Position numbers and translations under genes: made by a program
Part shown: positions 1-32,937 of the stretch, in pieces
Numbering within the stretch: the stretch's first letter is position 1
Layout: the number at the start of each line of letters is the position of its first letter
Notes under the pieces: generated by a model
Databases searched by the model: none
Told to the model about the DNA's origin: nothing
The model's input: only the letters and a program-made list of their open reading frames with translations
NCBI GenBank assembly: GCA_037951405.1
Contig: JBBMOY011100329.1
Coordinates: 1 to 32,937 of the forward strand
Length of the DNA stretch: 32,937 bases
From: Platydemus manokwari
Lineage: Eukaryota
Reading direction: 5' to 3'

Positions 1-575
1 GGGTAATGCCATTACCCCAGTTGCTAATATAGCCATAAAGCGTTAAGTAAAAATGAAGTTACTATGCCGTAGCTCACTTCCGTATATCCGCTCATATTAT
101 AATAAGCAAACATATGGAAGTAGGGTCCTGAGACCCTAATAATCCCAATTGAAGGTATTCCTTACCTTCCCTATTAATACTGAAACCAATACCAATAGGG
201 AAAGCAAATGCGCGCCAGGAAAAGTTACGCGCACTCACCCACTCACCAGAGAAGTTTCCAAGCCGCGGAGCAGAGATCCTTCTTTATGGACACTCGTAAG
301 AATTCATAAAGAAGGAGGGAAGTGGCAGTCTTCCCAACCTTGTTATAAGGAGGATTTAGAACATATGGGCAACCAAAAAACCAATGACAAACTCGATGGT
401 CGACGAGCTTCTTTAAAAGCACTCAGTAAATGCGCTTAAAGAAACCAAGATAGTAATGTTACATAATATCTTGGACCTGTGTAAGCAATCACAGAAAGAT
501 TTGATATGAGCAATGCAATTCGAACAAGATGACTGACAAGCTAGAGGGTCATTTCGTTACATAATATATATTATC
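1..575. ncRNA. Putative large structured non-coding element (array of ~13 stem-loops); may extend upstream of the window
   Basis: Consecutive inverted repeats read by eye: 1-17, 76-121, 122-137, 151-169, 167-202, 209-233, 277-316, 317-335, 338-350, 409-443, 445-474, 477-494, 521-556. No convincing ORF. An RNA function is inferred, not shown. Confidence 0.4.
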
Positions 576-590
576 TCCATTAAATAATAA

Positions 591-610
591 ATAGATATTA
601 TTAGAGTGTA
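591..610 (+). promoter_or_regulatory. Candidate phage early promoter (AYATTAT-N5-TGTA motif)
   Basis: ATAGATATTATTAGAGTGTA; same spacing at 11201, 17497 and 26312, each intergenic and upstream of a gene run. Confidence 0.65.
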
Positions 611-639
611 TAACTAACATAAATTTAGAGGTCAGTATA

Positions 640-1251
640 ATGAACGTAATTACTCAGGATCAAATTGATAAGATTCGTAACACAATCACTGCCAACTTAA
701 GGGAAAAGTTTTCGTTGGATCAAGTCGTTGTATACGAAGTTCCTGAAGAATGGTTGTACAAAGGAAACACTTTCGAGTCCAAAGTCTATGCTTTGGAATT
801 TATCATCAACTGTAATACTCGCTATACTGTGTTCTTTGGAACTCGAAATGGTCAGATCAGATTGACCCGCGCTAAGGAAGGTATTGTCAAATATCTGGCC
901 GGTCAAGTTCGTCCACATGACTTCGGTCTGTTGGCGACAGGGGATTACTTCCGTCGTGATGACATGGTAGGTAAATTCCTGGAGTATGTGATCAATCAGA
1001 AAGTTAATTTCGATATTGAGAACTTACTCGGAAATCTGTACGAAAAAGCTCCACGTACTGCGGACTACACATATTCGTATTATGTCACTCGTCGGCATAA
1101 AGCGACTATGCTGTATGACTGCGAACTGGAAATTCTGGTTCGTGGTGAAAGGGCTAGTAAATTTGAGAAGTATGAAGGGATCATTGTAAATGGTCACTTA
1201 ACAACATTGAAACACGAAGGGACAGAAGTTCCTTTGAAATCTATTTTCTAA
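640..1251 (+). CDS. hypothetical protein (203 aa)
   Basis: ORF with GAGG RBS, directly after the promoter motif. Confidence 0.85.
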   Translation: MNVITQDQIDKIRNTITANLREKFSLDQVVVYEVPEEWLYKGNTFESKVYALEFIINCNTRYTVFFGTRNGQIRLTRAKEGIVKYLAGQVRPHDFGLLATGDYFRRDDMVGKFLEYVINQKVNFDIENLLGNLYEKAPRTADYTYSYYVTRRHKATMLYDCELEILVRGERASKFEKYEGIIVNGHLTTLKHEGTEVPLKSIF

Positions 1252-1303
1252 CGATAGATCAAATCGTATTGAATTCACCCTATAACAAAAGAGAGATTTT
1301 ATC

Positions 1304-1639
1304 ATGGCTAAGAAACCACGTGCGATCAAAGTAAAGGCTAACCCAAACAAACCAGCAAAACGTCCAATCGTCAACATTCAGTATTTCCGCGTTTATAACG
1401 AGGTACTGAAGTTTGAGGAAGTTCTGGACATTGATCTGGATATCATTGCAAGCGGGGTCATTGAAGTAATGACTGAAGCGGCATTGGATAACAAACTGGG
1501 TGATGAGCCGACTGAGGGACAGATCGAAACGTTGGTAGCACAGATTGTAGATAAATTGGTGAAGGAAAATCCACCGAATGATGGTCTATTCAATCTGTCT
1601 GGGAAATCAACTATTTGGGACTGTGCGTTACCTGCTTAA
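1304..1639 (+). CDS. hypothetical protein, basic Lys/Pro-rich N-terminus and acidic body
   Basis: ORF with GAGAG RBS; MAKKPRAIKVKANPNKPAKRP followed by a D/E-rich helical region. Confidence 0.85.
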   Translation: MAKKPRAIKVKANPNKPAKRPIVNIQYFRVYNEVLKFEEVLDIDLDIIASGVIEVMTEAALDNKLGDEPTEGQIETLVAQIVDKLVKENPPNDGLFNLSGKSTIWDCALPA

Positions 1640-1682
1640 CCAATTTAAACTCCTGGGCATTGCTTGGGGGTTTGGGGGACAA

Positions 1683-2075
1683 ATGAAAAAGTCAGTAAAA
1701 GAAGAATATCAAGAACTTCACCGCTATTTGGTTCAGTGCATTAAGAATGCTTCGTTTTCCTTTAACTGTAAACCTTATGAAGGGTTTAAGTTTGGTGAAC
1801 AATTAACATTCACCGTTCATCCATTAGAAACCAAGCGTTATGTTCTCACGGTCTATCATTCTGGGAGGGATGAGGATCATTATGAGACTTTGGTTATGGA
1901 AGAAGTCACTCAAGCCGGTATTGGGCGTAAAGAAGTGTTCAGACTTCATCCCCTAAGCAAGGGTGAAGAATTTGCTTTCACTATGCCTTTCTATTCACGT
2001 ACCTTACGGGGCAGCCCAGAAGGTTGTGCTTCAATCATTCTTCGTCTTGGAGGTATCAGTGATGGCAATTTCTAA
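1683..2075 (+). CDS. hypothetical protein
   Basis: Start moved to ATG 1683 (after GGGGGA), which avoids overlap with the upstream gene. Confidence 0.8.
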   Translation: MKKSVKEEYQELHRYLVQCIKNASFSFNCKPYEGFKFGEQLTFTVHPLETKRYVLTVYHSGRDEDHYETLVMEEVTQAGIGRKEVFRLHPLSKGEEFAFTMPFYSRTLRGSPEGCASIILRLGGISDGNF

Positions 2076-2487
2076 AGAAGCTATAGGACGCATCAGAGAC
2101 GCTGCTGAAGCTGTTTGTCGTATCAAGGTGAGTGTTATTACGGATACTAAGCTTGGAACGCCTAGTGGTCGTTCTGTGGCTCGTGCTATCAGTGAATTAA
2201 CTAACAAGATGCCTGAGTTTAAAACAATCCGTATTAACCGTGATGACGCATCTATTATTTTCTATGATTTGATTTGGGTAGTAAGGGGTGAGGATAATCA
2301 TTTCTCTCCTTCACTTATCTTTATCGATCCAGCCAATAAGTCGGATGGCGCTATCTTACGTATATGGGTTGACTCCCGTCATACAGCACACATCACCACT
2401 AACTCTGGGTTTAAAGGCGTTATTAATTTCGTTACACCAGGTGATCTGGTTGAATGGATTGTTGAGTATCTTGACGAGATTAATTAA
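2062..2487 (+). CDS. hypothetical protein
   Basis: Start moved to ATG 2062 after GGAGGT RBS. Confidence 0.8.
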   Translation: MAISKEAIGRIRDAAEAVCRIKVSVITDTKLGTPSGRSVARAISELTNKMPEFKTIRINRDDASIIFYDLIWVVRGEDNHFSPSLIFIDPANKSDGAILRIWVDSRHTAHITTNSGFKGVINFVTPGDLVEWIVEYLDEIN

Positions 2488-2594
2488 TTTCTTACCCTTG
2501 TTCTTATTAATTGTTTAGGGGTAGGGGTTTAAAATCCGGAAGGATAATTACTATAAATTAAGTATTACGAAGTAATCATCATACAGAGGTAGTT

Positions 2595-3224
2595 ATGAAC
2601 ATGTCTTTTATCATCCTTAGTGTTCTTGTAGTTCTTATTGGTCTTTGCATTAGCAAAGTCATTACCTATAAAGCTAAGATGAGAGAAACAGAAGTAATTA
2701 ATTCAATCAAGAAAAAGATTGAAGAGTTTATTATGGCTGGTGATAATCTGGGGTTATTGAAAGATACCACAGTGAATTATCAAGATGCGATTAAGGAAAT
2801 TGCTGAAAGAGAAGCTAAAGGACACAAAGTACGGTTGGGATTTATGGATCGTGGTTGTTTCATGGAAGTAATAATGACTTCTCCACATGTCGTTAGTTCT
2901 TTCTATTACGTTCCATTTTATATCCCTTCTTTGAAAGCAGAGAAAACACCTGATCCTAAATCTAATCATCGCAGTGACTTAAATGAACATGTTCGCCATG
3001 TTCACGAGTTTGTGGTTATGATGGCAGCGCATCGTCAATTGCTTAACAGTGCAAGCCTGACTCGTGCTGATCTGGATGGTATAGTTACTGAAGTCACAAA
3101 GATCTACGGTGATGTTGTAGATATCTGTGTGTTTAACTTCGGTGCAGCTCGTGGTAAAATCCGTATTACAGATCGAGATAACATCGATCATAAAGTAGAA
3201 CAACTTCTCCCTTGCTTAAACTAA
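2595..3224 (+). CDS. N-terminally membrane-anchored protein (paralog family member, possibly two domain copies)
   Basis: Hydrophobic N-terminus FIILSVLVVLIGLCI; GAGGT RBS; motif LTRADLDGIVTEVTKIYGDVVDI shared with neighbours. Confidence 0.85.
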   Translation: MNMSFIILSVLVVLIGLCISKVITYKAKMRETEVINSIKKKIEEFIMAGDNLGLLKDTTVNYQDAIKEIAEREAKGHKVRLGFMDRGCFMEVIMTSPHVVSSFYYVPFYIPSLKAEKTPDPKSNHRSDLNEHVRHVHEFVVMMAAHRQLLNSASLTRADLDGIVTEVTKIYGDVVDICVFNFGAARGKIRITDRDNIDHKVEQLLPCLN

Positions 3225-3234
3225 GGATCTAGTA

Positions 3235-3609
3235 ATGTCTATACTTGAAATGCTGTATGTGGGTGCGCTAGCAGCTATGATCGTTATCATCTTCAAGGTG
3301 ATACAAAATCGTCGTAATGCGCGTAAGCGTGGTGAAATGGCTAAAGAAGAAATCACCGCTGCGCGTAAGTATATCGTTGAGGACCTTAACCGTTGTATTC
3401 AACACGGTGAGGTGATTGGGACCTCAGAAATCAAAGCCATTATCAAGTCGGTTAAGAAGTACCATCCAGATGTTGAAATCGATTTTGATTTGACCATGGG
3501 GCAGTTTGAAATAGAGCTGGTCTGTTTTAAAGAGAAACGTACTATCAGTGGGTTCTCTTGTGTCCCAAAGTACGAACTGGAAAACAACCTGATTTATCGT
3601 ATTAATTAA
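3235..3609 (+). CDS. N-terminally membrane-anchored protein (paralog family member)
   Basis: TM segment MLYVGALAAMIVIIF then a basic stretch; AAGGA RBS. Confidence 0.85.
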   Translation: MSILEMLYVGALAAMIVIIFKVIQNRRNARKRGEMAKEEITAARKYIVEDLNRCIQHGEVIGTSEIKAIIKSVKKYHPDVEIDFDLTMGQFEIELVCFKEKRTISGFSCVPKYELENNLIYRIN

Positions 3610-3684
3610 TACTCTGAATTAAAACGCCATTGTCCATCTTGGGCAATATGGTATATAACCGCTTATAAAAAGGTAAATAAACAA

Positions 3685-4389
3685 ATGGCTATTATCGACA
3701 TCCGTGCAATTAAGACCGCTATCTATACTCGTTCCGCTTTGCGTAAACTCATCGACAATACTGATGTTATTAACGCCATCCTGGTAGACGGGTTTGGTGA
3801 GGGTGTTAAAAGCATCGATATCGTTCGTGAGGGTAGTATTCGTATTGGGCTGTTCAAAGGCGAAAACCAACTGGTGATTAAAGTTATTGATTATTCAGTT
3901 TCCCCTGCGGTCATCCAACTGGCTGTTAAAGCTGGCAGTCTAGCGAAGATTATCAACAAACGCGTTCTTAATGATCTGAATGTTTGGCACCACCGCGAAC
4001 ACCATAAAGATCTAGAGAAAGCTGATGAGCTTATTGATCAAGATATCTGCTCTATTAACATCCGTACCGATATCGATGGTATTGGCTGGAATGATCGTCT
4101 GTTCAACAATACCAAGGTCATAATGGTTGGAAGAAATACCAAACTACTGAACGATTTGGTTATTATTGAAGCTCAGGTTATTCGTAGCCTGTTTAACAAA
4201 GCAACGGTAACTGTCAGTGTCCAGCCGATGACCCGAACCACAGAGATGTTTACAACCCGTTCTGTGATGGAAAAGGTTCAAGCTGTTGCCCCTGGTATAA
4301 TCAAACAGTTCAGTTCTCATTATCGTCATGAGCCTGTAAACCTGTATACCCAGGACATCATTAACAATTATTTCAAGCAAATCAAATAA
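3685..4389 (+). CDS. hypothetical protein (234 aa)
   Basis: ORF with AAGGT RBS. Confidence 0.85.
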   Translation: MAIIDIRAIKTAIYTRSALRKLIDNTDVINAILVDGFGEGVKSIDIVREGSIRIGLFKGENQLVIKVIDYSVSPAVIQLAVKAGSLAKIINKRVLNDLNVWHHREHHKDLEKADELIDQDICSINIRTDIDGIGWNDRLFNNTKVIMVGRNTKLLNDLVIIEAQVIRSLFNKATVTVSVQPMTRTTEMFTTRSVMEKVQAVAPGIIKQFSSHYRHEPVNLYTQDIINNYFKQIK

Positions 4390-4394
4390 CAAAA

Positions 4395-4430
4395 TAGGGA
4401 ATGGGGTTCACGCCTCATTCCTTACTTTTG
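4395..4430 (+). terminator. probable intrinsic terminator
   Basis: Stem TAGGGAATGGGG / CCTCATTCCTTA (with G-U pairs) followed by CTTTTG. Confidence 0.6.
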
Positions 4431-4463
4431 TATAAGTTTGAATTTTGTGAATAGGAGGGTATC

Positions 4464-4850
4464 ATGTTTGATGCTAAAGTGGTAAGCTTAACTGTTTTGC
4501 TAATGTGTTTCGCATTACTGATAGTTGCTGTTTGGGTTGGGGGATTGCTACTTCGCGAAGCTGAGGGTATTAAAGATGCCGTCAATAAAGTGGGTGGGGC
4601 GTTTGATACAGTTACCCTGGAAATTGAAAGTAAGCTTAAGGCCAATAACGTAATAGCTTATGCTGACTTATTGATGATAGTGACTAAGGTAGGGAAGATG
4701 ATACCTGGCGTTGACATCAAGTTGGATACGGACTTCAAGTTAAAACGAGTCACCATACGTATTCAGAAGGATAACGTCAAAATGTCATACACTATTCTGG
4801 CCACTCTGGTGGAATATACTTATAAAACCCCAGTAGCTGTTCAGGAGTAA
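4464..4850 (+). CDS. N-terminally membrane-anchored protein (paralog family member)
   Basis: TM segment VVSLTVLLMCFALLIVAVWVGGLLL; AGGAGG RBS. Confidence 0.85.
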   Translation: MFDAKVVSLTVLLMCFALLIVAVWVGGLLLREAEGIKDAVNKVGGAFDTVTLEIESKLKANNVIAYADLLMIVTKVGKMIPGVDIKLDTDFKLKRVTIRIQKDNVKMSYTILATLVEYTYKTPVAVQE

Positions 4851-4852
4851 TT

Positions 4853-5197
4853 ATGCCATTATTTACGGCTTTTGTTTTAGGTATTGCATTGGTTATAATT
4901 TTCAATCAGCGTAAACATAACCAGGTTTATAAAGTTGATTGGATGAAGATAACCGAGGTTAAAGAAATAGTAGCGCTGCGATTGAAAGATCACTTTGTTT
5001 CTAACCCAGTTATCGAATTACCCGATCTTAAACAGATCTGCCAGATATACAGTCTCGAACATAATGTTTCTATCTTTGTTTCAAAGAAACGAGATCATTA
5101 TGATATTGTATTCAAACGTGGTAGAGCACGTGATAAGTTCAGTATTTCTAAATCAGTCGTACTGGAAGTCTATCGAAGACATGAGCTTTTAAATTAA
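4853..5197 (+). CDS. N-terminally membrane-anchored protein (paralog family member)
   Basis: TM segment LFTAFVLGIALVIIF; AGGAG RBS. Confidence 0.85.
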   Translation: MPLFTAFVLGIALVIIFNQRKHNQVYKVDWMKITEVKEIVALRLKDHFVSNPVIELPDLKQICQIYSLEHNVSIFVSKKRDHYDIVFKRGRARDKFSISKSVVLEVYRRHELLN

Positions 5198-5204
5198 TCC
5201 AACA

Positions 5205-5440
5205 GGGTGAGAATGTATTATATGTAGTCATGCATTCTCACCTTACTCATTTCTCCCCTTGGGGTAGGAGTGAGGGTACATGATTTTCTCTTCTTTTGTC
5301 TTACTTTAAGGGGATAGAGGGGCAGATTTCATTCTCTTCTTCTTCTCTTACCCTTTTAAGGGTAAATATAATATATTATATATTTATTATATTAGAGTAA
5401 GTATTACAAAAGAAAAGAAAGAAGATCAAAGAAAAGATTT
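5205..5440. other. Structured AT-rich intergenic element
   Basis: Hairpins 5205-5243, about 5246-5273 and 5348-5365; long-range imperfect IR 5285-5309/5392-5420; perfect AT-only palindrome 5366-5381. Confidence 0.45.
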
Positions 5441-5474
5441 ATTTGAAAATTTCCCAAAATTGAATTGAGGTCAT

Positions 5475-5963
5475 ATGTTATTCATCACTGACATATATGG
5501 GGAGTATCATACCAAGGAAGACAGAGATCGCATTGAAGAACTTATTCGTAAACGTAATAAGGAAATCAAATATGATTATATCTTATCTGAGGAGATAGGT
5601 TCCAATATCGCTTTAACAAAACGTGATATGGAACTTGGTATCAAAAATCGTATTTGGGGTATATCTTCAAGAACTTACAAGCTTGGAATAGAATTAGGAA
5701 TTCCTGTTATCGGAATTGACGATTGGGATGATAGGATTTATAAAGGGACAACGTTAGCACAACAATTTGCTGAACGTGAAAAGAGAATGGTGGAAGTGAT
5801 CTCCGAATACAGTTGGAAAGGTAACTGTGCTGTTATTGTCGGTGATACACATCTTCGTTCTATTGAAACAAAAGAATTGGGTAGGAAGTCACCCCTTCAT
5901 GATTCTTTCTCGAACCATCAAGGATTTACTATAATCCGCTCCCCACTTTCTGAAATTAAATAA
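5475..5963 (+). CDS. putative TraB/ChaN/EreA(TIKI)-superfamily protein
   Basis: Motif order GEYH ... ILSEE ... VIGID ... REKRM ... VIVGDTHL matches the superfamily's GExH / E / RxxxM / GxxH pattern. Confidence 0.55.
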   Translation: MLFITDIYGEYHTKEDRDRIEELIRKRNKEIKYDYILSEEIGSNIALTKRDMELGIKNRIWGISSRTYKLGIELGIPVIGIDDWDDRIYKGTTLAQQFAEREKRMVEVISEYSWKGNCAVIVGDTHLRSIETKELGRKSPLHDSFSNHQGFTIIRSPLSEIK

Positions 5964-5964
5964 A

Positions 5965-5996
5965 TTACTCAGTTATCCGAAAGGGTAGCTGAGTAA
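5965..5996 (+). terminator. 14-bp GAAA-capped hairpin (terminator or processing/stability signal)
   Basis: TTACTCAGTTATCC-GAAA-GGGTAGCTGAGTAA; no strong U-tract. Confidence 0.5.
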
Positions 5997-6069
5997 GAGT
6001 TATGTGAGTGTCAATATTTACTCAGTTTTGCATATGTAGAAGATCACTCAAACTAAATAAGAGGTTATT

Positions 6070-6603
6070 ATGCGTAAATTAGAATCAGCAGTAGATGTAA
6101 TCTTTGAACTTGTAATTAAGCAGATTGCTAAAGTAATTATAGATCGTTTAATGTTTGATGAAGTTCAACCATATGAGTTTCAAACAGCTATCGGTCCCAT
6201 GGTTTATTATCCTTATGTCGCTACGTATACTTCAGCACGTGTTACTTACAATGACATACTTATATATTCTACTGGGCGTCGTTATTTAGAAGCCGAAGGT
6301 GATATTAAAATCAGGCAAGAGTTAACACATGAACATACTGTTAAAACTATTCGTGCGGTTATCAAAGATATTCCTGCGTTATACGGTCCAGAAAAGGTAA
6401 GCATCGATCTTCAAGATCTGGTCAATCTCATTTCTTTGGTTAAAGCATTGGCACCTGGTGAAATTCCTGAGTACGTCAAAAGAATTGAGAAAGATATTAC
6501 CAAAGGGATAGAAACCAAAATGGATTACATCATAGGTGGTGAGAAAGACGCCATAGCTATGATTGGTAATATTAAACGGTTGGAAGCATTGTTAAACAAA
6601 TAA
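6070..6603 (+). CDS. hypothetical protein
   Basis: ORF with GAGGT RBS. Confidence 0.85.
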   Translation: MRKLESAVDVIFELVIKQIAKVIIDRLMFDEVQPYEFQTAIGPMVYYPYVATYTSARVTYNDILIYSTGRRYLEAEGDIKIRQELTHEHTVKTIRAVIKDIPALYGPEKVSIDLQDLVNLISLVKALAPGEIPEYVKRIEKDITKGIETKMDYIIGGEKDAIAMIGNIKRLEALLNK

Positions 6604-6618
6604 CCTGAGGCGTTCAAC

Positions 6619-7275
6619 ATGAATGTATTATCCTATTGTAGTATCTGTGATCAGTCTTTAAATCGTTTTGATATGGCTAACGATATGTTCAAGTGGTCTC
6701 AGGCTATGTCTCAAAGAAGTTTAAAGAAACGTAACTTCCGTCAACTGAAAAAGTTCCTTCAGAAAAAAGGTTGGGTTTATAAACGCAGATATCCATTCAA
6801 AGGTAAAGGTCGAACTACTGTTACATTACTGTCCATTGTTAGACAGAATTCAATAACTGAATTCAATAAAACCCATAAGCTGGGTAAGACCGTATGTTAT
6901 TTCCCTGCAAAAGCCAAACCGTTTAACGATAGGAAAGAGGTTTACGGAGATAAAGAAGTCTTTGGTGGGAAACTCGTTTCCTTAGTTCGCGAGCTTACTT
7001 CGCAAGAGAATCCAAAGAACGCTGAATTCCTTTTAGGTCAGAGACGCGCTTTTGCCCGTGTTACGACAGAGGAGATCATTAAATCACTTATCGAAGAACG
7101 TGCTGGTGTTAAATTGAAATTCAGTTCTGATTGCGAAGCACTTAGTCCTGAAGTACATTCAGCCATGTTAACAATAGTCCAAACATGGATCGAAAGTTCA
7201 GATGAAGTTCAATCTTTATTAAGTTCGCTTGATAAAGAGTTTGGACTTAAACTAGATTTGGAGAAGAAAGAATGA
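6619..7275 (+). CDS. hypothetical protein, basic N-terminal half
   Basis: ORF with GAGG RBS. Confidence 0.85.
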   Translation: MNVLSYCSICDQSLNRFDMANDMFKWSQAMSQRSLKKRNFRQLKKFLQKKGWVYKRRYPFKGKGRTTVTLLSIVRQNSITEFNKTHKLGKTVCYFPAKAKPFNDRKEVYGDKEVFGGKLVSLVRELTSQENPKNAEFLLGQRRAFARVTTEEIIKSLIEERAGVKLKFSSDCEALSPEVHSAMLTIVQTWIESSDEVQSLLSSLDKEFGLKLDLEKKE

Positions 7276-8339
7276 AACTCGGTGAAATATTAAAATCCCA
7301 ATATGGATTTGATAAGCAGGAAACTGTCGATCGTTTCTTAGACATTTATGAGTACAGTCCAGTTATCTTTGATCATATTCTTAATGATCAATATCGCTAT
7401 TTGCTAACTTGCCATATCAAGGATATTAGTGAATTCTTAGAACTTCCATTTGAAACAGTCGCCCAATGGACGAAGGAAGAGATTGGGAATGAATTATATC
7501 ATTTAGCTCCTATGGGAAGGCCGTATGTTATTGCTCCCATGCCAATGGCAAAAATTGATGTTGAAGGATTATTGCATAGCGTGGAAATTAAAACGAAAGA
7601 ACGGCAAGGTGGAATCCCAACTGAATTAGTTAAAGAAGCCACAGAAGAACAGAAGCAAGCTCTTTGCGATGCTTGTGAGAAAAGGTTCAAGGAAGGACTT
7701 AGTATTCCTCTGGCAGGTAAGGTAGAAGTTAAAGATATTAGCGGGTTTGGTGAACTTCGTCCTCTTTCAGAAGCTTTGAGTGACTGGAATCCTGATTTCT
7801 TAGGCAATGCAGTAGACGACGTAGAACGGATACGTATGACGGTCATGACCGAAGCATTAGATGTTAACCTGGAAGGAATCTATCAGATTTCAGATCCAGG
7901 CATTCCTCAATATAAAGACGATAACGTATCCAAAATAGAATCTCAGTGTTGTTATGAGATTATCGATCCGATCTACAGCTATCTTCGTGACCATCCGATA
8001 AGTCAAGGTATCGTAGGTATTAAGGTTCCTCAATTGGGTACTGTTCAGGAGAATGAATTTTATTCAAGCCTGATCCAGCTTAACAATTTAGTAGGATGTG
8101 ATATTCAGTCTGTTATCGTACCGGATTCTAGAACGTTACCTGATCACGATGCTTCTTTAGAGCGTCGAGTTGGTCGTGACCGTTTAGACGGTATCCGTTA
8201 TAACCGTGTTTATTTTGCACTGTACAACAGAGAACAATGCGAGAAAGTTAAACTTGCTCACGACATTTTCTTTGATGTGACTGAAGAACAATTGACTGGG
8301 CGTTATGTAGTTTCTGGGATTGATACTCGTTCTAACTAA
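7272..8339 (+). CDS. hypothetical protein (355 aa)
   Basis: ORF with ATGA overlap to the upstream gene and GGAG RBS. Confidence 0.85.
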   Translation: MKLGEILKSQYGFDKQETVDRFLDIYEYSPVIFDHILNDQYRYLLTCHIKDISEFLELPFETVAQWTKEEIGNELYHLAPMGRPYVIAPMPMAKIDVEGLLHSVEIKTKERQGGIPTELVKEATEEQKQALCDACEKRFKEGLSIPLAGKVEVKDISGFGELRPLSEALSDWNPDFLGNAVDDVERIRMTVMTEALDVNLEGIYQISDPGIPQYKDDNVSKIESQCCYEIIDPIYSYLRDHPISQGIVGIKVPQLGTVQENEFYSSLIQLNNLVGCDIQSVIVPDSRTLPDHDASLERRVGRDRLDGIRYNRVYFALYNREQCEKVKLAHDIFFDVTEEQLTGRYVVSGIDTRSN

Positions 8340-8353
8340 AGGTAGAGTAACAA

Positions 8354-8590
8354 ATGAATTTTAATGATAATTTTCTCAAGGAAGTGATTGATGGACAACG
8401 CCGACGTAATAGCCAGATAGTCGGCAATTTTACTCAAGAACTGAAACCATTAGAAAAACCTCCAGTTCTGGTTCAATTACCACTCAAGTTGGTAGAAATT
8501 GTTCTAGACGATATTTCTCGTGGTCACGACCATACTGATGAAAGTCTTGAACTAAAGCGCTTAGTTAAAGCATTCAAAGAAACATTATAA
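8354..8590 (+). CDS. hypothetical protein
   Basis: Short ORF that fills the operon. Confidence 0.75.
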   Translation: MNFNDNFLKEVIDGQRRRNSQIVGNFTQELKPLEKPPVLVQLPLKLVEIVLDDISRGHDHTDESLELKRLVKAFKETL

Positions 8591-8608
8591 CTTTAATAAG
8601 GATTTAAA

Positions 8609-9199
8609 ATGACAACCTTTACACTTCAAGGTGTACACGATGCAACACGAGTTATCACAGAAGAGGTTAGAACCAACCTTAAAGGTAATAACCGCACCGT
8701 TCATCTTAACCAAGGTGATGATTTAGATACAACTATTACCTTTAGTGATCTTATCGGTAATAAATCAGGTCCTGTTACCCGTGTGACAGTTTATGTCAAT
8801 GAGAGTGAACTTTTCTCTAGTCAGGTGTCCACCAAAGACGTGGATAGTCAGATGGGTAACTTCCATGATGAACTCTATCGTGCTTACGGGGCAAAACTAT
8901 TCCAATACAAAGTTGCCCAAATTAGGGATAAGATCCTTGAACTTCTTTCTAAGAGAGATAATGGTCGAATTGATATCGGCTGGGACCACTGGGTTAAAAC
9001 AGAAATTTCCCGTAGAGGGATTTATCTCAGCTATGGGGATTCAGAAGGGACTTTAATGTCAACACCTGTTGATGATGTTGATATGTCTCTTCGTTATCTG
9101 ATCTCTTCGCTCAATCATCGTTCAGTGGGGATTCCAGTTTTGGTTGATAGTAACAGCCAACTTACTGTTGACCTCCATGGCTTTCGTTGGAACAAATAA
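8609..9199 (+). CDS. hypothetical protein
   Basis: ORF with TAAGGA RBS. Confidence 0.85.
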   Translation: MTTFTLQGVHDATRVITEEVRTNLKGNNRTVHLNQGDDLDTTITFSDLIGNKSGPVTRVTVYVNESELFSSQVSTKDVDSQMGNFHDELYRAYGAKLFQYKVAQIRDKILELLSKRDNGRIDIGWDHWVKTEISRRGIYLSYGDSEGTLMSTPVDDVDMSLRYLISSLNHRSVGIPVLVDSNSQLTVDLHGFRWNK

Positions 9200-9562
9200 A
9201 TGCAAACCAAACAGTATTACCAAGATCAACTTTGTAAAATTACAGGTGATTCGCTAAAGAACCTGGTTAAACAAAATACACCAGAGTTCCAAACTGAACA
9301 TCGATATCGTGACGTCCAATCCGGTCCAGACGGATGTACTGTCGTTCGTTTTGAACGTCAAGGTCCATTAGAAATCGTAACCATTCCTTTCTACGGAAAG
9401 GAAGTCAAATTACGCTTTAAGTTTCATCATGAGCGTGGTAGTGTTCCTCAAGACGTACTTGATCGTTTTGAAGAAAACATTGACCTGAATATTAAGAAGA
9501 TCGCCATTATGTTCGATCATGTCATCAACGAAGTTTATGAACAGGAGAAGTTAAAAGGATGA
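9200..9562 (+). CDS. hypothetical protein
   Basis: ORF abutting the upstream stop. Confidence 0.8.
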   Translation: MQTKQYYQDQLCKITGDSLKNLVKQNTPEFQTEHRYRDVQSGPDGCTVVRFERQGPLEIVTIPFYGKEVKLRFKFHHERGSVPQDVLDRFEENIDLNIKKIAIMFDHVINEVYEQEKLKG

Positions 9563-9942
9563 TGTACTTTAAAGAAGTTGAATTTATCGCGCTAGATAAA
9601 AACGATCTTGATGAAGTTGAACAGACTGGTAAGAATTTGGATTACATCATTTTCTGTAGTTCTGATCTTGGTACTCAAGGTATCTACGAAGATGATAAGC
9701 AATTTGCCAAAGTTCTTTGTGACTTCTTACGGATTGATGAAGACGGGGACTTTGAAGGAGAAGAAGCTGAATTCAATTACTTTACTCTGACCAAAGAAGA
9801 ACTCAGCGATCTGATTCGCAAAGTAAACGATACTAAGCTCTCAGATCTTGAGCTTCGTAAGTTTTACACCGATGAACTCAATCGTATTATGAATGAGTTC
9901 GATTGGGAATCTGATATCTTAGCCGTCTCGGTAGGTGAATAA
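9559..9942 (+). CDS. small highly acidic protein
   Basis: Roughly a quarter of residues are D/E by hand count; overlapping start and stop with both neighbours. Confidence 0.8.
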   Translation: MMYFKEVEFIALDKNDLDEVEQTGKNLDYIIFCSSDLGTQGIYEDDKQFAKVLCDFLRIDEDGDFEGEEAEFNYFTLTKEELSDLIRKVNDTKLSDLELRKFYTDELNRIMNEFDWESDILAVSVGE

Positions 9943-10406
9943 TGGGTCATCCTTCAGATGTAGTTATAGAACGCAAACTTTTAGAAGAGATGAGGGATGT
10001 TATCGCAGACCTCTATCCATCTCATCCGTCTCTTGCTAAAGCCCAACGAGTATTAGATCGTACCATTGCCGATATTTACCGTGAACAAATTGCAACCTCG
10101 GATAATATCTTGACAGGGTGGACTAGTTCCCCTCAGGAAGATACAGAAATTATTGAACAAACCCCTCATGAAAGGTTCCATGGTGTTATCCGGGCTAAGG
10201 CCCAACGATCTGATAAAGGTCTCCATGGTTTGGCTGATTTCTATGAGATCTCTCTTGGTGAGCTGAATTCACTCCTAGCTGAGAAAGAACCACATAAAGG
10301 GTCTCCATTTACTTTACGTAGTTTGCGTCGGTACTTCAATAGCTCTGTAGGACATTGGGAGGAAGTCCATGCCATCTGCTTCGGAACACGCCCTAACGGT
10401 AGTTGA
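9942..10406 (+). CDS. protein with a C-terminal XRE/HigA-like helix-turn-helix domain
   Basis: TPHERF...GLHGLADFYEISLGELNSLL...LRSLRRYFNSSVGHW resembles the HigA/VapI pattern (hPgE...LA..lgvs...ls.l...rL...Fgts...W). Confidence 0.5.
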   Translation: MGHPSDVVIERKLLEEMRDVIADLYPSHPSLAKAQRVLDRTIADIYREQIATSDNILTGWTSSPQEDTEIIEQTPHERFHGVIRAKAQRSDKGLHGLADFYEISLGELNSLLAEKEPHKGSPFTLRSLRRYFNSSVGHWEEVHAICFGTRPNGS

Positions 10407-10824
10407 TTCAAGTAACATCGACGAATGGTTATACCGTATTACTGGAAGTACACATCGTGGTCCATTATGGCGTACGTGGACAAGGATAAAATGGTGGGTA
10501 CGGGGATTGAAAGAGAAACTGATTCCTGAAGGGGAGATTAAGTTTCTTTTACTCGATCTTCAACAGATGTGTATCGGACATCGTAAACGTAGACCAATAC
10601 GTTTACGGTTTATAGATAAAGATGGTTCCCTTAAAAGTGGTTGGTTCGTTGTGTCAAATAAATACGGATACTTCTATATTAAGGAAGCTTGGTTCAAATC
10701 AGTAAGACCCGCAAAGTTAACCAAAGGTCCAATGACGTTTAAAAAGGCCAACCGGTTACATCGTCATATCACCTTAAAGGGATTTGTCAATACCTGGCTA
10801 ATCCCATACGAGAAAACAATTTAA
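10369..10824 (+). CDS. hypothetical basic, Trp-rich protein
   Basis: ORF with GGAGG RBS. Confidence 0.75.
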   Translation: MPSASEHALTVVDSSNIDEWLYRITGSTHRGPLWRTWTRIKWWVRGLKEKLIPEGEIKFLLLDLQQMCIGHRKRRPIRLRFIDKDGSLKSGWFVVSNKYGYFYIKEAWFKSVRPAKLTKGPMTFKKANRLHRHITLKGFVNTWLIPYEKTI

Positions 10825-10834
10825 AGGAAACATA

Positions 10835-11140
10835 ATGGAATTTGAAACTGGTAAAGAAATCCTGAAGTCTGCTATCGTATACGGTTTGTCCGAAGTATTT
10901 CCGTCAAACAAAGAAGTTCTGCCTGAGTTTAAACTTCCTACTGCGTGTGGACTATTGCGTTTCAAAACCCGTCCGACTTCCCCTGATCACGTGACCGTCA
11001 TTTATTTGGACGATCGTCGTCTGTATAAGGTCATGACTGATTGTTGTCAGTCTCGTGAGCCGGTGGCGTTTAACCGTTCGGTAAAAGAGAAACTGGCGCG
11101 TGATTCCTTTGATTCACAATGCCGTAAATTACTGAGCTAA
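10835..11140 (+). CDS. hypothetical protein
   Basis: ORF with AAGGA RBS. Confidence 0.8.
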   Translation: MEFETGKEILKSAIVYGLSEVFPSNKEVLPEFKLPTACGLLRFKTRPTSPDHVTVIYLDDRRLYKVMTDCCQSREPVAFNRSVKEKLARDSFDSQCRKLLS

Positions 11141-11147
11141 GCTAGAC

Positions 11148-11186
11148 CCTCTACCTCCATAAGGAGGTAGAGGAGTTTATTAATTT
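11148..11186 (+). terminator. intrinsic terminator
   Basis: CCTCTACCTCC-ATAA-GGAGGTAGAGG perfect 11-bp stem, then T-rich tail. Confidence 0.75.
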
Positions 11187-11193
11187 GTATTAT

Positions 11194-11220
11194 TTTTCAA
11201 ATAGACATTATTTAAGTGTA
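11194..11220 (+). promoter_or_regulatory. Candidate phage early promoter
   Basis: TTTTCAAATAGACATTATTTAAGTGTA, between a terminator and the next gene. Confidence 0.7.
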
Positions 11221-11251
11221 ATGACAAACATTAATTTAGAAGGATTTATCC

Positions 11252-11845
11252 ATGACCATTATCAACAGAACTTTATTCGAAACATTAGCTGATAAAGTTA
11301 TTGATCAATTTGTATTAGATCGCGAAGAGATCGATCAAGTAGCCACGATTGATACCCCAGAAGGATTCCCGGTTATTCAAGTTAGCTTTAATTATAACCC
11401 ATCAACCAAGCTACGTAGGACAGCGGTAACATTCAATGGCCATGTTATCCTGACGACCCAAGATCGAATGGATCAAAAGCTTCGCCGTGATCCAGATGAA
11501 AGACAATGTATACTTTCTGAATTAGAAACTGGCTTCTTTGAGATTATCTCCACCAATATCGATTGGAAAGAAAATCTTGGGAATATGTTCTATGGACATA
11601 CCTCTGTTTGGAACATTGTTCACCCAATCGGCATGGAGGTCAACATCCACAATGAAGACGATAGTCGTCGCATGTTGATCACTTACAAAGGTAAATCGCT
11701 CTATGCATTAGAGGAAGCCATTGGAGTTGATTTCGGAATTGGAGTAGATGTATTAACTCCTCATTTCCGACTTAAAGAAATAGTAACCAGGGTGTTGAAA
11801 CACATTGTTGGTTCCAGCGAATATGAATTTGAATTTAACGTTTAA
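11252..11845 (+). CDS. hypothetical protein
   Basis: ORF with AAGGA RBS. Confidence 0.85.
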   Translation: MTIINRTLFETLADKVIDQFVLDREEIDQVATIDTPEGFPVIQVSFNYNPSTKLRRTAVTFNGHVILTTQDRMDQKLRRDPDERQCILSELETGFFEIISTNIDWKENLGNMFYGHTSVWNIVHPIGMEVNIHNEDDSRRMLITYKGKSLYALEEAIGVDFGIGVDVLTPHFRLKEIVTRVLKHIVGSSEYEFEFNV

Positions 11846-11857
11846 TAAGGATAAGTA

Positions 11858-12490
11858 ATGATCGTTTCTAAAGGTAACATGACCACACTGTGTAACAAAC
11901 TCACTATCGGCATGATCAACTCTGGTATTGAATCAGGTTGGTTGGGTGATTATAAAGCTGAGGTTTTCATTAATGACGACCCTGTAGCTTTTGATATCTC
12001 CCCTCGCAATGTCGATACGGTGGGCGTTGAACTGACCATTTCCTATAAACGTAAAACAATCGGAATTGTAAAGGTCAAAGATTTAATTATGTTTTCACGG
12101 GCTTGTAAAGCCGATGAAGTTCAAACCTGGACTGCACAAACTCAAGAATATTTACGCCTTCAGTTAGGCAAGTTCTTTGCAGAGAAATACGTTACCGATA
12201 ATGGGAATGTTCACGCATTCCTTAAAGACGCTGCCACAAAGAACACCGGTGGTCAGGTGATTATTTCAGGTATCACTTTTAAAGCTTTGGTCAGTGGCAA
12301 TACAGCCTGGTTCGTAGTCAAATCGGGCCGGGTTGAATTACTGCACATTGAGCGCTCTAACTTCTTAGGTATGACAACCAAACAAGGATGGCAAGCTATG
12401 AACATTTCTAATATAACTGCAGAGTTTCGCCGTTCACTGTTGGCATTGATCGAGAAGAATGATAACTTCAAATTCGGTCTGGTGATGTAA
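11858..12490 (+). CDS. hypothetical protein
   Basis: ORF with TAAGGA RBS. Confidence 0.85.
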   Translation: MIVSKGNMTTLCNKLTIGMINSGIESGWLGDYKAEVFINDDPVAFDISPRNVDTVGVELTISYKRKTIGIVKVKDLIMFSRACKADEVQTWTAQTQEYLRLQLGKFFAEKYVTDNGNVHAFLKDAATKNTGGQVIISGITFKALVSGNTAWFVVKSGRVELLHIERSNFLGMTTKQGWQAMNISNITAEFRRSLLALIEKNDNFKFGLVM

Positions 12491-12810
12491 TGGCGGTCCC
12501 CAAGAAGCATATACCCAGGGTCACTAAGTTTATAGAGATCGTATTGGGTAAAGTGGTGACTGGGGAAATAGAACGTTGCTTTTATCGAAAAGGAGCTTTG
12601 GATGGACACTACACCATCGCTCTCTATAGCAACGGTTTACTTCCATTGTACAATGATGACCGTATAGAAATTTGCGGTGACATCAATGGTAAGAAAATAG
12701 AAACACATATCTTAACCGGTGAAGAGATTAATGCTAGATCCCTTGATCCCAAATTGGTTAAATCGCTTACAGAAGCTTTTGCTAAACTGCGTATAAAGGA
12801 AACAAAATGA
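12490..12810 (+). CDS. hypothetical protein
   Basis: TAATG stop/start coupling. Confidence 0.8.
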   Translation: MAVPKKHIPRVTKFIEIVLGKVVTGEIERCFYRKGALDGHYTIALYSNGLLPLYNDDRIEICGDINGKKIETHILTGEEINARSLDPKLVKSLTEAFAKLRIKETK

Positions 12811-13466
12811 CCGTCCATTACACCTTATCAGGTTTAGAAGTTATTGCTCAACAATTTCCTAAGATGATTGAAGAAGTTGTTCAGTTTGCCCGCTCTCGTG
12901 GTAACAGTATTCCAGAGTGTGGAATTTATCATGCTCATTTGGATTCAGGACATGGAACCGAAATCTTTCCATGGATCGTACAGAACAATGCACCTGGCAT
13001 TAAACCGGCTTGTACTATCACTCTGAATACAGAAGGGAGCGGTTGGAACATCACGTTAGATGCTGAAGACTTTAACGATGACTTCGTGATCCCAGAAGGA
13101 TTTGCAAGAAATGCTTCGAACGGATTACAATTACATCTTGCCCAGTCAATGGCACGTCGTTGGTATAATCGTGAAATGGAAGAAAAGGTCATTCGTTTGT
13201 GTGATGAGTCAGAATTCACAGACGCATTTGAACTTATTTGGGAAGGGATCTCTGGCGGGTATGATGATTATGGTTATACTGTCATTGTTCACGATAATAA
13301 AGGTAAGATGGTTCTGAAAGATGTTCATTACGCCATGAACAGTGATCTTGAAAAGAACCGTGATACTTTCTATCGTTATCTCGCTTATGCGGTAGAGTTA
13401 TCACTCATTGCCGATTATAACAAATTACTGACTGATAAGTGGTCATCCCCTCTTCTGTTTAACTAA
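12807..13466 (+). CDS. hypothetical protein, paralog of 13477-14166
   Basis: Shared QSMAxRW and GxDxxGxxVIxHD motifs. Confidence 0.85.
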   Translation: MTVHYTLSGLEVIAQQFPKMIEEVVQFARSRGNSIPECGIYHAHLDSGHGTEIFPWIVQNNAPGIKPACTITLNTEGSGWNITLDAEDFNDDFVIPEGFARNASNGLQLHLAQSMARRWYNREMEEKVIRLCDESEFTDAFELIWEGISGGYDDYGYTVIVHDNKGKMVLKDVHYAMNSDLEKNRDTFYRYLAYAVELSLIADYNKLLTDKWSSPLLFN

Positions 13467-13476
13467 GGAGTTTAGC

Positions 13477-14166
13477 ATGATTCCTAAATACACAATTGGT
13501 CAAGTTGATCAACTTAGATCAAAAATCAAAGAAATGATTCAAGCTGTAACATACCGCTTGATGAGTCATAAAAATGACTGGCGCTCTACCAGAGATGTGA
13601 TGATCTGGGATATCGATGGAACCAAGTTCGAATTTCTTATCCGTTCTACAGGAATGGAACATCTCCTGGATACAACACCGCCACTGAAAAGTAATATCTT
13701 ATCAGCTACACTCTTCATTTCCCCGATGCCCTTTTCTTTCAGTATTCAATATGAAGATCTTCATAAAGATATGGACGAAGTTCTCACTCCAACTATTTTG
13801 GAAACACTGACCGATAAATTCATAAATGTACTGAAACAGTCGATGGCAAACCGTTGGTTGTCTGATCATGGTTACATTACCGAATTAACCAAGATGATCA
13901 ATGAGAATCGTTTCGATGATATCTCAGGGCACCTGGGTATCGAACTGAAAACAGGTTGGGATGAGGAAGGATTTTCCGTTATCCTTCATGACGATCAGTC
14001 AAATACGATCTATTACGACGTTGTACATATTAAAGGGCATTATCTCGCCAAGTTCTATAATGAACGTTGTGTCTCTTCCGCAGTATATGCTTTAATTTAT
14101 GCTGCTCAGCATCAGCTTGCTTTTACTGAAGAATTAACCGAAACCCTTATCAAGGAAAGAAAATAA
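13477..14166 (+). CDS. hypothetical protein, paralog of 12807-13466
   Basis: TAAGGAG RBS; shared motifs as above. Confidence 0.85.
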   Translation: MIPKYTIGQVDQLRSKIKEMIQAVTYRLMSHKNDWRSTRDVMIWDIDGTKFEFLIRSTGMEHLLDTTPPLKSNILSATLFISPMPFSFSIQYEDLHKDMDEVLTPTILETLTDKFINVLKQSMANRWLSDHGYITELTKMINENRFDDISGHLGIELKTGWDEEGFSVILHDDQSNTIYYDVVHIKGHYLAKFYNERCVSSAVYALIYAAQHQLAFTEELTETLIKERK

Positions 14167-14469
14167 ATGCAACTCGAAAACTCTAAAATTGTGCGCGCTG
14201 TAGAACGTCATGCCTTTGAACTGGCTGAAGGTAAAATTGGGGAAAGCCGTTCAATATTGTTCAACGGCATTGAAATTAAATCAGAACTGTATGGATTCAA
14301 TCGTACCCGTAAAGGTGTTGTTCTGAATGTCTCTATTGGTGGTGTGAAGATTGGTCGCAATATCCTCAAACTTAAACAACGTGGCTGGTCTCATGTAGTC
14401 CAAACCAATTACAACTGGATGTTGAAGCAACGTACTGCTGAAGGTCCGGAAGTTATCCCTCACTTCTAA
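14167..14469 (+). CDS. hypothetical protein
   Basis: ORF abutting the upstream stop; AAGGA RBS. Confidence 0.8.
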   Translation: MQLENSKIVRAVERHAFELAEGKIGESRSILFNGIEIKSELYGFNRTRKGVVLNVSIGGVKIGRNILKLKQRGWSHVVQTNYNWMLKQRTAEGPEVIPHF

Positions 14470-14479
14470 GGAGAGAAAT

Positions 14480-14938
14480 ATGCAGCGATATCTGTTCGAG
14501 ATCGACAAAGGTACTTTGGTCGTCACTGATAAGGTTGGTGGTGGGTCGTTGCGTATCATCTTCAAACCTTTACATAAACCAACTGTCAGTCCCGCTCTGG
14601 AAGCTCAGAATGATTTAGAGCTGGCACTCGCCTCAGGTAAATTACACCTGGGGCTTTTTGGGATTAATACCATTACCGAGCGTAAAGGCTTTAAGTTAGA
14701 AGGGCAAGTCGTCTTATCAAGATCACACCTTCATGACTGCGAGATCCGTAATGGTAATCTCCACATGGTCTCCTTTAAACAGAAGACTTTAATCTCTGAA
14801 TCAACTTTACGATTTATGGGATCAAATAGATTTGGCGTGATAGCTTTCAAAGATTGCTACTTTAAGACCAATCCAGAACAAGGGTATTTCAAACGGAATA
14901 CCTCTTACTTTAAAAATGACCTAATGGTGGGAAATTAA
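14480..14938 (+). CDS. hypothetical protein with short beta-helix-like C-terminus, paralog of 14939-15451
   Basis: TAAGGAG RBS; LEGQVVLSRSHLHDCEIRNGNL. Confidence 0.8.
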   Translation: MQRYLFEIDKGTLVVTDKVGGGSLRIIFKPLHKPTVSPALEAQNDLELALASGKLHLGLFGINTITERKGFKLEGQVVLSRSHLHDCEIRNGNLHMVSFKQKTLISESTLRFMGSNRFGVIAFKDCYFKTNPEQGYFKRNTSYFKNDLMVGN

Positions 14939-15451
14939 ATGGAACGTTTTGAGCACATATTAAACACAAGTAAACGTACATTTATTCTGAAAGATAAAGA
15001 TGATGGCGCCACGCTTACCTTCCGTCAGGACATGTCTGCCGATTATTACGATAACTTGGATCTTGAAGATACCGATCCATTTGTTGATTTTACTAACGAT
15101 CTGATTGATGAATTAGAACGTGGTATTCTATCTCTTCACATTTATGGTGAAAATCTGCTGAGCTTTGATGACGGTAATTTCCCTCATCTGCAAGGTAATG
15201 TTGAACTCCGTAACTGCACGATTGACAATGCCAGAATCCATAACTCCGTTCTGTCCGATGTGAAAATCAGCAATGCAGGTAATGTAACTATCACTTATTC
15301 GAACATCAATAAGCTGACTCATAACTTCGCCGGTGATGTTCATATTTGTTTCTGCATTGTCAACGAAACATATAACAGCGTTATTGAAGGATTGCCACTT
15401 GGTAAGAACGAATGGCTAATGGGTAAAGCTGTTGATGGGACCATGTGGTAA
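14939..15451 (+). CDS. hypothetical protein with beta-helix-like (5-residue periodic) C-terminus
   Basis: LQGNVELRNCTIDNARIHNSVLSDVKISN has a hydrophobic residue every 5 positions. Confidence 0.8.
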   Translation: MERFEHILNTSKRTFILKDKDDGATLTFRQDMSADYYDNLDLEDTDPFVDFTNDLIDELERGILSLHIYGENLLSFDDGNFPHLQGNVELRNCTIDNARIHNSVLSDVKISNAGNVTITYSNINKLTHNFAGDVHICFCIVNETYNSVIEGLPLGKNEWLMGKAVDGTMW

Positions 15452-15483
15452 ATCAAATTCTCTTTAATTAAAAGGTATTTATT

Positions 15484-17412
15484 ATGTCTATCAGAAATTT
15501 AAAAGATATGATCTTCGCTCTGAACAAAACCGAAGAGTTCTCATTCCCTCATCATCAGAAAGACGGTAAGTTTAGTCTCGAAGATACATTAACTAAACTG
15601 GAAATCGTTGAAACCCAACACTTCCCAATCAAGCCTAGTATGGCTTCTATCGGAACTAACTTCTGTCACGCTGTCCAAGAACGATATGGTAGTCACATCA
15701 TCGACATGGCTAAAGAGCTGATCTATCGTCATGGTATTCCTGAAGAAACAATTTGTGATGCGATTAATATGGCTTGCGTCAATAACAACATCGTGTTAGA
15801 ACCCAAGCGGGTATTTCTGAGTGGAACTCCTTCACTACCACGCGGATGTACAGGCGAAGCTAATGCTAAAAGCATAGAACATATTAAACGCTATTTTGCA
15901 TCTTTCAGAAATATGAAGAATAAACTTACGACACGTATTTCTAGAAAACGCGCAATTTTAGCTTTACTTCGTTCAGCTCAATATGAGCAGGAGAAATTAT
16001 TGAGTGCTATTTTATCTCCCGGAGCTATAGGTATTCTTGCTGGATCATCAACCGGTTGGAAAGATCTTGAGGCTCTCTTTAAAGGCATGCAGGACGAAGT
16101 CACTCAGAATCAGAATAAACTGATTGAGGCGACCAATGAAATGGCATCAGCCATGAAAGAAATGCATAAGGAGCCAAAGGAGAAGCCAATCCATTTCCTG
16201 GGACAGGATCATTATCAAGCTATGGTATTCGAGCCTGTATCTAGTACCATAGAAGCCCAAAACTATGTGTGGAAGATAATCGATACAGCTTATCCTGATG
16301 ACAAAGCACGTAAACATGCATTCCAAACCGTGATGTCCTATATTCACCGTTTGAGCGCTGAGCATCAGAAAGCCATTATACGTTCTATGGAAATCACTGA
16401 AACTGATCCACGTCAGGTTGGTATTCAGATCACTAAGCTCTTAAAAGAGAGAATCATGGGCAACAAAGAACCTGTTGTTCCTAAAGAAACAAAGGAACCA
16501 GATATCATTATTGAGTTCCCACCGAAGTATTTAGGCCATCCATTTAACCCAACCAATACCGCATTAACTAATCCGAAAGTGGCTCTGCATATTTTCCTCA
16601 GCATGTTTCGTGAAAGTATTGCCCGCTATAGTCAAATCACCACTGACGTTAAAGCGATTTGTACATTCTTTATGTTGGCCAGTAATGAGGTTAAGCATGA
16701 GCTTCTCACCCGAGTGTATCGATTAGAGTATAAGGATTTAACACCAATCGACATAGGTCGTTCAATCATCAAAATGACAACCAGATGGTTAGAACAAAGT
16801 TATAATGCGAAAGTATCTGAACAAAGAAATTTAAGGAGCGAAGAAATGTTTAACATGAGTGAAGTTCACCCAGCCCATACCGCGACTATCATTAGTGGTG
16901 ATTACCCTGGTATGGCTGATGAATTAGAGCGTATGTTTGTTAATGCTGGTATGAATGTACATCGCCAGGAAATGGCTGGTCAACCTATAAAGATTGATAA
17001 GAATATCGAATTACTGGTAGATGCCTGGCTGGCTCTGAAAGGTATCGATAAAGATTCGAACAATTATTCTGCAATACGCGCTGAGCATCTTCATAAAGCA
17101 TACATTCAATATAAACCAAAACTGAGAACTGAAACCTTAGAACAGAAAGTTATCGATAGTTTCAAAATTTTCAATTCCCATGGTGGTGTATCAGGTGTCA
17201 TTTCTATGGTTTATACTGTCGATACCCAAACTGCAATCATTTCCTTCCAAACTGCTAATGGTAATGCAGGTGTTGTATTGGGTCGGTTTAAACTTCACAA
17301 AGAAGGAGCCGATCAAGTGTTAGCTCTTGTTCGTGAATGCTGCGAAAATGATGTTAAGTATCTCGAACCTGTTATTCAGCGCAAGGTAGTTGAACTTGGC
17401 GGGTATTTCTGA
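15484..17412 (+). CDS. large multi-domain hypothetical protein (642 aa) with coiled coil and internal repeat
   Basis: Long ORF with AAGGT RBS; internal repeat described in findings. Confidence 0.85.
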   Translation: MSIRNLKDMIFALNKTEEFSFPHHQKDGKFSLEDTLTKLEIVETQHFPIKPSMASIGTNFCHAVQERYGSHIIDMAKELIYRHGIPEETICDAINMACVNNNIVLEPKRVFLSGTPSLPRGCTGEANAKSIEHIKRYFASFRNMKNKLTTRISRKRAILALLRSAQYEQEKLLSAILSPGAIGILAGSSTGWKDLEALFKGMQDEVTQNQNKLIEATNEMASAMKEMHKEPKEKPIHFLGQDHYQAMVFEPVSSTIEAQNYVWKIIDTAYPDDKARKHAFQTVMSYIHRLSAEHQKAIIRSMEITETDPRQVGIQITKLLKERIMGNKEPVVPKETKEPDIIIEFPPKYLGHPFNPTNTALTNPKVALHIFLSMFRESIARYSQITTDVKAICTFFMLASNEVKHELLTRVYRLEYKDLTPIDIGRSIIKMTTRWLEQSYNAKVSEQRNLRSEEMFNMSEVHPAHTATIISGDYPGMADELERMFVNAGMNVHRQEMAGQPIKIDKNIELLVDAWLALKGIDKDSNNYSAIRAEHLHKAYIQYKPKLRTETLEQKVIDSFKIFNSHGGVSGVISMVYTVDTQTAIISFQTANGNAGVVLGRFKLHKEGADQVLALVRECCENDVKYLEPVIQRKVVELGGYF

Positions 17413-17424
17413 GTGGATAGTTGT

Positions 17425-17476
17425 ACCCTCCTACCTTAACAGGTAGGAGGGTTTACTTTATATTCATTTTCTTTTT
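17425..17476 (+). terminator. intrinsic terminator
   Basis: ACCCTCCTACCT-TAAC-AGGTAGGAGGGT perfect 12-bp stem plus T-rich tail. Confidence 0.8.
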
Positions 17477-17489
17477 ACCAGGGTATTTA

Positions 17490-17516
17490 TTTTCAGACAA
17501 ATATTATCCACATGTA
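17490..17516 (+). promoter_or_regulatory. Candidate phage early promoter
   Basis: TTTTCAGACAAATATTATCCACATGTA. Confidence 0.65.
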
Positions 17517-17535
17517 TAAACTATGGAGATTAATA

Positions 17536-17979
17536 ATGTTAGAGGATATGGCAGTATGTTCTCAACTTGTGGGGGTGATACGACAGGTAGCTTTAGATCT
17601 TGGTAAGGGTAAGATGAATACCTATTCACAAACTGGGTATTTCATGAATGACACGATACCTCAAATAAAGATATCAATTCAACGTATGGAGTTAAATGAC
17701 ACTAAGATTGATATTCATCATTACTTGATGCTCGGTGTCATGTTTAACGAAGGTGAATACCCCATTCATCTTTGTGATATAGTTGTAACCAGAACAGGGA
17801 TATATCTATATTTCCAAAGCGTTGAAGTTACTTTAGCCGACTACCTGGCCGAACAAGTACTTCCAGCTAATCAGCAATTTATTTGGGTTAAACTCTGTGT
17901 TGCATCGAATCATGATCTCCAACTCAGACTTAATGAGCTAAGGGAGAAACGTCATGCAAATAAGAAAAATGGTAAGTGA
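17536..17979 (+). CDS. hypothetical protein
   Basis: Start moved to ATG 17536 after GGAG RBS; the ATG at 17512 lies inside the promoter motif. Confidence 0.8.
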   Translation: MLEDMAVCSQLVGVIRQVALDLGKGKMNTYSQTGYFMNDTIPQIKISIQRMELNDTKIDIHHYLMLGVMFNEGEYPIHLCDIVVTRTGIYLYFQSVEVTLADYLAEQVLPANQQFIWVKLCVASNHDLQLRLNELREKRHANKKNGK

Positions 17980-18328
17980 GATTCTTGAAGATGGCGTATA
18001 TCAACGAGAACCCAAACCTTACAAAAATGTCTACTTTATAAAGGTACTTAATCCTGGAGACCGAAAGAGTTTCTTCGCATCTTTCCGTTTTAAAACTTCC
18101 AAGAATGAGGTTCTCCTTTGTAGAGTAGAAATCAATCTTGAAGTACCAGGTAAGAATACTGTTATCGGTATTAGCCTGCTTAAAGTAAGAGAACGTGAGT
18201 CTCTCACCTTCTTTAGAAAAAGCCAAGCCATACTGGGTAAATCGATTATCGAAATTATAAACAGTATCGCTATTCCAACCATTGTTGAAAAGATTAACAA
18301 AGTAGAGGAACTTTATGAACAAGCTTAA
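17954..18328 (+). CDS. hypothetical protein
   Basis: AGGGAG RBS. Confidence 0.8.
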   Translation: MQIRKMVSEILEDGVYQREPKPYKNVYFIKVLNPGDRKSFFASFRFKTSKNEVLLCRVEINLEVPGKNTVIGISLLKVRERESLTFFRKSQAILGKSIIEIINSIAIPTIVEKINKVEELYEQA

Positions 18329-18713
18329 ATCACCTGTAAAGCAACTGGCGACCGCGGTCATCTATCAAATTACCGAAAGCCTGAAAGGTAAGCAAATCCC
18401 TAACATGTATTCGATTAACGATTCACTGGGGTTCGGTCTACGTATTACTGAAGCCGACTTGAATTATAACATCCATGTTAATGCTGCGCCTGTTCCAGAT
18501 GCTGGGGAAGGGCAATTCCTTATCACCATCCTCAGTATGTTCTATACTCCAGCGGTAGTCCGTAACGGATTCCAGTTTGATGCGGTTCCAGAAGGTCGTA
18601 TCATCGAAATGCAATATCCTCTTTATGCTGAGCATGAACAGGAACTGATTGATGGTATTCTTCAGATCATCCAAGATGACTCTGAGAACATTCTGTGTCA
18701 ATTACTTGATTAA
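18315..18713 (+). CDS. hypothetical protein
   Basis: GAGGA RBS. Confidence 0.8.
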   Translation: MNKLKSPVKQLATAVIYQITESLKGKQIPNMYSINDSLGFGLRITEADLNYNIHVNAAPVPDAGEGQFLITILSMFYTPAVVRNGFQFDAVPEGRIIEMQYPLYAEHEQELIDGILQIIQDDSENILCQLLD

Positions 18714-18831
18714 GCCCTAGAACGCTCTAGGTTAACTTTTATTAAGTAATACTGACATATCCATTATGTAGCAAAGTAAAGCTCTTAGAAATCATTCTGC
18801 GGGCATAATCCCAATAGTAAAGGAAACTGTA

Positions 18832-19779
18832 ATGAAAGATTTTAACTTGTATCACTTTGGTGGCACTGGCATTAATATCCTGAACCGTTACCTGGTAGAT
18901 GGTCGTGGTTCTAAGTTTATCGATCAGGTTGTGGCGCTGGATACTTCTGACGCTAACCCAGTAACTGACGGTCTTTATCCGCTGGAACGTATTGAAGGTG
19001 TAGAAGGGTCCGGTGGTAACCGCCGTGCTCATGCCGATAAATACGCTGACTTTGTGAAACAAGTTTTCGCTAAGTATAAGCCGAACAAGATCAACATCCT
19101 GGTTTATTCACTGTCAGGTGGTTCCGGTGCATCCATGGGTCCTTACGCTCTGCGTTATCTGTTGCAGAAAAAGATCCCTACTCTGGTTATCTGTATTGGT
19201 GACAAATCTACCTTCAACGAAGAGAAGAACACGGTCGAAGCATTGGGTTCCATGTACAACCAGATCAAACTGGGTTCACCAGTTCTGTTCAACTACCTGG
19301 AAAACTCCCCGACTGTTTCGCAGGGTCAGATCAACCAGCGCGCTATTGCTGAGATCGACAATGCAATCATGATGTTCAACATGGAAAACGAACGCATTGA
19401 CTATGCCGACATCAAAAACTTCTTCTTCTTTACCGATGTAACTCAGGCTGATCCAATCATGACCCAGGTTACGTTCATGACTGAAAACGATCTGGGTAAA
19501 TATACCCGTAAGCCTGTAGCAGCTATCAGTCTGTATAACAACATTGACGAAATCCGTGCACCATTCGAAAACATGTTGTACCGTAAATCTGGTCTGTTCG
19601 GTGAAGCATACTCAGGTATGACTGTACCGGTTCACGCAGTACTGGATCACGGTGATACTGTCGAATCTCTGAAAACGTTGATCAACGATAAAGAGACCAA
19701 GACAGAAGAACTGTCAGGTAAGTTCCGTAACAAAGAAGCTGAATTGTTCGGGGCTGCTGACGACGACGGCATGATGTAA
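18832..19779 (+). CDS. phuZ: phage tubulin PhuZ (tubulin/FtsZ GTPase)
   Basis: GGTGINI, DTS, GSGG, tubulin signature variant SLSGGSGASMG, acidic C-terminal tail DDDGMM typical of PhuZ; 315 aa; synteny with the chimallin block. Confidence 0.95.
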   Translation: MKDFNLYHFGGTGINILNRYLVDGRGSKFIDQVVALDTSDANPVTDGLYPLERIEGVEGSGGNRRAHADKYADFVKQVFAKYKPNKINILVYSLSGGSGASMGPYALRYLLQKKIPTLVICIGDKSTFNEEKNTVEALGSMYNQIKLGSPVLFNYLENSPTVSQGQINQRAIAEIDNAIMMFNMENERIDYADIKNFFFFTDVTQADPIMTQVTFMTENDLGKYTRKPVAAISLYNNIDEIRAPFENMLYRKSGLFGEAYSGMTVPVHAVLDHGDTVESLKTLINDKETKTEELSGKFRNKEAELFGAADDDGMM

Positions 19780-19788
19780 TAACCGGAG

Positions 19789-19812
19789 GCCCTAGGATAT
19801 CCTAGGGCTTTT
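19789..19812 (+). terminator. intrinsic terminator
   Basis: GCCCTAGG-ATAT-CCTAGGGC-TTTT. Confidence 0.75.
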
Positions 19813-19818
19813 AAATAT

Positions 19819-20109
19819 ATGAAGATTATTTTTAATCTGCAAGGCCAGCGTAGCGCTCTTAATACCATTTCTCAAAATGATATCGGAACCGCACACGCAA
19901 TCCTGTCCAAGATCTGTTGTGATCAAGGACTTCCAGTAGAGCCTGGTTATTTTAACCCGGACGAGTCTATCAACCATCAGGTAGTATATGGAACTATTTT
20001 GGACCATGTGAATACCAGACTGTTTGCAGTACCCACCCCAGATATTGCAGTACTCACCAATTTAGGTAATCTGCAATTTCAACTAACTTTACATAACCGA
20101 GAGATCTAA
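19819..20109 (+). CDS. hypothetical protein (PhuZ-to-polymerase gene block)
   Basis: ORF with TAATG coupling to the next gene; weak RBS. Confidence 0.7.
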   Translation: MKIIFNLQGQRSALNTISQNDIGTAHAILSKICCDQGLPVEPGYFNPDESINHQVVYGTILDHVNTRLFAVPTPDIAVLTNLGNLQFQLTLHNREI

Positions 20110-20591
20110 TGTTTAATATCGATAAGCAGTCCCTTAGCACGGCTATCGCTATATCACTAGAACCAAACCTTCTTCAAGTAGAAGATAAACGTTCCGTCCA
20201 TATTCAGTATTTCCATGTGGTGCTTGATGTTATTGTCGGGGTAATGAACTCGAAATTCCGTAACATCGATGATGCGTTCGAAGAACAACTTGATCTTTAT
20301 CCCACAGATCGCAATCTACCTCTGTTGGGCGAAGTTATTCGTGATCTGGTCATGGATATCAAATTGCAGTTTATGCAAGCTGGTTTTGATCAACGATTAA
20401 AGTACAAGTTGTATACTCGCAACATCCATCAACTTAAGCTTTACGCAATTGGCATGGATTTGGATGCAACCGTAACGGCTTACGTGGAAACATTGCCGGA
20501 TACTCTTTCGGGAGATACTGACGATGAATTATTGAATATCGTTTCTGAGGAACCAACCATTGATCAGCTCAACGCAGCATACGTCTGGTGA
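20109..20591 (+). CDS. hypothetical protein
   Basis: ORF in a tightly packed block. Confidence 0.8.
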   Translation: MFNIDKQSLSTAIAISLEPNLLQVEDKRSVHIQYFHVVLDVIVGVMNSKFRNIDDAFEEQLDLYPTDRNLPLLGEVIRDLVMDIKLQFMQAGFDQRLKYKLYTRNIHQLKLYAIGMDLDATVTAYVETLPDTLSGDTDDELLNIVSEEPTIDQLNAAYVW

Positions 20592-21129
20592 GTTACTCGC
20601 ATTAGGGCGATTCGATAAGGAGATCGAGAATTACCTGGACAGTAAGAAGTTTCTCGCCCACCGTAGTATAATTGAGGAAGATGTACCTGATTTGGTTGAA
20701 GCCTTACGTATCTGGTTAATTAAGAACGTGGGTTGCTTTAACATCATTGGGGAACATCACAGAGTTGTTCAGTTATCGTTATGGTATACCCATGACGCAC
20801 TTACTGAAGAGTTCGACGAATTGCTGTTATCTTTCCGCGATTGGTTGAATACGGTATTCGGCATTGAAACAAATAAGCCTCATAACCTACTGCGATATGT
20901 AAGGTCTGATTGCTTCTTTATGTTTGATGGTGAATTACCAGAAGAGATTGCCCTCCCATCAATAGAACCAGAAATAGAACATGAGGTGGAAGAAGTACTT
21001 GGGTATCTTGATGAGTTTGAAAATAAGCTCATGGATAAAGTAGGTCATAACCTGGAAGTTAAACAGTTTATGGAACATATCCTACCAACTACCCAACGTG
21101 CTGATCTCATCAGACAGTTCCTGGTCTAA
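20560..21129 (+). CDS. hypothetical protein (start uncertain, TTG)
   Basis: ORF; GAGGA upstream of TTG. Confidence 0.75.
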   Translation: MISSTQHTSGELLALGRFDKEIENYLDSKKFLAHRSIIEEDVPDLVEALRIWLIKNVGCFNIIGEHHRVVQLSLWYTHDALTEEFDELLLSFRDWLNTVFGIETNKPHNLLRYVRSDCFFMFDGELPEEIALPSIEPEIEHEVEEVLGYLDEFENKLMDKVGHNLEVKQFMEHILPTTQRADLIRQFLV

Positions 21130-21137
21130 GGAGACAT

Positions 21138-21452
21138 GTGAGTAGAATAACCTCCCATGGTATCTACCCGCTACTTCGAATAGTCAAACGTTATGAGTTG
21201 GATAAAGACGTCTTTCTCAAGTTGATACTGGATTTCCTCTCGCATCGTCGGGAGGAAATCTTAAATGCACAATTGTCTAAATGGTTTAGCCCATTTGATG
21301 TGTCTTTAAAAATTGAGATGCGTCCTATTATATACCAACTACTAAGTGAGCTAGACTATTCGGATAATGTGGAAAGTTACTTTATCTTAAACGGTCGCTT
21401 CTATATAAAGGACAACGACAATGAATACCACCCCGACGACGACATCTGGTAA
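21138..21452 (+). CDS. hypothetical protein (GTG start)
   Basis: TAAGGAG RBS. Confidence 0.8.
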   Translation: MSRITSHGIYPLLRIVKRYELDKDVFLKLILDFLSHRREEILNAQLSKWFSPFDVSLKIEMRPIIYQLLSELDYSDNVESYFILNGRFYIKDNDNEYHPDDDIW

Positions 21453-21753
21453 TGAGCAACCTATCGCGTTGTATAGCCATAACTTAACTCATCCAGGTAT
21501 CCCATTAACAACTCTTGTCAGCGCAATCGCTCTTTTATTATCTGCGCGTGCTGTTATCCATGACTTACCTGTCGATCCTAATTTTGTAACTGACAGTATG
21601 CTCTGTGGCGACAAACGTGTAGATGATTACTTTGCTGCTGAATATATGCAGTTTAACTTGCTGTTGGATAGCTTGGTCCGCCAGTACGAAAAGGTACAGT
21701 GCAAAGCTCGTTCCAATGGTACCTCGGTTATGATGACCTTCAGTTGCTATTAA
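21421..21753 (+). CDS. hypothetical protein
   Basis: AAGGA RBS. Confidence 0.8.
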   Translation: MNTTPTTTSGNEQPIALYSHNLTHPGIPLTTLVSAIALLLSARAVIHDLPVDPNFVTDSMLCGDKRVDDYFAAEYMQFNLLLDSLVRQYEKVQCKARSNGTSVMMTFSCY

Positions 21754-21761
21754 GGTGACGT

Positions 21762-22400
21762 ATGTATGTACATCTGAACTGTTTCGATTACGACACCTTA
21801 ATCACAGGGATGATCGAAACATTTGATCTTCAAGACACGGATGTGAACTCCGAAACTATCACAAGAATTCTTACCGAACTCTCTAATCGGTTTGGTGGAG
21901 ATATCTCTGAACACATGCAGGACTTCGAAATTAAAATGTGTGAGGACTTCTTAAAGTACTTCACTACCTTTTCTAATTTCGAGTTGGGTGATGATGCAGA
22001 TGGGTATAAGGAAATGTTGGGTGAGAACCTACAGGAAGCTTATATCAGTTTGCAGAACTATCTGGAAGAACCTGATGAGTCCAGTATCTTTGATCGTTTC
22101 GCTGAACTCCATCTGCGTAATAACGCTGACTTCAACCTATTCGAAGAATCTGACGAAGGTGAAAACGTATCCGCCTTTATGGAATACTTCGAAGAACTGG
22201 TTGGATTATATATCACAGTGACTGGTCGATCTCAGTTAACCACTGGGGATATTTTCATCCTGGGTCAGATTGAGAAATACACCAAAGAGATGGAAATTGT
22301 GACCGACATTCTTGTTCTGGAACAACCAGGTAAAATCGTTAAGTATCGGGATACTTTGATAACGTTCCCGCTTATCTTAATCGAGGTTACAGAACAATGA
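21762..22400 (+). CDS. acidic hypothetical protein
   Basis: TAAGGTG RBS; very D/E-rich. Confidence 0.85.
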   Translation: MYVHLNCFDYDTLITGMIETFDLQDTDVNSETITRILTELSNRFGGDISEHMQDFEIKMCEDFLKYFTTFSNFELGDDADGYKEMLGENLQEAYISLQNYLEEPDESSIFDRFAELHLRNNADFNLFEESDEGENVSAFMEYFEELVGLYITVTGRSQLTTGDIFILGQIEKYTKEMEIVTDILVLEQPGKIVKYRDTLITFPLILIEVTEQ

Positions 22401-22819
22401 GTGATTTGGAAACAATTAGAAAGAATGACATTATCAACTTCGATATGATCCGACCTGGTATCTTTGGGTCGCAGTATAAAGCTGCGACCGTTACCGGCAT
22501 CGTCGACTTTGATACTGCTCGTTTGATCGATCCAGATGTCTACAATAAACACCAAGCTTTCTATCCTTTCTTCAAGGACACGGTGGATAATGTAAACAAC
22601 CCTGCCATCTATAACTACTTCGTGCTCCAACTCGATCCGACCATTGCTGGTCGAACCGTTATTGGATTTCCATGGATTGATAAGGATTCATTGAAAACGA
22701 TTCAATCCCGTTACGCTAACGTTATCATTCAGAGTTTCCAAGAGTACCATCGTCGTCCTCTTGAAGATTTCCTGAACTCGTTAAACGTAACGTATGTTTT
22801 AACCATCCACGATAGTTAA
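22397..22819 (+). CDS. conserved phiKZ-like core protein preceding the DNA polymerase (gp49-like, by recall)
   Basis: Motifs H..FYP, Y.Y and IGFPWI, plus position immediately before the polymerase gene. Confidence 0.6.
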   Translation: MSDLETIRKNDIINFDMIRPGIFGSQYKAATVTGIVDFDTARLIDPDVYNKHQAFYPFFKDTVDNVNNPAIYNYFVLQLDPTIAGRTVIGFPWIDKDSLKTIQSRYANVIIQSFQEYHRRPLEDFLNSLNVTYVLTIHDS

Positions 22820-22826
22820 CTAACTC

Positions 22827-22886
22827 TTTACTGAGCTTACCATAAGGTAGGCTCGGTAAATACTTTACTCGATATTATTTTTTTTT
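22827..22886 (+). terminator. hairpin / probable terminator
   Basis: TTTACTGAGCTTACC-ATAA-GGTAGGCTCGGTAAA; T9 run about 17 nt downstream. Confidence 0.6.
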
Positions 22887-22908
22887 ATCTCACGATGAGG
22901 GAATCGAA

Positions 22909-24987
22909 ATGTCATCTGCGGGACCATTCCTCTCAGAAGAATACAGTAGCGATCGTAATATAACCAAGCATGCTATCGACCAGTATGCCATGATGATCGG
23001 TCGTTCAAAAGGATTAGACGAAGATGAGGTTAGAAAGAACCTTGTTGCGTACTTTAAGGCTAATCAGGAAAAGTTCCGTTCACGTCGTGCAAAAGTGATT
23101 GTTAAAAACAAGAACGAAGACCGTGAGCTGAAAGTATTACCTTTAAGTGGTGTATTCAAACACGTCCAATCAAATAACTATCATTTCTCTCCATCTATGG
23201 TTGCATATACCAACTCAGATAAAGAGGAGTGTGTGAACTCTATCGGTACACGTTTGTTTATCGATAACCGTAAGTACTATAAAGATCTCCGTCAAGAAGC
23301 TAAGGCCAATAACAACCCAGATCTTTATGGTAAGTACCATGAATTACAGAACGCCTTTAAAATCTTTAACAACGCACAATCAGGCGCAATGAGTTCGGAA
23401 GGGACACCTATTAACAACAAGACCGGTCATACCTCATTGACTTCGACCTGTCGTTGTTTAACGTCCACAGCAAACCTTATTAATGAACAGTTCATAGCAG
23501 GGAACCGTTTCTATAACACTCCTGAGAACACATTACAGGCAATCCTGGCCCGACTTAAGGTTACGGATTATAAAGCCCTTGATGATGTGATGAAGAAGTA
23601 CAATCTTCATTATGCAACTGTTGAAGACGTTATGGGACAGGTAGCTTATTGTTCCAAACGTTATTGGGAATCCGATCACCACACCAGAATCATTGAAGGA
23701 TTTGTTAAGAATCTTTCCGCTCTGGAACGTTCTTCTATTCTTTACACTATGGACTTGGTGCAACTCTTTGCCCATAATAAAGAAATGGTTTCTAAGTTCT
23801 TCGATCGTTGGGTTGAACTGAATCCACCAGAAGAAGGCAAAACAGAAAACGATTACCTGAAACCTGATAATGGTGACAAGTACACACTGTGTATTTCTAA
23901 GCTACCAAGTAAACCATCCAAAGTCATGGTCAATGCACTCAACACTTTACATATGGAAGTGGAAACTGAGTACAGCGATTTCATGAAGGTGTTCTTCCAT
24001 TCACCGATTCCTCCGTCAGGTTTGTTTGATGTAGTTTCGGCAGTTCGTGATTGCGTATTGACGTCCGATACTGACTCATCCATTTATACCGTGGATGAAA
24101 TGATCGAGAACTATACTCATGATCGTGACAAAGGTGTTAAACTGAATGCGGTACTGACATATTTTATTCGTATGATTTCGGTTGACCAACATCAACAGTT
24201 ATCTGCTAACCTGAACGTAACGAAGAAAAACCTTCGTATGTTGGGTATGAAAAACGAATACTACTTTGGTGCTTATGTTACGACATTGATGTCAAAACAC
24301 TATTACGCAAGCCAGCTTATGGTTGAAGGTGTAATGAACCATGAACCTGAAATGGAAATCAAAGGTGTTCACTTAAAGTCATCTAAGATTGCAGCGAACA
24401 TCAAGGAATTTGCTCAGAAGTTAATGAACGATACCTTGATTGCAATTGAGAAAAAACAAAAGCTTAACGCTGCTGAGACTTTAAAAGAGATTGGGGATCT
24501 AGAGCGCACGATCGTTGAAGATATTACAGCTGGTGATTGGAAATGGTTATCCCGCCAAGGTGTTAAAGCAGCGGCGGCTTATTCAAAACCAATGGCTTCT
24601 GTTTACTTTTATCATGAACTGTGGGAAAACGTTTTTGCTGACAAATATGGCCCAGCTCCCGAACTTCCTTATGTTGGGGTTAAAATGTCAGTTGACTTAG
24701 GTTCTAAATCTAAGGTTAAGGAATACCTGGAGAAACTTGAAGATAAAGAGTTAGTTGCTCGTCTTGAGAAATTCATGGAGAAGACAGGTCGTACCGATTT
24801 AGGTAACTTAGTTGTTCCTATGGAACGTCTGCAATTCATGGATAACATCCCAACAGAAATCAAACAAGCGATCGACTATCGTACTATCATCAAGCAGAAC
24901 CTGAAGTGTGTTTATGAGGTTCTGAACTCCACAGGCTTGTACTTTATGAACGATTCCATTACTCGTTTAGTATCCGACGAACACTAA
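22909..24987 (+). CDS. family B DNA polymerase, polymerase subunit of the split phiKZ-type enzyme (gp50-like)
   Basis: Motif B QNAFKIFNNAQSG, motif C SDTDS, KHYY and EIKGV; no recognisable exonuclease domain. Confidence 0.9.
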   Translation: MSSAGPFLSEEYSSDRNITKHAIDQYAMMIGRSKGLDEDEVRKNLVAYFKANQEKFRSRRAKVIVKNKNEDRELKVLPLSGVFKHVQSNNYHFSPSMVAYTNSDKEECVNSIGTRLFIDNRKYYKDLRQEAKANNNPDLYGKYHELQNAFKIFNNAQSGAMSSEGTPINNKTGHTSLTSTCRCLTSTANLINEQFIAGNRFYNTPENTLQAILARLKVTDYKALDDVMKKYNLHYATVEDVMGQVAYCSKRYWESDHHTRIIEGFVKNLSALERSSILYTMDLVQLFAHNKEMVSKFFDRWVELNPPEEGKTENDYLKPDNGDKYTLCISKLPSKPSKVMVNALNTLHMEVETEYSDFMKVFFHSPIPPSGLFDVVSAVRDCVLTSDTDSSIYTVDEMIENYTHDRDKGVKLNAVLTYFIRMISVDQHQQLSANLNVTKKNLRMLGMKNEYYFGAYVTTLMSKHYYASQLMVEGVMNHEPEMEIKGVHLKSSKIAANIKEFAQKLMNDTLIAIEKKQKLNAAETLKEIGDLERTIVEDITAGDWKWLSRQGVKAAAAYSKPMASVYFYHELWENVFADKYGPAPELPYVGVKMSVDLGSKSKVKEYLEKLEDKELVARLEKFMEKTGRTDLGNLVVPMERLQFMDNIPTEIKQAIDYRTIIKQNLKCVYEVLNSTGLYFMNDSITRLVSDEH

Positions 24988-24996
24988 TAATCATAT

Positions 24997-25057
24997 GTAA
25001 ACATATTGAACCCTACCACGCGTAAGCGGGTAGGGTTCGTGATCAATATATGTTTAC
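24997..25057. terminator. bidirectional terminator between convergent genes
   Basis: GAACCCTACC-a-CGC-GTAA-GCG-GGTAGGGTTC, flanked by outer complementary arms GTAAACATAT / ATATGTTTAC. Confidence 0.7.
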
Positions 25058-26145
25058 GACAGTCTGCTAACTTGTTCATGAAGCATGGAAAAGTGTTGAC
25101 GCCATGGTAACGATTTGATTTGGTTTTCCTGTGTTCCAACTGAGTATTGGAAATACAGTTTCAGATCTGCTTTCATTTTACCATCAACCGTACCTAACAG
25201 GTTGTTGTATTCCAGGTAGTGTTTAACCATTCCTAATGAAGCTATGCTCCATACCCAAGACATCTGGACAAAGAACAATGATTTACCGGCAGCAGGATAC
25301 ACCATCTTATCTACATCAACCGCAATGTTAACAACCTCATTTACCGCCATGAAGTTAGTAAAGGACTTCATAGTCTGTGACATCAGATAACGGTTTTTCC
25401 AGTCAGTATAATCTTTCAGCTGAATGTAATAAGGCTCTAAGTTAAACTGTCCCTTAACCACATTGATCTTCTCTTCATTACTGTTAAGGTAATTGAAGTT
25501 AACCAGTTCATTATGATAAAGGTATAAGTTCATCAATGGGAAAGCTGCCAGATATCCATGAGGACTGTTACTAAGATCAATGCCACGCTTAAGCCAGCGA
25601 TAGAAACCGATAATAAGGGCATAGGGATCAACCTGAACGATAGTGTAAAGATCTTTATCACTCTTATACTCTTTAGTATCGATCAGCTCCATGATATTCC
25701 AACGTTGTTTATAGTCAGTTGTATAAATTGGATATAAAGGAACAAGTTCATTTATTTCTTTAGTGAAGTATCCATCTATTTGCTGACGAGAAGGTTTATC
25801 AAATGGAACGACCAACAAAGTGTGGTGGTTAGTTTCAGGATACAGCGAACAGATATGGTCATCCCCTCTTTTATATAGGGAAGTCATATCCATTGTACTG
25901 GCGTGCTGATTGAGGTGAAGATCGATTACATTAATTAAGTAGTCAGGTGTCCATTCTACGTTCACGGAAAACAAAAGCAAAAACTGAACAAGTGGATTCT
26001 GGTTGGGTAACGTCCTTGGGTTGGTTCGAACGTACTTATCAAAAGTATCATCGTTCCTCGCCATGATGCGTCTTAAGTTTCCCAGTGTTCCCCATTCTTT
26101 AACTGGATTACTTAACCCATTGGGAGAAAGCTTAAAGTAAGACAT
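25054..26145 (-). CDS. conserved reverse-strand core protein between DNA polymerase and chimallin (function unknown)
   Basis: 363-aa ORF with no + strand competitor; position matches the phiKZ-like core block. Confidence 0.8.
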   Translation of the reverse strand: MSYFKLSPNGLSNPVKEWGTLGNLRRIMARNDDTFDKYVRTNPRTLPNQNPLVQFLLLFSVNVEWTPDYLINVIDLHLNQHASTMDMTSLYKRGDDHICSLYPETNHHTLLVVPFDKPSRQQIDGYFTKEINELVPLYPIYTTDYKQRWNIMELIDTKEYKSDKDLYTIVQVDPYALIIGFYRWLKRGIDLSNSPHGYLAAFPLMNLYLYHNELVNFNYLNSNEEKINVVKGQFNLEPYYIQLKDYTDWKNRYLMSQTMKSFTNFMAVNEVVNIAVDVDKMVYPAAGKSLFFVQMSWVWSIASLGMVKHYLEYNNLLGTVDGKMKADLKLYFQYSVGTQENQIKSLPWRQHFSMLHEQVSRLS

Positions 26146-26163
26146 TAGTGAGGTCCCTAAGAA

Positions 26164-26232
26164 AGTTTCATTAAAAAATTAATGAAACTCACTATTATAT
26201 GTAAAATAAACTTTCAAGGGATTCCTTGAAAG
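26164..26232. promoter_or_regulatory. two perfect inverted repeats in the divergent control region
   Basis: AGTTTCATTAA-AAAA-TTAATGAAACT (26164-26189) and CTTTCAAGG-GATT-CCTTGAAAG (26211-26232), with TATG at 26198. Confidence 0.5.
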
Positions 26233-26304
26233 CTACGACGCGAGTCGAATGTCTGTTTGTTTATACATACGATTTAAACGTTGTAATTTTATCGTGCCTA
26301 TAAT

Positions 26305-26331
26305 TTTTGAAGTCTATATTATTTAGGTGTA
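26305..26331 (+). promoter_or_regulatory. Candidate phage early promoter of chmA
   Basis: TTTTGAAGTCTATATTATTTAGGTGTA. Confidence 0.7.
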
Positions 26332-26413
26332 TAAGGAAACAGATATTTAAATCTTCTTCCCACCAATATACATTAACGTTAATGCATAACCTATTTACCA
26401 TAAGGAAAGTAAC

Positions 26414-28330
26414 ATGTCTTTAGATAACAACGCTCACAACGATTCTCAGAACAACGCTGGTAATAACAACAAAGGTAACAACAACATGTCCCAAGAAAAT
26501 TCCCTGTTCGCTCTGCTGGGCCAGGCAAACCTGATCTCTTCCACCTCTACTATCACCGAAGTCCGTGATATCGTTAAGAGCCTGGAAGACACTCTGGAAC
26601 ATCTCCAGAAGAACACTGCATCTCCGGCTCAGAAAATGGCTCTGCCGCAGCTGGTTCAGAACATCACTTCCGACATCTCTGGTCCGCTGCCAGGCATCAC
26701 TCTGTCTACCATCATCGGTGGCACTCGTTATGTCATGCCGGTTCTGTTCTACAAACAAGGCGTAACTGAGCAGACCGAAGTTATCCTGCTGGCTGGCGAA
26801 ACCATGCCGCGCGGTATCGCTAAAGTAGCGTCCAGCTTCATGACCCAGGAACTGATGGAGAAAGTTAAACAGTCTTCTTCTTTCCATGAAGGTAAAACTC
26901 TGAGCAAAGTTATCATCGTTGCTCCGACCGTACTGAACCTGGAAGCATTCATCAAGAATGCAGCTCGCGTTGAAGACGTTGCTGGCGATGTCCGTAGCTA
27001 CATTCTGAAAGAATGGTCTACTGCGCTGTTCAACTACGTTATCCTGGAAGTTGCTAAGCAGGGCGCTCAGTTCCCGTCTCCGTTCAAAGATGGCCAAGTA
27101 TTCGGTAAAGACAACGCCGCTGTTGCGCGCATCGAACCGATCAACAAAGCTATCATCGACGGTAAAGCAACTCCGTGGAACCTGGCTGTTAAACTGGCAA
27201 CCACCAACAAAAACAACACTCAGAACGTTAACAGCAATAACACCAAGTCTATTGCAACTACGTACCTGAACGTTTCCCTGGAATGCATGAATACTCAGCA
27301 GTTCATGCAGGCTCGTCAGAAGTTCCCAGGTAAAGTTGTTGGTCCTCTGGTTCCGGTTATCTCTACTGGCCAGACCATCCCAGGCGAAACCCTGAACAGC
27401 AACAACAGCATGATTCCGGTTCTGCTGGGTCTGTTCGCATCTATCGGCGCAAACAACATTCAGTACTTCTCTGAAGCCATCCGTGGTAAAGAAGTAGGTC
27501 ATCGTGGCAACCTGTCCAACTTCAACAACTACATGACTCAGATGCTGGGTCAGGCTTACGCTCAGTCTGTACTGACCGATAAGAACATCACCAACGCAGC
27601 AGTCGTTAACAACTGGCTGAACACCTATGTGGCACCGAACGCGGTTTACGTGCTGGATCTGGCTACCTTTACTGAAGACGTTTCTAACAGCGACTTCTGG
27701 TGGAACATCCTGCAACAGAAATCTGGTTCTATCTACCACAAAGCTCTGATCACCATGCTGGACGTCCTGACCGGTAACTCTTTCTCTACCATCATCGCTG
27801 AGAACGCAGCTAAAGGTCAGAACCGCAACCCAGGCACCGAATGGGTAATGGGCGACGATATCCTGACCCCGACTCCGATCCTGATGCCTACCGGTATCGC
27901 TCGTGCGAAAGACGGTAAGTGGTTCGATCTGGCTGAAGTTGATGGCATGTTCCTGCGTCAAGATCAGTACTACGGTAACAACGAAATCCTGACCAACGAG
28001 TACATGGGTCTGATTGGCGGTCAAACTCAGGGCGACCTGAAAATGCGTCAATACAACATCTACACTCGTCTGAATCAGCTGTTCGATACCAACGTTCAGA
28101 TCGATGGTTGGAAACGTCGTTTCATCTGGAAAGACGCATTCTTCCACACTCTGGCACGTGCAATGGCAAATGCTGGTACTCTGACCATGTCTTCCTCTAA
28201 CATGGCTTCTATGTGGACCATGCAGCACAGCAACGACTACCTGAACTACACCATGACTGCTGCTATCCAGCAGGGTATGCAAACTTCTGGTATGGGCGGC
28301 CTCTCTGGCGCATACAGCAACCACTACTAA
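26414..28330 (+). CDS. chmA: chimallin, major phage-nucleus shell protein
   Basis: 638 aa; lies between the polymerase/reverse gene and the nvRNAP beta' subunit; segments VAPNAVYVLDL, LDVLTGNSF, DGKWFDLAEVD and VQIDGWKRRFIWKDAFFHTLARAMANAG align by recall with 201phi2-1 ChmA; extreme high-expression codon bias. Confidence 0.9.
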   Translation: MSLDNNAHNDSQNNAGNNNKGNNNMSQENSLFALLGQANLISSTSTITEVRDIVKSLEDTLEHLQKNTASPAQKMALPQLVQNITSDISGPLPGITLSTIIGGTRYVMPVLFYKQGVTEQTEVILLAGETMPRGIAKVASSFMTQELMEKVKQSSSFHEGKTLSKVIIVAPTVLNLEAFIKNAARVEDVAGDVRSYILKEWSTALFNYVILEVAKQGAQFPSPFKDGQVFGKDNAAVARIEPINKAIIDGKATPWNLAVKLATTNKNNTQNVNSNNTKSIATTYLNVSLECMNTQQFMQARQKFPGKVVGPLVPVISTGQTIPGETLNSNNSMIPVLLGLFASIGANNIQYFSEAIRGKEVGHRGNLSNFNNYMTQMLGQAYAQSVLTDKNITNAAVVNNWLNTYVAPNAVYVLDLATFTEDVSNSDFWWNILQQKSGSIYHKALITMLDVLTGNSFSTIIAENAAKGQNRNPGTEWVMGDDILTPTPILMPTGIARAKDGKWFDLAEVDGMFLRQDQYYGNNEILTNEYMGLIGGQTQGDLKMRQYNIYTRLNQLFDTNVQIDGWKRRFIWKDAFFHTLARAMANAGTLTMSSSNMASMWTMQHSNDYLNYTMTAAIQQGMQTSGMGGLSGAYSNHY

Positions 28331-28365
28331 GTCCTGGTTGTAGTAAGATAGTTATCTTGAAATAA

Positions 28366-28397
28366 ACAGAGGGGTGGGTGAAAACCCATCTCTCTGT
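28366..28397 (+). terminator. GAAA-capped 14-bp hairpin after chmA (partial terminator or mRNA stabiliser)
   Basis: ACAGAGGGGTGGGT-GAAA-ACCCATCTCTCTGT; weak U-tract. Confidence 0.6.
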
Positions 28398-28423
28398 ATC
28401 TTCAATTAAGGAGTTTATTTTTT

Positions 28424-30013
28424 ATGTCAAGTATGGCAGAGATACTTAACAAATTCGCCGATGAACATATGGTCCCAAGCAAGCTGTTTGATGCAATGAT
28501 AGCAGCAGGCGGTGTAACTCCTCAGCAAGACGACCCAAGCTTTTATTCTCCGATTTATCCTGACTTCGTAGACTTCAATGCGAAACACGATCAATCGATC
28601 AGTACCCCAATCTATCTGAATGACTTTGACTTCAATATCGAAGAAGATCGTCAGGCAGTAGTGGAACTCCTTCGTACTGAATATGAAGGAAACAATTTCG
28701 ATACGGTAGCTTCTTGTGCATGTAAGAAATATCGTAGTAACATCTATTTAGGTTCTGGCTTTGTTTGTGAAGACTGTGGTCATGAAGTAACTAAACCACT
28801 GGCTAACAAAATCGAAACCAAAGTCTGGTTGAAACTCCCTGCTCGTGTAGAAGGATTCATCAGCCCGGCTATGTATGCGGTATTCTTAAGCAAACTGAAT
28901 ACCAAATCCCCAAAAGTAAACATTGTGGATTATTGGGTTAACTCTGATATCCGTAATGAAAAACGTTTCAAAGATCCATCTAACAACGCGTTCAAGATTG
29001 CCTGTAAGTTAGATGCTTTCCGTGAAACACTCGGTATTGAATTTGGATATAACAGTTTTATTCGCAACATTGATTTAATCATTCGTTCTGCAATTGAGAA
29101 CGATGTGGGTAAGATTCTGGATCTATCAGAATCTGATCGTGGTTATTTCTCAGAGTTCTGGGACCGTTATCGTCATAAGACGATATCTCGTTATTTACCA
29201 TTACCTAACAAAATCACCACTGTTGTGGAATCGGACCAACGTGACCGTTATGTCAACAAAGAGCAAACAGATCTGGATAAGATTTACTTTACTCTGGCGG
29301 ATACGTATCCTGAGTTCGATATTCGGGTTGATGAAAACGAAGAGTTAATGGGTAAGAACCTGAAAGCTCTTGTTGATGCATTGGCCGAAGTTCAAAAGAA
29401 TATCCTGTTCGGTAAGAAGGGGATGATCCGATATCACGCAGGTGCAGGTAAACTACCATTTACTGGTCGTTCTATTATTACCGGCGAATCTGGAGTATGT
29501 CGTTCGGATACGATTATTCTCCCATGGTTATACGGGATCACCTGTCTGGATAAACACTTGACTTCCTGGTTATATCGTAAAGGATATACACCGAAGAAGA
29601 TCAAAGAAATCATCCGAACAGCAGCTCACACTAAACTTCCAATTATCGAGGAATTCTATACTTGGATCGAGACTAACCGTTATGCAATGGTAACAGCTGG
29701 TCGAAATCCATCTATCCAATATCTGTCGGCTCGTGGATTCTTCTGTAAGTTTAACCGTGACATTGATGACAAATCTATCCGTATTCCAATCACTACGGTT
29801 AAGGAATTCGGTGCTGACTTTGATGGTGACCAAATGTATGTCATCTTCATCCCTGACATGATGTCTAAAATTGAAGCGTATTCGAGCTGGGGACACCACC
29901 AGATGTTGGACCCAAACAAACCGTTTACGACAAGTCGTTTTGCAACTCATACCAAAACCAACCTGTTGAACGTTAACTCTCTGTTTATTGATGTCCCGAT
30001 TGAGGAGGACTAA
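28424..30013 (+). CDS. non-virion RNA polymerase beta'-like subunit, N-terminal part (phiKZ gp55-56.1-like)
   Basis: Zn-binding CxC...CxxC, LFGKKGMIR...TGRSII, RNPS and catalytic GADFDGD. Confidence 0.93.
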   Translation: MSSMAEILNKFADEHMVPSKLFDAMIAAGGVTPQQDDPSFYSPIYPDFVDFNAKHDQSISTPIYLNDFDFNIEEDRQAVVELLRTEYEGNNFDTVASCACKKYRSNIYLGSGFVCEDCGHEVTKPLANKIETKVWLKLPARVEGFISPAMYAVFLSKLNTKSPKVNIVDYWVNSDIRNEKRFKDPSNNAFKIACKLDAFRETLGIEFGYNSFIRNIDLIIRSAIENDVGKILDLSESDRGYFSEFWDRYRHKTISRYLPLPNKITTVVESDQRDRYVNKEQTDLDKIYFTLADTYPEFDIRVDENEELMGKNLKALVDALAEVQKNILFGKKGMIRYHAGAGKLPFTGRSIITGESGVCRSDTIILPWLYGITCLDKHLTSWLYRKGYTPKKIKEIIRTAAHTKLPIIEEFYTWIETNRYAMVTAGRNPSIQYLSARGFFCKFNRDIDDKSIRIPITTVKEFGADFDGDQMYVIFIPDMMSKIEAYSSWGHHQMLDPNKPFTTSRFATHTKTNLLNVNSLFIDVPIEED

Positions 30014-30687
30014 TGTTAAATGCAACGAGCGCATTTACCCGTGGTGTAAGTGGGTCGATGACCGATGCGAGTGCAGGTGCTTATGACCGGTATATGGCTG
30101 GCTTTTATGAGAAGTATGAAAACCTGAGCGGGTGGCTTGGAGACACTCTGAACTCGGTTAAAGATGCTCATAAGAGTTTCATGGAAAGTCGCATGTGGGA
30201 ATTCTCTAACCGCATGAATGGTAAAGACGGACAATATGTAGGACGCTTTGATATCGGTTATCTGTCTGAGGTTAAATACCAACAGCAGGCAACCGGGTTT
30301 ATGCGTGATTACATTATGGCCAACCCATTACTTCAACAGCTCTGGCTGGACGAACGTGTTAGTGGTTATGATGGTGATTTCAACAACCTGTGCTCTGGCA
30401 TCGGTCGTGATAACTATTATTACAACAAAGCACTGGACGGTAGAGTCAACTTTGATGCTGAAGCAAATACTCTTACTCGTACCAATTTCACACATTCCCG
30501 TGATAACATGACACATCTGACTTTCAAAGAACGTGTTGATATCCATCGTACTTGGCAAGCTACCAATTTACATATTGCAGCTAACCTGTTCGATCCGACA
30601 TCTGTTATCGGTGGTGATATCTTATCCATGGAAGAAGTGGAAGAACGTCGTAGACAAGCTGAAGAACGTAATTCATCTGAAGATTAA
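30013..30687 (+). CDS. conserved phiKZ-like core protein following the nvRNAP beta' subunit
   Basis: QQA..FMRDYIMANP...SGY motif recalled from phiKZ-like core genes; TAATG coupling. Confidence 0.65.
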   Translation: MLNATSAFTRGVSGSMTDASAGAYDRYMAGFYEKYENLSGWLGDTLNSVKDAHKSFMESRMWEFSNRMNGKDGQYVGRFDIGYLSEVKYQQQATGFMRDYIMANPLLQQLWLDERVSGYDGDFNNLCSGIGRDNYYYNKALDGRVNFDAEANTLTRTNFTHSRDNMTHLTFKERVDIHRTWQATNLHIAANLFDPTSVIGGDILSMEEVEERRRQAEERNSSED

Positions 30688-30691
30688 CTAA

Positions 30692-30748
30692 AAGGGCAAT
30701 GGGGTGTTAACCCCGTTGTCCCTTAATCTGTACTTCTTTTTCTTTTTT
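30692..30748 (+). terminator. intrinsic terminator
   Basis: AAGGG-CAATGGGGT-GTTA-ACCCCGTTG-T-CCCTT followed by long T tracts. Confidence 0.7.
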
Positions 30749-30767
30749 GTTTTCAGGAGCATTAAAA

Positions 30768-31094
30768 GTGGAAATTTACAAAGATGACCTTATTACCGTT
30801 CGACGTCATGCTGATAACCCTAACTACTTTAAAGCGTATAACCGTCGGGGCGATAAGTTAGGTAAGTTTTTATTCCAACAAGGTCTCGTTAATGAAGAGA
30901 CAGGAGCCAATGGTTTGACAAACGAAGCGCTGATTGCGATTGTGATCAACCGTTTGGAATGTCAAAACCAAGGTAAGTTTAAATCGGCACATAACGACAA
31001 AGCTCTGGAATGTTTACGTTCTGCTGTGGTTGCTTTGCAACTGCGCCATGCAGATCGTGCAGACCGTTCAGTGTCTAATAGCCATAAGGAATAA
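30768..31094 (+). CDS. tad1: Tad1-like anti-Thoeris/anti-CBASS signal sponge
   Basis: FQQG...E.GANG...E.LI.IV..RL.....G.F....N..AL.......L..R..DR..R.V matches the recalled Tad1 pattern; GTG start after AGGAG. Confidence 0.75.
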
Positions 31095-31096
31095 AG

Positions 31097-31567
31097 ATGT
31101 CCAATCAAGGTTACTCTGAGCTTCAGGTAGACCTCAAATCCGGAATTAAGTTAAGTAAGGTGATTAATAAGTTCGAAGAACAACTTGACACTGAACTTAA
31201 TGTGATTCCGATAAATAAGCTCCATGCGACACTCATGTACGATGTTCGTAATCCCGACATCTTCCCCTCTAAGTCTAATAAAGTTTATCGGGCTAAAGTG
31301 GTTGGTGTGGATAAGCTTGGTGACGATAGTTCCAAATGGAATGCCGCCGTAATACTTCTTGAATGTAAAGAAGTTAAAGATCGTTTCAAGCAACTCCTCA
31401 ACGAAGGGTTTCAACACTCCTACGATGATCTGTTGATCCACGTTTCATTATCCTACGGTGAAACCACAGGCTTAATCTTCCCTCTTTTAGAGAAAGCATT
31501 TGCTGCTGGTGAGTTACCAGAGTACATCACTTTGTGTAACGAGACCTGGGATTCGTGTGACGACTAA
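31097..31567 (+). CDS. acb1: Acb1-like 2H phosphodiesterase (T4 57B family, anti-CBASS)
   Basis: Two HxT/S motifs: IPINKLHATLMY and GFQHSYDDLLIHVSLSY, matching T4 Acb1 VPREKIHSTICY and GATHDFDDYTPHITLSY by recall; 156 aa. Confidence 0.8.
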   Translation: MSNQGYSELQVDLKSGIKLSKVINKFEEQLDTELNVIPINKLHATLMYDVRNPDIFPSKSNKVYRAKVVGVDKLGDDSSKWNAAVILLECKEVKDRFKQLLNEGFQHSYDDLLIHVSLSYGETTGLIFPLLEKAFAAGELPEYITLCNETWDSCDD

Positions 31568-31635
31568 GCATGGGCTGACAGGGTGGATGGGAAACTGTCC
31601 AAGTTTTTGACCTACACGCCTAAGTGGAAACGCTT

Positions 31636-31788
31636 ATGTTTGATAACCCAGATAGCCTCGTTGTGGCGGCTTCTGCGCTCTTTGGTGGGTTGACTGTTAT
31701 GATTATCGTACCTGTCGCCTACAAAGGAATTGGTGCTGCATTGAGAGAACTTAAACCGTCAGCCATGACGGTTCGTAATAAACATTAA
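31636..31788 (+). CDS. small 50-aa single-pass membrane protein (below the ORF-track cutoff)
   Basis: MFDNPDSLVVAASALFGGLTVMIIVPVAYKGIGAALRELKPSAMTVRNKH; ends just before a terminator; weak RBS. Confidence 0.5.
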   Translation: MFDNPDSLVVAASALFGGLTVMIIVPVAYKGIGAALRELKPSAMTVRNKH

Positions 31789-31794
31789 GTTATA

Positions 31795-31846
31795 CAGGAT
31801 CTCCCTTAATTGGGAGATCCTGCTCTTTCTACCTTATTTTATTTTT
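31795..31846 (+). terminator. intrinsic terminator
   Basis: CAGGATCTCCC-TTAATT-GGGAGATCCTG perfect 11-bp stem plus T-rich tail. Confidence 0.75.
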
Positions 31847-31885
31847 ATCATCTTTTGATTAGTCTTACTATTTAGGAGCTTGATA

Positions 31886-32292
31886 ATGTCTAAAGGTGTT
31901 GTCGGGACGATGGATACAGTTGGATTCTTAACGGAACCTACTGTTAAGATCGACCGCTTAATTGCATACTGGTTTGCTAACCGTAAAGACCAGTGCCTAA
32001 TCATCCGTAATGTACACAGTTATCAATATGTGATTGCTAAACACCAGGGTGAGAAAAAGGCGAAGAACGGTTATTCCAAGATATAGAAAATAACCTCAGG
32101 GAGTATTTACTGGAGTGCTTTGATGCGGTTGAGGTCAGAGCCTGGGGTAAGCGAGACGATCCAAGTGATAAAATGTTTACACTGGTAATCTCTGGACAAG
32201 CTTCCCAAGATGGGGTTGTGTACGAACTTAATAAGTCCGTTCTAATTAATGGAAGTACTTATAAACTTATTGATGTTGGCCGAGGAGGCTAA
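31886..32292 (+). pseudogene. conserved phiKZ-like core gene (~135 aa) interrupted by a 1-nt frameshift at about 32054-32059
   Basis: AGGAG RBS and ATG 31886; frame 0 stops at 32086; the -1 frame from GAGAAAAAGG reads KGEERLFQDIENNLREYLLECFDAVEV...VGRGG* to 32292, abutting the next gene. Confidence 0.7.
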
Positions 32293-32293
32293 G

Positions 32294-32937
32294 ATGGCAA
32301 CTAAAGAAACATTCGAAGGTATTGATAAAGCTAAGCATGGTAAGCTGATGCGTTTTATGCAGAACAGCTATCGTTACGCTATGGTTGGCGGCAAGCAAGT
32401 TATCCAAACGGCTGACGGTGAGTTCATCGAATATGCCATTATGGATGAACAATTCTTCGTTGATAATTGGCTGATGCAATTTGCGATCGGTACGGTAAAC
32501 GATATCAATTATTTCAATCATACCGAATGGTCTCGCATTACTGATGGTTTCACCAAAGGTGTTATTGTTATTAATGAAGAGAAACAGCCTGTTTGTTTAA
32601 TCCGTAAATTTATTGACATGGATCTGAATGTAAATCAGGAATTCCATTTACAGAACGCTGCGCGTCATGGTTCTCAGGCTAAGTTTGTTCCTGATTCCAT
32701 GGAAGCCGACATGATTATCCAAAAGTTTGCCGATGATGTTGATGTGATCATTTCTCAGAATCCTGACTATGATACACTCACCGCAATGATCCCGCTGGAA
32801 TATTATCGTCGTCACGGTATCGAACCTGAAGCAGCCAAGAACGTTATGTACATCCGTGAACATTATGGTTGTTCTGATGAGAACTTAGACCGTGTACGTG
32901 AGATTATGTACAAGAACACCCGCGGGGAAAATATCTC
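32294..32937 (+). CDS. hypothetical protein, runs off the window end
   Basis: GAGGAGG RBS; MATKETFEGIDKAKHGKLMRFMQNSY... stays open to the end of the window. Confidence 0.8.
   Translation, partial: MATKETFEGIDKAKHGKLMRFMQNSYRYAMVGGKQVIQTADGEFIEYAIMDEQFFVDNWLMQFAIGTVNDINYFNHTEWSRITDGFTKGVIVINEEKQPVCLIRKFIDMDLNVNQEFHLQNAARHGSQAKFVPDSMEADMIIQKFADDVDVIISQNPDYDTLTAMIPLEYYRRHGIEPEAAKNVMYIREHYGCSDENLDRVREIMYKNTRGENI

What the first reader, a model, noticed from the sequence alone, without database searches (positions are those of the whole stretch)
1..575. At least 575 nt of back-to-back stem-loops: candidate large structured RNA or DNA structural element in a jumbo phage
Seen: in an otherwise wall-to-wall coding genome, this stretch has no credible gene but is tiled with hairpins, several with 0-2 nt between them. 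They are GGGTAATG/CATTACCC (1-17), ACTTCCGTAT/ATATGGAAGT (76-121), AGGGTC/GACCCT (122-137), GAAGGTA/TACCTTC (151-169), TTCCCTATT/AATAGGGAA (167-202), TGCGCG/CGCGCA (209-233), TCCTTCTTTATG/CATAAAGAAGGA (277-316), GGGAAG/CTTCCC (317-335), CCTT/AAGG (338-350), TTCTTTAA/TTAAAGAA (409-443), CCAAGATA/TATCTTGG (445-474), CTGTG/CACAG (477-494) and GATGAC/GTCATT (528-553), ending in the palindrome ATAATATATATTAT (561-574). The stems differ in sequence, so this is not a CRISPR or tandem repeat, and they lack U-tracts, so they are not terminators. Several stem mismatches are G-U on the + strand, which favours a + strand RNA. Inference: a long ncRNA (scaffold, protein sponge/decoy, antitoxin-like RNA or precursor of small RNAs), or a cruciform-rich DNA site for replication or packaging. 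I do not recognise it as a known family, and it probably continues upstream of the window.
Basis: partly seen in the sequence, partly recalled or inferred. Interest (0 to 1): 0.8.

Follow-up and report, generated by a model that had tools for sequence, protein, structure and literature searches.

The report
Large structured RNA of nucleus-forming phages

Summary
The hairpins are real. Window 1-560 folds far better than shuffles (z -5.0 on +, -7.0 on -). It is more conserved than the flanking genes and holds no conserved ORF. The strand call was wrong. G-U pairs lie on the minus strand (198 G-U cells against 18 A-C; + strand 25 against 21), and the consensus fold is -128 kcal/mol on minus against -82 on plus. 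The RNA starts near a conserved motif (window 567-557), folds into about 15 helices, and ends in a GC hairpin plus U-tract cut by the window edge (1-20). About 42 nt are missing. Window 577-611 is a published early-type promoter for the + strand gene at 640, not RNA structure. Two covariance models find the RNA on the same strand and at the same junction in about 16 phage lineages (Pseudomonas OBP, Edwardsiella pEt-SU, Klebsiella N1M2, Serratia, Shewanella, Kosakonia, Pantoea, Erwinia and Aeromonas phages). It always sits upstream of a tRNA island. Rfam 15 gives no match. It resembles ROOL and GOLLD in size and setting but is not a member. Its function is unknown. My best guess is a stable trans-acting RNA particle that binds a partner through repeated invariant hairpins.

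The parts
1..560 (-). Body of the structured non-coding RNA. The inferred 5' end is at about 560. The 3' end lies about 42 nt left of window position 1.
   Evidence: RNAalifold gives -127.9 kcal/mol on the minus strand, with 143 pairs of which 41 are compensatory. The plus strand gives -82.0. G-U asymmetry is and shuffle controls. Models R1 and R2 hit window 63-336 and 403-563 on the minus strand. The extent in the closest relative, L010 2921 to 2322, comes.
1..20 (-). H16: GC-rich 3' hairpin, terminator-like, cut by the window edge. Its U-rich tail and a following AU hairpin (H17) lie outside the window.
   Evidence: Three of its 6 pairs show compensatory changes. It is called terminator-like in L010 2383-2360. 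ARNold predicted a terminator on the complement strand of N1M2. The H16+H17 module recurs across the family.
21..25 (-). 3' arm of tentative long-range helix H3, pairing with 509-513. It could instead form a local 3-5 bp hairpin.
   Evidence: 59 of 60 cells are paired, but no compensatory change supports it.
76..121 (-).
   Evidence: helices 10-11. There are 17 G-U cells against 2 A-C.
122..137 (-). H14: 6-bp hairpin with a tetraloop. On the minus strand the loop is GAAA, GCAA or UUCG in most relatives.
   Evidence: alignments.
141..158 (-).
   Evidence: 85% of cells are paired and 3 pairs show double changes. In the wider set 80.6% are paired (helix 7).
164..205 (-).
   Evidence: 9-10 pairs are compensatory, with 36 G-U cells (helix 6).
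206..236 (-).
   Evidence: All 10 pairs show compensatory change in the 17-sequence set (helix 5).
257..276 (-). H9 and H10: short nested helices around a nearly invariant GC-rich segment.
   Evidence: helices 3-4.
277..316 (-). H8: 12-bp hairpin and first copy of the invariant-stem module (TTCTTTA...TAAAGAA, 280-313).
   Evidence: (helix 2).
317..335 (-). H7: 6-bp hairpin with a conserved 7-nt loop.
   Evidence: All 6 pairs are compensatory in the 17-sequence set (helix 1).
336..406 (-). Variable, mostly unpaired linker rich in insertions and deletions. It holds a conserved pyrimidine-rich motif, the complement of AAGGAGG at 347-353. On the + strand this reads as a ribosome-binding site plus ATG (365-367) for a non-conserved mini-ORF (365-439).
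407..445 (-). H6: 14-bp hairpin and second copy of the invariant-stem module (409-443).
   Evidence: (helix 5).
446..473 (-). H5: 10-bp hairpin whose upper stem and loop carry the second exact copy of the 12-nt word GTTACATAATAT (458-469, written on the + strand).
   Evidence: (helix 4).
477..494 (-). H4: 5-bp hairpin.
   Evidence: helix 3.
509..513 (-). 5' arm of tentative helix H3, inside a 10-nt segment that is invariant in 12 sequences.
521..561 (-). H2: 5' terminal hairpin.
   Evidence: helices 1-2.
556..567 (-). Promoter-like word (ATATTATGTAA on the minus strand). It occurs only here and at 459-469 in the 33-kb window. The inferred transcription start is G at 560.
   Evidence: The PhiKZ non-virion RNA polymerase late-promoter word lies at -3 to +1 (PMC7618050). 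The start site is an inference.
577..611 (+). Early-type (OBP/N1M2-class) phage promoter for the + strand gene at 640. It is not part of the RNA.
   Evidence: It is orthologous to the promoter listed as pORF256 in the N1M2 supplement. The core at 594-608 matches the published word with 1 mismatch, and similar sites precede the ORFs at 6619, 11252 and 26414.
640..1251 (+). Conserved divergent neighbour gene (203 aa, function unknown). It was used as the anchor to find relatives.
   Evidence: It hits no Pfam or PHROG family. The AlphaFold model is weak and has no structural match.

Best explanation
Window 1-560, read on the minus strand, is the gene for a non-coding RNA of about 600 nt. It is conserved in the OBP / pEt-SU / N1M2-like clade of nucleus-forming jumbo phages. 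What is shown: the RNA strand, about 15 helices kept by compensatory changes, the family-wide distribution, and a fixed position at the head of the leftward unit that carries a Tad2-like anti-defence gene and/or a tRNA island. What is inferred: transcription starts at a conserved word sharing its core heptamer with the phage's early promoters (start at about window 560, the base of helix H2); the RNA ends at, or is processed near, a GC hairpin with a U-rich tail (window 20 to beyond the edge), followed by an AU hairpin. My committed guess at mechanism is that it accumulates as a stable, compact, trans-acting RNA particle. Its job would be to bind, scaffold or sequester a protein or ribosome-related partner through sequence-invariant features. 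Those features are two to three copies of a hairpin whose stem never varies (280-313 and 409-443), invariant loops, and a single-stranded pyrimidine-rich motif. It would work like the large ornate phage RNAs ROOL and GOLLD that also sit beside tRNA islands. I put the minus-strand structured RNA at above 0.9, the free-standing trans-acting reading at about 0.55, and any particular partner as unknown.
For: Fold z-scores are -7.0 on the minus strand and -5.0 on the plus strand. The consensus fold of 12 relatives is -127.9 kcal/mol on minus (143 pairs, 41 compensatory) against -82.0 on plus. On one shared alignment the values are -126 against -94, and column shuffles give -23 and -17. G-U against A-C cells are 198 against 18 on minus and 25 against 21 on plus. 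Sliding the 3' partners drops pairing from 96.4% to 39-50% and compensatory pairs from 45 to 5-10. Covariance models of the 3' core and the 5' domain hit the minus strand of the same intergenic gap in Kc263, Survivor, OBP, AH04, PS1, ACP1 and ZPAH34, at 38-111 and 47-77 bits. On those wider alignments 52 of 81 and 22 of 39 pairs carry compensatory changes, and 0 of 500 shuffles reach this. The RNA region is more conserved than the neighbouring genes, for example 77.1% against 60.8% nucleotide identity with SXP01. No ORF is conserved. A terminator-like 3' hairpin is found. The start word is conserved: twice per locus in close relatives and once in OBP, Kc263 and Survivor. tRNAs lie on the same strand 0.5-2 kb downstream in every locus. 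The invariant-stem hairpin module occurs 2 times in the RNA against 0.02 expected per 33-kb window, and up to 3 times in OBP. ROOL and GOLLD are phage RNAs often found near tRNA islands. Abundant large ncRNAs are known in lytic phages ICP1 and K.
Against: No expression data exist for any member, so the transcript, its ends and its abundance are all inferred. In the window's own clade the AU hairpin after the GC hairpin abuts the ribosome-binding site and start codon of the Tad2-like gene. That arrangement fits a 5' leader as well as a free RNA. The long-range closing helix H3 has no compensatory support, and a local alternative exists. The + strand ribosome-binding site plus ATG at 347-367 keeps 7-11 nt spacing in most relatives and remains unexplained. 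The effective number of independent lineages is modest, about 9 close and 7 distant, and the model-built alignments lean towards the model's structure. No partner has been identified.
Confidence: 0.6

Rival explanations
1. The structure is a long cis-acting 5' leader of the leftward operon (Tad2-like gene, small ORFs, tRNAs). It would control read-through of the GC hairpin and U-tract, or access to the first ribosome-binding site, rather than act as a free RNA.
For: The element always heads the same transcription unit. In the window's clade the last hairpin (H17) uses the U-rich tail of H16 as its 5' arm, and its 3' arm touches the Tad2-like ribosome-binding site 14 nt before the ATG. That geometry is suited to coupling folding with termination or translation.
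Against: The downstream gene is not constant. Aeromonas phages have tRNAs and no Tad2-like gene. The Yubaba, N1M2 and L020 clade inserts about 110 nt with a canonical terminator before the Tad2-like gene. A size of 550-750 nt with about 15 helices far exceeds known leaders. No riboswitch, T-box or other leader family matches.
Confidence: 0.22
2. The locus is a replication or packaging element. Either the DNA hairpins themselves act as cruciforms, or the transcript acts as a structured primer or R-loop RNA at an origin placed at the switch of gene orientation. This would be analogous to plasmid ColE1 RNA II or the phage T4 origin transcripts (named from general knowledge, not tested here).
For: The element sits exactly at a divergence of transcription. 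AT-rich palindromes lie at both ends (561-574 in the window, and H17). GC skew changes sign here, at -0.054 in 1-500 against positive values beyond.
Against: There are no iterons or tandem repeats. Helices are kept through G-U intermediates on one strand only, and they carry RNA-type stable tetraloops. This argues against DNA cruciforms. The skew change is equally explained by the switch of coding strand. Nothing ties the RNA's 3' end to a DNA start site.
Confidence: 0.08
3. One reading: the functional RNA is the + strand, possibly with translation of the small ORF at 365-439 from the strong ribosome-binding site at 347-353.
For: AAGGAGG or a weaker purine-rich variant lies 7-11 nt before an ATG in most close relatives. 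Annotators called small + strand ORFs at the syntenic place in OBP and AH04.
Against: The + strand consensus is 46 kcal/mol worse and shows no G-U excess. ORF length ranges from 7 to 39 codons. The closest relative, at 90% identity, stops after 7 codons. A conserved nucleotide block is read in different frames in different relatives. The only predicted + strand promoter lies downstream at 577-611.
Confidence: 0.04
4. The region is a decayed or unrecognised protein-coding gene.
For: ORFs of 90-110 codons exist in single genomes: 96 aa on + in the window, 110 aa on - in Yubaba, and 109 aa on + in OBP.
Against: The longest ORF changes strand and frame between close relatives. There is no family match. 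Paired compensatory substitutions dominate the variation.
Confidence: 0.01

Closest known systems
ROOL RNA (rumen-originating, ornate, large)
   Same: It is a phage or prophage-encoded non-coding RNA of roughly 500-600 nt made of many helices. It often lies beside tRNA islands and its function is unknown.
   Different: There is no match to the Rfam model, even at E up to 10. The hosts differ: lytic nucleus-forming jumbo phages of Gammaproteobacteria. Pseudoknots and nanocage assembly were not tested.
[quoted passage not shown]
   Same: It is a large structured phage RNA near tRNAs with a variable and a conserved half, and it accumulates during lytic growth.
   Different: There is no Rfam match. 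This RNA is about 600 nt, up to about 750 in OBP, while many GOLLD members exceed 800 nt. No tRNA is embedded in it.
OLE RNA
   Same: It has a similar size (about 600 nt) and degree of structure. It acts as a ribonucleoprotein and is linked to ribosomal protein bS21.
   Different: OLE is a chromosomal RNA of Bacillota and is not a phage RNA. There is no Rfam match here.
Abundant large ncRNAs of lytic phages ICP1 (about 800 nt) and phage K
   Same: These are ORF-less gaps of about 1 kb in lytic phages that give the most abundant transcripts. The phage K RNAs lie near tRNA genes.
   Different: No sequence relationship was found: blastn against phage records returned only this clade. Expression is measured for those RNAs but not for this one.
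Non-coding RNAs reported for PhiKZ
   Same: They come from the same virus family, Chimalliviridae.
   Different: PhiKZ was not among the blastn or neighbour-protein hits. No homology is shown.

Membership tests
ROOL RNA | Significant match to the Rfam covariance model | tested here: not met
   cmscan of the window at gathering score, of window 1-700 at E up to 10, and of 7 relatives' loci at E up to 1 gave only tRNAs and chance hits. The ROOL, GOLLD and OLE profiles are in Rfam.
ROOL RNA | Encoded in phages or prophages, often beside tRNA islands | tested here: met
   tRNA genes lie on the same strand 0.5-2 kb downstream in all loci.
ROOL RNA | Homo-oligomeric RNA-only nanocage | not testable with these tools
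   This needs solution biophysics or cryo-EM of the transcribed RNA.
GOLLD RNA | Significant match to the Rfam covariance model | tested here: not met
GOLLD RNA | Many members exceed 800 nt | tested here: not met
   The RNA is about 600 nt in the window's clade (L010 2921 to 2322) and about 730-750 nt in OBP.
Intrinsic (rho-independent) terminator, for hairpin 1-20 | GC-rich stem-loop directly followed by a U-rich tract on the transcribed strand | tested here: met
   On the minus strand, L010 2383-2360 has 9 pairs (5 G-C) and then a tail with 4 consecutive U. ARNold called the N1M2 orthologue. The tail is weak in the window's clade and doubles as an arm of the next hairpin, so efficiency is uncertain.
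OBP/N1M2-class early promoter, for 577-611 | Match to the published promoter word upstream of a gene | tested here: met
   Window 594-608 matches with 1 mismatch, 32 nt before the ATG at 640. The N1M2 orthologue is listed as a predicted promoter.
Protein-coding gene | An ORF kept open in the same frame across relatives | tested here: not met
tRNA / tmRNA | Detection by ARAGORN or the Rfam tRNA/tmRNA models | tested here: not met
CRISPR array, tandem repeat or iteron origin | Repeated units of one sequence | tested here: not met
   Only one exact 12-nt repeat pair and a 2-copy 8-mer were found.

The most novel reading that the evidence does not exclude
This is a new class of large structured RNA specific to nucleus-forming jumbo phages. 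It would be made early and build a defined RNA-only or RNA-protein particle. Candidate roles are capturing ribosomes or mRNAs through its single-stranded pyrimidine-rich motif, or acting as a decoy within the anti-defence and tRNA arm of the genome. That would be an RNA-level host-takeover or counter-defence device with no described counterpart.
Probability: 0.2. Interest if true: 0.9.

Novelty: new variant of a known kind. Interest (0 to 1): 0.72.

Why it matters
Very few structured RNAs above 400 nt remain unexplained, and each has opened new biology. ROOL and GOLLD turned out to be RNA nanocages, and OLE is a ribonucleoprotein. This RNA is conserved across at least six genera of nucleus-forming jumbo phages, which are being studied closely for their compartmentalised infection cycle and for therapy. 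It sits beside an anti-defence gene and the phage tRNAs, and it is unannotated in every deposited genome. It offers a concrete, well-bounded target, with a secondary-structure model and two covariance models, for expression mapping and structure determination. It also shows that the apparently empty divergent junction of these genomes is under stronger selection than the genes around it.

Tried and rejected
Rfam gave nothing but tRNAs, both at gathering score and at permissive E-values, on the window and on seven relatives. ARAGORN found nothing in the window. The IMG/VR protein and pattern scans returned only pEt-SU and OBP themselves, plus two chance matches (L006, L008) that did not align. 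The JGI metagenome scans, one by protein and one by DNA pattern, found nothing. The genome-contig scan gave one chance hit in a Flavobacterium MAG that neither covariance model recognises. The idea that ATATTATGTAA is a general promoter word was rejected, because it occurs only twice in the 33-kb window, both times inside this element. A first promoter search was mistyped, with one base missing, and was repeated correctly. The small + strand ORF was examined and rejected as a conserved protein. The neighbour protein was modelled to look for an RNA-binding fold, but the model is weak (pLDDT 68.5) and has no meaningful PDB match. The long-range helix H3 was re-examined and downgraded to tentative. 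Literature searches found no description of this RNA. I did not hand a typed 930-character structure string to the count of structure pairs. I ran the same controls in a script instead and used structures stored by the model search.

Full report
1. What is in the sequence.

Window 1-639 precedes the first credible gene (640-1251, + strand). It holds no tRNA, no Rfam family at gathering score, and nothing meaningful at E up to 10. Its ORFs are at most 96 codons. As single-stranded RNA, window 1-600 folds to -153 kcal/mol on the + strand (shuffles -121.3, sd 6.3, z -5.0). On the minus strand it folds to -190.3 (shuffles -145.7, sd 6.4, z -7.0). None of 100 shuffles reaches either value. The rest of the window encodes a PhuZ tubulin, a nuclear shell protein, a split multisubunit RNA polymerase subunit and a divergent family B DNA polymerase. 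The genome is therefore a nucleus-forming jumbo phage (Chimalliviridae).

2. Relatives.

blastn found the stretch, unannotated, in Shewanella phage SXP01 (78% identity), Klebsiella phage N1M2, Serratia phages Yubaba and Sureiya (about 70%), and partly in Edwardsiella phage pEt-SU. Using the 203-aa neighbour protein as an anchor gave five more lineages from public assemblies. In every case a gap of 690-820 nt separates a minus-strand Tad2-like gene (PF11195), followed by tRNAs and a glutaredoxin gene, from the + strand orthologue of the 203-aa gene. The gap is more conserved at nucleotide level than the genes beside it. Identity is 82.8% against 71.4% for L013, 77.1% against 60.8% for SXP01, and 68.0% against 54.2% for N1M2.

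3. Structure and strand.

On a 12-sequence alignment, RNAalifold gives -82.0 kcal/mol for the + strand (99 pairs, 32 compensatory). For the minus strand it gives -127.9 (143 pairs, 41 compensatory). In the minus-strand structure 198 cells are G-U and 18 are A-C. In the + strand structure the counts are 25 and 21. The extra pairs therefore exist on one strand only. Using one shared alignment of nine non-redundant sequences, the minus strand scores -126 and the plus strand -94, against -23 and -17 for column shuffles. Sliding the 3' partners by 1-3 columns drops pairing from 96.4% to 39-50% and compensatory pairs from 45 to 5-10. Permuting partners among sequences never exceeds 91.8%. Helix H14 (window 122-137) carries GAAA, GCAA or UUCG loops on the minus strand in most lineages. 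These loop classes are known, from general RNA knowledge, to stabilise RNA hairpins. I conclude that the functional molecule is a minus-strand RNA.

4. Anatomy (window coordinates, minus strand, 5' to 3').

- H2 521-561, then H4 477-494, H5 446-473 and H6 407-445.
- A variable linker at 336-406.
- H7 317-335, H8 277-316 and H9/H10 257-276.
- H11 206-236, H12 164-205, H13 141-158 (weak), H14 122-137 and H15 76-121.
- A poorly conserved stretch at 26-75.
- H16 at 1-20, which is cut by the window edge.

A long-range helix (509-513 with 21-25) is predicted but has no compensatory support, and a local alternative exists. I treat it as tentative. The hairpins at 151-169 and 338-350 are not supported.

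5. Ends.

On the minus strand the word ATATTATGTAA occurs at 567-557 and again at 469-459, and nowhere else in the 33-kb window. Every close relative has exactly these two copies about 100 nt apart. OBP, Kc263 and Survivor have one copy, about 90 nt from the + gene. Its core heptamer is that of the early-promoter class published for N1M2 and OBP. It also contains the four-letter word that overlaps the start site of PhiKZ non-virion polymerase promoters, at -3 to +1. From this I infer a start at about window 560, the base of H2. This inference has not been demonstrated.

At the 3' end, H16 is a GC hairpin followed by a U-rich tail. The scan calls it terminator-like in L010, and the N1M2 authors' ARNold run lists the orthologue as a terminator on the complement strand with no gene assigned. 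Across the whole family the U-rich tail is also the 5' arm of a second, AU-rich hairpin (H17) that covaries. In the window's clade H17 ends 14 nt before the Tad2-like start codon. In the Yubaba, N1M2 and L020 clade about 110 nt more follow, ending in a canonical terminator. In L010 the RNA spans 2921 to 2322, about 600 nt. The window lacks roughly its last 42 nt.

6. What is not RNA.

Window 577-611 is orthologous to a predicted early promoter of N1M2 (pORF256 in that paper's supplement). Its core at 594-608 belongs to a word class also found before the ORFs at 6619, 11252 and 26414, the last being the nuclear shell gene.

7. Wider family.

tblastn with the neighbour protein found more distant phages: Pantoea Survivor, Kosakonia Kc263, Pseudomonas OBP, Erwinia AH04, and Aeromonas ACP1, PS1 and ZPAH34, among others. 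All have 600-1000 nt gaps at the same junction. A covariance model of the 3' core (window 63-336) hits the minus strand of each gap at 111, 103, 76, 67, 55, 41 and 38 bits. A model of the 5' domain (window 403-563) hits Survivor, Kc263, OBP and AH04 at 77, 73, 68 and 47 bits. On the resulting alignments 94.2% and 96.6% of cells pair. Compensatory change is seen in 52 of 81 and 22 of 39 pairs, and 0 of 500 shuffles reach either figure. Covariation scores are 0.41 and 0.43, against at most 0.125 for slid partners. These alignments lean towards the model, but the independent MAFFT-based tests agree. OBP gives a second, weaker hit and three copies of the hairpin module, which suggests an internal duplication. 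Scans of IMG/VR, JGI metagenomes and 185,579 species genomes found no further members.

8. Coding potential.

The longest ORF in the gap changes strand and length between close relatives. It is 96 aa on + in the window, 49 aa in the 90%-identical L010, 110 aa on - in Yubaba and 40 aa in pEt-SU. None hits Pfam or PHROGs. A + strand ribosome-binding site (AAGGAGG, 347-353) and ATG (365-367) keep 7-11 nt spacing in most close relatives. However, the ORF runs 7 to 39 codons, and a conserved nucleotide block inside it is read in different frames in Yubaba and L019. The same letters on the minus strand form a conserved, mostly single-stranded pyrimidine-rich motif just 5' of H7. I cannot decide which reading explains the conservation.

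9. Mechanism.

The following is shown: a conserved, highly structured minus-strand RNA at the head of the leftward unit, next to tRNAs. Early expression and the ends are inferred. The function is unknown.

Several features point to recognition by a partner rather than mere folding. H6 and H8 share a stem sequence that never varies while other stems covary freely. This module occurs 2 times in the RNA against 0.02 expected per 33-kb window, and up to 3 times in OBP. Several loops and linkers are invariant. One hairpin (H5) repeats the start-site word. I therefore commit to a stable trans-acting RNA particle that binds or sequesters a partner, analogous in kind to ROOL and GOLLD and to the abundant large ncRNAs of phages ICP1 and K.

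The main rival is a cis-acting leader of the Tad2-like and tRNA operon. The H16/H17 geometry in the window's clade favours it. The changing downstream gene, and the extra terminator in other clades, weaken it. An origin or primer role is possible but is unsupported by repeats.

10. Novelty.

No Rfam family and no paper in the searchable library describes this RNA. All deposited genomes leave the region unannotated or place small hypothetical ORFs in it. It is a new family within the known kind of large structured phage RNAs near tRNA islands.
Noticed in passing
window 5198-5474 (+): This is a second unannotated conserved non-coding element in a 277-nt gap between ORFs. About 200 nt are 86-87% identical to N1M2 and Yubaba, 79% to Kc263 and 72% to OBP, making it the best-conserved DNA of the first 8 kb. 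It folds well only on the + strand (z -5.35 against -1.6). A 4-sequence consensus has 67 pairs, 7 of them compensatory, with many G-U pairs. It may be another structured RNA or an elaborate terminator-leader.
   Followed up: partly
window 2452-2604: This stretch is 86% identical to SXP01, although the flanking genes are too diverged for megablast. It shows no fold signal (z -0.7 and -0.45). It is probably the end of ORF 1963-2487 plus terminator and promoter.
   Followed up: partly
window 347-439 (+): A strong ribosome-binding site and ATG sit inside the RNA gene on the opposite strand. The mini-ORF is 24 codons here and 7-39 codons in relatives. The frame is not conserved, yet the start region is.
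   Followed up: partly
window 458-469 and 556-567: The 12-nt word GTTACATAATAT repeats exactly. One copy lies at the inferred start site and the other in the loop and upper stem of hairpin H5. Both are conserved in all close relatives. The second copy could be an internal promoter or an RNA copy of a recognition site.
   Followed up: partly
window 23738-23784 (+): A third match to the hairpin module TTCTTTA...TAAAGAA lies inside the DNA polymerase gene. Only 0.02 matches are expected per window. It may be chance or a related site.
   Followed up: no
window 26414-28330: The nuclear shell (chimallin-like) gene has about 50% G+C against about 40% for the rest of the window. It also carries an almost full-length antisense ORF (26420-28324, 634 aa).
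   Followed up: no
window 6493-6507, 11204-11218, 26315-26329 (+): Early-type promoter words of the N1M2/OBP class lie before the ORFs at 6619, 11252 and 26414. Four sites occur in the window against 0.98 expected.
   Followed up: partly
L013 1059-1134; L019 1022-1097: ARAGORN reports phage tRNAs with A at the first anticodon position, namely tRNA-Asn(att) and tRNA-Asp(atc). Sister phages carry tRNA-Asn(gtt) at the same place.
   Followed up: no
L026 (Pseudomonas phage OBP) 1684-2413 (-): The OBP version of the RNA is about 150 nt longer. It gives two hits to the 3' core model and has three copies of the invariant-stem hairpin, which suggests an internal duplication. The annotated ORF OBP_015 lies inside it.
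   Followed up: partly
L020 286-819; L028 24-527: HNH endonuclease genes are inserted among the tRNAs downstream of the RNA in some relatives.
   Followed up: no

What the first reader, a model, noticed from the sequence alone, without database searches (positions are those of the whole stretch)
30768..31567. Coupled sponge-plus-nuclease anti-signalling cassette (Tad1-like and Acb1-like) inside the nucleus core region
Seen: two genes 2 nt apart, bounded by terminators and inserted between conserved core genes. Known: Tad1 sequesters Thoeris gcADPR and several CBASS cyclic nucleotides, and Acb1 is a 2H phosphodiesterase that cleaves cyclic di- and trinucleotides. The phage nucleus blocks DNA-targeting defences but not second-messenger systems (CBASS, Thoeris, type III CRISPR). 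Inference: a dedicated operon covering that blind spot with two mechanisms.
Basis: partly seen in the sequence, partly recalled or inferred. Interest (0 to 1): 0.75.

Follow-up and report, generated by a model that had tools for sequence, protein, structure and literature searches.

The report
Tad1-like sponge plus Acb1 nuclease operon
A nucleus-forming jumbo phage carries two tightly linked genes, a Tad1-family signal "sponge" and an Acb1-family cyclic-nucleotide nuclease. Both belong to known anti-defence families and share a conserved variable slot next to the nuclear-shell and RNA polymerase genes, so the reading is right but mostly ordinary.

Summary
ORF A (30768-31094, 108 aa) and ORF B (31097-31567, 156 aa) are real genes 2 nt apart and under purifying selection.

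- **ORF B is an Acb1-family 2H phosphodiesterase.** It scores above the Pfam PF23474 cut-off, both catalytic motifs are invariant, and its best fold matches are solved Acb1 structures.
- **ORF A is a Tad1-family protein.** The family profile matches solved Tad1 chains over their full length (E 1e-27). The AF2 model (pLDDT 95) matches only Tad1 structures (TM 0.74-0.85). It is not Acb2.
- **ORF A is a divergent Tad1 subclade.** Three of the four gcADPR/dinucleotide pocket residues are kept. Both cyclic-trinucleotide pocket residues and all eight hexamer-interface residues are replaced.
- **The pair sits in the same slot in 17 cultured jumbo phages.** The slot follows chimallin, RNAP beta' and a core gene. 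It is empty in phage EL, holds Acb1 alone in two phages, a fused Tad1-remnant::Acb1 in two phages plus one metagenomic protein, and unrelated cargo elsewhere.
- **The boundaries are partly as described.** The upstream hairpin is strong and conserved. The one right after ORF B is weak.
- **Prior knowledge exists.** One GenBank record already labels the pair anti-Thoeris and anti-CBASS, and phiKZ gp184 is a known Tad1.

Verdict: new members of known kinds. No ligand or activity was tested.

The parts
26414..28330 (+). Chimallin (nuclear shell protein) gene; context only
   Evidence: phrog_4795 nuclear shell protein, E 1.7e-112. Pfam Chimallin_Phikzvirus on the same gene in the closest contigs.
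28424..30013 (+). phiKZ-type multisubunit RNA polymerase beta/beta' subunit gene; context only
   Evidence: phrog_2987, E 4e-144. Pfam RNA_pol_Rpb1_2 at 26.9 bits.
30013..30687 (+). Core gene of unknown function (phrog_3254); left border of the variable slot
   Evidence: phrog_3254, E 1.4e-57. tblastn finds it in 165 phage records, including EL, phiKZ-like phages, 201phi2-1 and PhiPA3.
30692..30724 (+). Conserved G+C-rich hairpin followed by a T-rich tract; a terminator-like element after the core gene
   Evidence: Fold of -26.1 kcal/mol, z -4.75, 0 of 200 shuffles as good. Conserved with paired substitutions in SXP01, OBP and N1M2. The simple terminator scan did not call it, because the T-run is not adjacent to the stem.
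30755..30759 (+). Shine-Dalgarno-like AGGAG, 8 nt before the GTG start of ORF A
   Evidence: Read directly from the sequence. The N-termini of homologues align at this start.
30768..31094 (+). ORF A: Tad1-family sponge-like protein, 108 aa, of a divergent jumbo-phage subclade
   Evidence: - PDB phmmer hits Tad1 at E 7.5e-5.
- The family profile matches Tad1 chains at E 1e-27 and phiKZ gp184 at 4e-20.
- AF2 model: pLDDT 94.9, four strands plus two helices.
- Foldseek PDB: the 20 matches with E below 0.001 are all Tad1 chains, TM 0.74-0.85.
- SBSphiJ7 Tad1: 40% identity over 73% of the query.
- dN/dS 0.12.
31086..31090 (+). Shine-Dalgarno-like AAGGA inside the end of ORF A, 6 nt before the ATG of ORF B
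   Evidence: Read directly from the sequence. Spacing between the two genes is tight in relatives too: a 1-nt overlap up to a 9-nt gap.
31097..31567 (+). ORF B: Acb1-family 2H phosphodiesterase, 156 aa
   Evidence: - Pfam PF23474 Acb1, E 3.9e-14, 53 bits against a cut-off of 27.
- H43-A-T45 and H115-V-S117 are invariant in 20 of 20 homologues.
- The family profile hits FBB1 Acb1 (7T26) at E 5.8e-5, with both motifs aligned.
- AF2 model pLDDT 93.5.
- Foldseek top hits are the BCSR5 phosphodiesterase/Acb1 and FBB1 Acb1, followed by other 2H enzymes.
- dN/dS 0.045.
31584..31601 (+). Weak hairpin plus T5 directly after ORF B
   Evidence: The consensus scan calls it terminator-like. The fold is no better than shuffled sequence (z -0.85).
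31636..31788 (+). Small conserved single-pass membrane ORF (50 aa), probably in the same transcription unit
   Evidence: Present at the same position in OBP, N1M2, PS2, AerS_266, Survivor, pEt-SU, AH04 and Kc263. It has a hydrophobic core and a shared C-terminal motif.
31795..31822 (+). Strong terminator-like hairpin (11-bp stem) that closes the unit
   Evidence: Consensus scan hit. Fold of -32 kcal/mol, z -6.8.
31886..32292 (+). Right border of the slot: homologue of the 135-136 aa 'putative virion structural protein' of relatives, interrupted here by one frameshift
   Evidence: tblastn with five intact relatives gives two pieces in two reading frames that together cover the full length. The gene is intact in the closest contigs, L014-L016.

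Best explanation
The two genes form one co-transcribed, probably translationally coupled counter-defence unit of a nucleus-forming (chimallin-encoding) jumbo phage.

**ORF A** is a Tad1-family sponge. It folds as a four-stranded sheet plus a helical hairpin. By analogy with solved Tad1, it should pair into dimers whose interface pocket sequesters TIR-made glycocyclic ADP-ribose signals (3'cADPR-type), and possibly some cyclic dinucleotides. The pocket would be lined by N76, R93 and R97. Unlike the solved Tad1 proteins, it most likely does not bind cyclic trinucleotides and may not form the same hexamer.

**ORF B** is an Acb1-family 2H phosphodiesterase. It should linearise adenosine-containing 3'-5' cyclic di- and trinucleotides using its HxT/HxS tetrad.

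Together they would remove Thoeris-type and CBASS-type second messengers in the cytoplasm, where the phage nucleus gives no protection.

**Shown here:** gene structure, family membership, fold, conservation of catalytic and pocket residues, purifying selection, and conserved adjacency in a variable slot.

**Inferred:** ligand identities, oligomeric state, division of labour, timing of expression, and the link to the nucleus.
For: - **ORF B is Acb1.** Pfam score above the gathering cut-off. Invariant HxT and HxS motifs. Profile hit to FBB1 Acb1 with both motifs aligned. Best fold matches are Acb1 structures. The mechanism and substrate range of Acb1 come from PMC9117128.
- **ORF A is Tad1.** Full-length profile match to solved Tad1 chains and to phiKZ gp184, with no Acb2 hit. 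Confident model with the Tad1 topology. Only Tad1 chains score significantly in the PDB fold search.
- **The gcADPR/dinucleotide pocket is largely kept.** The equivalents of CbTad1 N92, R109 and R113 are present in 16/16, 15/16 and 15/16 clade members (residue roles from 10.1101/2023.11.15.567273).
- **Both genes are under purifying selection**.
- **Adjacency is conserved.** The spacing ranges from a 1-nt overlap to 9 nt in the five annotated relatives. In 17 cultured phages of several genera the tblastn matches to the two proteins lie next to each other.
- **A natural in-frame fusion exists.** A Tad1-like remnant is fused to Acb1 in AH04, Kc263 and the metagenomic protein P0024.
- **The slot is variable.** It is empty in EL and holds other cargo in RisingSun, Aphrodite1 and Miami.
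- **An independent annotation agrees.** The AerS_266 GenBank record labels the pair 'Anti-Thoeris' and 'Anti-CBASS'.
Against: - No ligand binding, cleavage or infection phenotype is known for any member of this ORF A subclade.
- The equivalent of CbTad1 F82 is Q in 16/16 clade members, so the pocket is remodelled and the ligand may differ.
- Both cyclic-trinucleotide contacts (CbTad1 R90 and T97) are replaced, by A and E. None of the eight CmTad1 hexamer-interface residues is identical.
- ORF A itself does not reach Pfam PF24729 at E up to 1.
- Acb1 occurs alone at this slot in pEt-SU and Survivor. Tad1 occurs without an adjacent Acb1 in phiKZ and in Bacillus phages. The two are therefore not obligately coupled.
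- In the fused forms the Tad1-like part has lost the pocket residues.
- The host and its defence repertoire are unknown.
Confidence: 0.8

Rival explanations
1. The two genes are independent accessory genes that happen to share a cargo slot. They do not work as a unit and there is no division of labour.
For: - Acb1 is alone in the slot in pEt-SU and Survivor.
- Tad1 homologues occur without Acb1 in 64 Bacillus phage records, and at a different locus in phiKZ.
- The slot holds unrelated cargo in other lineages.
Against: - The same order and tight spacing are kept across several genera in 17 cultured phages.
- A ribosome-binding site for ORF B lies inside ORF A.
- A natural in-frame fusion occurs in two phages plus one metagenomic protein.
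- No strong hairpin separates the two genes.
Confidence: 0.2
2. ORF A is a sponge for a different signal than gcADPR, for example only cyclic dinucleotides or another ADP-ribose derivative. Its pocket has been remodelled.
For: - The equivalent of CbTad1 F82 is Q in all 16 clade members.
- Ligand spectra are known to vary among Tad1 homologues, and sponge families switch specificity.
- The N-terminal sheet and its loops are shorter than in solved Tad1: 108 aa against 122-138.
Against: - N76, R93 and R97 are kept. Their equivalents contact both gcADPR and 2'3'-cGAMP in CbTad1.
- All Tad1 homologues tested so far bind cADPR isomers.
Confidence: 0.2
3. ORF B is a general 2H phosphoesterase for RNA end healing or 2',3'-cyclic phosphate turnover, as its legacy 'RNA ligase' annotation suggests. 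It is not a cyclic-oligonucleotide nuclease.
For: - GenBank records call the orthologues 'RNA ligase' or 'RNA 2',3'-cyclic phosphodiesterase'.
- The fold search also finds Usb1, plant CPDase and LigT at lower rank.
Against: - The only Pfam family above its cut-off is Acb1.
- The best sequence and fold matches are solved Acb1 proteins. Other 2H enzymes score 100 to 10,000 times worse by E-value.
- Its size (156 aa) fits Acb1, not LigT or CPDase.
- It sits next to a signal sponge.
Confidence: 0.07
4. ORF A is mainly a virion-associated protein, and its sponge role is secondary or lost. phiKZ gp184 is a precedent: its N-terminus is woven into the capsid.
For: - phiKZ gp184/Tad1 is a minor capsid protein.
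- Some Bacillus phage homologues are annotated 'structural protein'.
- Many relatives carry an N-terminal extension.
Against: - The window protein is the bare 108-aa Tad1 core with no extension.
- The pocket residues are under conservation and dN/dS is 0.12.
Confidence: 0.05

Closest known systems
Tad1 (Thoeris anti-defence 1): SBSphiJ7 Tad1, Clostridium prophage CbTad1 (7UAV/7UAW/8SMD, 8KBE-H), CmTad1 (8KBB-D)
   Same: - Same fold: an N-terminal antiparallel sheet plus two C-terminal helices.
- Full-length profile match.
- The family-invariant loop motifs are present.
- The equivalents of CbTad1 N92, R109 and R113 in the gcADPR/dinucleotide pocket are kept.
- The C-terminal tail is of similar length.
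   Different: - Shorter: 108 aa against 122-138.
- About 24% identity to the solved chains.
- The F82 equivalent is Q.
- The cyclic-trinucleotide contacts (R90, T97) are A and E.
- 0 of 8 CmTad1 hexamer-interface residues are identical. Li et al. report such trinucleotide-site substitutions in only about 6% of homologues.
phiKZ gp184 (Tad1 domain of a nucleus-forming phage; 8Y6V chain I)
   Same: A Tad1 domain in a member of the Chimalliviridae. The family profile matches its residues 111-227 at E 4e-20.
   Different: - gp184 is 230 aa, with an N-terminal capsid-anchoring part.
- It lies at another genomic locus.
- It has no adjacent Acb1.
- The window protein has no N-terminal part.
Acb1 (anti-CBASS 1): T4 gp57B, Erwinia phage FBB1 Acb1 (7T26/7T27), Burkholderia phage BCSR5 phosphodiesterase (9Q2G/9Q2Y)
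   Same: A compact 2H phosphoesterase fold of similar size with two catalytic His motifs. Pfam PF23474 scores above its cut-off.
   Different: - The second motif is HxS rather than HxT.
- 14-18% identity to the solved chains.
- The correspondence of the C-terminal lid and the base-stacking residues was not established here.
Aeromonas phage AerS_266 genes WNV45880/WNV45879 and the orthologous pairs in OBP, N1M2, SXP01, Sureiya, Yubaba and Aeromonas jumbo phages
   Same: Same two genes, same order, same slot after chimallin, RNAP beta' and the phrog_3254 gene. The AerS_266 record already labels them anti-Thoeris and anti-CBASS.
   Different: - 37-62% protein identity for ORF A and 36-62% for ORF B.
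- Several relatives carry an N-terminal extension on the Tad1-like gene.
- AerS_266 has an extra 158-aa ORF in the slot.
Phage T4, which encodes several separate anti-signalling proteins (Acb1, the sponge Sequestin Y16O; Acb2 from my own knowledge)
   Same: One phage combines a signal-cleaving enzyme with signal sponges (10.1101/2025.07.12.664507).
   Different: As far as I know, the T4 genes are not arranged as an adjacent coupled pair, and its sponges belong to other families.

Membership tests
Tad1 | Fold: N-terminal antiparallel beta-sheet followed by two long C-terminal helices | tested here: met
   AF2 model without templates: pLDDT 94.9, strands at 2-5, 9-13, 20-25 and 30-36, helices at 52-66 and 74-99. 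In Foldseek PDB the 20 matches with E below 0.001 are all Tad1 chains, TM 0.74-0.85; the next hit has E above 0.2.
Tad1 | Significant full-length sequence similarity to experimentally characterised Tad1 | tested here: met
   The profile of 51 homologues matches CmTad1 at E 1.2e-27 and CbTad1 at 3.7e-24, covering profile positions 3-117 of 118. The single sequence reaches E 7.5e-5. tblastn finds SBSphiJ7 Tad1 at E 4e-7.
Tad1 | gcADPR/dinucleotide pocket residues (CbTad1 N92, R109, R113) | tested here: met
   They map to N76, R93 and R97, kept in 16/16, 15/16 and 15/16 members of the jumbo-phage clade.
Tad1 | Pocket aromatic residue (CbTad1 F82) | tested here: not met
   It maps to Q66, which is Q in 16/16 clade members. 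More distant homologues have F, A or L here, so the column varies across the family.
Tad1 | Cyclic-trinucleotide pocket (CbTad1 R90/T97 = CmTad1 R88/T95) | tested here: not met
   They map to A74 and E81. The clade has 0/16 R at the first position and 15/16 E at the second. Among more distant homologues, R and T occur in 20/35 each.
Tad1 | Hexamer (trimer of dimers) interface | tested here: inconclusive
   0 of 8 CmTad1 interface residues (R88, T95, K96, Q98, E99, M102, W103, K106) are identical in ORF A, using the alignment and the residue list. The oligomeric state itself cannot be computed with these tools.
Tad1 | Pfam PF24729 (Acb2/Tad1 hairpin domain) hit | tested here: inconclusive
   ORF A has no Pfam hit at E up to 1. 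More than 30 of its profile-detected relatives carry PF24729.
Tad1 | Binds and sequesters gcADPR; inhibits Thoeris | not testable with these tools
   No experiment exists for this subclade in the papers searched.
Acb1 | Pfam PF23474 above the gathering score | tested here: met
   53 bits against a cut-off of 27, E 3.9e-14. All 21 homologues carry PF23474.
Acb1 | 2H phosphoesterase fold of Acb1 size | tested here: met
   AF2 model pLDDT 93.5. The top Foldseek hits are 9Q2Y/9Q2G (TM 0.73-0.74) and 7T26 (TMt 0.73), followed by other 2H enzymes.
Acb1 | Catalytic HxT/HxT tetrad | tested here: met
   H43-A-T45 and H115-V-S117 are invariant in 20/20 homologues and align with both motifs of FBB1 Acb1. 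The second motif has Ser in place of Thr.
Acb1 | C-terminal lid and base-stacking aromatic residues (FBB1 Y12, W74, F107, W147, E141) | tested here: inconclusive
   Y6, W81, F105, E149 and W151 are invariant or nearly so in the clade. The sequence alignment to 7T26 covers only residues 32-118, so equivalence is not established.
Acb1 | [quoted passage not shown] | not testable with these tools
   The activity is known only for T4 and FBB1 Acb1.
Acb2 | Sequence or fold match to solved Acb2 (considered as the alternative identity of ORF A) | tested here: not met
   No Acb2 chain appears at E up to 1 in the profile search of the PDB or among the significant Foldseek hits. ORF A has the N-terminal sheet typical of Tad1.

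The most novel reading that the evidence does not exclude
The sponge and the nuclease may form an evolved two-part unit with a division of labour. In this jumbo-phage lineage the Tad1-like protein has given up its cyclic-trinucleotide pocket, and perhaps its hexamer, because the adjacent Acb1 destroys those signals. The in-frame Tad1-remnant::Acb1 fusions would then show that the two act physically together, for example with the remnant serving as an oligomerisation or targeting module for the nuclease. In addition, the slot between the phrog_3254 gene and the small membrane ORF could be an anti-defence hot spot across the Chimalliviridae. Its unknown cargo in RisingSun, Aphrodite1, Miami and AerS_266 would then be undescribed inhibitors.
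Probability: 0.25. Interest if true: 0.6.

Novelty: new member of a known kind. Interest (0 to 1): 0.38.

Why it matters
Nucleus-forming phages are shielded from DNA-targeting defences, so their remaining weak points are of interest. This work places a sponge-plus-nuclease pair in a fixed, variable slot beside the nuclear-shell gene in a whole clade. It defines a Tad1 subclade that lacks the trinucleotide site. It also finds natural sponge-nuclease fusions. Together these give concrete, checkable hypotheses about how such phages deal with Thoeris-type and CBASS-type signalling. They also point to a slot where further unknown counter-defence genes may sit. The two families themselves are already well described.

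Tried and rejected
- **Acb2 identity for ORF A: rejected.** No Acb2 hit by profile or by fold, and the N-terminal sheet is present.
- **Alternative TTG start at 30747 (115 aa): rejected.** It lies in the T-tract, and the N-termini of homologues align at the GTG, which has a proper ribosome-binding site.
- **NCBIfam scan:** nothing for either protein.
- **Pfam on ORF A alone:** nothing.
- **Single-sequence PDB search with ORF B:** only chance sortilin hits. The family profile was needed to reach Acb1.
- **Are the slot occupants of RisingSun, Aphrodite1, Miami and AerS_266 divergent Tad1 or Acb1? No.** hhalign probabilities are below 1%, and Pfam and PHROGs give no function.
- **Literature on the pair:** none found. 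Searches for Tad1+Acb1 with jumbo, adjacent or Chimalliviridae, and the AerS_266 paper, never mention it.
- **Not run:** the large representative-protein search.
- **Not tested:** multimer or ligand co-folding, which these tools do not offer.
- **Not done:** a search of the supplementary tables of the sponge-diversity preprint for a tested member of this clade. It would have required typing sequence.
Full report
**1. What is in the sequence**

ORF A starts at GTG 30768, 8 nt after an AGGAG, and ends with TAA at 31092-31094. ORF B starts at ATG 31097, 6 nt after an AAGGA that lies inside ORF A, and ends at 31567.

Both are genuine genes.
- ORF A has six close homologues in the word search, 62 with a family profile, and matches in 103 phage records.
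- ORF B has 21 close homologues and matches in 276 phage records.
- Against the closest relative (Logan contigs L014-L016; 93% and 96% protein identity), dN/dS is 0.12 for ORF A and 0.045 for ORF B. The neighbouring core gene gives 0.06.

**2. Context**

The window belongs to a nucleus-forming jumbo phage. It encodes:
- PhuZ tubulin (18832-19779);
- a divergent DNA polymerase (22909-24987);
- chimallin (26414-28330);
- a phiKZ-type RNA polymerase beta/beta' subunit (28424-30013);
- a core gene of unknown function, phrog_3254 (30013-30687).

The nearest cultured phage is Shewanella phage SXP01, at about 79% nucleotide identity over part of the region.

**3. ORF B**

- Pfam PF23474 (Acb1) scores 53 bits against a gathering score of 27.
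- H43-A-T45 and H115-V-S117 are invariant in 20 of 20 homologues.
- They align with the two catalytic motifs of Erwinia phage FBB1 Acb1 (7T26), which the family profile finds at E 5.8e-5.
- The AlphaFold2 model (pLDDT 93.5) is most similar to the Burkholderia phage BCSR5 phosphodiesterase/Acb1 and to FBB1 Acb1. Usb1, plant CPDase and LigT follow at much weaker E-values.

Hobbs et al. (PMC9117128) describe Acb1 as follows. It is a compact 2H enzyme with an HxT/HxT tetrad and a C-terminal lid. [quoted passage not shown]

ORF B meets the sequence and fold criteria. The only difference found is Ser in place of Thr in the second motif. The equivalence of the lid and of the stacking residues could not be established.

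**4. ORF A**

Alone it has no Pfam hit, and it matches solved Tad1 chains only over its helical half (E 7.5e-5). A profile of 51 homologues does much better:
- it matches CmTad1 and CbTad1 over their whole length (E 1e-27 to 5e-24);
- it matches the C-terminal half of phiKZ gp184 (E 4e-20);
- it matches no Acb2 chain.

The template-free model (pLDDT 94.9) has four strands and two helices. In the PDB fold search the 20 matches with E below 0.001 are all Tad1 chains (TM 0.74-0.85), and the next hit has E above 0.2. In BFVD the best hits are the OBP and N1M2 orthologues, followed by 'Acb2/Tad1 hairpin domain' proteins. The founding Tad1 of Bacillus phage SBSphiJ7 is found directly by tblastn (40% identity, E 4e-7).

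**5. Residue-level comparison for ORF A**

Residue roles come from Li et al. (10.1101/2023.11.15.567273). The mapping uses the ungapped HMMER alignment, which agrees.

| Site in solved Tad1 | Residues | In ORF A | In the 16-member clade |
|---|---|---|---|
| gcADPR/dinucleotide pocket | CbTad1 N92, R109, R113 | N76, R93, R97 | 16/16, 15/16, 15/16 kept |
| Pocket aromatic | CbTad1 F82 | Q66 | Q in 16/16 |
| Trinucleotide phosphate contacts (also hold the hexamer) | CbTad1 R90, T97 | A74, E81 | 0/16 R; 15/16 E |
| Hexamer interface | 8 CmTad1 residues | none identical | not counted |

Li et al. state that only about 6% of Tad1 homologues have substitutions at the trinucleotide site. This clade is therefore an unusual Tad1. 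I predict it keeps the dimer pocket but not trinucleotide binding. Its oligomeric state is open.

**6. Boundaries**

- The hairpin after the phrog_3254 gene (30692-30724) is strong. It is conserved with paired substitutions in SXP01, OBP and N1M2, and is followed by a T-rich tract.
- The hairpin directly after ORF B is no better than shuffled sequence.
- A conserved 50-aa single-pass membrane ORF (31636-31788) follows. It is present in every relative examined.
- Then comes a strong 11-bp hairpin at 31795-31822.

The likely transcription unit is therefore ORF A, ORF B and the small ORF.

**7. Synteny**

The order chimallin, RNAP beta', phrog_3254 gene, Tad1-like gene, Acb1 gene, small membrane ORF, 'virion structural' gene, hypothetical gene, SbcD is found in OBP, N1M2, SXP01, PS2 and AerS_266. 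The tblastn coordinates show the two genes adjacent in 17 distinct cultured phages: OBP, N1M2, SXP01, Sureiya, Yubaba and 12 Aeromonas jumbo phages.

The slot takes other states elsewhere:
- **Acb1 alone:** pEt-SU and Survivor.
- **A single 241-245 aa ORF:** AH04, Kc263 and the metagenomic protein P0024. Its first ~83-100 residues are a Tad1-like remnant (hhalign probability 96.6%, E 4.9e-10). The remnant lacks the invariant loop motif and the pocket residues, and it runs in frame into a complete Acb1.
- **Empty:** EL.
- **Unrelated cargo of unknown function:** RisingSun, Aphrodite1 and Miami, plus a transposase in Miami.

However, the pair is an old resident of this slot in one clade, not a recent insertion.

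**8. What is already known**

- phiKZ gp184 is a recognised Tad1. It is a minor capsid protein whose C-terminal part is released and injected (PMC11724313; 10.1101/2025.11.23.690004).
- The GenBank record of AerS_266 already labels the orthologous pair 'Anti-Thoeris, immune evasion protein' and 'Anti-CBASS, nuclease'. The accompanying paper does not mention them.
- I found no paper that describes the pair, its slot, the fusion or the loss of the trinucleotide site.

**9. Mechanism proposed**

*Shown:* family, fold, motifs, selection, linkage.

*Inferred:*
- ORF A dimers sequester TIR-derived cADPR-type signals, and perhaps some dinucleotides.
- ORF B linearises adenosine-containing cyclic di- and trinucleotides.
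- Both act in the cytoplasm.
- The complementarity between a sponge that has lost its trinucleotide site and a nuclease that cleaves trinucleotides is suggestive, but untested.

**10. Verdict**

Both genes are new members of known families. The arrangement is a modest addition to what is known.

The large representative-protein search was not used, because it was not needed. The break in the downstream gene is reported by kind and count only.

Noticed in passing
window 31886-32292 (+): This is the homologue of the 135-136 aa 'putative virion structural protein' that borders the slot. It is intact in SXP01, OBP, N1M2, Survivor, pEt-SU and the closest contigs L014-L016. In the window it is split over two reading frames by one frameshift. 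The closest Logan contigs L014 and L015 instead show the RNAP beta' gene split, so a sequencing or assembly error is a likely cause.
   Followed up: partly
L008:3237-3962 (Erwinia phage AH04 gene 67), L009:3225-3962 (Kosakonia phage Kc263), protein P0024: These are natural in-frame fusions of a degenerate Tad1-like N-terminal part to a complete Acb1 (241-245 aa). The Tad1-like part lacks the invariant loop motif and the pocket arginines.
   Followed up: partly
L001:6697-6906, L002:3824-4001, L003:3902-4001; proteins P0002, P0004-P0006, P0028: Many relatives have an in-frame N-terminal extension on the Tad1-like gene, of roughly 33 to 84 residues and of at least two sequence types. The window and its closest relative lack this segment, and their intergenic region is correspondingly shorter. 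phiKZ gp184 has an N-terminal capsid anchor, so the extension might be a packaging signal. This was not tested.
   Followed up: partly
L012:4201-4960 (RisingSun gp31, gp32), L013:4186-4662 (Aphrodite1 gp069), L011:4185-6097 (Miami gp285, gp286, transposase), L005:4870-5346 (AerS_266): In other chimallin-encoding phages the same slot holds unrelated small genes of unknown function. They have no Pfam hit, only function-less PHROGs, and no similarity to Tad1 or Acb1. In EL the slot is empty. These genes are candidate accessory or counter-defence cargo by position only.
   Followed up: partly
window 31636-31788 (+): A small single-pass membrane ORF (50 aa) with a shared C-terminal motif is conserved directly after Acb1 in all nine genomes compared, including those without the Tad1-like gene. 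Its function is unknown.
   Followed up: partly
window 30692-30724 and the aligned positions in L001, L002, L003, L014: The hairpin after the phrog_3254 gene is conserved across genera, with substitutions on both sides of the stem, and is followed by a conserved T-rich tract about 11-20 nt downstream. This is not the canonical spacing of a bacterial intrinsic terminator. It may reflect the phage's own polymerases.
   Followed up: no
L004:2252-3043 (Aeromonas phage PS2) and L010:1915-2895 (EL): In PS2 an HNH endonuclease gene lies in the region between the RNAP beta' gene and the phrog_3254 gene, and in EL a 'replication protein' gene does. In AerS_266, PS2 and EL the annotated RNAP gene is shorter, which suggests mobile-element insertions near the end of the polymerase gene.
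   Followed up: no
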